Below are positions 1 to 64,000 of a stretch of DNA of 64,000 nucleotides, in pieces (position 1 is the stretch's first letter; every line of letters begins with the position of its first letter). The stretch lies in assembly GCA_030390025.1 (NCBI GenBank), contig CM059431.1, positions 154,506,001 to 154,570,000 of the forward strand, written 5' to 3'. Made by a program: the position numbers and the translations under genes. Under the pieces are notes generated by a model that saw nothing but the letters and a program-made list of their open reading frames with translations, did not search any database and had not been told where the DNA came from. Source of the DNA: Squalus acanthias (Eukaryota).

Positions 1-25
1 TTGTGTACACATACCCCTATATCTC

Positions 26-236
26 GGAAATAGTCAGCAGGTCAGGCAGCATCTGTGGACAGAGAAACAGAGTTAACGTTTCAGATCGATGACCCTTCGT
101 CAGAACTGGCGAAGGGTCATCGACCTGAAACGTTGACTCTGTTTGTCTCTCCACAGATGCTGCCTGACCTGCTGAGTATTTCCAGCACTTTCTGTTTTTA
201 TTTCAGATTTCCAGCATCTACAGTATATTTCTTTTG
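26..236. mobile_element. Penelope-type non-autonomous foldback (inverted pseudo-LTR) insertion, family A
   Basis: Inverted arms at ~26-99 and ~110-183. 14-bp TSD with one mismatch (TACCCCTATATCTC 12-25 / TACCCCTAGATCTC 237-250). Contains a hammerhead motif. Confidence 0.75.
71..107 (-). ncRNA. Minimal type-I hammerhead ribozyme motif
   Basis: Minus strand reads AGUU CUGACGA A GGGUC AUC GAUCU GAAA CGUU AACU. It has the core CUGANGA/GAAA, stem II with G-U pairs, stem I AGUU/AACU and a palindromic stem III (AACGUU). Confidence 0.65.
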
Positions 237-1400
237 TACCCCTAGATCTCTCTGTTCATGCACCTCTTTAGAATTGTAATCTTTAGTTTATATTGCCTCT
301 CCTCGTTCTTCCGACCAAAATGTATCACATCACACTTTACTGCGTAAAATTTCATCTGCCACGTTTCCGCCCATTTCACTAACATGCTTATGTGTTCTTA
401 AAGTCTATGATTATCCTCCTCACTGTTTACTATACTTCCAAGCTTTGTGTCATCTGCAGATTTCGCAATTGAGCGCTGTACACACAAGTCCAAGTCATTA
501 ATATATATCCAGAAAACTAGTGGTCCTAACACCGACCGCTGGATAACAGCACTGTATACCGCCCTCCAGTCCCAGAAACAGCCGTTCACCACTACTCTCG
601 TTTCTTGTCACTTTGTCAATGTCGTATCCAAGCGGTCAATGTCCCTTTTATTACATGGACTTCAGCTTTGCTGGCAAACCTATTATGTGTCACTTTATCA
701 AACGCTGCTTGGAACTCCATGTGCACAACATGAGCCGCATTGCCCTCAACAATCCTTTCTGTTACCTCATCAAAATACTCGATCAATTTATTAAACACGA
801 TTTGCCTTTAACAGCTCCGTGCTGGGTTTCTTTAATTAATCCACATTTGTACAAGCGACTGTAATTTTTTTCACTGATTATCGTTTCCAAAATGCTTCCC
901 CACTACCGAGGTTAACCTGACTGGCATGTACTTGCTGGGTTTAGTTCACACCCTTTTTTGAAGAAGGATGTAACATTTGCAACACTGCAGTTCTCTGGCA
1001 CCACCGCTGTATCTCAGCAGGATTGGAAGATTATGACCTCCGTTCTTTGAGTTCATCAACGAACTCAGTCAAGTAAGCCAAACACGATTTGCCTTTAACA
1101 AATCTGCACTGACTTTCATTTATTTACCCATACTTTTTCCAAGTGCCAATTAATTTTGTCCGGATGTCTAAACGTTTCCCCACCCCCGATATTAGACTGA
1201 TTGGCCTAATTTATCTTCCTCCCTTTTTTGAACGAATTGTGTAACATTTGTCATCCTGCAGTTATCTGGCGCATCTCCCAAATCAGAGGAGGATTGGAAG
1301 ATTGTGGCCATAGACTCCGCAACTTCCATCCTTATTCCCCTCAGCAACCATCCCGACCGGGCGACTTTTCTAGTTTAATTACTGAATAACTTTTAGTACA
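237..1400 (-). mobile_element. Degenerate CR1 LINE ORF2 (RT) fragments
   Basis: ORFs 398-592 (SVLGPLVFWIYINDLD..SADDTKLG) and 616-798 (VVHMEFQAAFDKV). Confidence 0.8.
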
Positions 1401-1559
1401 TGCAATCTAACCCTATCTTAGTCTGCTTCGTTTTGTCCAGCCTGGCTGATAGCTCTTATTTCTGAAATATTCTTTTTCGTACTGCTGTTTTCACTCTGTG
1501 ATTTTTACTCTCCTATCTAATGTTTCATTCTTGCCCCATCTGTCTGTCAAATTAATGTA

Positions 1560-2090
1560 TACCCTCCACCACCAAACTAGTTAACCTACCTGAGAAGATA
1601 TTGCTCCCTGCCTGTTAGAGTGCTACACTCCCATATTTTACAGAGTTATTCTGCACCATACCTGTATCAATTGCCGAGGAATCGGAAGCCCACCCTCCGG
1701 CAGCATTTCTCCAGTCGGGCGTTAACCGTTAATATTTTACTGCTCATATACTCACTAGCACGCAGCACTGCGTGTAATTCAGAGATTACTAACTTTGAAA
1801 TCCTGCTCTTAAAAATTATGCCTACCTGCTAAAAATCTGTCTGTACGTTAACAACCCTTTTCCTACCTATGTTATTGGATACAACATAGACCACGACTTC
1901 TGGCTGTTCCGGTCCCGTCGCAACGTGTTCTGCGCCTGTTTAGTGATGTCCTTTACCCTGGCACCAGGGAGGCAGCATACCCTGCTAGAATCACGTCGGC
2001 GTTTGCAGAAACGCCTGTCTATCTCCATGACCATGGAATCGCCTATGTCCAATGCATTTCTGCACTTTTCTGTTCCCCCTGTGAAGTAAT
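1560..2090 (-). mobile_element. Degenerate CR1 ORF1 (SGNH esterase-like) fragment
   Basis: ORF 1867-2052, IGDSMV..IDRRFC..RVCCLPGARVKD, matches ORF1 at 39199-39576. Confidence 0.75.
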
Positions 2091-3242
2091 TTGCCCGCTG
2101 TGCCGTTGATGTGCTCTAGAGTACATGACAACTAAACTGCACTTCCAAAAATAAGTAATTGAATGTAAGCACTCTGGGACGTCCTGTGGTCGTGAAACCG
2201 CAATATAAATGCAATGTCTTTCTTTTTTTTAGACTGCAGTTCCCCGTGCTGTTGTCCGCACTGAAAATAAGTTTGAGACTGACACAGTCCCGGGGGTTTC
2301 CTGCATTTCCTGCCGTTCCTACCCACCAGATGGCCACACTCTTACTGTACTTCAGTAACAAGAGCGGTACTGATAATGAGGCAAAGCATCAAATTACATG
2401 GTCAAGTGTGCCTCCCGTTACCCTGACACCTCCCTTAATGATTCACTTTCCAATGAAGAGCACCAGATTTTGTTCGCAGCTCATTTAAAAAATATATATT
2501 CTAAACTGATAAATTGGTATATTATTACGCATTGGATAAACTCAGGCAGAACTCTTGCACTTATTTGAAAGTTGCATTGAGGTTACCTTCAACGAGCACT
2601 TTTTGTGCTGAATACAAGTGTTTGCAAGTGTGTGGTGGTGACTCGCAGGATTCAGTCTGGGGCCACTTATGTTTCTATTACTAATTTTAATGTAGATCTT
2701 GTTCAATACTTGCAGATGGTGTAAAAATGAAGTATTTATATCTTTCCTAACGTGATATATATTTACTATTTAGGAAATTGAAAATATAGATGTTCTAAAA
2801 ATGACGTATGAAATCAAGGTCTGTGTCAGTTAATACTTACTTGTAAAATATCAGCTGCAATTGCACACTGAATTGAGGTAGATTCTGTGCTGTGGCGGAG
2901 CTGAGTGATGAAAGGGTACACGTTCAAAGGAGATAAAAGGCAGCACCTCAGGTTGATAAGACCGTAGAAAATGGAACTGTAGTCTAGGTTTAATTTCAAG
3001 TGTTATAGAATGAAGAATTTCAGAGAGTAATGTATTTATATAAATACTTAGTAAGACATCCATTGGAGTAGTGTGTGCACAATCAAGCTATAGTCTTCAG
3101 GAAGGATATTCAGGTCTACAGAGCGTCAAATCAGATTGACTGGTATGCTAACTGATATCATCTAAACAGATACAAATGAAGACTTGGATAGCTCCTTTTT
3201 ATCATTAGAACCGCACTTATTTAGAGTGATGTGATAGATATG

Positions 3243-3672
3243 GAAACATAGAAACATAGAATCTAGGAGCAGGAGTAGGCCATTCGGCCCGTCGAGCCTG
3301 CTCCGCCATTCAATACGATCATGGCTGATCATCCAAATCCAGTACCCTGTCCCTGCTTTAATCCCCACAGTACACATATCCCACCCTACCCCCGTAACCC
3401 CACGTATTTAATTCCCCCTAACATATCCCATCCTATCCCCATAACCCCACATATTTAATCCCCCCTAACACTAAGGGTCAATTTATCATAGCCAAATCAA
3501 CCTAACCCACACATTTTTGGACTGTGGGAGGAAACCGGAGCACCCGGAGGAAACCCACGCAGACACGGGGAGAATGTGCAAACTCCACACAGACAGTCAC
3601 CCGAGGTCAGATTCGAACCCGGGTCTCTGGCGCTGTGAGGCACCAGTGCTAACCACTATGCCACCGTGTTGC
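3243..3672 (-). mobile_element. HE1-like V-SINE (tRNA head, V-domain, CR1-derived tail), full length
   Basis: Minus-strand tRNA-like head with A/B boxes (TGGCATAGTGG, GGTTCGAATC) and a V-domain (GTGTGGAGTTTGCACATTCTCCCCGTGTCTGCGTGGGTTTCCTCCGGGTGCTCCGGTTTCCTCCCACAGTCCAAA). CR1 3' stem-loop tail with 8-bp repeats. TSD ATATG at 3238-3242 and 3673-3677. Empty site in the paralog at ~12990. Confidence 0.9.
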
Positions 3673-4751
3673 ATATGTTTAAAGTTATGAACGGTTGAGA
3701 CAAAATAGATGGAAGCAGGCTATTTTCATTAGCTGATGTATCACGAACAAAGGAGCCAATTAAGTTAACGTTTAGATTTTCCCAATCCCACAATGAATTG
3801 AAGACACTCCCAAACAGTTAAAATACGGATTAAATCTAATGGTGAAATTACAACAACACAATTGAAGAAAACAAGCCAATGAAGCAGCAACTTCACTTGT
3901 TTACCGAAACACATTTGCTGTTTAAGTTTCAGTACTTGAAACTCGGAGCCTGATAATCATGAGTGGGAACATCCTGATCAAGGCAGAGGCTGCAACACAT
4001 CAACTAGAGAATTTCTGCCAGAGAATATAATCATTGTTCTTTTGTTAATAGGAAAATGATACGTGACAGCAATTGTAAACATTCATGGCAATAATGATTA
4101 GATTAGCATAAGAACAGAAGACATAAGAACATAAGAATATAGAACATAAGTTGTAGAAGTAGGAGTAGGTCATTTGGCCCCTCGAGCCTACTCCGCCATT
4201 CAATAAGATCATGGATGATCTGATCTTGGCCTCAACTCCACTTCCCTGCCCGCTCCCCATAACACTTCACTCCCTTACCTTTCAAAAATCTGTCTATCTC
4301 CACCTTAAATATATACAATGACTCAGCCTCCACAGCTCTCTGGGGAAGAGAATTCCAAAGATTCACGACCTTTGAGAGAAGAAATTCCTCCTCATTTCCG
4401 ATTTAAAAGGGTGCCCCCTTATTCTGAAATAATGCCCCCTAGTTCTAGATTCCCACAGGAGGGGGAACATCCTCTCTGCCTCTACCCTTTCAAGCCCCTT
4501 CAGAATCGAATATGTTTCAATAAGATCCATTCTCATTTATCTCAACTCCAATGAGTATAGGCCAAACTGCTCAACCTTTCTTCATACGATAATCCCTTCA
4601 TCTCCGGAATCAAGCTCTTGAACATTCTCTGAACTGCCTCCAACGCAAGTACATCCTTCCTTAAATAAGGAGACCAAAACTGTACGCAGTACTCCAGATG
4701 TGGGCTCACCAACGCCCTGTACAGTTTTAACAGGACTTCCCTACAATTATA

Positions 4752-5943
4752 GATACATAGATACATAGAAGATAGGAGCAGGAGTAGGCCATCCGGCCCT
4801 TCGAGCCTGCTCCGCCATTTAATGAGATCATGGCTGATCCTCCAATTCAGTATCCCGTCCCCGCCTTCTCTCCGTAACCCTTAACCCCTTTTGCCTGTAG
4901 AAATATATCTAATTCCCTCTTAAATATATTTAATGAGCTGGCGTACACTGCCCTCTGTGGCAATGAGTTCCACAGGTTCACCACCCTCTGAGTGAAGAAA
5001 TTCCCCCTCATTTCTGTCCTAAATGGTTTAGCCCTTTTCCTTAAATTATGTCCTCTAGTTCTGTTCTCACCCGCCAAGGGAAACATTCCTTCTGCATCTA
5101 GTCTGTCTAGACCTGTCAGAATTTTATACACTTCTATGAGGTCCCCTCTCAATCTTCTAAACTCCAGTGTGTACATCCCTAAACTACATAGTCTCTCCTC
5201 GTAGGTCAATCCCGCCATTCCTGGTATCAGCCTGGTGAATCGCCGCTGTACCCCCTCCATGGCAAGAACATCTTTCCTCAGATGAGGCGACCAAAACTGT
5301 ACACAGTACTCGAGGTGTGGTCTCACCAGTGCCCTGTATAGCTGCAGCAAGGTATCCCTGTTCCTGTATTCCAACCCTTTTGCTATGAAGGCCAGCATAC
5401 CGTTTGCCTTCTTGACCGCCTGTTGCACCTGCATGCTCGCCTTCAGTGACTGGTGTACAAGAACACCCAGGTCTCTCTGTACTTCCCCCTCTCCCAATTT
5501 ATTGCCATTTAAATAAAAATTTGCCCTCCCGTTCCTGCACCCAAGGTTGATAACTTCGCACTTGTCCACATTATAGTGCATCTGCCATTTAACCGCCCAA
5601 TCACCCAGTCTGTCCAAATCGCTCTGGAGCTTCCTGGTCTCCTCCTCTGAGCCCACCCCCCCTCCTAGTTTAGTGTCGTCTGCAAATTTGGAAATGCTGC
5701 ATCCGACTCCCTGATCCAGTTCATTAATGTAAATTGTGAACAGCTGGGGACCCAGGACAGAACCCTGCGGTACCCCACTTGTTACTGCCTGCCATTCAGA
5801 AAATGAGCCGTTTATTCCAACTCTCTGTTTTCTATCTGACAGCCAGTTCTCTATCCACGTCAATACTTTCCCCTTTATCCCATGAGCTTCAATTTTCCAT
5901 GCTAATCTTTTATGTGGGACCTTGTCGAAGGCCTTTTGCAATA
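4752..5943 (-). mobile_element. Young 5'-truncated CR1 LINE
   Basis: Uninterrupted RT C-terminal frame (QGSVLGP, FADD) ending at 4847. (GATACATA)n tail. TSD AATTATA at 4745-4751 and 5944-5950. Confidence 0.95.
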
Positions 5944-6750
5944 AATTATACGCCATTCCCTTTGCAATAAAGGCCAACACTCCATTGGCCTTCCCAATTA
6001 ATTGTTGTGCATGCATGCTAACTTTTAGTGATTCGTGTACAAGGACCGCTTCTGATCGCTCTGTTCCTAATCAGTTCGTAAACTCTCTCCATTTTAATAA
6101 TAATGAGCTTTTTTATTTTTCCTACCAAACTGGAAAACCTCGCATTTTGCCACATTAATCTCCATCTGACAAATTTTTGCCCACTCACTTGGCCTATCTA
6201 TATCCCTTTGGAGATTCTTTCCGTCCTCCACACAATTTGCTTTCCCACCTATCTTTGTATCATTAGCAAATTTGGCTACATTATACTAGGTACCTTCATC
6301 CAACTCATTAATATAGATTGTAACTAGTTGAGGCCCCAGCACTGATACCTGAGGCACAGCGCTAGCTAAAGTTTGACAAGCTGAAAATGTCCCATTAATC
6401 CCGAATCTCTATTTTCTGTTAGTTAGCCAATCCATGCTAATATATTACCTCAAGCTCTGATTTTGTGTAGTGGCAACTTTCTGGTAATCCAAATACACGA
6501 CATCTACTGGTTCCCCTTTATCCACCCTGCTCGTTACTTCCTCAAAGAACTCCAGCGAATTTGTCAAACATGATTTCCCTTTCATGAACCATGCTGACTC
6601 TTCTTGATTATATTGTGATTTTCTAAATGTCCGGCTATAACTTCCTTAATACATAGATACATAGATACATAGAAGATAGGAGCAGGAGTAGGCCATCCGG
6701 CCCTTCGAGCCTGCTCCGCCATTTAATGAGATCATGGCTGATCCTTCAAT

Positions 6751-9703
6751 TCAGTATCCCGTCCCCGCCTTCTCTCCGTAACCCTTAACCCCTTTTGCCT
6801 GTAGAAATATATCTAATTCCCTCTAAAATATATTTAATGAGCTGGCGTACACTGCCCTCTGTGGCAATGAGTTCCACAGGTTCACCACTCTCTGAGTGAA
6901 GAAATTCCCCCTCATTTCTGTCCTAAATGGTTTAGCCCTTATCCTTAAATTATGTCCTCTAGTTCTGTTCTCACCCGCCAAGGGAAACATTCCTTCTGCA
7001 TCTAATCTGTCTAGACCTGTCAGAATTTTATACACTTCTATGAGGTCCCCTCTCAATCTTCTAAACTCCAGTGTGTACATCCCTAAACTACATAGTCTCT
7101 CCTCATAGGTCAATCCCGCCATTCCTGGTATCAGCCTGGTGAATCGCCGCTGCACCCCCTCCATGGCAAGAACATCTTTCCTCAGATGAGGCGACCAAAA
7201 CTGTACACAGTACTCGAGGTGTGGTCTCACCAGTGCCCTGTACAGCTGCAGCAAGGTATCCCTGTTCCTGTATTCCAACCCTTTTGCTATGAAGGCCAGC
7301 ATACCGTTTGCCTTCTTGACCGCCTGTTGCACCTGCATGCTCGCCTTCAGTGACTGGTGTACAAGAACACCCAGGTCTCTCTGTACTTCCCCCTCTCCCA
7401 ATTTATTGCCATTTAAATAATAATTTGCCCTCCCGTTCCTGCACCCAAGGTGGATAACTTCGCACTTGTCCACATTATAGTGCATCTGCCATTTATCCGC
7501 CCAATCACCCAGTCTGTCCAAATCGCTCTGGAGCTTCCTGGTCTCCTCCTCTGAGCCCACCCCCCCCTCCTAGTTTAGTGTCGTCTGCAAATTTGGAAAT
7601 GCTGCATTCGACTCCCTGATCCAGGTCATTAATATAAATTGTGAACAGCTGGGGACCCAGGACAGATCCCTGTGGTACCCCACTTGTTACTGCCTGCCAT
7701 TCAGAAAATGAGCCGTTTATTCCAACTCTCTGTTTTCTATCTGACAGCCAGTTCTCTATCCACGTCAATACTTTCCCCTTTATCCCATGAGCTTCAATTT
7801 TCCATGCTAATCTTTTATGTGGGACCTTATCGAAGGCCTTTTGGAAGTCCAGGTACACCACATCTACTGGCTCTCCCCCATCTATTTTACCAGTTACTCC
7901 CTCAAAAAATTCCAATAGATTAGTCAAGCACGATTTACCCTTTGTAAATCCATGTTGACTCTGTCCTATCCTGTCCCCATTTGCTAAGTGCTCGGCTATT
8001 TCATCCTTAATGATGGACTCCAGCATTTTGCCCACAACTGATGTAAGGCTTACAGGTCTGTAATTACCTGCTTTTTCCCTACCCCCCTTTTTGAATAGTG
8101 GGGTAACGTTAGCTACCCTCCAATCCATGGGCACTGTTCCCGAGTCTAATGAATTCTGAAAAATCATGCTTAGTGCATCCGCTATCTCTAGGGCCACCTC
8201 CTTCAGTACCCTAGGATGCATGTTATCAGGCCCTGGGGATTTGTCCGCCTTCAATCCCTTTAGCTTCCTTAACACCATATCCTTAGAGATATTGATTTGC
8301 GTCAGTTCCTCCTTTGCCAATGTCCCTATTTTTCCCGATATCCCAGGGAGGTTTTTTGTGTCTTCCTTCGTAAAGACTGACCCAAAGTATGCATTTAGTT
8401 GGTCTGCCATTTCCTTATTTCCCATTATATATTCCCCCGTATCTGACTGCAATGGACCAACTTTGGTTTTCACCAGTCTTTTCCTCTTGATATATTTATA
8501 AAAGCTTTTGGAGTTAGTTTTTATATTTTCCGCCAGCTTGCTTTCGTAAGCTATTTTGCCCTTCTTGATTAAGCCCTTTGCCCTCCTTTGCTCTATCTTA
8601 AACTGTTCCCAATCTTCCGCTCCGGCGCGTTTTTTGGCTATTTTATACGCCCTATCTTTGGATTTTATGCTGTCTCTAATTTCCCCTGTTATCCACGGTT
8701 GAGTCACCTTTTTAGATTTCCTTTTATGCCAGATTGGTATAAACAATTTTTGCAATTTTGTCATTCTATCTTTAAATGCTTGCCATTGTTTATCTACCTC
8801 CAGTCCTCCCAGGAACGTTGTCCAATCAGACCTACTCAGTTCCCGTCTAATGGCATCATAATTCCCCTTGTTTAAATTCAGGACCTGAGTCTCTGAGTCA
8901 ATTTCTTCGCTCTCCATTTCGAGTGAGAAATCGATCATGTTATGATCGCTCTGACCCAAGGGTCCCCGTACAACAAGATTACTAATTAGTCCCTTCTCAT
9001 TGCACAGTACCCAGTCCAATATAGCCTGTTCCCGAGTTGGTTCCTCGACATATTGATCCAGATAACCATCCCTTAAACACTCAAGGAATTCCTCCTCCTC
9101 ATTATTTTTACTGATTAGGCTAGTCCAATCTATATGTAAGTTAAAGTCACCTATGATGACAGCTGTGCTCTTATTGCACGCTTCTCTAATTTCCCTCGTG
9201 ATGCCCTCCCCAACCTCTATTTTACTATTTGGAGGCCTATATACCACTCCTATTAATGTTTTTCGCCCCTCGCTATTTCTTAGCTCCACCCATATAGATT
9301 CTGTATTAACTGAGTTAATATCCTTCCTTTCAATTGCATTTATCCCCTCTTTTACCAGCAATGCTACCCCTCCTCCCTTTCTTTTTTGTCGATCCTTCCT
9401 AAATACTGAATACCCCTGTATGTTAAGCTCCCAGCCCTGCTCACCCTGCAACCATGTTTCCGTAATCCCAATTAGATCATAATTATTAACCTCTATTTCC
9501 ACAGCTAATTCATCTACCTTGTTCCTGATGCTTCTCGCATTAAGGTATAAAACCCTCAGGCTTTTTTTATGCTCACATTTTCTATGAATTAGTTTGGCCC
9601 TTTGTTTTTTGTTCCTCTCCTTTTTACCATTTATTTCTGTCTGCCTTTCACTTTCCTCTATTTCACTACATGGGTTTCTAGCCCCCTGCCATACTAGTTT
9701 AAA
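6751..9703 (-). pseudogene. CR1 ORF2: APE endonuclease + reverse transcriptase, near intact
   Basis: Endonuclease motifs YLNARS, ITETWL, VYRPP, GDFN and SDH; RT motifs [22 protein letters not shown] and FADD. Two lesions: an extra C in the run at 7560-7567, and a TAG at 6823-6825. Confidence 0.9.
9697..9703 (-). promoter_or_regulatory. Candidate -1 ribosomal frameshift slippery site U_UUA_AAC at the ORF1/ORF2 overlap
   Basis: ORF1 ends CAU UUA AAC UAG. The -1 frame is open from 9718 into ORF2, with no AUG until after the SDH motif. Confidence 0.6.
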
Positions 9704-12700
9704 TGCTCCCGAACTGCTTTATCAAAATTTACCCCGAGAACATCAGTTCCATCTTTGCACAGGTGTAGACCGTCCCTTTTGTATAGGTCACACCTACCAC
9801 AAAACTGGTCCCAATGCCTCAAAAATTTAAAACCCTCCCTCTTACACCACTGTAATGACGGATTCCAACATTTTCCCAATGACAGATATTAGGCTAACTG
9901 TTCGAAAGTTGCCTGCTTACTGTCTCTCTTCTTTCTTAAATAGGGGCGTTACATTTGTGGATTTCCAGTCCGCTGGGACCTCTCCAGAACCAGGGAATTT
10001 TGGTCGGAAATGGGAGTAGCAGTAGCCCATTTGGCCCTTCGTGGCTGTTTCGCCATTCAATGAGATCATGGCAGATCTTGTACCTCATCGCCACTTTCCT
10101 GCACTATCCCCATATCCGTTGATTCCCTCAACATAAAGGGCCTCATAGCGAGATTACCAGGACCGGGATTCGAATGTAGTTCATTTGCACAGAGTTAGAA
10201 TCTGGACAAAGAAGCAGCTAGATATCGAAATTTAAGATAATTCAAAACTGTTAAAGTTTCAGTTTTGTGAGATTACTGTGCCCTTCGATCTGGTGTTGAA
10301 TCTAAGAAACTAACAGCGATCTTTGTTCGTTGCTATCTGTGGCATTTTATATTCCGATAATATGGTAGTTTTATGGAGAACAATAACATCGTGTGGAGGA
10401 CATGGAGCTGATTCCTGCAACAGAACACAATTTCTCTGCGGGGTCTTCTGAACTGCAGATGGAAGAGGCGGAGGACATTTAATAATTGTTAGCACACCAA
10501 GCATTAATGACTTTGGTTAAAGGATCAGTAACTCACCAGGACAGTTCAACCTGAATGAGACCGTGTTTAATTCAGATCAAGCCCTGCACCAGAGATTAGG
10601 GTGGGGAGAGATTGTACTGATCAGGGCTGATGGTCGTGCTTATAACTGTGATATGTAACTACTGTACCCAGGGTGTATACATTACCATGCGGAACATGCA
10701 GCGTTATTTATCCGGATTCTCTGGAACCAGAATCAGTAGCCGCAGCACAAGGTAAGGACCGGAATATACTGAGCACCATTATAGCATTTTTATGTATTTC
10801 AAAATTTGCAGTATCCATCATGGATCAAGTCAGAAAATATTGTTTTTTCAGAAATTAATTTACTGGATGTAGCGCCATTTAACAGAATAAAACTTTAAAA
10901 TGTAAACTCGTACCCTGAAATTATATTGGTGTAATTCGTATATCAATATTTTTTTCTGCTTTATGACACGGCTATGATCAAAATGTTAGAAGTTGATATT
11001 CTTCAACATAAATCACACCCAGTAACCATCACCGAAATCAAGGATTACAGACATCATTAACCTTCATTGAACCCATATTGACCTCAGGATTCTAGAGCTC
11101 CTTGTGCCAAACGCATCAAATAACGCCTTGTTGTCGAGGAGAGGTATGTTCACATTTCCGCTGTCACTTAACTCTTGCACCTGTAAACTTCTCAGGATCG
11201 AGGAGTTCAGGCATTACCCGAAATTCGCGTCTGTGAGCAGGTGATTGTTAAGTGAGTGCGGCTTGATCACTCTATTTATGAGTCGCTCCATCGCTCTGCT
11301 GATTATTGAGAGGTGACTGATAGGAGGATAATTGGTTGAGTCAGTGTGTCCTTAATTTCGCGGATAGGATATAGCTGGTGATCCAAAATATATCCCTCAA
11401 GAGCAAAAATTCCCCTTGTGCAGTCAAAGAACCATGATCTACATTTGAGTTAAGACGCAGTATAAAACTAATGTCAGGGACTTACACAAATAGCAGAAGA
11501 CTGTCAAAAATATAAAAAGCAACTAAGGGACACAAAGAAATTATTAAAAGCTGCTGGAATGGAACACGAACAAATTTTCCAAGCGATATAACTGCTAATT
11601 TATAAATAATGTATAAATATATCAAGTGTAAGAAAGTGGATGATATTAATGACAGACACAGGTGATACGGAAATAGTTAACAAGGTAATAGCCGAGTATT
11701 TTTTTAAGTACTTTTTATTGGATTTCACAGCATAGGAAGATGACAAAATACCAATGATAGAAGGGAAACTAAAAATAAATCAAGGAGAGGAATTACTGCA
11801 TTCCAAATATTAAAAATTGTAACGGGGAAATCAATGGACATCGGATAGATACATCTCCAGGTCTTCATTTTCCACCATAGGGTATTAAAATAAGCATGGG
11901 TGGGAATTATACAAACGTTATGTGGATTTACAGAAGGCATTTCGTGCCTTTCCCACCCAGCAGATGGCCACACTCATACTGTCCTTCATTAAAAAGTGAT
12001 TTACTGATAATAAGGCAACATGTCAAATTATATAGTCAAGTGGGATTCCCGTTACCACGAAATCTTCCTTAATGATTCAATTTCAAAGAAGAGCAACAGT
12101 ATTTGTCCGCAGCAGAATTAAAAAATATGTATTCTAAAGTGTTAAACTGATGTATTTTTACGCATTGGATACACTCTGGCAGAACACTTGCACATATTTG
12201 AAAGTTGCATTGAGGTTACCTGAAACGAGCACCTGTTGTGCTGAAAACAACTGGTTGGAAGTGAGTGGTGGTGACTCGCAGGATTCAGTCTGGGGCCACT
12301 TATATTTCTATTACTAGTTTGAATATAAATCTTGCTCAATATTTGCAGATGGTGTAATAATTAAGTATTTATATATTTCCTAACGTGATATATAATTACT
12401 ATATAGGAAATTGAAAATATAGGGGATGTGCTAAAAATGACATTTGAAATCAATGCAGTGTTAGGTGATACATACTTGTAAAATATCAGCTGCAATCGCA
12501 CACTGAATTGAGGGAGATTCGGTGCTGTGTCGGAGCAGAGTGTGTAGAGGATACACGTTCACGGGACATATAATGCAGCACCTCAGGTTGATAAGGCCGT
12601 AGAAAATGCAGTGGTAGTCTAGGTTTAATTTCATGTTTTATAGAATAAAGAATTTGAGATAGTAATGTATTTAAATAAACACTTAGAAAGACTTCCATTG

Positions 12701-12773
12701 GAGTAGACTGTGCTCCATCAAGCTATAGTCTTCAGGGAGGATATTCAGCTCTACGCAGCGTTACATCAGATTT

Positions 12774-12880
12774 CCGGCTCTTCCCAGTTCTGATGAAAGG
12801 TCATCGACCTGAAACGTTAACTCTCTTTCTCTCTCTACGGATGCTGCCTGGCCTGCTGAGTTTTTCCAGCGTTTTCTGTT
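12774..12880 (+). mobile_element. Short Penelope-type insertion (family A, single arm)
   Basis: Perfect 14-bp TSD GTTACATCAGATTT at 12760-12773 and 12881-12894. Absent from the paralogous site at ~3125-3138. Confidence 0.8.
12786..12822 (+). ncRNA. Minimal type-I hammerhead ribozyme motif
   Basis: AGUU CUGAUGA A AGGUC AUC GACCU GAAA CGUU AACU: canonical core, perfect 5-bp stem II, 4-bp stem I and palindromic stem III. Confidence 0.75.
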
Positions 12881-15866
12881 GTTACATCAGATTTACTGTT
12901 ATGCTGCCTGGTATCAGCTAAACAGATACAAATGAAGACTTGGAAAGTTATTTTTTTCATGAGAATCGCACATATCAGGAGTGATAAGATAGATATGTTT
13001 AAAATTATGAACGGTTGAGACAAGATAGATAGAAGCAGGCTATTTTCAGCAGTTGAGGTATCACGAACAAAGGAGACAATGAATTTAACGTTCAGATTTT
13101 CCCAGTCTCACAATGAATTGAAGCCGCTCCCAAACAGTCCAAATAAAGATTAAATCCAAAGTGAAATTACAACACCGCAATTGAAGATAACAGTCCGCTG
13201 AAGCAGCAACTTGACTTGTTTACCGAAAACACATTTGCTGATTAAGTTCCAGTAATTCAAACTCGGAGCCTGATAATCATGGGTGGGAACATCCTGTTCA
13301 AGGCCGAGGCTGTAACACATCAACTGGGGACTTTCTGCCGGAGAATATAATGATTGCTCTTTTGTTAATAAGAAATTAACCCGTGACGGCAATTGTACAC
13401 ATTCATGGCAATAAGGATTAGATTAGCATAAGAACATAAAACATAAGAAATAGGAGTATGAGTAGGCAATTTGGCCCTTCGCGCCTGTTCCGCCATTCAA
13501 TAAGATCATGGCTGATCTTCTGACTCATCGCCAATTTCTTGCATTATCGGATATCCCTTGATTCCCTTAATATAAAGATCATCATACAGGGATTCAAATG
13601 TAGTTCATTTACATAGAGTTAGAATCTGGGCAAAGAAAAAGCTAGTGATCGAAAGATAAGATGTTTACAAGCACTTAAAGTTTCAGTTTTGTGAGGTTAC
13701 TGTGACCTTCCATCTGGTGTTGAATCTAAGAAACTAACAGCGATCTTTGCCCGTTGCTATCAGTATTTATATTCAGATAATAAAGTAGTTTTATGCTGAT
13801 CAATAACATCGAGGTAAGGACACGGAACTGATTCCTGCAAACGAACACAATTTCTCTGTGGGGTCTTCTGAACTGCAGATGGAAGAGCCGGGGGAAATTT
13901 AATAATTGTTAGAACACCAAGAAATAATGACTTTGGTTAAACGATCAGTAATTCACCAGAACAGTTTAACCTGAATGAGATCGTGTTTGATTCAGCTCAA
14001 GCCCTGCACCAGAGATCAGGGCGGGGAGAGTTTGTACTGATCAGACTGAAGGTCGTGCTTGTGACGGTGATGTGTAACTGATCTTTACCCAGTGTATAAT
14101 CATTAACCTGCAGAACACACAACGCTCACTTACCCAGACTATCTGGAAACAGAGCCAGGAGCCGTGGACCAGGTAAGGACCCGCAACATTCTGAGCATCT
14201 TTATTGTGCTTTAATGTATTTAAAACGTTGTAGTATCCATCATGGATCAAGTAAGAAAATATTGTTTTTTCAGAAATTAATTTACTGGAAGTAGCGCCAT
14301 TTAACAGAATAAAACTTCAAAATGTAAACTTATTCCCTGAAATTATATTGCTGTAAATAGTATTTTTTTCTCGTTTATGACACGGCGATGAACCAAAAGT
14401 TAGAAGTTGATATTCTCAAAATAAATCACAATCAGTAACCATCACCGAAATTTAGATTCCAGCCATGGGCGAGTAACCTTCATTGAACCCGTATTGACCT
14501 CAGGATTCTAGAGCTCCTAGTGCCAAACGAATCAAATGATGCCTTGTTGTCGAGGAGAGTTATGGTCAGTTTCCCTCTGTTATTTAACTCTTGCACCTGT
14601 GAACAATTCAGGATCGAGGAGTTCAGGCATTGCTCGAAATTCCCGTCGGTGAGCAGGTGAAAATTAAGTGAGTTCGGCTTGATCACTCTGTATATGAATC
14701 ACTCCATCGCTCTGCTGATCATTGAGAGGTGACTGATAGGAGGATAATTGGTTGGAGTCAAGTGTGTCCTTAATTTTGCGGGTAGGATATAGCTGGTCAT
14801 CCAAAATATATCCCTCAAGAGCAAAAATTCCACTTGTGCAGTCAAATAACCATGGTAAGCTTGTGAGTTAAGACGCAGTGTAAAACTAAAGTCAGGGACT
14901 TACACAAATACCAGAAGACTGTTAAAATTATAGAAAGCAACTAAGGTACATAAAGAAAATATTACGAGCTGCAGGAATGGGACACGAAAACTATTTCCAA
15001 TTAATATAACGGCTAATAATAAATAATGTATGAATATATTAAGTGTGAGAAAATTGCTGATGGAGATGTGCACATATCAATGACAGACACCGGTAATAAA
15101 GAAATAGTTAACAGTTAACAAGGTATAAGCCGATTTATTCAAGAAAGTACTTTTTATTGGTTTTCACAGCCGAGGAAGATGACGCAATACTAGTGATAGA
15201 AGGGAAACTAAAAATAAATCCAGGAGATGAACTTACTGTATTCCAAATGTAAAAAATGGTAATGGAGGAAATAAATGGACTTAGGATAGATAAATCTCCA
15301 GGACGTGATGGCTTCCAACATTGGGTATTAAAATAAGCAGGGTGGGGATTGTTCAAGCGTTTTGTCGATTTCCAGGAAGCATTCGTTAAGGATCAACACG
15401 TTAAACTTTCAACGTTATAGCAGATTTATTGAAAAAGTAAGTTGTATTGGTTTTCATAGTAGAGGAAGAGGACACATTTCCAGTTAAAAAAGATGGGTAC
15501 CTAAAATAATTCAATGGTTACACACAAAAGATGATTGGCAAAAAGAGATGGCATGGCATTTGAGGCATCTTTTTGACTTGGATTAGAAATGGTTAACAAG
15601 GTATGAGGCAGAGTGGGAATAAAGGGTCGGCACTGAGATTGACAGTTTGCATAAACTTGGATTGTATTCCCTTGTGTATAGAAGGTTGAGGGTGATCTTC
15701 TGGAGACGTGTAAAATTTTGAAATGATTAAATAGGGTAGATAGAGATAAACTATTTCCTCTGATGGTGGAGTCAATAAGAAGGATATATAACTGAACATT
15801 AGAAAGTGGCCCTAAACCAGTGACAGCAAAAAATATGCAAAATACCACAAGCGGAACTTTTAACAT

Positions 15867-16100
15867 TAATACAAAAGCAAAATACTGCGGATTCTGGAAA
15901 TCTGAAATAAAAACAGAAAATGCTGGAAATACTCAGCCGGTCAGGCAGCATCTGTCAAGAGAGAAAAAGACTTAACGTTTCAGCTCGATGACCTTTTGTC
16001 AGAACTGCCGAAGGGTCATCGACCTGAAACGTTAACTCTGTTTCAATCTCCGGAGATGCTGCCTGACCTGCTGAGTATTTCCAGTATTTTCTGTTTTTAT
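15867..16100. mobile_element. Penelope-type foldback insertion, family A (hammerhead cores mutated)
   Basis: Long inverted arms centred at ~15993. TSD TTTTAACAT at 15858-15866 and 16101-16109. Cores read CUGACAA (-) and CUGCCGA (+). Confidence 0.75.
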
Positions 16101-18733
16101 TTTTAACATGAAGTTGGTTGACTAAGCAAAAAAGAATATTGAAGAGAAACATTATCTGACACATCATTGTTTGCACCGTTTCTCGAGTTTATAACTGCAT
16201 TCGGTGATGGCAACATGAGTTGTGCTGTGCAAGTAATGTTGGATTATGCGCACATTTACTGTGACTCTGGCATATGTAGAAAAGCTTTGATGTTTCCTTT
16301 GTGTTGGATGGCGAATCGGACTGGCAGCAGGATGGGGCAGGAAGCAGAGAAGGTAATCAGACATGGTGCAGATAGAAAGGAAGGGAGGGGGAATTCAGTT
16401 ATACAGCAGGAAGGTGAATGGATGTGAAGAAGATCGAGAACGGAGCAGCAGAAAATGTAGGGCAAAGGGGCCAATTAGGATTATAGCAGGTGGGGAAAGA
16501 ATAATGGCTACGAAGAGAGTTATGGGTAGAGAAAGACTGCAGAACTGGAAGCGTTTACAGATGCAGAGGGACATTCAACCATGGAGCAGGTGGGATGGAG
16601 TGTGCATCTGGGGCAAGGAAGTTACGACCGATTCAAACATAGAGCTGATGGGAATGGAAACAGGGGAGAAACAGATATGGAACCGACGGAAGGATAAGGT
16701 AGGATATTCAGACACGAAGCAGGGGCAGACATAATCAGTTTGGGAGTGGCAAGACAGAGAAGCTGGAAGGAAAATGTGACAAGGAGGAGACACAAGAGGC
16801 AGAATGACATGTTAATGTGTATATTAAATTCAAATGCTAATTTGGTAATTATTTTAATGGTCAGTGTTTCTCAGGCTCGCAATAAATTGAATGCGCTACT
16901 AAACTGTTAAAGGAAAGATTAAATAAAAATGTGAAATTACATCAGCACCACTTAAAGTTAACAGGCCTACGAAGCTGCAATTTGTACTCTTTACCCCACG
17001 CATTTGCTGATTCAGTTCCAGTACGTGAAACCTTCAGTTTGATACTCATGGGTGTGAGCATTCTGATCAAGGTCCAGACTGCTACTCATTAACTGGAGAC
17101 TATATGCCAGAGATTGTAGACAGTGATCTTTGTCCCTTGCTATCTCTGGCCTTTCACAGTCCGATGATAAAGAAGTTTTACATGTTGCACTCTAAGTACA
17201 GTTTGTTCTGCATATTATTCAGTAATTCTAAAATTATGCATACACGACATTTTTTTAACAGGAGAAATTCGTAGTCATATTCATAGAGTTATACAGCACA
17301 GAAAGAGGCCCTTCGTCCCATCGTGTCCGCTCCGGCCATCAAGCCCTGTCTATTCTAAGCCCATTTTCCAGCAGCACTTGGTCCTATAGCCTTGTATGCT
17401 ATGGCGTTTCAAGTGCTCATCTGAATGGTTCTTCAATGTTGTGAGGGTTCCTGCCTCTACCTCCCTTTCAGGCAGTGCGTTCCAGATTCCAACCACCCTC
17501 TGGGTGAAAACGTTTTTCCTCAAAGCCCCTCTGAACCTCCTGCCCCTTAGCTTAAAACTACGCCCCCTGGTTATTGACCCCACTACTAAAGGGAAAAGTT
17601 CCTTTCTATCTACCCCATCTATGCCCCTCATAATTTTGTACACCTCAATCAGGTCCCCCCTCAGCCTTCTCTGCTCTAAGGAAAAAAAAAACAGCTTATC
17701 CAGTCTATCATCAGAGCTGAAGCGCTCCAGCCCATGTAACTTCCTGGTGAATCTCCTGTGCACCCTTTCCAACGCAATCACACCCCTCCTATAATGTGGC
17801 GACCAGAACTGCTCACAGTATTCCAGCTGTGACCTAAATAACGTTTTGTACAGTTCTATCATAACCTCCCTGCTCTTATATTCTATGTCTCGGCTAATGA
17901 AGGCAAGTATCACATATTCCTTTTTAACCAACTTATCTGCCTGTCCTGCTGCCTTCTGGGATCTATGTACATGCACAACAATGTCCCTCTGATCCTTTGT
18001 CCTTCCTTGAATCCTACCATTCATTGCGTATTCCATTGGCTTGTAAGTCACCTCACACTTTTCATCTTTGTATTCCATTTGCCACTGTTCTGCCCATCTA
18101 ACCATCCCGTCTATATCGTCCTGTAGCCTGAGGTTTCCCTCCTCACTATTTACCGCTCCACCAATTTTCGTGTCTTCTGCAAACTTACTGATCATAACTG
18201 CTACATATATACATAAATCATTAATGTATACTACAAACAGCAAAGGACCCAGCACCGATCCCTGCGGTACAAACTGGACACAGAATTCCAGTCACAAAAA
18301 CAACCTTCGACCATCACCCTCTGCCTCCTGCCACAAAGCCAATATTGGATCAAATATGCCAAATTGCGCTGGATCCCATGGGCTCTTACCTTCTTGACCA
18401 TTCTCCCATGTGGTATTTTTCAAAAGTCTTACTGAAGTCCATGTAGACTACATCAACTGCACTGCCCTCATCCACATACCCAGTCACCCCCTCGAAAAAA
18501 TCAATCAAATTGGTCAGGCATGATCTCCCCCTGACAAAGCCATGCTGACTATCCTTGATTAATCCTGGCCTCTCAAAGTGGAGACTAATTCAGTCCCACA
18601 GAATTATTTCCAATAATTTCCCTACCACTGATGTTAGGCTCACTGGCCTGTAATTTTCTGGTTTATCGCTACTACCCTTCTTGAACAATGGTACGGCGCT
18701 AGCTGTTCTCCAGTCCTCTGGGACCTTCCCTGT

Positions 18734-18946
18734 TGAGAGGTCGCACAACACCTGGTTATAGTCCAACAGTTTTATTTGAAATCACAAGCTTTCGGAGCTA
18801 TCACTCCTTCCAATTTACTTCACCTGAGGAAGGAGTGATAGCTCCGAAAGCTTGTGATTTCAAATAAAACTGTTGGACTATAACCTGGTGTTGTGCGACC
18901 TCTCAATTTTGTCCACCCCAGTCCAACACCGGCATCTCCGCATCAT
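18734..18946. mobile_element. Penelope-type foldback insertion, family B
   Basis: 78-bp inverted arms at 18734-18811 and 18828-18905 with one mismatch. Perfect 12-bp TSD GACCTTCCCTGT at 18722-18733 and 18947-18958. Confidence 0.8.
18820..18857 (+). ncRNA. Minimal type-I hammerhead ribozyme motif
   Basis: UCAC CUGAGGA A GGAG UGAUAG CUCC GAAA GCUU GUGA: core, stem II GGAG/CUCC, stem I UCAC/GUGA and palindromic stem III (AAGCUU). Confidence 0.75.
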
Positions 18947-19581
18947 GACCTTCCCTGTGTCCAGAGAGGTTCAGAAAATTTGTGTCAGAGACCCTGCAAT
19001 CTCCTCTCTTGCCTCACACAGAAGCGCGGGAAGCATCCCTTCAGGGCCTGAGAATTTATCCACTTTTAAGCCTGCTAAAACCGCTAGTACCTTCTCCCTG
19101 TCATTACTAATTTGTTCAAGTATATCACAATCCCCCTGTCTTATTTATATGCCTACATAACCCTTCTCCTTAGAGAACACAGATGCAAAATATTAATTTA
19201 AAACCTCACCCACATCTTCCGGCTGTACACACAGTTTCCCACTTTGGTCCCTAATAGACAATCATAGACTATCCCAAAATGATGGTGGTTGACTTTGATT
19301 GTGGACACATCCCAATTTAGCAATTGAGTAACTCAAAGTAGCTGCTGGCATCAAACGCAATCCCCTTCATGAATGGCAAGTCAGCAGATTGGATATCGGG
19401 GCTGCTGCAGGATTCTACGTGCGGTCGCAACAATGATTAAAATGTGGCAGAGCTACCTCACAACATTTGCTCAATATTTTTGTAAATATATGTATATACT
19501 AATGCCACAGAATTTTTTTCCAATAATGTCAATATATTGCTCATCATGACCTCTATATCTCTTTCATTTCACGTACAAATC

Positions 19582-19748
19582 GGTGTGAAATAAGATTTAG
19601 GCAGGGACGTAAAACGGCCTCTATCGCACCTGCCATCCCTGAAATGCAATTCTTTTGAATTGAATGGAACTGTATGTCGGCTGAAGCTAGAACAGGCGGC
19701 CTATGAGATATCATTTATTTCCGGCTCTTCCTAAGTTGAATTTCACCC
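19582..19748. mobile_element. Small degenerate MITE (Harbinger-like termini)
   Basis: Termini GGTGTGAAAT...AATTTCACCC. A related copy starts at ~20678. Confidence 0.45.
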
Positions 19749-20879
19749 AAGAATTTTCTATCCATTTAATTAATAGTTTGTTCCAGGATTTTTGTTCACA
19801 TGTGAATCACGATGCATTTCTGTACATTGAATTCCATCTGCCGTCTGTCTGCTCAATTCCAACTATATTTGTATCCTTCTGTATCTTATTCCATTCATCT
19901 TTGGAATATCCCATCTTCCTTCATATAATAATAGATTCATACAGAACACAAGACGGCCAATCGGCCTTTGCGTCTATGCATGCTCTTTGAATGAGCTAAA
20001 CAATTAGTCCCACGCATCTATTCTTTCCGCATAATCCTGCCAATTTTCCACCATGAAATATTAACCAAATCCCTTTTGAAATTTGCTACTGAATCTGCTT
20101 CCACCACCCTTTGAGGCATTTCATTCCAGATATGACAACTCACTGTCTGAAAAAAAATTCCTCGTTTCTCCCCTGTTTTTTGCCAATTTCCTTAAATCTG
20201 TGTCCCCTAGTTACCGAACCTCCTGCTCGTGGAAATAGTTTCTTCTTATATACCCCACGAAAATCCCTTACAATTTAGCATTGTATCATCTCCAGGTTTA
20301 GCACTTGTGCTTGTGACTCCGATCTCTGGATCATTTATAAAGATATTAAACAACAAAGTTATCAAAACAGACACTTGTGGGAACTCACTGGTAACATTCT
20401 CCCAGGCTAATGACCTCTGAGATCAATAAATGTCTCCCCATTTAAACATGCTTCAAGTGATTCCCGCTTTCTTTAATTTCTGTACCAGCTTTTCCAGAGG
20501 AACTTCTCAAAGGCCTTACTGAAATCAAAGCGCAGCATCCATTGCATTGCCCCTGTTAAGCTCCTTTGTCAGACTTTCAAAGAAAACCAGTAAAATAGAT
20601 TGGCAAGACCGTCCCTTCATGAACCTATTTGGGATATTTTTTACGATTGTATTTCTATTCAGCTGCTCCAAGATCTTGGGGTGAAATAGGGTCTAGGCAG
20701 GTAGGCAAAACATGCGGAATCGCATTTGCCGATTGTTATAGGACAAACTTGATTTTCATCTCTATTGAATTTAATGGAACTTCATATCAACTGATGTGTA
20801 TAACATGTGACCCATGCAATCCCAACTGCTAGACGTGAGATATACCTTAGTATAATATGCGATACATCTTTTAGTGCAA

Positions 20880-21500
20880 GGTTCATTTCTGTGTCAGTGT
20901 TAAAATAAAGACATCAGTTGACAGAGTGCATTCTTTTCTAACTCCAATTGTTGATCTAAACCATCTTGTTAGCTTCGTATCTGCTTTAACAGCGCTCAGG
21001 GACTTTTTATAGCTTTTTTACATAAGTCTGACAAATTTCTCAGGGAATAGTTTACATCCACAAGACATGCCATGTCATTTCCCGCTCGTACAGTGCCAAA
21101 GATCAGCATAAAATATATGAAGTTGCTGTAAAAATGGATGTTGTGTTCCATAAATTTCTTCGAAATCTGTCGCACCTGCCAATAAATAAACAGATTTTCT
21201 ATCACACTTTGTCCTGCTCTAAAACCAGCTTGTTCTTGATTAATATTACATCTTTGTATGTTTTCATTCTGCTCTGCAGTGTCGTACTAAATACTTGTCC
21301 TGGTATATCTATAAGCTGATTCGTCTGTAATTGTTGCATTTCCTCTAATTTCCTTTTTGCGAAGATTGACAATAGTATCACTTTCCCAGTCATCAGGTAC
21401 TTCCTTTTCTTCATGAATTTTGTCAAACAGCATTTGCGCCACTCTACATATGTTCATCACCCGCTTGCAACGGCACTGCAATTATATAATCGATACCGGG
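20880..21500 (-). mobile_element. Ancient non-CR1 LINE RT fragment (RTE-like)
   Basis: Minus strand reads LFDKIHEEKEVPDDW..IVNL.KK and EQAGFRAG (21212-21235). Confidence 0.6.
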
Positions 21501-21689
21501 AGCCTTGTACTTTGCAAACTTGCAATACATTTATTTACATCTTATAGAGATCTTAAAAAAATGTTATTCACTTCTCTTGCAATAATCTTTTCTAAATTTC
21601 CCTTTGCCATTTTGACGCATTTTATACTTGTGGCCTGCTGTTATAATTGAATCCATCTTAATTATATGCCATGATCTTGATGATCTTAC

Positions 21690-22915
21690 ATCATAAAGCA
21701 CAGAACCTTACAGCACTAAAAAATCATTTCGGCTCATCGTGCCTGTTTCGGCTCTTTGAAAGAGCTATCCAATCAGTCCCACTTCCTCATTCTTTCACCA
21801 TAGCATTTACATTTTCGCCCTTTAATTAATTATCCACCCCCATTTGAAAGTCATGATCGAATCTTCTTCCAACACACTTTCAGGCAGCACATTCCAGATC
21901 ATATCAACTCGCTGCGAGAACAAATGTCTTCCTCTCAATTCTTGCTCATTTTATAATTACCTTATATCTGTGTTGTGTGATTACCGACCCTCCTGCCACT
22001 GGAAACAATTTCTCCCGATGTACTCTATCAACAGTCTAAATGATTTTGAACGTCTCTATTAAATCGCGTTTAAAGTTCTCTGATCTGAGGAGAACAATTC
22101 CAGCTTTTCTCGTCTCTCCACGTAACTGAAGTCCCTCATCCCTGAAACAATTCTAGTAAATCTGCGCTGCACCCTCTCCATGGCCTTGACATAATTCTTA
22201 AAGTGTGGCGCCCACAATTAGACGTTATATTCCAGCTGAGGCCTAACCACTCATTTATATAGGTTTAGCTCAACTTCTTGCTAATGTACTCTATATCTCT
22301 ATTGATAAAACCAAGGATCCCATATACTTTCTAACAGCCTTATCAACTTGTCCTGCCACATTTAAATATTTATGTAAGTAAACCGCCAGAACTCTCTGTT
22401 TCTACACTCCTTTTAAAACTGTATCATTTATTTTACATTGCGTCTCTTCAATCTGCCTTCCAAAAGGCATGAATCCATAATTCTCTGCGTTAAATTTCAT
22501 CTGGCAAATGTCTGCCCATTTCACCAGTCTGTCTGTTTGCTCTTCAATGCTAATATTATACTCCTCACTGTTTATTATATTTTCTAATTTCGTGTAATTT
22601 GCAAGCTGTAAAATGATTCCCTGCGTACCCAATTCCAAGATATTAATATACATCAAAAAAGGCAGCGGTGCTAACCCTTGAGGACACCACCGTATTCTTC
22701 CCTGTTGCCTTAAAAACAACTATTCACAACTACTCTCTGGGTTATGTCCCTGAGCTAATTGCGTATCCACGCAGCAACTGCCGATTAAATCTCATGGTCT
22801 TCAAGTTTGCTAACAAATCTAATATGTGGTACATTTTCAAACCACTTTTGAAAGTGCATATATACAACGTGAACCGCATTCTCCGCATAAATCCTCTCTG
22901 TTATCGCATCACAGA
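21690..22915 (-). mobile_element. Degenerate CR1 3' portion
   Basis: ORF 22402-22719 is an RT remnant. CR1-like tail at 21690-21800. Confidence 0.75.
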
Positions 22916-23744
22916 AATAATAATTACCTGAACGGATATTGAACCAGAGCTCCAGCGGTTAGAGCGCGGTCTCGTAACCATTAGATCACGAGGAACATTC
23001 TGCCTTTAGCCTGTTGTTATTTATGTATTTGTTGCTTACTATCTTGTAACTGTTCTTTGCATTGGTATGCATTGATGCTTTGCATTCCCTTCAGGAATTT
23101 AGAAATTATTGTTCCTGTCAGTTTTTGCTAAGTTAAAATCTCTAACCACACTTTATGGTCAATTACTATCGCATTTCTTGTCTTATTCACAGTCCCAGAT
23201 TAACGTTTACTTCCTGGCCTGTGGGTTTATAACCTACCCCTCGTGATAGCTACCTCTGTAATTATCTATGAATTCTAGCTAAAGTGTTTTTGTGTCACGG
23301 TCCTTTCAAATGTTGTAGCATTTCTCACTTGTCCTTCAATACTGGGCATTATACATACTGTCACATAACTTCCGTTTCTCCTCATACCGTCTCATCAAAG
23401 CAGTATATAAGTTCCAGATATGTACCCATTGAAAGTTATCATTCCACCATGTGGTCACGATGCTAATGATAACCAATCTGACACACCTGAAAGACTTTTC
23501 ACGAAACTCATCTTATTTGTCAGACGTTATTTTCATTAATAAAAGCAAAGCTGGTTAGGTTTTGCATTTCCCATTTACATTAGTTAATTGTTTACTTCGT
23601 TTTTATTCCACCATTGGAATTAGACTTCTTAATTTTTTCAGTGGAACAGCTTAAGGGTTGCTGCAATCGCTATGGCTGCTCTATTTCACCGACCACAAAT
23701 ATCACCACATTAGTTGAAATGATCCTCCTCTATTCTATCTATAC

Positions 23745-26700
23745 TAAGAACATAAGAGCATAAGAAATAGGAGCAGGAGTAGGCCAATTGGCCCCTCGAG
23801 TCTGCTCCGCCATTCAATAAGATCAAGGCTGATCTGATCCTAACCGCCAATCTACTATCACAGAACCATCTCCTAAACCGAATATAATTGGACACATGAA
23901 ATAGGAGCAGAATCAGGCTACACGGCCCCTGGTCCCGCTGCGCTACCCACAGGGCCATGACCAATCCGAACCTAGACTCATGTCCAAATTCATGCCCGCT
24001 CCCCGTAACCCTTAATTCCCTTTACTTCTAGGGAACTGTCTATTTCTGTTTTAAATTTATGTAATGATATAGCTTCTACAGCTTTTTGGGGCAGCATATT
24101 CCATGGACCTACCACCCTCTGAGAGAACTAGTTCCTTCTCATCTCAGTTTTGAAAGAGCAGCCCCTTATTCTAAGTCTATGCCCACTAGTTCTAGTTTCA
24201 CCCATCATCGGGAACATACTCCCCGCATCCACCCGATCAAACCACCTCGCAATCTAATATGTTTCAATAAGATTGCCTCTCATTCTTCTGAACTCCAATG
24301 AGTAGAGTCCCAATCTACCCAACCTCTCCTCATATGTCCATCCTCACATCCCCGGGATTAACCGAGTGAACCTTCTTTGTACTGACTCGAGAGCAAGTAT
24401 GTCTTTTCTTAAGTATGTACACCAAAACTGTGTGCATTATTCCAGGTGCGGTCTCACCAATACCTAGTACAACTGAAGCAATACCTCCCTATTTTTTATA
24501 TTTTATCCCCCTAGCAATGAAAGCCATTGGCCTTCTTAATCACTTGCTGCACCTGCATACTAACCTTTTGAGTTTCGTGCACCAGGACCCCCAGATCCCT
24601 TTGTACTTCAGTTCTTTCCAATTTCTTGCCATTAAGATAATAAGTTGCTCTACTATTTTTCCTGCAAAGTGCATAACCTCACACTTTCCAGTATTGTATT
24701 CCATCTGCCAAATCTCTGCCCACTTACTTAGCCTGTCTATGTCCTCTTGCAGATGTTTTATGTCCTCATCACTCACTACTTTCCCTCCCATCTTAGTATC
24801 ATCTGCAAACTTGGATATGTTACACTCGGTCCCCTCCTCCAAATCGTTAATATAGATTGTAATGAGTTGGGGATCCAGCATGACCCCTGCAGAACAATAC
24901 TAGTTACTGATTGCCAGTCTGAGAATGAACCATTTATCCCAACTCTCTGCCGTCTGTTAGATAGCCAATCCTCTATCCATGCCAGAATATTACCCCCAAT
25001 CCCCTAATTTTTTATTTTAAGCAATAATCTTTTGTGTGGCACCTTGTCAGATGCCTTTTGGAAGTCTAAATACACCACATCCACTGGTTCCCCTTTATCA
25101 ACCCTGTATGGTACTTCCTCAAAGAATTCCAGCAAATTTGTCAAACATGTCTACCCCTTCATAAAACCATGTTGACTTTGTCCTATTAAATTATGATTAT
25201 CCAAATGTCCCGTTACTGTCACCTTAATAATGGACTCCCAAATTTCACCTACCACAGATGTTAGGCTAACCGGTCTATAGTTTCCCGCCTTCTGTCTACT
25301 GCCCTTTTTTAAATAAGGGTGTTACATTAGCAGTTTTCCAGCCTGCCGGGATCTTTGCTGAGCCAGGGAGTTTTGGAAAATTATTACCAATGCATCCACA
25401 CTCCCTACCGCCACTTCCCTCAAGACCCTAGGATGTAAGCTATCATGTCCAGGTGATTTATCCGCCTTGAGTCCCATTATTTTTCTGAGTACCACTTCCT
25501 TAGTGATTTTGATCGTGTTTAGCTCCTCCCACCACTATAGCCCCCTGTTTGTCCAGTGTTGGGATATTCCTAGTGTCCTCTACTGTAAAGACTGATACAA
25601 AATATCCATTCAGTGTATTTGCCATCTCCATATTTCCCACCATTAATTTCCCGATCTCATCCTCTAAGGGACCAACATTTACTTTAGACACCCTTTTTCT
25701 TTTTATATAACTATAAAAACTCTTACTATCTGATTTATATTTTTTGCTAATTTACTTTCATAATCTATCTACTCTTTCATAATCAAACTTTTTTTTTAAT
25801 TTTTTGCTGACTTTTAATGTTTTCCAAATCCTCTATCCTCCCACTAGTTTTGGCTAACTTATAGCCCTTGTTTTTATTCGAATACTATCCTTAATTTCTT
25901 TACTTAGCCATGGATGACTGTCTTTTCTTTTACACACTTTTCTTCTCAGTGGAATATTTTTTTTGTAAGTTGTAAAATAACTCCTTAAATGTACACCACT
26001 GATCATGTATCGTCTTATCATTTAATCTATTTTCCCATTCCACTCTACTCAATTCCGCTCGCATACCTTCAAAATCTCCTTTATTCAAGCTTAGCACGCT
26101 TGTTTGAGATCCAATCTTCTGACCCTCTAATTGAATATGGAATTCAACCATGTTATGGTCACTCATTCCAAGGGGATCCTTTACTAGGACATTTTAATTA
26201 ATTCTTTCTCATTACACAGGACCAGATCTAAGGTTGCTTGCCCCCTGGTCGGTTCAGTAACGTACTGCTTAAGAAACCCATCCCTAATATATGATAAATT
26301 GACCCTTAGTGTTCGGGGGGATTAAATATGTGGGGTTATGGGGATAGGATGGGATATGTTAGGGGGAATTAAATACGTGGGGTTACGGGGGTAGGGTGGG
26401 ATATGTGTACTGTGGGGATTAAAGCAGGGACAGGGTACTGGATTTGGATCATCAGCCATGATCGTATTGAATGGCGGAGCAGGCTCGACGGGCCGAATGG
26501 CCTACTCCTGCTCCTAGATTCTATGTTTCTATGTTTCTATGTAATACACTCAATGAACTCATCCTCAAGGCAGCGCTGTCCAATTTGATTTGTCCAATTA
26601 ATATGATAGTTAAAATCCCCCATAATAATAGATGTTTCCTTATTACAAGCCACAACTATTTCTTGATTGATACTCCGTCTAACAGAATTGCAACTGTTCG

Positions 26701-28117
26701 GAGTCCTATAGACTACACGATCTACTGTTTTTTCCCATTATTATTCCTTATCTCAACCCAAACTGTTTCATTATCCTGATCTTTTGACCCAATATCATTT
26801 CTCTGTATTACAGTGATTCCTTTCTTTATTAACATAGCCACCCCACCTCCCCATCCTTCCTGCTTGTCCTTCCTGATCGTTAAATAACCTGGTATGTTTA
26901 ATTCCCAGGCATTGTCACCCTGCAGCCATGTTTCTGTAATGGCCACAAGATCATACCCATATGTAGTTATTTGTGCCATTAACTCGTCTATTTTGTTAGG
27001 AATGCTACGTGCATTCAGATAGAGAACTTTCAATTATGTTTTGTGATACTTAGTTCCTGCTTTTTCCCTTTTTATTTCTTTACATTTTACTTCATACCTT
27101 CTTTCCCTTCCTGACACACTCTGTTTTTTTAATTTCACCACTGCTACCTAAGTCTATGATCTTCTCTGTTGTCATTTTAATTATTTGCTCTCTAGGAACC
27201 TCCCCCCCCCCCCCCCACTAGACAGTTTAAAGCCCTCTCTACAGCCCTAGTTCTTTGATCCGCAGGGAGTCTAGTCCCAGCACTGGCCAAGTGAAGCCCA
27301 TCCAAACGGAACAGCTCCCTGGTGCCCCAGTACTGGTGCCAGTATCCCAGGAATCAAAACCCATTTCTCTCACACCAGTCTTTGAGCCACTCATTTAGCT
27401 CTCTAATTTTATTTGTACTAGCCAAATTCGCTCGTTGCTCAGGTAATAATCCAGAGATTATTACCCTTGAGGTCCAGTTTTTAAATTTGAAACCTAGCTG
27501 CTCATACTCCTATAACAGAAGCGGCTTCCTTGTCCTATCTACGTCGTTTGTACCAACATGGACCACGACAACTGGATCCACCACCTCCCACTGCAAGTTT
27601 CTTTCCAGCCCAGAGGAGATGACCCTCAACCTGGCTAACGGGACTCTCGCTCTCGGCAGCAGATAACTCTACCTATCCCCCTAATAATACTATCCCCTAC
27701 CACTACAACATTTCTAGTTACTCCCCCCTCATGAATGGCCCCCCGTTCCACGGTGCTGTGGCCAGGTTGCTCATCCTCCCTGCAGTCCCGGCTCCCGTCC
27801 CCACAGAGAGTTATAACCTCGAACCTGTTGGACAAGAGCAAGGGCTGCGACTCCTCCAACACTTCCTCCTGGATCCCCGTACCTGCCTCGCTCGTAGTCA
27901 CACCGTACTGTCCCTGACCATGGGCTACATCTGAATTAATTAACTTCATAGGTGTGACCACCTCCTGAAACACAGAGTTCAGGTACTTCTCCCCCTCCCT
28001 GACGTGTCGCAGTGTCTGAAGCTCAGACTCCAGCTCATCAACACGGAGCTGGAGTTCCTGTAGCAGCAAACACTTGTCACAGATGTAATCACCGGGAGCC
28101 TCAATGGGGTCCACCGG
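23745..28117 (-). mobile_element. Near full-length, degenerate CR1 (ORF1 zinc finger/coiled coil/SGNH + ORF2)
   Basis: ORF1: YICDKC..LQLRVDELESEL..VVGDSIIRG (27635-28114). ORF2 begins KVLYLNARS at 27033. RT fragments and a GAACATAA tail are present. Confidence 0.9.
26290..26541 (+). mobile_element. 5'-truncated HE1-like SINE nested in CR1
   Basis: Nearly identical to the reverse complement of 3243-3490. TAATA is repeated on both flanks. Confidence 0.9.
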
Positions 28118-28956
28118 CTGATAACACCTCTAAACCCGCCTTTGTTTAGGTGCTGCACCATTAGTTCAGTATCGGCTGCATCTGATATTTTTTGAAGAAC
28201 TGTAAGGCTGCAGAATTATCCTAATTGTATCTCGATGCAGCTGGAAAAAAAATGGAAAGGTGGTTGGGTGCGATCCAGTTGTCGTGGTTCATTAGGTACC
28301 GAATGACACGGGAAAGAACAGGTTGGAGGGACTGCGGAGGGAGTACCAGGAGGTAAGCGCCAATTAAAAGGAAGAACTCGTGGGTAATTATATTGGGATT
28401 GTTACCCAAGACACGTGAAAATTGAAATAGGGACCAGAAGATTAGGAATGTTTACACTTGGCTAAAGGATTGTTGTGGGAAAGAGTATTTACATTCCAAT
28501 GAACACCGTTATCCATACTGGGAAGGGAAGGAGCTGTACAACTTGATCTGGGTTCACCTGAAATGGGTTAGTACCATGTTATAGCTCATAGGATACTAGC
28601 GCTGTAAAAATATATTAAATCAATAAAAGGCGGGGATGGCGCTCAGGCAGAAGTTGTAGGAAATAAGGACAAAATAGCTGATAAAATCATAACAGAAATG
28701 ATAAAAATAGAGTTTGATGAGTTAAAATGTGGGCTAAAACCTCAGGAAATGAGAGCAGCACAGGGGCCATTGTTCAATTAAATGTTCTGTACACTAAAGG
28801 ACGTAGCGTAAGTAATAAATCAAGTGAATTCGAAGCGCAAATTCAAATTAAACGGTGTGACGTATTGCCCATAAATAAGATCTCGTAAAAAGCAGAATAT
28901 GACTGGTAGAGAGAGATATTCCACGTTGTAAGGTCTAGAGAAAGGTAATGGCAATT

Positions 28957-30258
28957 ACATAAGAACATAAGAACATAAGAAATAGGAGCAGGAGTAGGCC
29001 AATCGGCCCCTCGAGCCTGCTCCGCCATTCAATAAGATCATGGCTGATCTGATCCTAACCGCCAATCTACTATCTATCACAGAACCATCTCCTGCATCTA
29101 ACAGAATTGCACACACGAAATAGGAGCAGAATCAGGCTACACAGTCCCTGGGCCCGCTCCACTACCCACAGGGCCATGACCGATCCGAACCTAGACTCAT
29201 GTCCAAATTCCTGCCCGCTCGCCGTAACCCTTAATGCCCTTTACTTCTAGGAAACTGTCTATTTCTGTTTTAAATTTAATTAATGTTGTAGCTTCTACAG
29301 CTTTTTGTGGCAGCATATTCCATGGACCTACCACCCTCTGAGTGAAGTAGTTCCTCCTCATCTCAAATTGAAAGAGCAGCCCCTTATTCTGAGACTATGT
29401 CCCCTAGTTCTCGTCTCACCCGTAATCGGGAACATCCTCCCCGCATCCACCCGATCCAACCCCTTCACAATCTTATATGTTTCAATAAGATCGCCTCTCA
29501 TTCTTCTGAACTCCAATGAGTAGAGTCCCAATCTACCCAACCTCTCCTCATATGACCACCCCCTCATCCCCGGGATTAACCGAGTGAACCTTTTTTGCAC
29601 TGCCTCGAGAGCAAGGATGTCTTTCCTTAAGTAAGGACACCAAAACTGTATGCAGTATTCCAGGTGCGGTCTCACCAATACCTTGTACAACTGAAGCAAT
29701 ACCTCCCTATTTTTATATTCTATCCCCCTAGCAATGAAAGCCAACATTCCATTGGCCTTCTTAATCACTTGCTGCACCTGCATACTAACCTTTTGAGTTT
29801 CGTGCACCAGGACCCCCAGATCCCTTTGCACTTCAGTACTCTCCAGTTTCTTGCCATTAAGATAATAAATTGCTCTAGGATTTTTCCTGCCAAAGTGCAT
29901 CACCTCACACTTTCCAGTGTTGTATTCCATCTGCCAAATCTCTGCCCACTTACTTAGCCTGTCTATGTCCCCTTGCAGGTTTTTTATGTCCTCCTCACTC
30001 ACTACTTTCCCTCCCATCTTTGTATCATCTGCAAATTTTGATATGTTACACTTGGTCCCTTCCTCCAAATCGTTAATATAGATTGTGAAGAGTTGGGGAC
30101 CCAGCACTGACTCCTGTGGAACACCACTAGTTACTGATTGCCAGTCTGAGAATGAACCATTTATCCCAACTCTTTGCTTTCTGTTAGATAGCCAATCCTC
30201 TATCCATGCCAGAATATTACCCCCAATCCCGTGATTTTTTACCTTAAGCAATAATCTT
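28957..30258 (-). mobile_element. Young 5'-truncated CR1 (same subfamily as 23745-28117)
   Basis: ORF 29358-30251 encodes RT. It shares the extended 3' UTR. Confidence 0.9.
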
Positions 30259-30592
30259 CAAAAAGAAGAAGAGTTGAAATATTGAAAAGGGGCACTTTTA
30301 CTGCCTTTTAAAGGGAGGGTATCAGCAAGGGTGAGCATACAGTAGAAAGGCTATGAGTAGAACTGAGGAATAGTAAAGGAAGCAATACATTGGTGGGATT
30401 TGTTTCTAGACCTCCACATAGCACTAACAATGTGGTAGGATACATGAACTTTCAGATTAGAGAACCTGTTGCAAAAACAGCGTAGTATAATAGGAGACAT
30501 CAATTTTCATGCAGACTGGGCGAAGCAGACCAGCTCGATTCCCAGAGATAGCGAATTTCTTGAGTGTATTCAGAACAATTTTCTGAAACAAT

Positions 30593-31655
30593 GGCCCAAA
30601 CATTGCGGTCGGCGGCATGGTTCCGGAGTACAACCAACGAAAAAAATACAAGCTTCCCTTGTGCGAGCCCCCACACATAGATTTGCTGTTCGGCATTGCA
30701 GAGTTGTGCGCAGCGTATTACATAATGAAGGTATATGCGTAAGGGATGAAATGCCCGCAAAATCTGTGGCACTAAGCCACGTACACAGAAACTTCTTTCG
30801 GTCTCTTCAATTGAAATTGCACTATCAAAACATTTTAAAACTCCTAAAAACTTTAAAAAAACGTTGGATTAAACTGCTACTTGGACTTGTTTCATATATC
30901 AGCATTGTGTTAAAATTATGGAACAAAATACCAACAATAATTTGGTATCTGTTTTCCATTTGAAGGTTAAAAAAGATAATTTGAGTTCAATGGAAAGATT
31001 CTCGTCCTTTGACCGTTTACTAAAGTGAAATCCATCGTTTAGCTGTTCAACCTTCTATTGAGGTTGAAACAGTTTCTATCACTTGGAAAGTGTATGCAAA
31101 TGTACTTTATTTTTATTTCATACTAAGAAACAGATTCCTTTTCTTATTTGCACTAAGGAGCATTGTAGAGCGTTGTAGAGTGTTTTGCTAGCCCACAGAT
31201 TCCCCAGTTCTTGATCAAACAATTGGAGAGCAGAAAATATTGATAATTTTCAATATTAATTTTCATATTTTACATTTTTTATGTTTCTAAATGCTTCCAC
31301 TATGGGCATAGATTTTATTATGAAGTGCTTCCAGAATTCTTAACAAAACTTTCAGACGCATCAAATGGGTTCCTTTCATAGTGAAACAGGCTCCTGCTCC
31401 TGCTTTCACTAACCGTAACATTTTCGGATGTAACTGCTGGGCAGTTGGTTGTAAATTATCCGAACTCTGCGCCAGCAATTAGTACTTTCCCCGTCGATGC
31501 AGATCATGTGTGAAGTTGGAACTTGACAGATCGCAAGCTATGTATTTAGCGCATGCGAAAGTACATGTGGTAATCCAGAGTTTGCAGTCAATTTCAAAGG
31601 AAGTATTATGGCGTATTCTCAGAGTATGCCATTATAGAAACGTCAAAATTTGCCC
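30593..31655. mobile_element. Non-autonomous Harbinger-type element
   Basis: 3-bp TSD AAT at 30590-30592 and 31656-31658. Removing the element restores the CR1 frame. Imperfect TIRs GGCCCAAAC../..ATTTGCCC and a subterminal hairpin at ~31609-31631. Confidence 0.7.
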
Positions 31656-34449
31656 AATGTGTTCTTGAATCAACAAGGGAACAGGCCATCTTATATTTAG
31701 TAATGAGTAATGCGCTTGAATTAGTCAATATTTTAACGTAAAGGGAACACCTAACTAACAGTGGCCATAATATTATAGAATTCGGTATTAGGTTTGAGAG
31801 CGAAAATGTTGAGTCACGAATCAAGATTTTAAATTTAGGTAAGGCTGACTTTGGAGCGATGAGGCAGGAATTAACCACAATAGACTGGGCAGAACTGTTA
31901 ACGGAAAACACTGCAAATGAGCAGTGGATGTATTCAAAATATTATTTGGTAGAATACAACGCGTGTATGTATTCCTAAAGGGCGAGAGCACTGCATGTAC
32001 AATTGCACAAATTTGGTGAACAATTTAAGTGAGAGTTAGTTTGAAGCAAAAGGAAGTTAAAGAACAGTAGAGATGCGCGTGCTGGGAGAGATAAAATGAA
32101 CAGCAGAGGGATAAAAATAAAGTGTTAAGAGGTGTTGTAAGGGAATACGAGAAACAGCTTGCAAAGGCTATCAAAAACAGCAGTTTCCAAATATATTACC
32201 GGAAAGAGGGTGTCTAAGAATAATGTGCGTCCCGTAATTTCAGACGCTGTTGATATTTTACTTGCAAATCTGAAAATTGACAGACTTACAAAATAAGTAG
32301 TTTGTACCGGTCTTCACAGTAGATGATGAAAGTAGGGAGAAAGTACAAGAGATACATGAAAACTAAAACTAAATCAAGGGAAGGAGCTAACTAGATTCAA
32401 TATAAGTAAACATATGATGATGGAGAAACTGATGAGATTAACAATAGACAAAGTACCACAACACGATGGTTTTTACCCCAGGGAATTAAAATAACTAGGT
32501 GCGGAAATTGTTGCTGCGTTAGGTGCATTTTGAGGGAGAGCGTTGCAGATTTCAACTACACTACGCCCTAAAAGGGCTACATTATATGGACAGAATGCAT
32601 AGACTCGGATTTCATTCCCTTGAATATAAAAGATTAAGGGTGTTTAACATGATAACAGATTTGATAGTGTAAATTGCGAGAAACTATTTACTCCGATATG
32701 GGAGTCCAGCACAAGGGGGCAGTGCAGAGCTAATTTCAGAAAGCACAACTTCACACAAAGCGTAGTTGAAATCTGCAACGCTCTCCCTCAAAAAGCACTT
32801 GAGGGCAGGTCAATCATGAATTGATTACTGACATTGATATATTTTTATTATGCAAAGGTATTAAGAGTTACAGAAACAAGGTGGGTAGATGTAGTTAATA
32901 TACAGATCCGCCATGATCTAATTGAATGGCGGAACAGGCTCGCAGGGGTGATTGGCCTACTTATGTTCCTATGTTTCTGTTCTATGTCTCCCTGCACATG
33001 CAGTATTTCACAAAATACTACACTTTTAATCCTTCGCTTAAGCTTCCTTTAGAATACCCTAAATTCAAGAAGAAGGATCTATTGCATTCTTCTACATGTT
33101 ATTATTTCCAACATTTACTACAACAATTGGTTCCTTGCTTGCTCCCTGCAGCATTCCGTCAACCCAGTATGTCAGCTCTTCAATCCATGCACCCGGGAGG
33201 CAACACACTATTTGTTTTCCAGCTCATCTTTCTACAGAATTCTACTTGTTCACTGAAATATCGAATCCGCAAATGCCACATACTTGTCAGATACTCTATG
33301 TCTATTCGCTTGTTCCCTCACAGGCTGCTGGATTATCCCATCTTGCCATGTCATAATTAACCCTTGAGTCTCCACATCAAGGGGGTAATTTTAATTTTGG
33401 ACGATAGTGTAAGTTGGGAGATATTAAACGATATGACCGTATCTCCTATCTATTTCCATGGGAGCGCATTTGCGGGAGAGGTCCAGGATTGAACCATTAC
33501 CGGACCGTGACCTCTTATCCACTTGCTAGCAGAAACCCACTCTCCGCTTGTAGGTACCGGGGTCCCTTCTCGTACTCTGGCGCCGTTGTTGTATTCTCTA
33601 ATAGCTCATCGATAAAAGTGCCTCCCTCATGTTCTGATGCGTGACCAGTCGCTCGCTAAGGCTGAACACATTCAGCCTACATTACATCGACCAGCTTGCA
33701 GTTGTTGCAGGTGCACATTTCAGAATATGCGACGGGAAGGAAAGCATCTCACAACTTCTACAACTCACAAAATAGTTCATCCTCGTGTAACGTTAACTTT
33801 TAAACATGTTTGAGATCAGAAAATAACCTTAAAGATTACAAAATTAAAAAGCCAAATTCCCATTAATTAAATTCCTTGAATTCGAATCACCTTTTAGAAA
33901 ATAATTGCTGCTCTTGTTCCTTGGTTAGTTTACTGACCACCTCCTCCCTCCTCTCCTGCAACGAATTCCATCTTCACGAAATTCCCGAATCACCTAAATT
34001 CAGTTACAGTGAAATTAGTTAACAAAGCCCACCCTCTAAATACAATGTTATCACATTCCGTAAGCAAATGTGTACTTAGAGTTTATAGTGCCTGGAATAT
34101 ATGTATCTCGCACGATTGAACGCTGTGCCTCGGGATCGAAGCCTGCGCCAACAAGTGAAGCTTGTTTGCCCACTGCTGAATCTCTTGTCAGCTGAAAGCT
34201 CTCTGACAGAATTAACCCTTTCCTTTCAATCGCATCTTCAACTCTGTGCTCTCAAATATACAACGCATAAGTATGTTAAAGATACAAAGCAGTTACAACT
34301 GTTCATTCAGCCCCCAGCCACATAATATCTAAATATCACCTGAACAATGATCGATTTACAGCAATTCTCCAGAAATGTATCTGCTGCTCTCTCCCCTCGT
34401 GTTCAACATGGTAAGCTGGCTTATACATGACGATGATTGATTACCCTTA

Positions 34450-34853
34450 CCCAGGACTCCTGTTAACCCACTTACATCGGTTATTGCAGTAGATACTGTC
34501 ACACAGTAGAAGGGAGGCAAACGGGAAAGTCTCACCACACTGCAAACACTCGCCCCCATGAAACAAGCTGCGAACGGCATCACAGGACCTTGAACAGAAG
34601 TCAGGATCGGAGATGCCGAAGCAGACACCCGGTACAGCAGATTGTTTTGGCAGTTTATCTTCCTATTTTCTTGCTACTTCTTCAATCATGCGATCCCTAA
34701 CCTTGGAAACGATATAACCTGCTGTTGCATTGAGTGGCCACTTGTCCGCTAGCACTTTCCTTCACGACTATATCCGAACACTTACCCCCTCCATTTTTAA
34801 TAGTTTAATTAGAAGAGTCGGATAAAAGTGCAAGACAGGCTGACTATAAAATC
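34450..34853 (-). pseudogene. Putative exon with start codon and FCS/TRASH-like zinc-finger motifs, disrupted
   Basis: Acceptor TTTTTTCAG before 34853 and AAAATGG at 34794. The frame contains FCSRSC and CLQCGETF-x11-YCNNRC but also three stops. Donor-like GTAAGT at 34785 and GTAAGG at 34450. Confidence 0.4.
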
Positions 34854-36039
34854 CTGAAAAAATAAATGTTCAGTAGCTTTTACACGGCCACGCACTAGCA
34901 CTGAAAAATGCGTTCCGTGTGACTCGATGGTACGTTTGAGGGAACTGCACTTGGAGGATTTACTGAGCTGGACTGAGTACGTTTAAAGGGAGGAAAGCAG
35001 AATCGTTAACTGGCGGCCCACAACACGATCTAGGTCAACTGAAGTGATGCAGACTTCGGCATTCCCGCATTTGAGCTATATATTGGCACGGCTTTTGTGG
35101 TTATATTGACGGGGAAACTGTCAGCGTTCGCTGTCATTACGCTGCGAAACTGACAGCAACATCGGGAGTCCGCACATGCGCAGTTAAAGGCGGTAATCCA
35201 GAATTGCTCTCAGCGATCCCCTGCTCCTCCATAGGGCCCGCTGTTAATGTATCCGCAGATGGCAATCTTTAGAATTCAATATTTGATGTGAACCTCCACG
35301 TTTGCACTGTAATATCGCTGTGAAACAAACCCGGAAAAGTTAAGCCTTTTGAATGGGAATTAATTGTTTTTTTAACGGCATATTAAGTCAATAACTACTG
35401 CGACACAAACTCTCTAGCCCTGAACAACTGATCTTATATTTCTGGAATATAACTTTTTTCCATTATGATGAAAAAATTCCACTGTTGTTAACATATATTT
35501 CTTTTAATACAAATTATTTATTATATTTCACCTTCTACCTTAATCACATGTATAACAATCTTTATTTCGCTCTCTGTAAAATGGTCTAAAACGGAAAGAT
35601 AATTAGTGCTTTTTACTTCCTGTTTTGCTGTCTGTGAGAATTCTTCAATGTGATTGGCTGGTTAGCATGCTTCATGACATAATTGTTGCTGATGCTGGAG
35701 ATCTCCTATTGGTGATTCCAGGATGAAATTAATGTTGAGGAAGGTGAAATCTTCGCCGCAAAGTTCACCAGATCTTTGTGGGCAGCTTTCATCAGGGTAA
35801 GCAGGGACCACCATCGCTTCGCCGCTGACCACAAAATGCTGACCATTATTTCTGTGCACCAACGATAGTTGATTGGTAATTTGATCCTCATGTTAAAAGT
35901 CATTTTACACGATACTTTGCAAATTCCTTCTGCCGTCTCATGTGTTTCAATATTTTGAATCGCTTCATGGCTCTTGCAATAGCCACTTTTCCCCAAAAGA
36001 TGAAAGTCCATCACCCGCATAACACAAATGAACAACATA

Positions 36040-36640
36040 GATATTGTTCCCTTAAAGTAGAAAAAATGTTGGGAAGCATTTCACAGAATAGTATGAAATT
36101 AGAATGCAACGAAAAAGGATTTATTGCAGATGGTTGGCCAAGGTGATACATTTAAGAAGCGACAGATGAGGAGGATAGGGAAGAGGAGAATGGAGGGCAT
36201 ACCAGAGAATGTACCTACGCAGCTGAAGACACTGCTACGAATGGAAGGCTGATGGGAATTAGTTTGCACAGGAGGGAGGAGTCAGGGGAACAGAACGTTT
36301 TATAGGGGAAATTCTGTTCCAGCATTTTGCAGAGATAGAGAAAGGTGAAATTATGGACGAATTTAAACACACCTATGTGTAATTTAAATTTGAAGCTATG
36401 GGGGACTAGGAGTCAATGGAGGTCAACGAAGTGTAGATAATGGACGAGTGAGACATGGCGTTGATTAAGATATGGGCAGTGCAGTATTGGGTGAATTAAT
36501 TATTCTGGAGGTTAATGGTAACAGGAGCATTGTAGTAATGGTACCGGAAGATTTCAAAGGCATGAATTACGGTTTGAATGGTAGATGGGCTTAGCTTAAG
36601 GCCTTTTCAGATCTATGGTAGAGGCAGAAAACTGATTGAT
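36040..36640 (-). mobile_element. Probable degenerate L2-like LINE 3' fragment
   Basis: Resemblance, from memory only, to the reverse complement of fish L2 3' ends. No clear ORF. Confidence 0.35.
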
Positions 36641-39600
36641 CGGATCCGCAATGTGTTGAATAAAAGTTGGCGATATCACCTTCAAGCAGCTTGGAGAAAA
36701 TAGCACGCGGTTTAAGCAATTAAACGACGAAATACATGACACAAGCACTGAGTATTATTCCATTTCTGCCCGTTCGTTGAGTTCAAAAGATTTGTATGTC
36801 AAAATAATGTGAAGGATTATTATTTATGATTGTTATTCATTAAAATGTGTCCAGGCCGGTTCCATCCAGTAATATCAGGTCTACGAATATTACATCTGAG
36901 TATCTGATTATTTTGGACAAAATAACTGCTGTTCCGTGTGCTGACATCTTAGCTGAGAGTCCGAATGTAGGATCCCGAAAAAAAACAAGTTTCGGGCACA
37001 TTCATCAATGCGATGAACTGAACAATGCGAATATGACCAACGTCAGTGATCAGTGTCCAGAACCGAGCAGGAGAAATAAATTATGAAAAATTAAGGGGAA
37101 AGGTTAGACATTTGGTCCATCATTTCAAAAACCATGGGAGCAGTAAAGGAAAGAGCGACCGGCCTAATACCACTGCAAGAACTGACAGCAGCACCGTGAC
37201 ATCTGATGTACATGCTAAAGATTCCATCACAGCAATAGAACAAATAAATCCTGTCTGGAGCGAATCTCACATCAATATATCTAAAATTAGATGCCCTACA
37301 TAAGAACATAAGAACGTAAGAAATAGGAGCAGGAGTAGACAATTGGCCCTTCGAGCCTGTTCCGCCATTCAACAAGATCATGGCTGATCTAGGCATGAAA
37401 GCGACTTCCCAGCCCGCGCCCCATAACCCTTCACTCCCTTATCTGCAAAAATGTCTCTATCTCCACTTTAAATGTATTTAATGACTCAGCGTCCACAGCT
37501 AACCGGGGCAGAAAATTCCACAAATTTACGATCCTCTGAGAGAAGAAGTTCCTCCTCACCTTAGTTCTTAAAGGGCGACATTTTACACTGAGACTGTGCC
37601 TGCGAGTTCTAGATTTCCCCATGAGAGGAAACAATCTCTCTGCATCTACACTGTCGAGCCCGCTCACTATCTTATATGCTTCGATATGATCACCGCTCAT
37701 TCTTCTAAATGCCAATGAGTATACGACCAGCCTGCTCAACCTTTCTTCAAATTTAAAACCCCTCATCTCTGGAATTAACTCAGGGAATCGTCTCTGAACT
37801 ACCTCCAAATCAAGTATATCCTTCATTAAATAAGGAGACCAAAACTGTACGCAGTACTCAAATTGAGGTCTCAACAATACCTTGTAGTTGTAGCAGGACG
37901 TCCCTGCTTTTATCCTCCAACCCCCTTGAAATAAAGGCCAACATTCCATTTGCCTTTTTGATTACTTGCTGTACCTGCATGATAACTTTTTGTGTTTCAT
38001 GCACAAGGTCCCCAAAGGCCCTCTGAACTGTAGCATTTTGTAGTCTCTCTTCATTTAAAAATAGTTTGTTTTTTATTTTACCTTCCAAAGTGCATAACCT
38101 CGCACTTTCCCACATTATACTCCATTTGCTGAATGTTTTCCCACTCACCTAGCCTGTCTATATCCCTCTGCAGATTCTTTGAGTACTCTGCACAAGTTGC
38201 TTTCCCATACATCTTTGTATCCTCCGCAAAATTGGCTATATTACACTCGATCCCTTCATCCAAGTCATTAATGTAGATTATAAATATTTGAGGTCCCAGC
38301 ACCGATCCATGTGGCACCGCACTCGTTAGAGTTTGCCAAACAGAAAATGAACCATTTATCCCGACTCTCTGCTTTCTGTTAGTTAGCCGATTCTCTATCC
38401 ATGCTAATATATTACCCCAACTCCGTGAACTCTTATCTTATGCAGTAATATTTTATGTGACCCCTTATCGAAGGCCATCTGGAAATCCAAATACCCCACA
38501 TTCACTGGCTCACCCTTGTCCATCCTGCTTGTTACATCCTCTAAGAAGGCCAGCAAATTTGTTAAACATGATTTCCCTTTCATAACACCATGCTAACTCT
38601 GTTTGACTGCAGTATGTATTTCTAAATGCCCTTCTAATGCTTCCTTAATGAAGAACTCACTTTTGCGGGATATTTCCAGAGGCCAGTGTCGGGAGCGGAG
38701 AGAGCAGCAGCAAAGTGAATAGTTAAACTCACTTTCGTGGGAATTTACAGAGGCCAGTGTCGGGAAAGGGCCCTTGAGTATATCATTTAATTGAAGTGAA
38801 ATTGGTGGGATTCATTTAAATTAATTTTAATTAATTAATTAAAGGGTTAGTCATGGCAGGAGAGTTCCGCCCCGTGATATGCTCCTCCTGCTATATGTGG
38901 GAAAACAGGGATGCTTCTGGTGTCCCTGACGACCATATGTGTGGGAAGTGTATCCAGCTGCAGCTACTGATAGACCACATTGCGGGGCTGAAGCTGCGGA
39001 TGGATGCATATTGGAGCATTCGCGACGCTGAGAACGTCGTGGATAGCACTTTTAGCGAGTTGGTCACACCGCAGGTAAACGGTGTACAGGCAGGAAGTGA
39101 ATGGGTGACCACCAGGCAGAGTAAGAGATGCAGGCAGTTAGTGCAAGGGTCCCCTGTGGACATCCGACTCTCAAAAAGATATACCACTTTGGATACTGTT
39201 GGGGGGGGATGAGTTATCAGGGGAAGGAAGCAGCAGCCAACTTCCTGGCACCATGTGTGGCTCTGCTACACAGGCTGGGAGGAAAACGAGTGGAAGAGCT
39301 ACAGTGATAGGGGATTCAATTGTAAGGGGAATAGATAGGCGTTTCTATGTCCGCAAACGAGATTCCAGGATGATGTGTTGCCTCCCTGGTGCAAGGGTCA
39401 AGGACGTCTCGGAGTGGCTACCGAGCATTTTGGAGAGGGAGGGTGAACAGCCAGTTGTCGTGGTGCACATAGGCATCAACGATATAGGTAAAAAACGGGA
39501 TGCGGTCCTAAAAGCAGAATATAGGGAGTTCGGAGGTAAATTAAAAAATAGGACCTCAAAGGTAGTAATCTCATGATTGCTACCATTGCCACGTTCTAGT

Positions 39601-40708
39601 CAGAGTAGAAATAGAAGGATATTTCAAATGAATACGTGGCTAGAGGAATGGTGCAAGGGGGTGAGATTCAAATTACTTGGATATTGGAAACGGTTCTTGG
39701 GGAGGTGGGACCATTACAAACGGAACGGTCTGCCCATGGGCAGGGCCGCGACCGATGTCCCCGGGGGCTGTTTGCTAGTGCTGTTGGTGGAGGGTTTAAA
39801 CTATAGGGGGTAAAAATTCACTTGGTTGCGCCACCCGTTAGCGTCTTAAGAGGGCGCTAATGGGGCGCAAAGCCGCTAACGCCCGGGCGCAGCGATGTTT
39901 GCGCCGCTCGAGAACTTAACTTGAGATTGTGCGGCGGCGCTAAAACTTACCGCTGCGACCACCTGCGCGCGCAGATTGTGACGTCATTCCATGGTGCAAC
40001 GCCCTTGGGGCGCCCCGTAGCGGAAATTGAGTGGCGCCCCCTGCCTTACCGCCTGGCGCTTCCAACGACCAGAAGACTGGAACGCTATCAATCGCTGTGG
40101 GGCTGGGGGGGGGCGCTATTTAAAGGGGGCCTCTTCCTGTCTTTTATTGTTGGTGGCATTTTTGAACTACGCATTCTGAGAGAGAGAGGGAGAGACTTCT
40201 GGAGAGATTCAACGTTGTGTGAAGGAGTTTTGGGTACTGAGCAGCACTTTGCAGGTTCATTTTGATTTGCCATTCCTTGTATCGATTTAGCAGAGACCGT
40301 GGGAGCTGCACTCTGAGCTCTTTGCCTGGTGCTCTCCATTGTTCTTTCCAGCACATTTGATGTGCAAGTCTCTCCAGGCCGAGATTCAAGGCAGCAATGA
40401 ACAGGATGTGGATGGAAAGCAAGATTAACCATCCCCTTTAAGAACTGGCCCGTGCCATTGTGTGTGTGTTCCATTGCTGACTGACATTACATGAGCTTCG
40501 CCAGCGCTCCGAGTTAGCGCCTCACTGCTCGGCCTTTGCGCCTTAAGAGAGGTGTGCAGCGCCTGCTTTAGCGCTCCACTCACCTCCCGGGGCGGTAAAA
40601 GTGAAGTTTCCCGTCAGTGCCGATAATTAGCGCCAGGCGCTAATATTTGCATCCGGACGATATTTGCACCCCAAATGGGGCGCGACCTAATTTCTACCCA
40701 AGGAACGA

Positions 40709-41440
40709 GAGTTCATCTCTTTCCCTATGACCCCAGACAAGCAGCATGACCGTGCTCTGGGCTTTGCGAGGGTAGCAGGCTTCCCCATGGTGCAGGGCAC
40801 CATTGACTGCACGCATGTGGCTTTGCGTGCTCCTCGAGAGAATGCAGAGGAATTCAGGAACAGAAAGGGGTTCCATTCCTTGAATGTGCAGTTGGTCTGT
40901 GACCACAGACAGGTGATACTCGCTGTCAATGCCCACTATCTGGGCAGCTGCCACGATGCTTTCATCCTGCGCCAGACTACTGTGGCAGAAGTTTTCGAGG
41001 CACCGCATCAGCCAGTTGGTTGGCTTCTGGGGGACAAGGGGTACGCATTGAGCACCTGGCTGATGACACCGCTCCGTACGCCAAACACCCCTGCTGAGCT
41101 GCGGTACAATGAAAGCCATCAAGCAACCAGGAACATTATTGAGCGCACAATCGGCGTGCTGAAACAACGGTTCCGCTGTCTGGACCATTCCGGAGGAGCC
41201 CTGCAGTACTCGCCTGAGCAAGTTTCGAACTTCGTAGTCGTGTGCTGCATGTTGCACAACATGGCAATCCTCAGGACCCAGCCAATGCCACCAGGCCTTG
41301 TAGCACCACCAGAGGAGGAGGAGGAAGAGGAGGAACAGGACGAGGACGATGATCATCAGCAGCACCAAGGCGGGAGGGCGGCCCACAATGGTCAAACTGC
41401 AAGGGCCGTCCGTCAACGACTAATAGCAAGCCGCTTCTAG
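40709..41440 (+). pseudogene. PIF/Harbinger (HARBI1-like) DDE transposase, N-terminally truncated with an open catalytic core
   Basis: GTIDCTHV, NRKGFHSLNVQLVCD, GSCHDAFIL, LLGDKGY, IERTIGVLKQRFRCL, CCMLHN and an acidic tail. AATAAA at ~41602. Confidence 0.9.
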
Positions 41441-41734
41441 GGCCCCTGCCATTGCTACAAACACTAATCAACCCAGCACGCAACCCCTAAGCCGGACAAG
41501 GCACCAATAATTCCAACCACCAGCCATGTATATTTTGAATACAGAAACTTATTTATTTTACAAACTCTGTGTGTGTCAATTCCTCATGACAAACTCATAG
41601 AAATAAACACAAAAAAACAGTCAATAACATAACTGGTTCTCACAACCTGGAGATAATGTCCAAAACACTAAACAAAAGTTGGACCATGAACCTCGGCCTT
41701 TAATTAAAAAATGACCAGCATTTTGGCACACCTC

Positions 41735-43611
41735 CTACTTTTTGCCCTTCGAGGGTGATCTCCTTCCCTTGCCCACTTCCCCCCTTCTAACCCTACTGCT
41801 CCTCCGTAATGGGACCTCAGTGGCTGCAGCAAGGCTGGTGGAAGGCTGCTGCTCGTCAGACACTGACACTGCAGATGCCCCTGAAGGACGGCCTCGACCA
41901 CTTCTGGGCCTGTAGGGCCCGGCTGCAGACTGCACCAACTCTGCATGGGCGGCAGCAGTCTGTCCTACAGGCGGTGGCAAGTGCAGTGGAGAAGTGACAG
42001 TGTTGGCAGCAGGAATGCTGTCATCGTGAGAGAGGACAGCAACTCCTTGCTCGCCCGACACACTGGCATTCCCACGGGGCAGCACTTCAGCATCCGGAGC
42101 AATTTGCCGGAGAACAGATTGCTGGCCAGCTGCGGCGCGGTGACAGCCCCGGGGATATGTGCACGAACCATCGAGGATGGCAGCAGTCAGTGCTCGCGTG
42201 GCCTCAATCTGAGTCTGCATGAGAGCAGTCTCAGATGGGTTCCTGGCAGCCAGTGACTGAATTGCAGCACTAAGCTTTAGTGTGGCATCCGCCTGTGCCA
42301 CAGCGAAGTGCTCCACACTCCTTGCCAGTGATTCAATGCATTCGGGCACCCTTCCCACTGCACCCATGAGCTCACTGTGCATGCCCACCGCCTGGCTGTT
42401 CATTTCTGCAATCAGCCGCTCCTCCTCTGCGTCCATTGCAGTAGGAGAGTCTGGCATACTCTCCCTCTGGGGAGAAGGCCCCCGTTCTTCCCTACCCCCC
42501 CCCATGGCGTTTCTGCAGCCCGCTGGGTCCTGGAGCTTCACCATCATCAGCCCCTTCCCCCCTGCTCCCCTCCGGGGAAGGCGTGTTCCCAGTGTGGGCA
42601 TGGGCTTCCTCGGGAGAGGGTGGCACTGATGCTCCGGCTTCCTCTTCCTCCTCAGCTGCAGCATCACTCCCAGTGGCAGCTTCAGGGCCCGTCTCCTCAG
42701 CTGGTGAATCACCATCTGAAAGCAGGGAGGTACAAGAGTGGCTTTAGCGTGAGGACAGGGTGGCAGTAAGGGAGGAATAAGTGCAGCGAGTTAGCAAGTT
42801 GGATTGAAAGTGTCAAAGGCTGGTATTGTGAGGGACAAGTGGAAGGACAGAGGACAAAAAGGTGATGACCTTACCATTGCTGTCCACAACGGGGTCGGCG
42901 TCTCCAGTGGCGACGGGACCGATCACCCGGCTTGCCACAATCCTGTGGACGCGCTCCTCCAGATCGCTGAGGGGTTGCAGCTGAAGCCGCCCTCCACCCG
43001 TCCGTTGCTGCTGTCTCCGATTATGAGCCAGCTTAGCCTGCAAGAAAAAGGACAGCATCTGAGTAAATATACAGCCATGGTCTTGCCTGATGTGCCTCCC
43101 ATAGGTGAATAGCCCTTACAATATAAAGCCATGGTCTTGCCTGATGTGCCTCCCATAGGTGAATAGCCCTGACTGTATGCAGCCATGGTCTTGCCTGATG
43201 TGCCTCCCATAGGTGAATAGCCCTTACTGTATGCAAAGTGTGGAATGTGTGTGTGTGTTTGATGAAAGGGCCATAGGTGTTGGATGAGTGTTGTGCATTG
43301 GGGTTTTAAGACCCTCTGGCCATAGAGTGAGGTTGAGATGGAGGGATGGAGAGGTATTGAGAAAAAGCCACTCACCCTGACGACCCGAGTGAGGTCGTTG
43401 AACTTTTTGCGGCATTGAACATGGGTCCTGGGCACCATGCTCCTGGAGGAGACGCTCTGAGCCACCTCCATCTACACTCTTCTGAACTCGCGTGCAAAGG
43501 CCTCCTGCCACTCTCCGGGAACAGCATGCATCGTCTGCGCTCCACTGCGTCAACCAGAGCATCCAAGGCCCGCTCGGTGAAGCGATGAGCGCGTTCTCTC
43601 ACCCTCTCCAT
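41735..43611 (-). pseudogene. Harbinger Myb/SANT-like DNA-binding protein, 3 exons (43611-43376, 43037-42875, 42715-41735)
   Basis: RAHRFTERALDALVDAV...EVAQSV..RTHVQCRKKFNDL. GT-AG introns have compatible phases (0, 1). Frameshift and stop at ~43470-43500, and a frameshift in the G-run at ~42500. Confidence 0.85.
43073..43235. repeat. 54-bp tandem repeat, three copies, in Myb intron 1
   Basis: GCCATGGTCTTGCCTGATGTGCCTCCCATAGGTGAATAGCCCT starts at 43074, 43128 and 43182. Confidence 0.95.
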
Positions 43612-46600
43612 GCTTGGCAGCAAAATGGATTACAGGTCTCTCCAGGCTGAGATTCAAGGCTACAATGAGCAGGGTGTGGCTGGGGAGCAAGTGCCCCCCC
43701 CCCCGCTTTAAGAAGTGTCCGGCGCCAGTGTGTCTGTGTTCCCTCGCTAACTGGCAGCAGCTGCGCTGCGCTCGTGCGCTGAGTTAGCGCCTCACTCCTT
43801 GGCCTTTGCGCCTTAAGAGAGGTGTGCAGCGCCTAATTTAGCGCTCCACTCACCTCCCGGGGCGGTAAAAGTGAAGTTTCCTGTCAGTGCCGATAATTAG
43901 CGCCAGGCGCTAATATTTGCGTCCGGACGATATTTGCGCCCCAAATGGGGCGCGACCTAATTTCTACCCAAGGAACATTCGGAACAAGGTGGATGAATTA
44001 GCTGCCAGAATAGAAGTTGATGAATACAATTTGATTGGGTTTACAGAAACATGGCTTCAGGGTGACCAAGGCTGGGAACTCAACATCCAGGGATATTCAA
44101 TATTTAAGAAAGATAGGCAAAAAAGAAAGGGAGGTGGGGTAGCTTTGCTGGTTAAAGAGGGGATTAACACAATTGAAAGGAAGGATATTAGCTCTAATGA
44201 TGTGGTATCTGCATGGGTAGAACTGAGGAATAACAAGGGGCAGAAAACGTTAGTGGGAGTGGTATATGGACCTCCAAACAGTAATACGGAGTTGGGGACG
44301 GCATTAAAAGGGAAATTAGAGAAGCATGCAGTAAGAGCACAGCAGACATCATGGGTGACTTTAATTTACATGTAGATTGGGCTAACCAAATTAGTAAAAA
44401 TACTGTGGAGCAGGAATTCCTAGAATGTTTACGGGATGTTTTTTTGGAACAATATATCGAGGGCTCAACCAGAGATCAGGCCATTTTAGACTGGGTATTA
44501 TGTAACGAGAAAGGATTAATTAGAAATCTTGTTGTACGTTGGGTCAGAGTGATCATAATATGATAGAATTCTTCATTAGGATGGAGAGTGAATAGTTGAA
44601 TCAGAGACTTGGGCCCTGAATTTAAATAAAGGGCACTACAATGGTATGAGGCACGAATTGGGTCGGATTGATAGGGGAATTTCACTCAAAGGGTTGACGG
44701 TGGATAGGCAATGGCAAACATTCAAAGACTGCATGCATGAACTACAGAATTTGTTCATCCCAGGGTGGCATAAGATAAAACAAAAAGGCTGACTCATCCG
44801 TGGCTAACAAGGGAAATTAGGGATAGCATAAGATCCAAGGAGTGGGCATTTAAATTGGCCAGAAAAAGCGGTAAATCTGAAGATTGGGAGCAGTTTAGAA
44901 TTCAACAAAGGAGGACAAAGGGATTAATAAAGAAAGGGAACATAGAATATGAAAGTAAGCTTGCAGGGAACATAAAAACTGACTGTAAGAGCTTTTTATA
45001 GATATGTGAAGAGAAAAAGAGTAGTGAAATCAAGTGTAGGTCCCTTGCAGTCAGAAGCGGGGGAAGTTATAATGAGGAACAAAGAAATGGCAGACCAATT
45101 AAATGCATATTTTGTTTCTGTCTTCAAAAAGGAGGACACAAATAACCTCCCAGCGATGTTGGAGAACATAGGGTCTGATGAAATGGTGGAAGTGAAATAA
45201 ATCAGCATTTGCAGGGAACTGGTATTAGGGAAATTGACGGGATTGAATCCGATAAATCCCCAGGGCCTGATAATCTACATCCTAGGGTACCTAAGGAAGT
45301 GGCCCTAGAAATAGTAGATGCATTGCTGATCATCTTCCAACATTCGATGGAATCTGGAAGTGTACCCATGGATTGGAGGGTAGCTAAAGTTACCCCACTA
45401 TTAAAAAAGGGTGGTAGAGAGAAAGTGGGGAATTGACATCGGCAGTGGGGAAAATGCTGGAGTCCATTATAAAGGATATAATAGCTGAGCACTTGAAAAA
45501 CAGTGACAGGAGCGGACAAAGTCAACATGGATTTACAAAAGGTAAATCGTGCTTGACTAATCTACTGGAAATTTTTGAGGATGTAACTGGGAAAATAGAT
45601 AAAGGAGAACCAGTAGATGTGGTGTATTTTGACTTACAAAAGGCTTTCGATAAGGTCCCGCATAAGAGATAAGCGTTTAAAGTTAAGGCACGTGGGATTG
45701 GGGCAAGGTATTGATTTGGATAGAGAACTGGTTGTCGGACAGAAAGCAGAGAGTAGGAATTAATGGTTCTTTTTTCCGAGTGGCAGGGAGTGACTCGTGG
45801 GGTACGGCAGGGATCGGTCCTTGGACCCCAGCTATTCACAATATACATTAATGATCTAGATAAGGGAACTAAATGTAATATCTCCAAGTTTGCAGATGAC
45901 ACAAAGCTGGGTGGGCGTGTGTGCTGCGAGGAGGATACCGAGAAATTCCAGGATGATTTGGACAGATTGGGTGAGTGGGCAGAAGCGTGGCAGATGCAAT
46001 ATAACGTGGATAAATGCGAGGTTTTCCAGTTTGGTGTCAAAAACAGAAAGGCAGACGATTATCTGAATGGCAATAGTTTGGGAGAAGGGGAAGTGCAACG
46101 AGACCTGTTTGCCCTTGTGCACCAGTCGCTGAAGGTAAGCATGCAGGTGCAGCAAGCGGTGAAGAAGGCAAATGGTATGTTGGCCTTCATAGAGAAATGG
46201 TTTGATTATAGGAACAGGGATGTCCTGCTGCAGTTGTACAGGGCCTTAGTGAGACAACACCTTGAGTACTGTGTGCAGTTTTGGTCGCCTTATCTGAGGA
46301 AGGATGTTCTTGCCATGGAAGGAGTTCAGCGAAGATTCACAAGGCTGATAGCTGGGATGGCAGGAACGACATATGAGGAGAGATTGGGACGATTGGGTTT
46401 ATACTCGCTGGAGTTTAGAAGAATGAGAGGGGATCTCATCGAAACACATACAATTCTGACAGGTCTGGACAAACTAGATGCAGGAAGAATGTTCCCGATG
46501 GTGGGAGAGTCCAGAAACAGGTGTCATAATCTAAGGGTAAGGGGCAAGCCATTTCGGACATAAATGAGGAAGAATTTCTTCACCCAGAGAGTGGTGAACG

Positions 46601-47989
46601 TGTGGAATTCTCTACCACAGAAGTTAGTTCAGGCCAAGTCATTAAATATATTCAAGAATGAGTTAGATATATTTCTTAAAGCTAAAGGTATCAGGGGAAA
46701 TGGGGAGAAGGCAGGTACAGGGTACTGAGTTTGGATGTCAGCCATGATCTCATCGATTGGCGGAGCAGGCTGGAGGGGTCGAATGGCCTACTCCTACTCC
46801 TATCTTCGATGTTTCTATGTTAGCAGCATTTTCCCAACAACAGATGTTAGGGTAACTTGTTTATAGTTTCCTTCTTTCTGCCTCCCACTTTTCTTTAATA
46901 GGGGTGTTACATTAGCGTTTTTCCAATCCGCTGGTACCTCTCCAGAATCCAGGGAATTTTGGTATATTGCAACCAATGCATCCACTATCTCTGCAGCCAC
47001 TTATTTTAAGACCCTGGGATGCAGGCCATCTGTTCGAGTGAAATTAACGTCGTTTAGTCCCATTATTTTACCCAGCAATATTTCCCTAGTGATAGTGATT
47101 GTCTTTAGTTCCCCACTCCCTGGCCACTTGATTTTCCATTATTGGGATGTTGTTAGTGTCTTCTACAGTGAAGACAGATGTAAAATATTTGTTCAGAGTC
47201 TCTGCCATTTTCACGTTCCCCATTATTAATTCCCCAGTCTCATCCCCTAAGTGACCAACTTTTACTTTAGCTACCCTCTTCCTTTTTATATACCTGTAGA
47301 AGCTCTTACTATCTGTATTAATGTTTCTTGCCAGCTTACTCTCATAATTCATCTTCTCTCTCTTTATTATTTTTTTCGTCATCCTTTGCTGGTTTTGGAA
47401 TATTTCCAAAACCTCTGTCAGCACATAGCTTGAAATATTAAATCGGGACCAAGAGGAAAATGCTCCTACAGAAATTCTGCTCTGCACGGGCCAAGGTATT
47501 AGCCCTCTATATACAGTGAAAGAAAATCTACCTCTAATTCTCTAAGAAAAAGTAGCAGGTGGATTTGACAGCAGCGCATGGACATCCGGTGAGATTACTC
47601 TTTTTGATGAAATTATATATCCATTTAACTTTAACCCAGTCATCCTCAAATTGTGTTTCGAATCTCTTCTCTTTCTGTTGTGCATTCCTACTTATCTGAG
47701 ACTGTTAACTCATATCTGCGCCGGTGAGGTAAATTATATTCTAAATGGTACAGAAAGTTTCAGACATCACGTCGTGTCCCCATGACAAATTTTATATTTA
47801 ATCTTGGTTCAACCACAGCTGTCTGTTTGCTTCCTTTTTTAAACGTTCTATTACGCCTGAAGTTCTGTTTAACTCAATCCCTCTAACAGCGGTCCTTAAA
47901 GAGACCGCTGCAGACCGCCACAAAAATGTGAGATTAAAAAAAATAACTGAGCGTGGAGCCAATAATGTCAGGAGTATTCCTTCTGGCTG

Positions 47990-48340
47990 CACATTAAAGG
48001 CTCGGGCCATTGCCGGACAGTACTTGCGATTACCTCGCTCCCTCGCCCGGTCGTGTCATCCCTCCTTCTAACAATCGTCGACGCCCTCTCCCTTCTAACG
48101 GCCCTCTCCGTCCTTCTATCGGTCACTCACCCTCCTCCCTCTTCAATAACCAATCCTTCCCGATCACTTCCTGCTCTCCCAGTCGGCCTAAACGTGACCG
48201 ACGAAATTCAAATCATCATCGCCGCCAGGGTGCCTGGGAAAGCACTTGGCCGGTGTAATACAAACGAGACACGCGTCCCAAATAACGCGTGTGCCTCAGG
48301 CCTATAGTTTACGGCACGGGGATAGATGCCGCCGGAATTG
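47990..48340. promoter_or_regulatory. CpG-rich promoter/first-exon-like region
   Basis: High CpG density in non-TE sequence. CCAAT at 48150, ETS-like ACTTCCTG at 48166 and CHR-like TTCAAA at 48207. Minus-strand donors GTGAGT (48130) and GTAATC (48033). Confidence 0.5.
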
Positions 48341-48891
48341 TTTTCGTGTCATGGTGTAAAATTGGTGATAGCCAATCGGCAGTACTAGCGAATGAAGTCA
48401 ACGTAAAATAAAATAAGGAGAGATGTAAAAGACGCTGCCCATTCGCTTTAGAACTTTTTAAATTATCACACAGTCACAATTACAGCTCCCCCCTGCTCAG
48501 TTAAAGCCATTTGACGCGAACCAATTTCCTGAGCATTGTCGATAAATTGAGTGATTATGATACAAACACTCACGCTGCAGTGAGGTAATGATGATGCATT
48601 ATCTGCATGTATTAACCATTGATTCTGTTACGCCAGAGTACAAATTAGAAGATCCATAAAAGCATAAGCAGATAGGTAGATGTAAATGTAAACATAATGA
48701 TAAATAATAGATAGATTTATAGTTAGAAAGACAGAGAGTTAATATATTCAGAATGATTATTCATTATTTGATTTTACCTCTTGCTTTTAGGAATTATTTT
48801 AATGCAGTGGAAGAGATTTCTAACTACATCTACCAAATAATCGCCAGCTGTTGTAAATATTCCATTTTTTCTGTTCACTTGTATTTCATAG

Positions 48892-49055
48892 TGGATGAAA
48901 ATACTAGAGTTGGACCAATTGTATCGATAGGTGTTAACTCTCAGCAATCCAACGATATGGAAATGGACACAAAGTATTATAGAATTCAAGATCCTTTGGA
49001 ACGTATCAGTGCAATTCTGCTTCAAAATGATATATTCACTCGGACAGAATATGAG
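48892..49055 (+). CDS. Exon encoding the N-terminal half of a CARD/death-fold domain
   Basis: Pyrimidine tract ending TTTCATAG, and donor GAG|GTATGT. Translation ..MEMDTKYYRIQDPLERISAILLQNDIFTRTEYE. Possible ATG at 48957. Confidence 0.65.
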
Positions 49056-50850
49056 GTATGTCTGACATAAAAGGAACTGGACCTATCTTACCCTAGGGTA
49101 GAATTGACGAGACTTCTATTTTTTAAGTATAAGCAGTTTGTTAGACCGTTTATCACCCATTCTTTTCTGAAGTAGGCGCGTTTCACTGCGCAATGTTTAT
49201 ACGGGCCACCGCTCCCTATGCGATCTTTTAAATGAGGGAGAAGAATGATTGCTGAGATTTCACTCCCTTACCCAATGTTCGCTCGGGTGCATCTCCGGCA
49301 CTAAATCTGTTAGATTTTCTCCCCGCAATCGCTGCAGAGGCCACTCTATGTATCAGAACCAGCACTGTACTGAAAGTGATATTTGGTCGACTTCATTACT
49401 TACCATCAACAGCTACTTCGTTATTCAGGAATATCTGTTTCACAGGAAGATCTGTGATATCACTGAAGATGTTTAGGAAGATCTATTTTACAGATCAGAA
49501 CGCATTAATGCTCATTGATTTGTTTACCACAATAAAATTGAGAAACCGCCAATCAGAATTCTATCCCTTATGTTGCCAGAATTAGTTTACGTTCTATTGA
49601 CACACTAACTGAATAATACTTTGGTCATTTCCCAAACCCCCTGTCCAAATACTTAGACTTAATCTACCTCCTCACATCCAAGCTCAACTCTTACCTTGAA
49701 TATATAGCATTACTGCCCATCAGAACTCTCGCGTTGTATTTGCATCCTCGCCTCTAGTGGTTAACTGTTGCATTGCATTTCAACGGGCACTCCAATCTTC
49801 AATCATATTCAGTTTCGCACGCCAGTTTTCCAATTTTATTTCCGGTTCCATCTGTCTTGGCTCCGGAATTTGGCACCCTTCATCTATTTAAACTGATATT
49901 TAGTCTGAAGCATTGGAAGAGAAATGTACCTATGCTCCCATCTTTTCTGTGTCTCCGGGACAAACATTTATAGATTATAGATCAACTGTCCTGTTAATGT
50001 TTGTTCAGCGATTCCTGCTACCACTTCTCAGAGCTGTCTCATCAGATGTGTAGGACTTTTAATTTAATAACTCTCTCATCCCGATTATACAATTGTTTGT
50101 GACCTTAAAGAGGAAAACAGCTTTTTGGAACATTTCGACATCAATTTTAAATAAGTCATCCTTTCAAACACCGTATTGCATTTGTTGTTTTCGCTTTTGC
50201 TATTATAATAGGCATCACGATTTTTCGCTACCATATATATCCTACCTCCACCATGGAGATTCTCAAGGTATCATGATCAGTTCCTGCACTGGAATTGGAA
50301 ATTTGCAGCTTGGCCAGCTCAGCAAATGAAAACTAGGATCTATTATACCGAATCATATCATTGATATAATCTTCAGCGTGCGTCCTTATTCCTCTATATC
50401 CTGCTACGTTATCCCATCAGATGTATAGTACCAATATTCCCAATTGCAACCTGCATGTTTAGAACTTTATCTAGATTTCTCGGCAAATTACCCCTTATTC
50501 TACTTTAGGGTTAACATTACCACATATGCCGTTAATCCTGAATTTTCGGATCACTTTGCTCATCACGGTCAAAAAATCATAGCAAGATACAGCGCATAAG
50601 GAGGCCATTCGTCCCGTCTGGCTGTATGAAAGAGTTATCCAATTTCTACCATTCCAGCTGTCATGCCAGTTTGTTAAGTTTCTACCTGATGTAATGGCCA
50701 ACAAACATCTGTAAAGTATATTGGGAAACAAAAAACCGTGAACTTCTCCCGATAATATAAGCTACTCGTACGTAAACTTTGCTGGGAACCGCGTGGAAAT
50801 GTGTCTAATCGCAATACAACTGGGTGATTTAATGAAGATTTTGTTTTCAG

Positions 50851-51021
50851 CAAATTAGACAACTTGCGGGAAAGAATCACAGAAAGGATGCTGCTAAACT
50901 CCTTCTCGATATGGTGTTAGAAAAAGGAGAGAGGGCAAAACGTATAATGTGTGACGAGTTTCAGAAACTGCAAAACATCAATCCAAAGCTGAAAGAACTA
51001 TTGAAAGCAATCAGAGATCAG
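50851..51021 (+). CDS. Exon encoding the C-terminal half of the CARD/death-fold domain
   Basis: Acceptor TTTTGTTTTCAG, with a phase-0 join to the previous exon. Translation QIRQLAGKNHRKDAAKLLLDMVLEKGERAKRIMCDEFQKLQNINPKLKELLKAIRDQ. Donor CAG|GTACAG. Confidence 0.7.
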
Positions 51022-51694
51022 GTACAGCAAAATAGTTCACTGACATTAGATATGACTTTAAAAGCAATCCTTAGATATCATATACATAGCAGACTGTAAA
51101 AGATAAATGCGAGGGGCTGATTTCCATAGGGGTAATCTCGTTAATTCGATATTTTATGATCACGACAGTTATTCATTTTGTTCTTGAAATGTGCAATTAC
51201 TTTTCATAATAGCTTCAAAAGAAGGTTATTTCAGATGGAATGACGGCACCAATTAGATATTTGATCTAACACTAGTTCAAGAGAAAATATCGGGATTTTT
51301 AATAAATGGCAGAGCTCATGCTTTTGACCATAATCAGTGCACTAGTATCAAATTTGCACTCGGCACATATCAGATCACACTATTTGTTAATAATATACAG
51401 AAAACATTTTATATTATGTTTTAAAGTTTCCAAATATAACAACCCTCCAGTGTAGGAGGATTGCATTTATTCAAAAGCGTCTGTATCAGTGACGAAGATT
51501 ACTCAAATGACGTAAAGGCTGTGCTTACTCTACATTGCTGTAAGGTCGTTTTCAATTGCAGAGTGCAAAGCCTAGGTTAGAGTAATACTTCCTGTTACCA
51601 TTGCCACTCTGCTCCCTAACAGTTGATCAGTTTGAGGCATTCCTCTTTACATACAGTGCTAAATTTCTTAAAGTTATTTGTTACTTTTCAAAAG

Positions 51695-51790
51695 AATTGA
51701 CTGCATCTTCCGCAAACCAAAGCCAAAAAATTGCGAATCTAAATTTAGAAATGGACGAGATGCCACAAAACCCGTTTTCACGATGGACTG
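51695..51790 (+). CDS. Candidate 96-nt phase 1-1 linker exon after the CARD
   Basis: Acceptor TTACTTTTCAAAAG and donor G|GTATTG. Translation (E)LTASSANQSQKIANLNLEMDEMPQNPFSRWT. Its phase does not match the preceding donor. Confidence 0.3.
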
Positions 51791-52745
51791 GTATTGCCCA
51801 TCCATTCTGTAGTCCATTGTTTGCAATAGTTCCAAATACAGCTATTAGGAAATGCAGAAGAGGCTTGGGCTCTTTTCTATAGAAAAAAAGGCACAAGGAT
51901 GACATAATACAGGTTTTTATAGTCATGAGCCATTTAGGTAGGGCAGACGTAGAGAAGATGTTTCCAATTCTTGGGAGTCCAAATCCAGGAGGCACAAATT
52001 TAAGATGGTCACGAATAAATCCGTGTATTTATATTTTCTAGGTTTATAACCTCTCTAAGTGTCTCTAGTTAATCAATTATCTCCCTCCTATCTATGTTAA
52101 ATGCCCTCATTGATTTTTCATTCTCTACTTGAATCGTCATGTCAACATTGTTAGTCTTTTTGGTAAAAACTGAGGCAAAGTGTTGTCTGGTATGTTCTTG
52201 TTTTAAAACGGAATATCGGTCTCTTGAACTCTTTTGAACACGTGTTTTAATATTTCACACTGAAGTTCTATCTCTGTGAAGTTTTTTTACAGCTTACGCT
52301 CACTAGTTTTATCCTCATCCTCTCATGATTAGCTTTCTTCCAATTAATTACTTCGGTTGTTCTCTTGATTTTGATTCTCTCAGTCATTATCTTAAAACGT
52401 ATTACGTTGTAATCTATGTTGTTTGAATGTTCTCCTATGTTTACTTCTCTTATCTTCCCATTACTAGATCCAGCAGTATTCCTCCTTTGTTGGGTTTCTT
52501 ATGTAAAGGATACGAAAGAGTCCTGTACACTGTAAAATCTCTATTTCCATTTTTCATTTCACGACCTCACTTTGGCAGTTTATGGGGAGAGGGAGGCTGT
52601 TCGTTGAAATCTCCCGTGATTATTATTTTATACATATTGCTCATTTCATAGATCTGACTGAATATTTCTCCCTCCACTTCCCGTCCACTGTTCGGTGCTC
52701 TGCAGAATATCCGGTTAGCATAATTTATCGCATATTATATTTATT

Positions 52746-53464
52746 GGCCCAAAAATTCGTGAGGAAGCCTTCGTGCGAGGGTAAGGCCTCCCCGCGATCT
52801 CTCACTGCACGTTGGCTTTTTCAGTTCCAGCTCGCACCAACTTGATGTTCTGGACAGCTGCTGTGCTGTGCTTGCGCATCCCACAGGCGTAGTTAATTCG
52901 TGCGAGCTGTGGGATCACGTGACTCAGTTAGAGCCAATGGCAGCACACCATCTTCCATTCATAACTTTCACATAAGTGTAGCCCCCCAAAAGAACCGCTA
53001 AACCTCAATTAAATTTTTTTAAAAACCATCACATTAATAAAATAAGTATAGTTAAATAAATTAACCATTTTAAATCAAAAATTTAAGTTTTGAAATAATA
53101 TAAAATCTTTTAAAAATTTATAAATATAAACTTACCTGGCTTTAAAGTCTCTAAGAAAGATATACCTGTTAAAAAAAATTCAAAATAATACTTAATTCAC
53201 TACTTACCTTGTTAAAAGTGGGTCTTACTCCTTTTTTTATGTGCAGAATCTTCCGTACTTACCTGCGAGTTGAAACCACGAAGTGCACTGCATGCGCGCA
53301 GCCTGTAGCGCGCACGCGGTTCACCTAGGACCCGCCGCCTTTTCCATTCACCAAGTGCCGGTTTTCAGCGCATGCGCAGTGCATGCAGAAAACCGGCAAT
53401 TGGAGACAGAATACGCGAGAGTACGCAGTGCGTACTCTCGCGTAGCGGCACTAATTTTTGGGCC
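52746..53464. mobile_element. Harbinger-type MITE, 719 bp
   Basis: 16-bp TIRs GGCCCAAAAATT(C/A)GTG. TSD ATT at 52743-52745 and 53465-53467. Confidence 0.9.
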
Positions 53465-53529
53465 ATTATAATTATTACTACTTGCAGTAATATAAATCAA
53501 TAATGCTACCTTTTCAAAAGGAACTTGTC

Positions 53530-54830
53530 GAATTTCGCTGCAGATACTGACCGAGGTTTTGCGGGGGATTAGCGGGCGGAATCGTGGCAAGTCGGGTAGG
53601 AAAATGATTTTTTGAGAACGAATCGCGAATCCGCTGTCAACCTGCCACAACACGCCTTTCCCACTTTCGGGTCTGTCATATGAGCAGACCCGAGCCTCGG
53701 GAGATCCAATTGAAATAATTAACATCGAGATAACAGATGGTTAACAGGATTTCCTTTTACTTTCTTTTTGACCTTCACTGCATGACCTCGGGAACCACGC
53801 TGTTCGGGGACCACGTCTGTCAACCTGAGGCGTGAGTTCAGGGGCCATTGCTCCAGCTGATTATTTTCCAGCTTCTAATGTACAGTAAAGGATCCTACCT
53901 GTCAGATCATCACTTTCCTCAGGCAGAAGCTGTTTCTCAGTCTATTTCCAGCGCAGATTCAGCTGGTTGCAGTCTTTTCAGTCTCCATCCACTCTCATCT
54001 CATTGGCAGAACTCTGTCATCATTTACAGAATGCTTCTGTCATTTCTACTTCACCTGCCAGCTATACCTTCAACATGGGTGCCCTTTATATTGTCTCAAC
54101 TTGGTCCTCAGAAACCGACGACGATCAGCCCGAACACCAGGAGCACCAGGCACACAAGCAGCACCAACTCCAACACCAACACTATCCTTTAGCACCTGAT
54201 GCTGCACAGGACCGAGTGCATCAGCACGCGAGTACAGAGCTGGCTTGGAGGCCAGGATGGCCTCAGCATGGCCACAATTATTTCACTTGAGCCTGTGCAC
54301 CCTCGCTGCCACTTGATGCACTAGTTTGGCACCAACCCAACACTTACACCATAGATCATCCCTACAATGTCAAAGCCATTATTTTCACACTTACTAGATT
54401 TGCGGAGGTACCGTAATGTCTCACCATTTACTGCAACTGAATAAGCCACTTCCAGTTTTGAACAAATAAAGATTTCAATATTTGACAGCACATTAACAGA
54501 AACTTTACATGATCAATGGATAAAGTACCCAAGTGGCTACCCTTGTCTGCTGTTATTTGGTATGATTTCATTTGGGAGAGCGTGAATGTGAGTGGTGACT
54601 AGTAAATGGGGATGTGATAACGTATATAGAGAGTGAGAGGGTTAGGTGGATGTGCAAGTTATGTTGGTGAGTGTAACATTGCGCAGGAGTAGGGTAGGGC
54701 ATTCAAAATGATGGGGATGTGATCAGAGGCACAGCAGGGTGAAGGCGAGTGTGGCTTTGTTCTAACATTTGTTGATCTATTGGGATCGTTGAATCGTTTT
54801 TGGCACTGCACCCATGACCTCCTGACGATA
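53530..54830. mobile_element. Degenerate, internally deleted Harbinger element
   Basis: Minus-strand Myb remnant RRSWVQCQKRFND (~54780-54825) followed by GTTAG..intron-like sequence. Gln/His-rich remnant on the + strand at ~54075-54290. Confidence 0.55.
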
Positions 54831-54929
54831 CCTAGCCTATCCAAACCCGTCATAATCATGTACACCTCTATCAAATCACCCCTCAACCTCCTTTGCTCTA
54901 ATGAAAACAAAACCAGCTTCTCCAAACAG

Positions 54930-57900
54930 TCAGTTACTCCCACAGTGCTGTTAGGGAGGGAGTACCAGGATTTTGATCCAACGACGATGACGGATCTTCG
55001 ATATACTTCCATGTCAGGATGGTGTATGGCTTGGAGGCGAACTTGGAGATGGTGTTGTTCCCATGCGCTTGCTGCCTTGTCTTTCTAGGTGGTAGAGGTC
55101 GCGGGTTTGGAAGGTGCACCCCAAGGCGCCTCGGCGAATTGCTGCAGTGCATCAAGCGGGCTGCTTTGTCCTGGATGATGTCGATTTTCTTGAGTGTTGT
55201 TGATGCTGTATCATTCAGCAAGTGGTGAGTATTCCATCACACTCTTTACTTCTGCCTTGTAGATGGTGGAAAGGCTTTGGGGAGTCAGGATGTGAGACAC
55301 ACGCCGCAGAATACCCAGCCTCTGACCTGCTCATGTTGCCACAGCATTTATGTGGCTTGTCCAGTAAAATTTCTGGTCAAAGGTGACCCCCAGGATACTG
55401 ATGGTGGGGCACTCGGCGAGTGTAATGCCGTTGAATGTCAAGGGGCGGTGGTTAGACTCTCGCTTGTTGGAGAATGTTATTGCCTGGCAGTTCTGTGCCG
55501 TCAACATTACCTGCCACTTATCAGCCCAAGCCTCAATGTCGTCCAGGTTTTGTTGCATGCCGGAATGGACTTCGTTCTTATCTGAGGAGTTGCGAAAGGC
55601 ATGGGAAATTGTGCAGTTATCAGCGAACATCTCCGTTTATTACGTTATGTTACAGGGAAGCTCATTGATGATGCAGCTGAAGATGTCTGGTCCTAGGACA
55701 CTGCCCTGAGGAATTCCTGCAGCGATGTCCTGGGGCTGTGATGATTGAACACCAAACACAACAAACATTTTCCTTTGTGCGAGGTATAACTCTAGCCAGT
55801 GTACAGTTTTCCCCCGATTCCCATTGATTTCAGTTTTATCACGGTTCGTTGATGGCAAATTCGGTCAAATGCTGCCTTGATGTCAAGGGCAGTCACTCTC
55901 ACCTCACCTCTGGAATTCAGCTCCTTTGTCCATGTTTGGCCCAATGCTGTAATGTGATCTGTAGCCGAGTGTTCCTGGTGGAACCCAAATTGGGCTTCAG
56001 TGAACTGGTTATTCGTGAGAAAGTGCCGCTTGATGGCACTCTCGACGACAGCTGTCATCACTTTGCTGATGATTGAGGTTAGACTGATGTGGCGGTAATT
56101 AACCGGTTGGATTTGTCCTGCTTTTTGCGGACAGGACATACCTGGGCAGTTTTCCACATTGTGGGATAGATGCCAATTTTTTATCTATACTGGAACAGCA
56201 TGGCCAGAGGCGCGGCTAGTTTTGTAGCACAAGTCTTCGGCATGACAGCCGGGATGTTGTTGGGGCCCATAGCTGTAACCAATGCGCTCAGCCGTTTATT
56301 GATATCACGTGGAGTGAATCAAATTGGCTGAAGACTGTCTTCTGTGATGGAGGGCACCTTAGGAGTAGGCCGATCCGATATCAATCATTTACTCGACACT
56401 TCTGGCAGAACACGGTCGTTTACGCATCAACTTTGTCTTCTGCACTCACGTCCTGGGATCCCCCATAATTTGAGGACTGGGATTTGCATTGAGCCTCCTC
56501 CTCTCGTTAGTTGTTTAGGGTTCCAACTCAATTCACGGCTGGATGTAGCAGGACTGCAGATCATTGATCGGATCCGTTGATTGTGGGATCGCTTAGTCCT
56601 GTCTAAAGGACGCTGTTTTGCAGTGAACAGCACCATCCGCTGTATATGATCTACTTTGACCTCACAAAACCGTCAACCGTGAGAGATTATGGAGTGTCCT
56701 CCTGCAATTCCTCTGCCCTCAAAATGTTGTCACCATCGTCCGCTTGTTCACAACGACATGCAAGCCGTGATCTTGAACAACGGATCTACCACAGACCCAA
56801 TTCAAGTACGGGTTCAAACAAGGCTGTGTCATCGCACAAACGCTCTTCTCGATCTTCCTGGCTGCAATGCTCCAACTCACCCTCTGTAAGCTCCACGCTG
56901 GAGTTGTGCTAATCTACAGAAAAAATGTGTAACTGTTCAACCTCCGTCGCCTCCAGTCCAGATCCAAGGTTTACCCAACCTCTGTCATCGAATTACAGTA
57001 TGCAGACGACGCTTGCATCTGTGCACACTCTGAAGTTGAACTATAATCCATCTTCATCACCTTCACCTGTAGCGTACGAGAGCATGGGCCTTACACTAAA
57101 CATCCGTCACAAAAGGTCTTCTACCAACCTGCACCCCCCCCCACCCCCCGACACAGTACTGCTCCACGATTATCAAAGTGGTCAACTTTCCATACCTCGG
57201 GAACCAACTGTCAACAAGGCCAGACGTCGATGACAAAGTCCAACACCGCCTTCAGTGTGACAGTGCAGCCATCGGTCGCCTGAGGAAGAGAGTGTTTCAA
57301 GAACAGGACCTCAAACCAAAATCAATCTCATGGTCCACAGAGTAGTAGTGGTACCCGCCCTCCTGTATGCTTCAGAGACATGGTCCATCTACAGCAGGCA
57401 CCTCAAAGCACTGGAAAGCTACCAGCAATGCTTCCTCCGCATGATCCTGCAAATCCATTGTCAGGATAGGTGCAGAAACGTCAGTTATCTCGCTCAGACT
57501 AACATTCCCAGCATCGAAGCTTTGACCACACTCGATCAGCTCCGATGGACGGGCCACATCGTCCACAAGTTCGATACGAGACTCCCAAAGCAAGTGCTCT
57601 ACTCCGAGATCCAACACGGCAAGAGAGCCCCAGGTTAGCAGAGGAAACGCTTCAAGGACACCCTCAAATCCTCCTTGAATCAGTACAACATCCCCACCGA
57701 TACCTTGGTATCCATGGCCCAAGACCGCACAAAGTGGAAGGGAAGCATCTGGGATGAGGCCAAACACCTCGACTCTCTTCGCCGGGAGCAAGCAGAAGCC
57801 AAGCGCAAAAAGCAGAAGGAGCTCACGTCAACCCAAGCACCCCACCCACCCGCCCCTTCAATCACCATATACCCCTCCTGTGACATAAACTCTAGGTCCT

Positions 57901-58740
57901 GCATTGGAATCATCAGTCACCTGAGAACACATTTTTAGTATGGAAGCAATTTTTGCTCAGTTCGCAGGGACTGACTAAAAATTTTGTTTTTGCATCCATG
58001 TAGTCCTGTGTTGCAGCTTCCCCAGTTTGGCACCTCATTTTTTGGTACGCCTGGTGCGGCTCCCAGCATGCACTTCTACACTCCTCATTGAACAGGCTTG
58101 ATGGTAATGTTAGAGTGAGGGCTATGCCGGGCTATGAGGTTACAGATTGTGGTGGAATGCAATTCTGCTGCTGCTGATGGCCTCATGGAGGCCCAGTTTT
58201 AAGCTGCTCGATCTGTTCTGAATATATCCCATTTAGCACGGTGGTAGTGCTACACAACACGATAGATGGTATCCTCAGTGTGAAGGGGGACTTCTTCTCC
58301 ACAATGACTGTGCTGTGGTCACTGCTACCAATAATCTCATGGAGAGATGCATCTGTGACATGTAGCTTGGTGATGACAATTTCAAGCAGATCTTTCGCTC
58401 GTGTTGGTTCTCTCACCACCTGTCTGGCAGTTATGTCATTCAAGACTCGGCCAGGTCAGAAAGTTGATGCTTTCGAGCCACTCTTGGTGATAGACATTGA
58501 CGTTCCCCACCCATAGTACATTCCGTGCCCTTGTTACTCTCATTGATGTTCAACATGGAACAGTACTGATTCATCAGTTGAGGGAGGGCGGCAGGTGGTT
58601 ATCAGCAGGAGGTTTTCTTGAACTGAATCCATGAGATTTGTTGTCCGGAATCAATTTTGGTGAGTCCCAGGACCATTCCTTCCCGACTGTGCTGCCTCCC
58701 CTGATGGATCTGTCCTGCCGGTGGGACAAGACGTGTAAGG
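54930..58740 (-). mobile_element. Degenerate LINE of a second CR1-clade family, split by an RTE element
   Basis: RT motifs [28 protein letters not shown] and FAD. Endonuclease remnant QVVREPTR..SSDH at 58183-58443. Confidence 0.8.
56623..57981 (+). mobile_element. 5'-truncated RTE-clade LINE
   Basis: Motifs DLTK, QYADD (56995-57009), LLYASETW, LRWTGHI and RLPKQVLYSE, with C-terminal SHLRTH. TGTTTTGCA-like sequence on both flanks. Confidence 0.85.
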
Positions 58741-58749
58741 ACAGGTGTT

Positions 58750-58927
58750 TTAATTCGCTAAAGGAAATTAGTGAACCAGATGACTTTTTACGACAATCCG
58801 ATAGTTCCATGATATTAGCTTTTTATTTAATGAACTGATTTTTAATTCCCCAGCTCAAACTCAAGTCTCTGCATCATCAGTCCAGGTTTCTGGTTTACTA
58901 GTCCAGTAACGTAACCACTATGCTACT
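58750..58927 (-). mobile_element. tRNA-derived SINE-like head
   Basis: Minus strand begins GTAGCATAGTGGTTACGTTACTGGACTAGTAAACCAG (A box and anticodon-arm-like). The B box is degenerate. Confidence 0.5.
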
Positions 58928-58971
58928 GATTCCGGTATTGAATTTATTGGTGACCATCTTATATTTATGAT

Positions 58972-61355
58972 AACCAACTCGGGAACAGGCTATATTGGAC
59001 TGGGTACTGTGCAATGAGAAGGGACTAATTAGTAATCTTGTTGTACGGGGACCCTTGGGTCAGAGCGATCATAACATGATCGATTTCTCACTCGAAATGG
59101 AGAGCGAAGAAATTGACTCAGAGACTAAGGTCCTGAATTTAAACAAGGGGAATTATGATGCCATTAGACGGGAGCTGAGTAGGTCTGATTGGACAACGTT
59201 CCTGGGAGGACTAGAGGTAGATAAACAATGGCAAGCATTTAAAGATAGAATGACAAAATTGCAAAAATTGTTTATACCAATCTGGCATAAAAGGAAATCT
59301 AAAAAGCTGACTCAACCGTGGATAACTGGGGAAATTAGAGACAGCATAAAATCCAAAGATAGGGCGTATAAAATAGCCAAAAAAGCGCCAGAGCGGAAGA
59401 TTGGGAACAGTTTAAGATAGAGCAAAGGAGGACAAAGGGCTTAATCAAGAGGGGCAAAATAGCTTACGAAAGCAAGCTGGCGGAAAATATAAAAACAAAC
59501 TCCAAAATCTTTTATAAGTATATCAAGAGGAAAAGACTGTTGAAAACCAAAGTTGGTCCATTGCAGTCAGATACGGGGGAATATATAACGGGAAATAAGG
59601 CAATGGCAGGCTAACTAAATGCATACTTTTGGTCAGTCTTTACGAAGGAAGACACAAAAAACCTCCCTGGGATATCGGGAAAAATAGGGACATTGCCAAA
59701 GGAGGAACTGACGCAAATCAATATCTCTAAGGATATGGTGTTAAGGAAGCTAAAGAGATTGAAGGCGGACAAATCCCCAGGGCCTGATAACATGCATCCT
59801 AGGGTACTGAAGGAGGTGGCCCTAGAGATAGCGGATGCACTAAGTACGATTTTTCAGAATTCATTAGACTCGGGAACAGTGCCCATGGATTGGAGGGTAG
59901 CTAACGTTACCCCACTATTGAAAAAGGGGGGTAGGGAAAAAGCAGGTAATTACAGACCTGTAAGCCTTACATCAGTTGTGGGCAAAATGCTGGAGTCCAT
60001 CATTAAGGATGAAATAGCGGAGCACTTAGCAAATGGGGACAGGATATGACAGAGTCAACATGGATTTACAAAGGGTAAATCGTGCTTGACTAATCTATTG
60101 GAATTTTTTGAGGGAGTAACTGGTAAAATAGATGGGGGAGAGCCAGTAGATGTGGTGTACCTGGACTTCCAGAAGGCCTTCGATAAGGTCCCACATAAAA
60201 GATTAGCATGGGAAATTGAAGCTCATGGGATAAAGGGGAAAGTATTGACGTGGATAGAGAACTGGCTGTCAGATAGAAAACAGAGAGTTGGAATAAACGG
60301 CTCATTTTCTGAATGGCAGGCAGTAACAAGTGGGGTATCACAGGGATCTGTCCTGGGTCCCCAGCTGTTCACAATTTACATTAATGACCTGGATCAGGGA
60401 GTCGGATGCAGCATTTCCAAATTTGCAGACGACACGAAACTAGGAGGGGGGTGGGCTCAGAGGAGGAGACCAGGAAGCTCCAGAGCGATTTGGACAGACT
60501 GGGTGATTGGGCGGATAAATGGCAGATGCACTATAATGTGGACAAGTGCGAAGTTATCCACCTTGCGTGCAGGAACGGGAGGGCAAATTATTATTTAAAT
60601 GGCTATAAATTGGGAGAGAGGGAAGTACAGAGAGACCTGGGTGTTCTTGTACACCAGTCACTGAAGGCGAGCATGCAGGTGCAACAGGCGGTCAAGAAGG
60701 CAAACGGTATGCTGGCCTTCATAGCAAAAGGGTTGGATTACAGGAACAGGGATACCTTGCTGCAGCTGTACAGGGCACTGGTGAGACCACACCTCGAGTA
60801 CTGTGTAACAGTTTTGGTCGCCTCATCTGAGGAAAGATGTTCTTGCCATGGAGGGGGTGCAGCGGCGATTCACCAGGCTGATACCAGGAATGGCGGGATT
60901 GACCTATGAGGAGAGACTATGTAGTTTAGGGATGTACACACTGGAGTTTAGAAGATTGAGAGGGGACCTCATAGAAGTGTATAAAATTCTGACAGGTCTA
61001 GACAGACTAGATGCAGAAGGAATGTTTCCCTTGGCGGGTGAGAACAGAACTAGAGGACATAATTTAAGGTAAAGGGCTAAACCATTTAGGACAGAAATGA
61101 GGGGGAATTTCTTCACTCAGAGGGTGGTGAACGTGTGGAACTCATTGCCACAGAGGGCAGTGTACGCCAGCTCATTAAATATATTTAAGAGGGAATTAGA
61201 TATATTTCTACAGACAAAAGGGGTTAAGGGTTACGGAGAGAAGGCGGGGACGGGATACTGAATTGGAGGATCAGCCATGATCTCATTAAATGGCGGAGCA
61301 GGCTCGAAGGGCCGGATGGCCTGCTCCTGCTCCTATCTTCTATGTAATCTATGTA
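58972..61355 (+). mobile_element. Young 5'-truncated CR1, same subfamily as 6651-9852
   Basis: Near-identical translations in ORFs 58995-61072, with several stops and frameshifts. Confidence 0.95.
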
Positions 61356-61479
61356 AAATATAATTGAACGCATTGTCAGCAGTAGCTTGTACCAGAGCCC
61401 ACAGCACATCATTGTGGGTACAAATCAACATTTTAATTCAGTACAATTGGTCCGGCGAATACCTGAGAACCGCAGGTTC

Positions 61480-62075
61480 CTGCGATCTATCCTTTGTTAG
61501 AAGGGTAAAGCTAAACTTCTCCGGAGAAACACATCTCAAAATCATCTTGGTTAGACCACACTTGAAGTACGACGCACATTTATGTTGCTCATAATATAAG
61601 AAAAGTGTACAGAGGCAACGGGGTGTTGCAAAAATGATTTAGCATGATATCAGAACTAAGAGGTTATACTAGAAACGAAAAGGCTGAGGGTTGAGCTTAT
61701 AGAAGTCTTTATAATTATGAAGGGGTTTGATAGGGTAAACATAGCGAGAATGTTTCCACTTGTGGGCAAGTAGAAAATTGGGCATAATAAATATAAAATA
61801 GTCATCAATAAATCGAGTACGCAATTCAGGAAGAATGTATTTACCCAAAGGTAGTGAGCTCGTGGAACGTGTTAACAGAAGGATTATTTGAGGTGAATGG
61901 CATAGAGGCATTTAAGGGGAAGTTAGATACGCACATCAGGGAGAAAGGAACAGGAATATATGCTGATAGATTTAGATGAAGCATGGTAACAGGACGCTCT
62001 TGTGGAGCATTAGCACGGGCATTGAGCCATTGCATTGAATTACCTGTTTGTGTGCTGTACATTCTATGTAATTCT
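61480..62075 (+). mobile_element. Degenerate CR1 3' fragment
   Basis: LVRPHLKY remnant and CR1-like 3' UTR. Confidence 0.65.
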
Positions 62076-62204
62076 AAGGAATCATTGTCAGTGACAAAGG
62101 TATTTAACATAATGAAATCATGCTAAAGGACTTTAAATCAGCGGCCCAATAACTACGATTGCGAGTGAGATAAAGTGTTATTGTCGAAGTTTTTTTTTTT
62201 CTTT

Positions 62205-62470
62205 TTGTGTGCTTGTGTTTATATCTGTAGATATTTGGTGTTGCAGGTTGTTTGTCTGTACATTGTGCTTTTGTACATTATGCACTTGTATATTGCGTGA
62301 AATTTGTAGATTTTGCGCTTGTACATTGTGCTTCAGTACATTGTCTGCTAATACATTATGCATTTGTACATTTTGTGTTCGTGCATATTTGATATTAATA
62401 TCGAATGTCTCTATATTGTCCATCTGTACATTGTGCAGTTGCATTTTGTGCACCTCTACATTGTACAACT
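62205..62470. repeat. Degenerate ~15-bp minisatellite (TGTACATTGTGC core)
   Basis: Recurrent TGTACATT(A/G)TG(C/T) at intervals that are multiples of ~15 bp. Confidence 0.8.
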
Positions 62471-62538
62471 ATATATCGTGTGTCTCTAAATTCTGCAGAT
62501 ATATATTGTATACAGGTGCATCGTGCTCCTATATATTG

Positions 62539-62805
62539 GGCTTAAATTTGCTGTCGGAGGCTTCCCGCGGGAGGATGACTCCAACAGGCAAGAAATCTAC
62601 GAAATTACCTTTTGCCTCGGCAAACAATAATTTTCAAATTATTGAAAAAAATGTATTTTTCGGTTTTTAAAAACTCTCACGCTTGTAAAAGCAAATAGCG
62701 CAACTCTCTACCCGCGGAAGCCTTTTTCTTGGGGATGCGGAGGATCTGTAGAGAAAATTGTTGACAGATCGCAAGTTCGGCTTTAGCGCATGCGCGGCAA
62801 ATGTC
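62539..62805. mobile_element. Left part of a Harbinger-type MITE, cut by CR1
   Basis: GGGCTTAAATTT terminus and a subterminal hairpin. Shares ACAGATCGCAAG..TTTAGCGCATGCG with ~31527-31557. Confidence 0.5.
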
Positions 62806-62806
62806 T

Positions 62807-64000
62807 AAACATAGAAACATAGAAACATAGAAACATAGAAGATAGGAGCAGGAGTAGGCCATTCGGCCCATCGAGCCTGCTTCGCAATTCGATGAGATCA
62901 TGGCTGATCATCCAAATTCAGTAACCTGTACCTGCCTTCTCCCCATATCCCTTGAAACCTTTACCTTTAAGAAATATATCTAACTCATTCTTGAATATAT
63001 TTAATGACTTTGCCTCAACTACCTTCTGTGGTAGAGAATTCCACAGGTTCACCACTCTCTGGGTGAAGACATTCTTCCTCATTTCTGTCCTAAATGGCTT
63101 ACCCCTTATCCTTAGATTATGAGCCCTGGTTCTGGACTCTGCGACCATCGGGAACCTTCTTCCTGCATCTAGTTTGTCCAGACCTGTCAGAATTTTATAT
63201 GTTTCGATGAGATCACCTCTCATTCTTCTATACTCCAGCGTGTATAAGCCCAATCGACCCAATCTCTCCTCATATGTCATTCCTGCCTTCCCAGGTATCA
63301 GCCTTGTGAATCTTCGCTGAACTCCTTCCAAGGCAAGAACATCCTTCCTCAGATAAGGCGACCAAAACTGCACACAGTTCTCAAGGTGTGGTCTCACCAA
63401 GGCCCTGTACAACTGCAGCAGGACATCCCTGTTCCTATACTCAAACCATTTCGCTATGAAGGCCAACATACCATTTGCCTTCTTCACCGCCTGCTGCACC
63501 TGCATGCTTAGCTTCAGCGAGTGGTGCACAAGGACATCCAGGTCTCGTTGCACTACCCCTTCTCCCAATCTATTGCCATTCAGATAATAGTCTGCCTTTC
63601 TGTTTTTGAAATCAAAGTATATAACCTCGCATTTATCCACGTTATATTGCATCTGCCACGCTTCTGCCCACTCACACAACCTGTCCAAATAATCCTGGAG
63701 TTTCTCGGTGTCCTCCTCGCTGCACACACGCCCACCCAGCTTTGTGTCATCTGCAAACTTGGAGATATTATATTTAGTTCCCTTATCTAGATCATTAATG
63801 TATATTGTGAATAGCTGGGGTCCAAGGACCGATCCCTGCGGTACCCCACTATTCACTGACTGCCACTCGGCAAAAGACCCATTATTTCCTACTCTTTGCT
63901 TTCTGTCCGCCAACTGGTTCTCTATCCACGTCAATACCTTGCCCCCAATCCCATGTGCCTTAAATTTACACGCTAATCTCTTATGCTGGACCTTATCTAA
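62807..64000 (-). mobile_element. CR1 3' portion running off the window end
   Basis: ORF 62918-63934 is an open RT C-terminus. (GAAACATA)n tail. Confidence 0.95.

Follow-up and report, generated by a model that had tools for sequence, protein, structure and literature searches.

How the second open reading frame of LINEs is translated has been described as an open question (Luke 2013). The question is raised again by a CR1 copy on the minus strand of the window, the whole stretch of 64,000 nucleotides of Squalus acanthias DNA that we analyzed. In this copy ORF1 ends with CAT TTA AAC TAG, and ORF2 lies in the −1 frame. The heptamer U_UUA_AAC thereby stands within the overlap of the two frames, in exact X_XXY_YYZ zero-frame register (Table 1). 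How do ribosomes reach ORF2? The original prediction was that they shift by −1 at this heptamer. Our comparisons make programmed −1 frameshifting, leading to a fusion of ORF1, endonuclease, and reverse transcriptase, the probable answer for the CR1 family of this copy. We did not find −1 frameshifting proposed for CR1 in the literature searched, a set to which the original CR1 papers did not belong, and the papers on the CR1 clade within that set do not address the mode of ORF2 translation.

Table 1. Positions of the junction and of related features in the window
Feature	Position	Strand	Remark
Slippery heptamer U_UUA_AAC (DNA TTTAAAC)	9697..9703	(-)	last two ORF1 codons and one base
ORF1 stop UAG	9694..9696	(-)	directly 3' of heptamer
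UAA closing the −1 frame upstream	9719..9721	(-)	
ORF1 3' remnant, SGNH/GDSL esterase C-terminus (...DGLH...EHLN-stop)	9694..9852	(-)	
Charged linker, 46 codons	9560..9697	(-)	no AUG
Conserved GCAGGGGG motif, G-run starting about 10–11 nt after heptamer	9682..9689	(-)	candidate stimulator
ORF2 frame, endonuclease (PF03372/PF14529) and reverse transcriptase (PF00078)	7505..9718	(-)	
G-run, ORF2 frame change (decay)	7560..7567	(-)	rest of ORF2 at 6823–7569, another frame
8-bp tandem repeat tail, CR1 3' end	6649..6673	(-)	3.1 copies, no poly(A)
Second CR1, same heptamer and register (...RALN)	27225..27231	(-)	diverged, decayed

The element has an APE-type endonuclease with a reverse transcriptase, an esterase-type ORF1, and a short-repeat 3' tail, as expected of a CR1. 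The closest named matches of its ORF2 are shark and ray proteins (56–70%); the only tree built is that of the esterase. About 52 codons of ORF1 are left, because the copy is truncated near 9852, within an older CR1. Read alignments have loose ends at 9845–9853, near the 5' end of the copy. The ORF1 remnant is too short for a Pfam match of its own; it is 56% identical over 52 aa to a PF13472 protein, P0125 (E 6e-19). Being both 5'-truncated and frameshifted, the copy is dead. Hence, the frameshift signal has to be seen as a property of its CR1 family. The second CR1 of the window has lost the stop, and its endonuclease is about 51% identical to that of the first copy.

Much of what had been predicted for the junction can be read from the window itself. 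Re-reading the sequence returned the heptamer in the register claimed, directly before the ORF1 stop, and translation agreed that the −1 frame opens after the UAA and then runs without a stop through the linker into the endonuclease. Since this UAA closes the −1 frame upstream, the two ORFs overlap by about 25 nt. Of the three frames of the linker, the −1 frame alone is open (no stops vs. four and eight in the other frames). The endonuclease starts at a CUG (9559–9557) with an A at −3. As predicted, the first in-frame AUG of ORF2 lies beyond the endonuclease, in SDHNM; we located it at 8938, where it follows the N of LNARS by 201 residues. A nearby AUG (9692) does not belong to the ORF2 frame and opens a frame of 4 codons. 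Canonical heptamers occur at 4–12 per 2000 positions in ORF2 bodies, so that finding one exactly at the end of ORF1 is unlikely by chance, even in a single copy.

The main support for frameshifting is comparative. T TTA AAC TAG ends ORF1, with ORF2 in −1, in four distant families (L012, L039/L040, the L043 family, and L054/L055), the junctions of which were found by protein queries without the heptamer DNA. In a sister lineage (L033 and L034) T TTT TTA stands in the same register and at the same place. TTTAAAC is also present at 18 vertebrate CR1 consensus junctions in the supplement of PMC13343379, where the stop is TAG in 11, TAA in 6, and TGA in 1; these counts are motif-led and cover the opening 400 letters of every cell. 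For the heptamer, nine variants that are synonymous or changed in the first base, each searched together with TAG in this supplement, gave 15 matches, none of them at a CR1 ORF1 end. The supplements of PMC4316615 (all files but one) and PMC2734521 yielded no match. The expected conservation of heptamer and register is therefore present in four distant families and 18 consensus rows, counts that are not independent events because CR1 families are related. Among collection scans, those of viral contigs and the one of plasmids gave no match. One scan of genome contigs returned 11 loci at 24–29% identity, which we took as bacterial-type SGNH, and two returned none; a metagenome scan returned 20 loci, one a CR1 and the other 19 at 23–36% identity.

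A similar pattern is visible in the ORF1 proteins. Of the 47 ORF1s that contain a DxxH motif, 44 have LN before the stop. The residue before LN was in no case (0/50) one whose codons are unable to end in T, compared to 26/50 and 17/50 at the two preceding positions; in an independent set the figures are 1/42 vs. 9 and 12. In the sister lineage 26 of 27 ORF1s end in x-F-L-z. Other clades have a GN terminus (11), a KN terminus (3), or KN at the same place (9). At the protein level, the GN and KN endings would fit G_GGA_AAC and A_AAA_AAC, and three of the four heptamers listed as most shifty are fitted by clade endings (Atkins 2016). No LN, GN, KN, or FFz ending is found in 38 of the 97 esterase representatives, 9 of which have an internal KN.

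Because the heptamer DNA is kept across distant lineages while the stop and the neighboring residues vary, the site is, judged from sequence comparison, under selection at the nucleotide level beyond what coding needs. It is then likely that CR1 reaches ORF2 by −1 slippage, since distant relatives either keep the heptamer or swap it for another slippery one.

The linker points in the same direction. In all seven families with a usable junction its −1 frame is free of stops (least-broken copy of each), and linkers of 85–88 codons also remain open. The probability of an open linker under dinucleotide shuffling was 0.02, 0.57, 0.23, 0.09, 0.09, <0.001, and <0.001 in the seven families. This count leaves aside L035–L037 and L113–L116 (other LINE types or no parsable esterase junction) as well as L032, L053, and L056, which stop short of the junction. 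Among the near-fixed family differences listed from reads, none introduces an AUG or a stop into the linker. Together, the kept heptamer, the varying stop, the swap, and the open linkers strongly favor the route to ORF2 that the original prediction had suggested.

The first methionine lies inside the endonuclease in six of the seven families, the exception being L034, where it is upstream. The predicted lack of an upstream AUG thus stands for the window family. It does not stand for L034, for L032 and related ray-type proteins, or for three of the 18 consensus rows (ScyCan_CR1-1a, SquAca_CR1-17a, and SquAca_CR1-6c), in which a UAAUG in the ORF2 frame overlaps the ORF1 stop.

These AUGs bear on the alternative that survives best, coupled termination–reinitiation. 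Ribosomes would finish ORF1 at its stop and begin anew in the −1 frame, either at an overlapping UAAUG, as in SART1, or independently of AUG, as reported for L1, and make a separate ORF2 protein. Both precedents speak for it, as do the UAAUG of the three consensus rows, the AUG just after the L034 hairpin, and, for the LN class, the stop that immediately abuts the site; the open linker would be accounted for as well. However, the window family reads UAG UA, and the codon at the overlap is GUA, which is not a start codon. Reinitiation also leaves unexplained why the heptamer codons are invariant beside a varying stop, why a T precedes them, and why lineages swap among canonical heptamers, and the site does not adjoin the stop in either the FLz or the internal-KN class. 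We therefore consider this alternative unlikely.

It is far less probable again that LN is kept for the function of the ORF1 protein and that ORF2 starts internally, at the CUG (9559) or a linker AUG, through leaky scanning or an IRES. IRES-like initiation has been discussed for LINEs (Luke 2013), and both the context of the CUG in the window copy and the linker methionine of ray-type CR1s would suit such a start. Yet the codon at the start of the endonuclease differs among families (CTG, ATT, ATT, TAT, TAT, CTA, and TTA), and even the linkers of 85–88 codons stay open. Selection on the protein would moreover permit synonymous codons, none of which was seen in the loci and consensus rows inspected, on which the invariance of these codons rests. 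We give equally little credence to the idea that the frames are joined in the RNA, with the AG of the ORF1 stop used as a splice acceptor or with the polymerase slipping close to the junction: CTAG looks like a 3' splice site, the G-run varies in length among copies, and gene model P0004 has ORF1 and ORF2 in one frame, but TAA or TGA stands at 7 of the 18 consensus junctions, the G-tract cannot fuse the frames because it is located after the ORF1 stop, and no variant, indel, or joint falls in 9694–9703 among those listed from 3691 aligned RNA reads (run X21 contributed only 8 reads, and in run X23 both mate directions were about equal, so that strand and expression level are not readable).

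If −1 frameshifting is the route, what stimulates it? A heptamer without a stimulator shifts poorly. The compact pseudoknot (UGGC/GCUA) of the original prediction can indeed be drawn, and as a conserved element it has to be rejected: the GCUA arm is replaced in the close relatives ScyCan_CR1-1a and PriPec_CR1-7, and is missing in L012, L039, L043, and L055. Shuffled sequences fold as well as the 97 nt downstream of the heptamer do (z −0.40; range −0.27 to −0.40). In the U_UUA_AAC class we found no significant or conserved hairpin or pseudoknot, including at 5–9 nt 3' of the heptamer, where a stimulatory structure would be expected; what is conserved downstream is a G-tract. A duplex scan for a long-range partner of this G-tract found none common to the families. 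Only L033 and L034 show a modest hairpin, 11 nt after the heptamer (z −1.9 and −1.8), with one A-U/C-G exchange between them.

Under programmed frameshifting, the Leu and Asn tRNAs would slip in tandem from UUA-AAC to UUU-AAA, so that the junction would read ...EHLN-LVWQG.... A minor fusion of ORF1, linker, endonuclease, and reverse transcriptase would be made beside abundant ORF1 protein. The stop codon adjoining the site may help, and so may the G-tract, which lies 11 nt downstream. Having no conserved pairing partner, the G-tract may be a protein-binding site; this is the weakest step of the mechanism. A wider scenario is tentative, and we would sooner expect it to need revision than to hold as a whole. 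Across animals, CR1 esterase LINEs would share an ancestral gag-pol-like −1 shift that cycles among canonical heptamers; the U_UUA_AAC class would be driven, without RNA structure, by the abutting stop and a protein-binding G-tract at fixed spacing; and the active retrotransposase would be an ORF1-tethered fusion of endonuclease and reverse transcriptase.

With a defined 7-nt site and its natural swap variants, a reporter could put the question to a direct test. If frameshifting does occur, CR1 ORF2 protein carries ORF1 protein at its N-terminus. Models of particle assembly and cis-preference would then change, and ORF2-only annotations and constructs would be incomplete. It would also bring in a cellular class of −1 frameshift signals that is abundant and has an unusual, possibly protein-bound, stimulator. 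CR1-group elements make up 22–34% of shark and ray genomes and the dominant LINE content of birds.

How does the proposal compare to known systems? Known LINEs of the CR1 clade share with the window copy the esterase ORF1, the endonuclease–reverse transcriptase ORF2, the 8-bp repeat tail, and severe 5' truncation. SART1 stop–start coupling and L1 reinitiation resemble the proposal in that ORF2 depends on translation of ORF1 from a bicistronic LINE RNA. They differ in yielding a separate ORF2 protein and in needing no heptamer, and in the window family the stop neither overlaps nor precedes an AUG of this kind. Coronavirus ORF1a/1b and retroviral gag-pol share the X_XXY_YYZ heptamer, its register, and a minor polymerase fusion. 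The sister lineage has the HIV-1 heptamer, U_UUU_UUA, together with a hairpin. U_UUA_AAC itself is the site of IBV and ranks with the most shifty heptamers (PMC5009743). Unlike these viruses, CR1 is a non-LTR retrotransposon whose U_UUA_AAC class lacks a conserved pseudoknot or stem-loop and whose stop abuts the heptamer. In PRRSV, frameshifting stimulated by nsp1beta and PCBP depends on a short motif lying about 11 nt 3' to the slippery site, not on RNA structure (PMC5009743). The CR1 G-tract lies at a similar fixed distance; it is G-rich whereas the PRRSV motif is C-rich, and its protein partner is only supposed, so that the analogy is a lead only. Closest in kind are TRE5-A and TRE3-A of Dictyostelium, LINEs with ORF1 and ORF2, for which the figure legend of a review states that a −1 frameshift is required for ORF2 translation (PMC5911963). 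The passages covered, those of PMC5911963 among them, give no slippery site or experiment for these elements. TRE5-A and TRE3-A belong to the APE-type L1 clade, live in another host, and have no esterase ORF1, whereas the signal of CR1 is spread over many animal lineages.

Our results suggest that programmed -1 frameshifting probably gives rise to ORF2 in esterase-bearing CR1 LINEs, as the original prediction proposed for the window copy. The U_UUA_AAC junction at the end of ORF1 very likely functions as a recoding signal in these elements, judging by sequence comparison. Frameshifting is favored because it alone covers the fixed heptamer codons, the free stop, the preceding T, the -1 register, linkers that are open and lack an AUG, and the exchange of one canonical heptamer for another, all together.

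In the window copy, the heptamer, its register and the adjoining ORF1 stop are real and were found again at 9703-9694 on the minus strand. A domain search places endonuclease and RT in the -1 frame. The first ATG of this frame (8938) is in SDHNM, where the original prediction placed it, 201 residues beyond the N of LNARS, which we take, from L1 endonuclease, to be the active-site asparagine. The copy itself is dead. It retains only about 52 ORF1 codons (56% identical to the CR1 esterase C-terminus), begins at about 9852 within an older CR1 and changes ORF2 frame inside a G-run at about 7560-7567. Its best named protein matches come from sharks and rays.

Coordinates of CR1 features in the window
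Feature	Position	Strand	Remark
Heptamer	9703-9697	minus	ORF1 frame closes CAT TTA AAC TAG
ORF1 stop TAG	9696-9694	minus	directly 3' of heptamer
TAA before open -1 frame	9721-9719	minus	ORF2 frame then 737 codons, to 7505
8-bp repeats	6649-6673	minus	3' end of window copy
5'-truncated copy	58972-61355	plus	98% identical to element under study
5'-truncated copy	4749-5941	minus	98% identical to element under study
Heptamer of second CR1	27231-27225	minus	same register; stop lost

The family is young, because two other pieces of the window are 98% identical to this copy. Reads and contigs of four runs were placed on 9330-9890. At 9694-9703, where run X23 reaches a depth of about 80 reads, the rows listed (93 variant and 223 loose-end rows lie beyond these) contain no variant, indel or joint. 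Mate directions are about equally frequent in X23, and run X21 contributed 8 reads in all. Four near-fixed linker differences (9582, 9618, 9621 and 9672) read AAA, GTG, AGG and CTA, codons read by hand, and therefore create neither an AUG nor a stop.

CR1 fragments of different ages lie nested in the window. The element under study interrupts ORF2 of an older CR1; coding sequence of the latter resumes on either side, at 9853-10010 and 6640-5960. A GC-rich stretch with intron-like pieces lies at about 42000-43620 (minus), and its start, read by eye, may resemble a Myb/SANT-type (Harbinger-like) ORF.

The same junction recurs elsewhere. The second window CR1 (26540-28260, minus) is decayed, its endonuclease about 51% identical to the first; its ORF1 is nearly whole, with a cysteine motif, a coiled-coil-like stretch and the esterase, and the G-run 3' of its heptamer has expanded to about 15. 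Protein-profile loci add four families with T TTA AAC TAG and ORF2 in -1: L012 (the one CR1 among 20 loci), L039/L040, the L043 family and L054/L055. All are eukaryotic contigs sitting in prokaryotic assemblies, and in an esterase tree the vertebrate-type clade does not include the relatives of L039, L043 and L055. Across 22 contigs of the L043 family, the heptamer is intact at 14 of 15 parsed junctions, and 5 of 7 unparsed contigs contain the motif; where the endonuclease was parsed, it is in -1 and open in 8 of 11 and broken in the other 3. CR1-type LINEs (L032-L059) also occur in MAGs and in G001, a 17.8 Mb assembly in which the esterase matches more than 20 times. Bacterial names are attached to certain CR1 proteins (P0129, P0018); all this is assembly contamination.

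Published consensus sequences carry the junction as well. In supplementary table 2 of PMC13343379 (first 400 letters per cell, rows read by eye), TTTAAAC stands at the CR1-group ORF1 end in 18 rows, followed by TAG (11 of 12 matches), TAA (6 of 8) or TGA (1 of 3), a motif-led count without a full denominator. By our reading of row prefixes, these span crocodilians, lizard, frog, coelacanth, bowfin, teleost, chimaera, sharks and rays. Of the 15 matches to nine synonymous or first-base variants, searched with TAG only, none lies at a CR1 ORF1 end. Three ORF2 bodies hold 4-12 canonical heptamers per 2000 positions. In the SquAca_CR1-3 and -18 consensus sequences the TTTAAAC-plus-stop word recurs in the 5' leader, followed by GGGCGGG or GAGCGGG.

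Among protein endings, LN closes 44 of the 47 ORF1 homologues that have DxxH (67 matches in all). The preceding residue takes 11 values, yet is incompatible with a final T in 0/50, versus 26/50 and 17/50 at the two positions before; an independent set gave 1/42, versus 9 and 12. Clustering at 50% yielded 140 new representatives, 97 with DxxH near the end; these finish in LN (42), GN (11), KN (3), FFz (3) or otherwise (38, of which 9 carry KN at the homologous place). LN, GN and KN fit the residues that U_UUA_AAC, G_GGA_AAC and A_AAA_AAC would encode, GN and KN being known here from protein only. These are three of the four heptamers ranked most shifty in the part of Atkins 2016 (PMC5009743) covered. 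In L033 and L034, ORF1 ends as far from DGLH as elsewhere, yet the site reads T TTT TTA and is followed by a single free codon before the stop; register stays the same, with ORF2 in -1. The ending x-F-L-z, in which z varies freely, closes 26 of 27 homologues of L034 ORF1. In the esterase tree (116 sequences, terminal residues left out, midpoint root), FLz forms one clade with support 1.0, internal KN and GN/KN fall in clades of their own, and none of the 7 outgroup members has such an ending. Another esterase-ORF1 type (L113, L115), in which a PHD finger precedes the esterase and a long C-terminal tail has a zinc-knuckle-like motif, lacks a heptamer-stop junction where the esterase ends. All these counts overstate independence, because the families are related.

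The main rival is termination-reinitiation, in which ORF2 would be started afresh after the ORF1 stop. Reinitiation-type mechanisms operate in L1 and SART1, and UAAUG, its AUG being in frame with ORF2, occurs in 3 of 18 consensus rows; in such families reinitiation may also act. The predicted lack of an upstream AUG stands for the window copy and for 6 of 7 families (least-broken copy each), whose first Met lies inside the endonuclease, but not for these rows, for L034 (in-frame Met 79 residues ahead of the endonuclease N), or for L032 and the ray-type proteins P0004-P0006 (linker Met). These exceptions count against frameshifting, as does a CUG at the endonuclease start of the window copy, which is not kept across families. 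P0004, a gene model from a stingray annotated as hydroxyacid oxidase 2 isoform X1, reads ORF1-ORF2 in one frame through FKL; it is probably either a gene-model artefact or a copy whose G-run ahead of the heptamer has an indel. The -1 linker is open in all seven families (one least-broken copy each), with shuffle probabilities of 0.02, 0.57, 0.23, 0.09, 0.09, <0.001 and <0.001. Reinitiation does not jointly cover codons, stop, T, register, linkers and swaps, and we regard it as unlikely to be the general route.

The pseudoknot (UGGC/GCUA) drawn downstream by the original prediction did not survive: it folds at shuffle level and its arms are lost in relatives, which rules it out as a conserved element. 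Conserved instead is a G-run beginning 11 nt 3' of the heptamer. TAG-N4-GCAGGGGG is common to the window copy, L039, L043 and L055, with a near match in L012, and at least four G start 7-11 nt downstream in 12 of 18 consensus rows (by eye). The families compared share no local or long-range partner for it. Constraint at the protein level is possible, because the run encodes Gln-Gly in the -1 frame. L033 and L034 have a hairpin 11 nt 3' of the site (z -1.93 and -1.84; arms GCACUCA/UGAGUGC vs GCACUCC/GGAGUGC). As a lead only, the G-run might be a protein-bound stimulator at fixed spacing, by analogy with the protein-bound motif of PRRSV (PMC5009743, part covered).

A full-text literature search found no proposal of -1 frameshifting for CR1 ORF2; the 1997 papers on CR1 of chicken and turtle, like the entries in Repbase, lie outside its reach and may hold a prior remark. 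The first 300,000 of 449,034 characters of Atkins 2016 (PMC5009743) mention neither CR1 nor LINE-1, their sole non-LTR passage concerning HeT-A and TART. Luke 2013 (PMC3894237), in the portion covered, regards the way ORF2 is initiated as unsettled and names UAAUG, IRES and 2A. A term search found no "frameshift" in the main text covered of PMC13343379, PMC4120745 and PMC3905857, and the portions covered of PMC11835228, PMC2881922, PMC2734521, PMC5408684, PMC5006619, PMC1965478, PMC3159450 and the supplements of PMC4316615 contain no such proposal for CR1. Frameshifting is described for other elements in the text covered: a -1 frameshift is needed by the Dictyostelium LINEs TRE5-A and TRE3-A (PMC5911963), and Penelope-like elements use a frameshift with a pseudoknot (PMC8557442).
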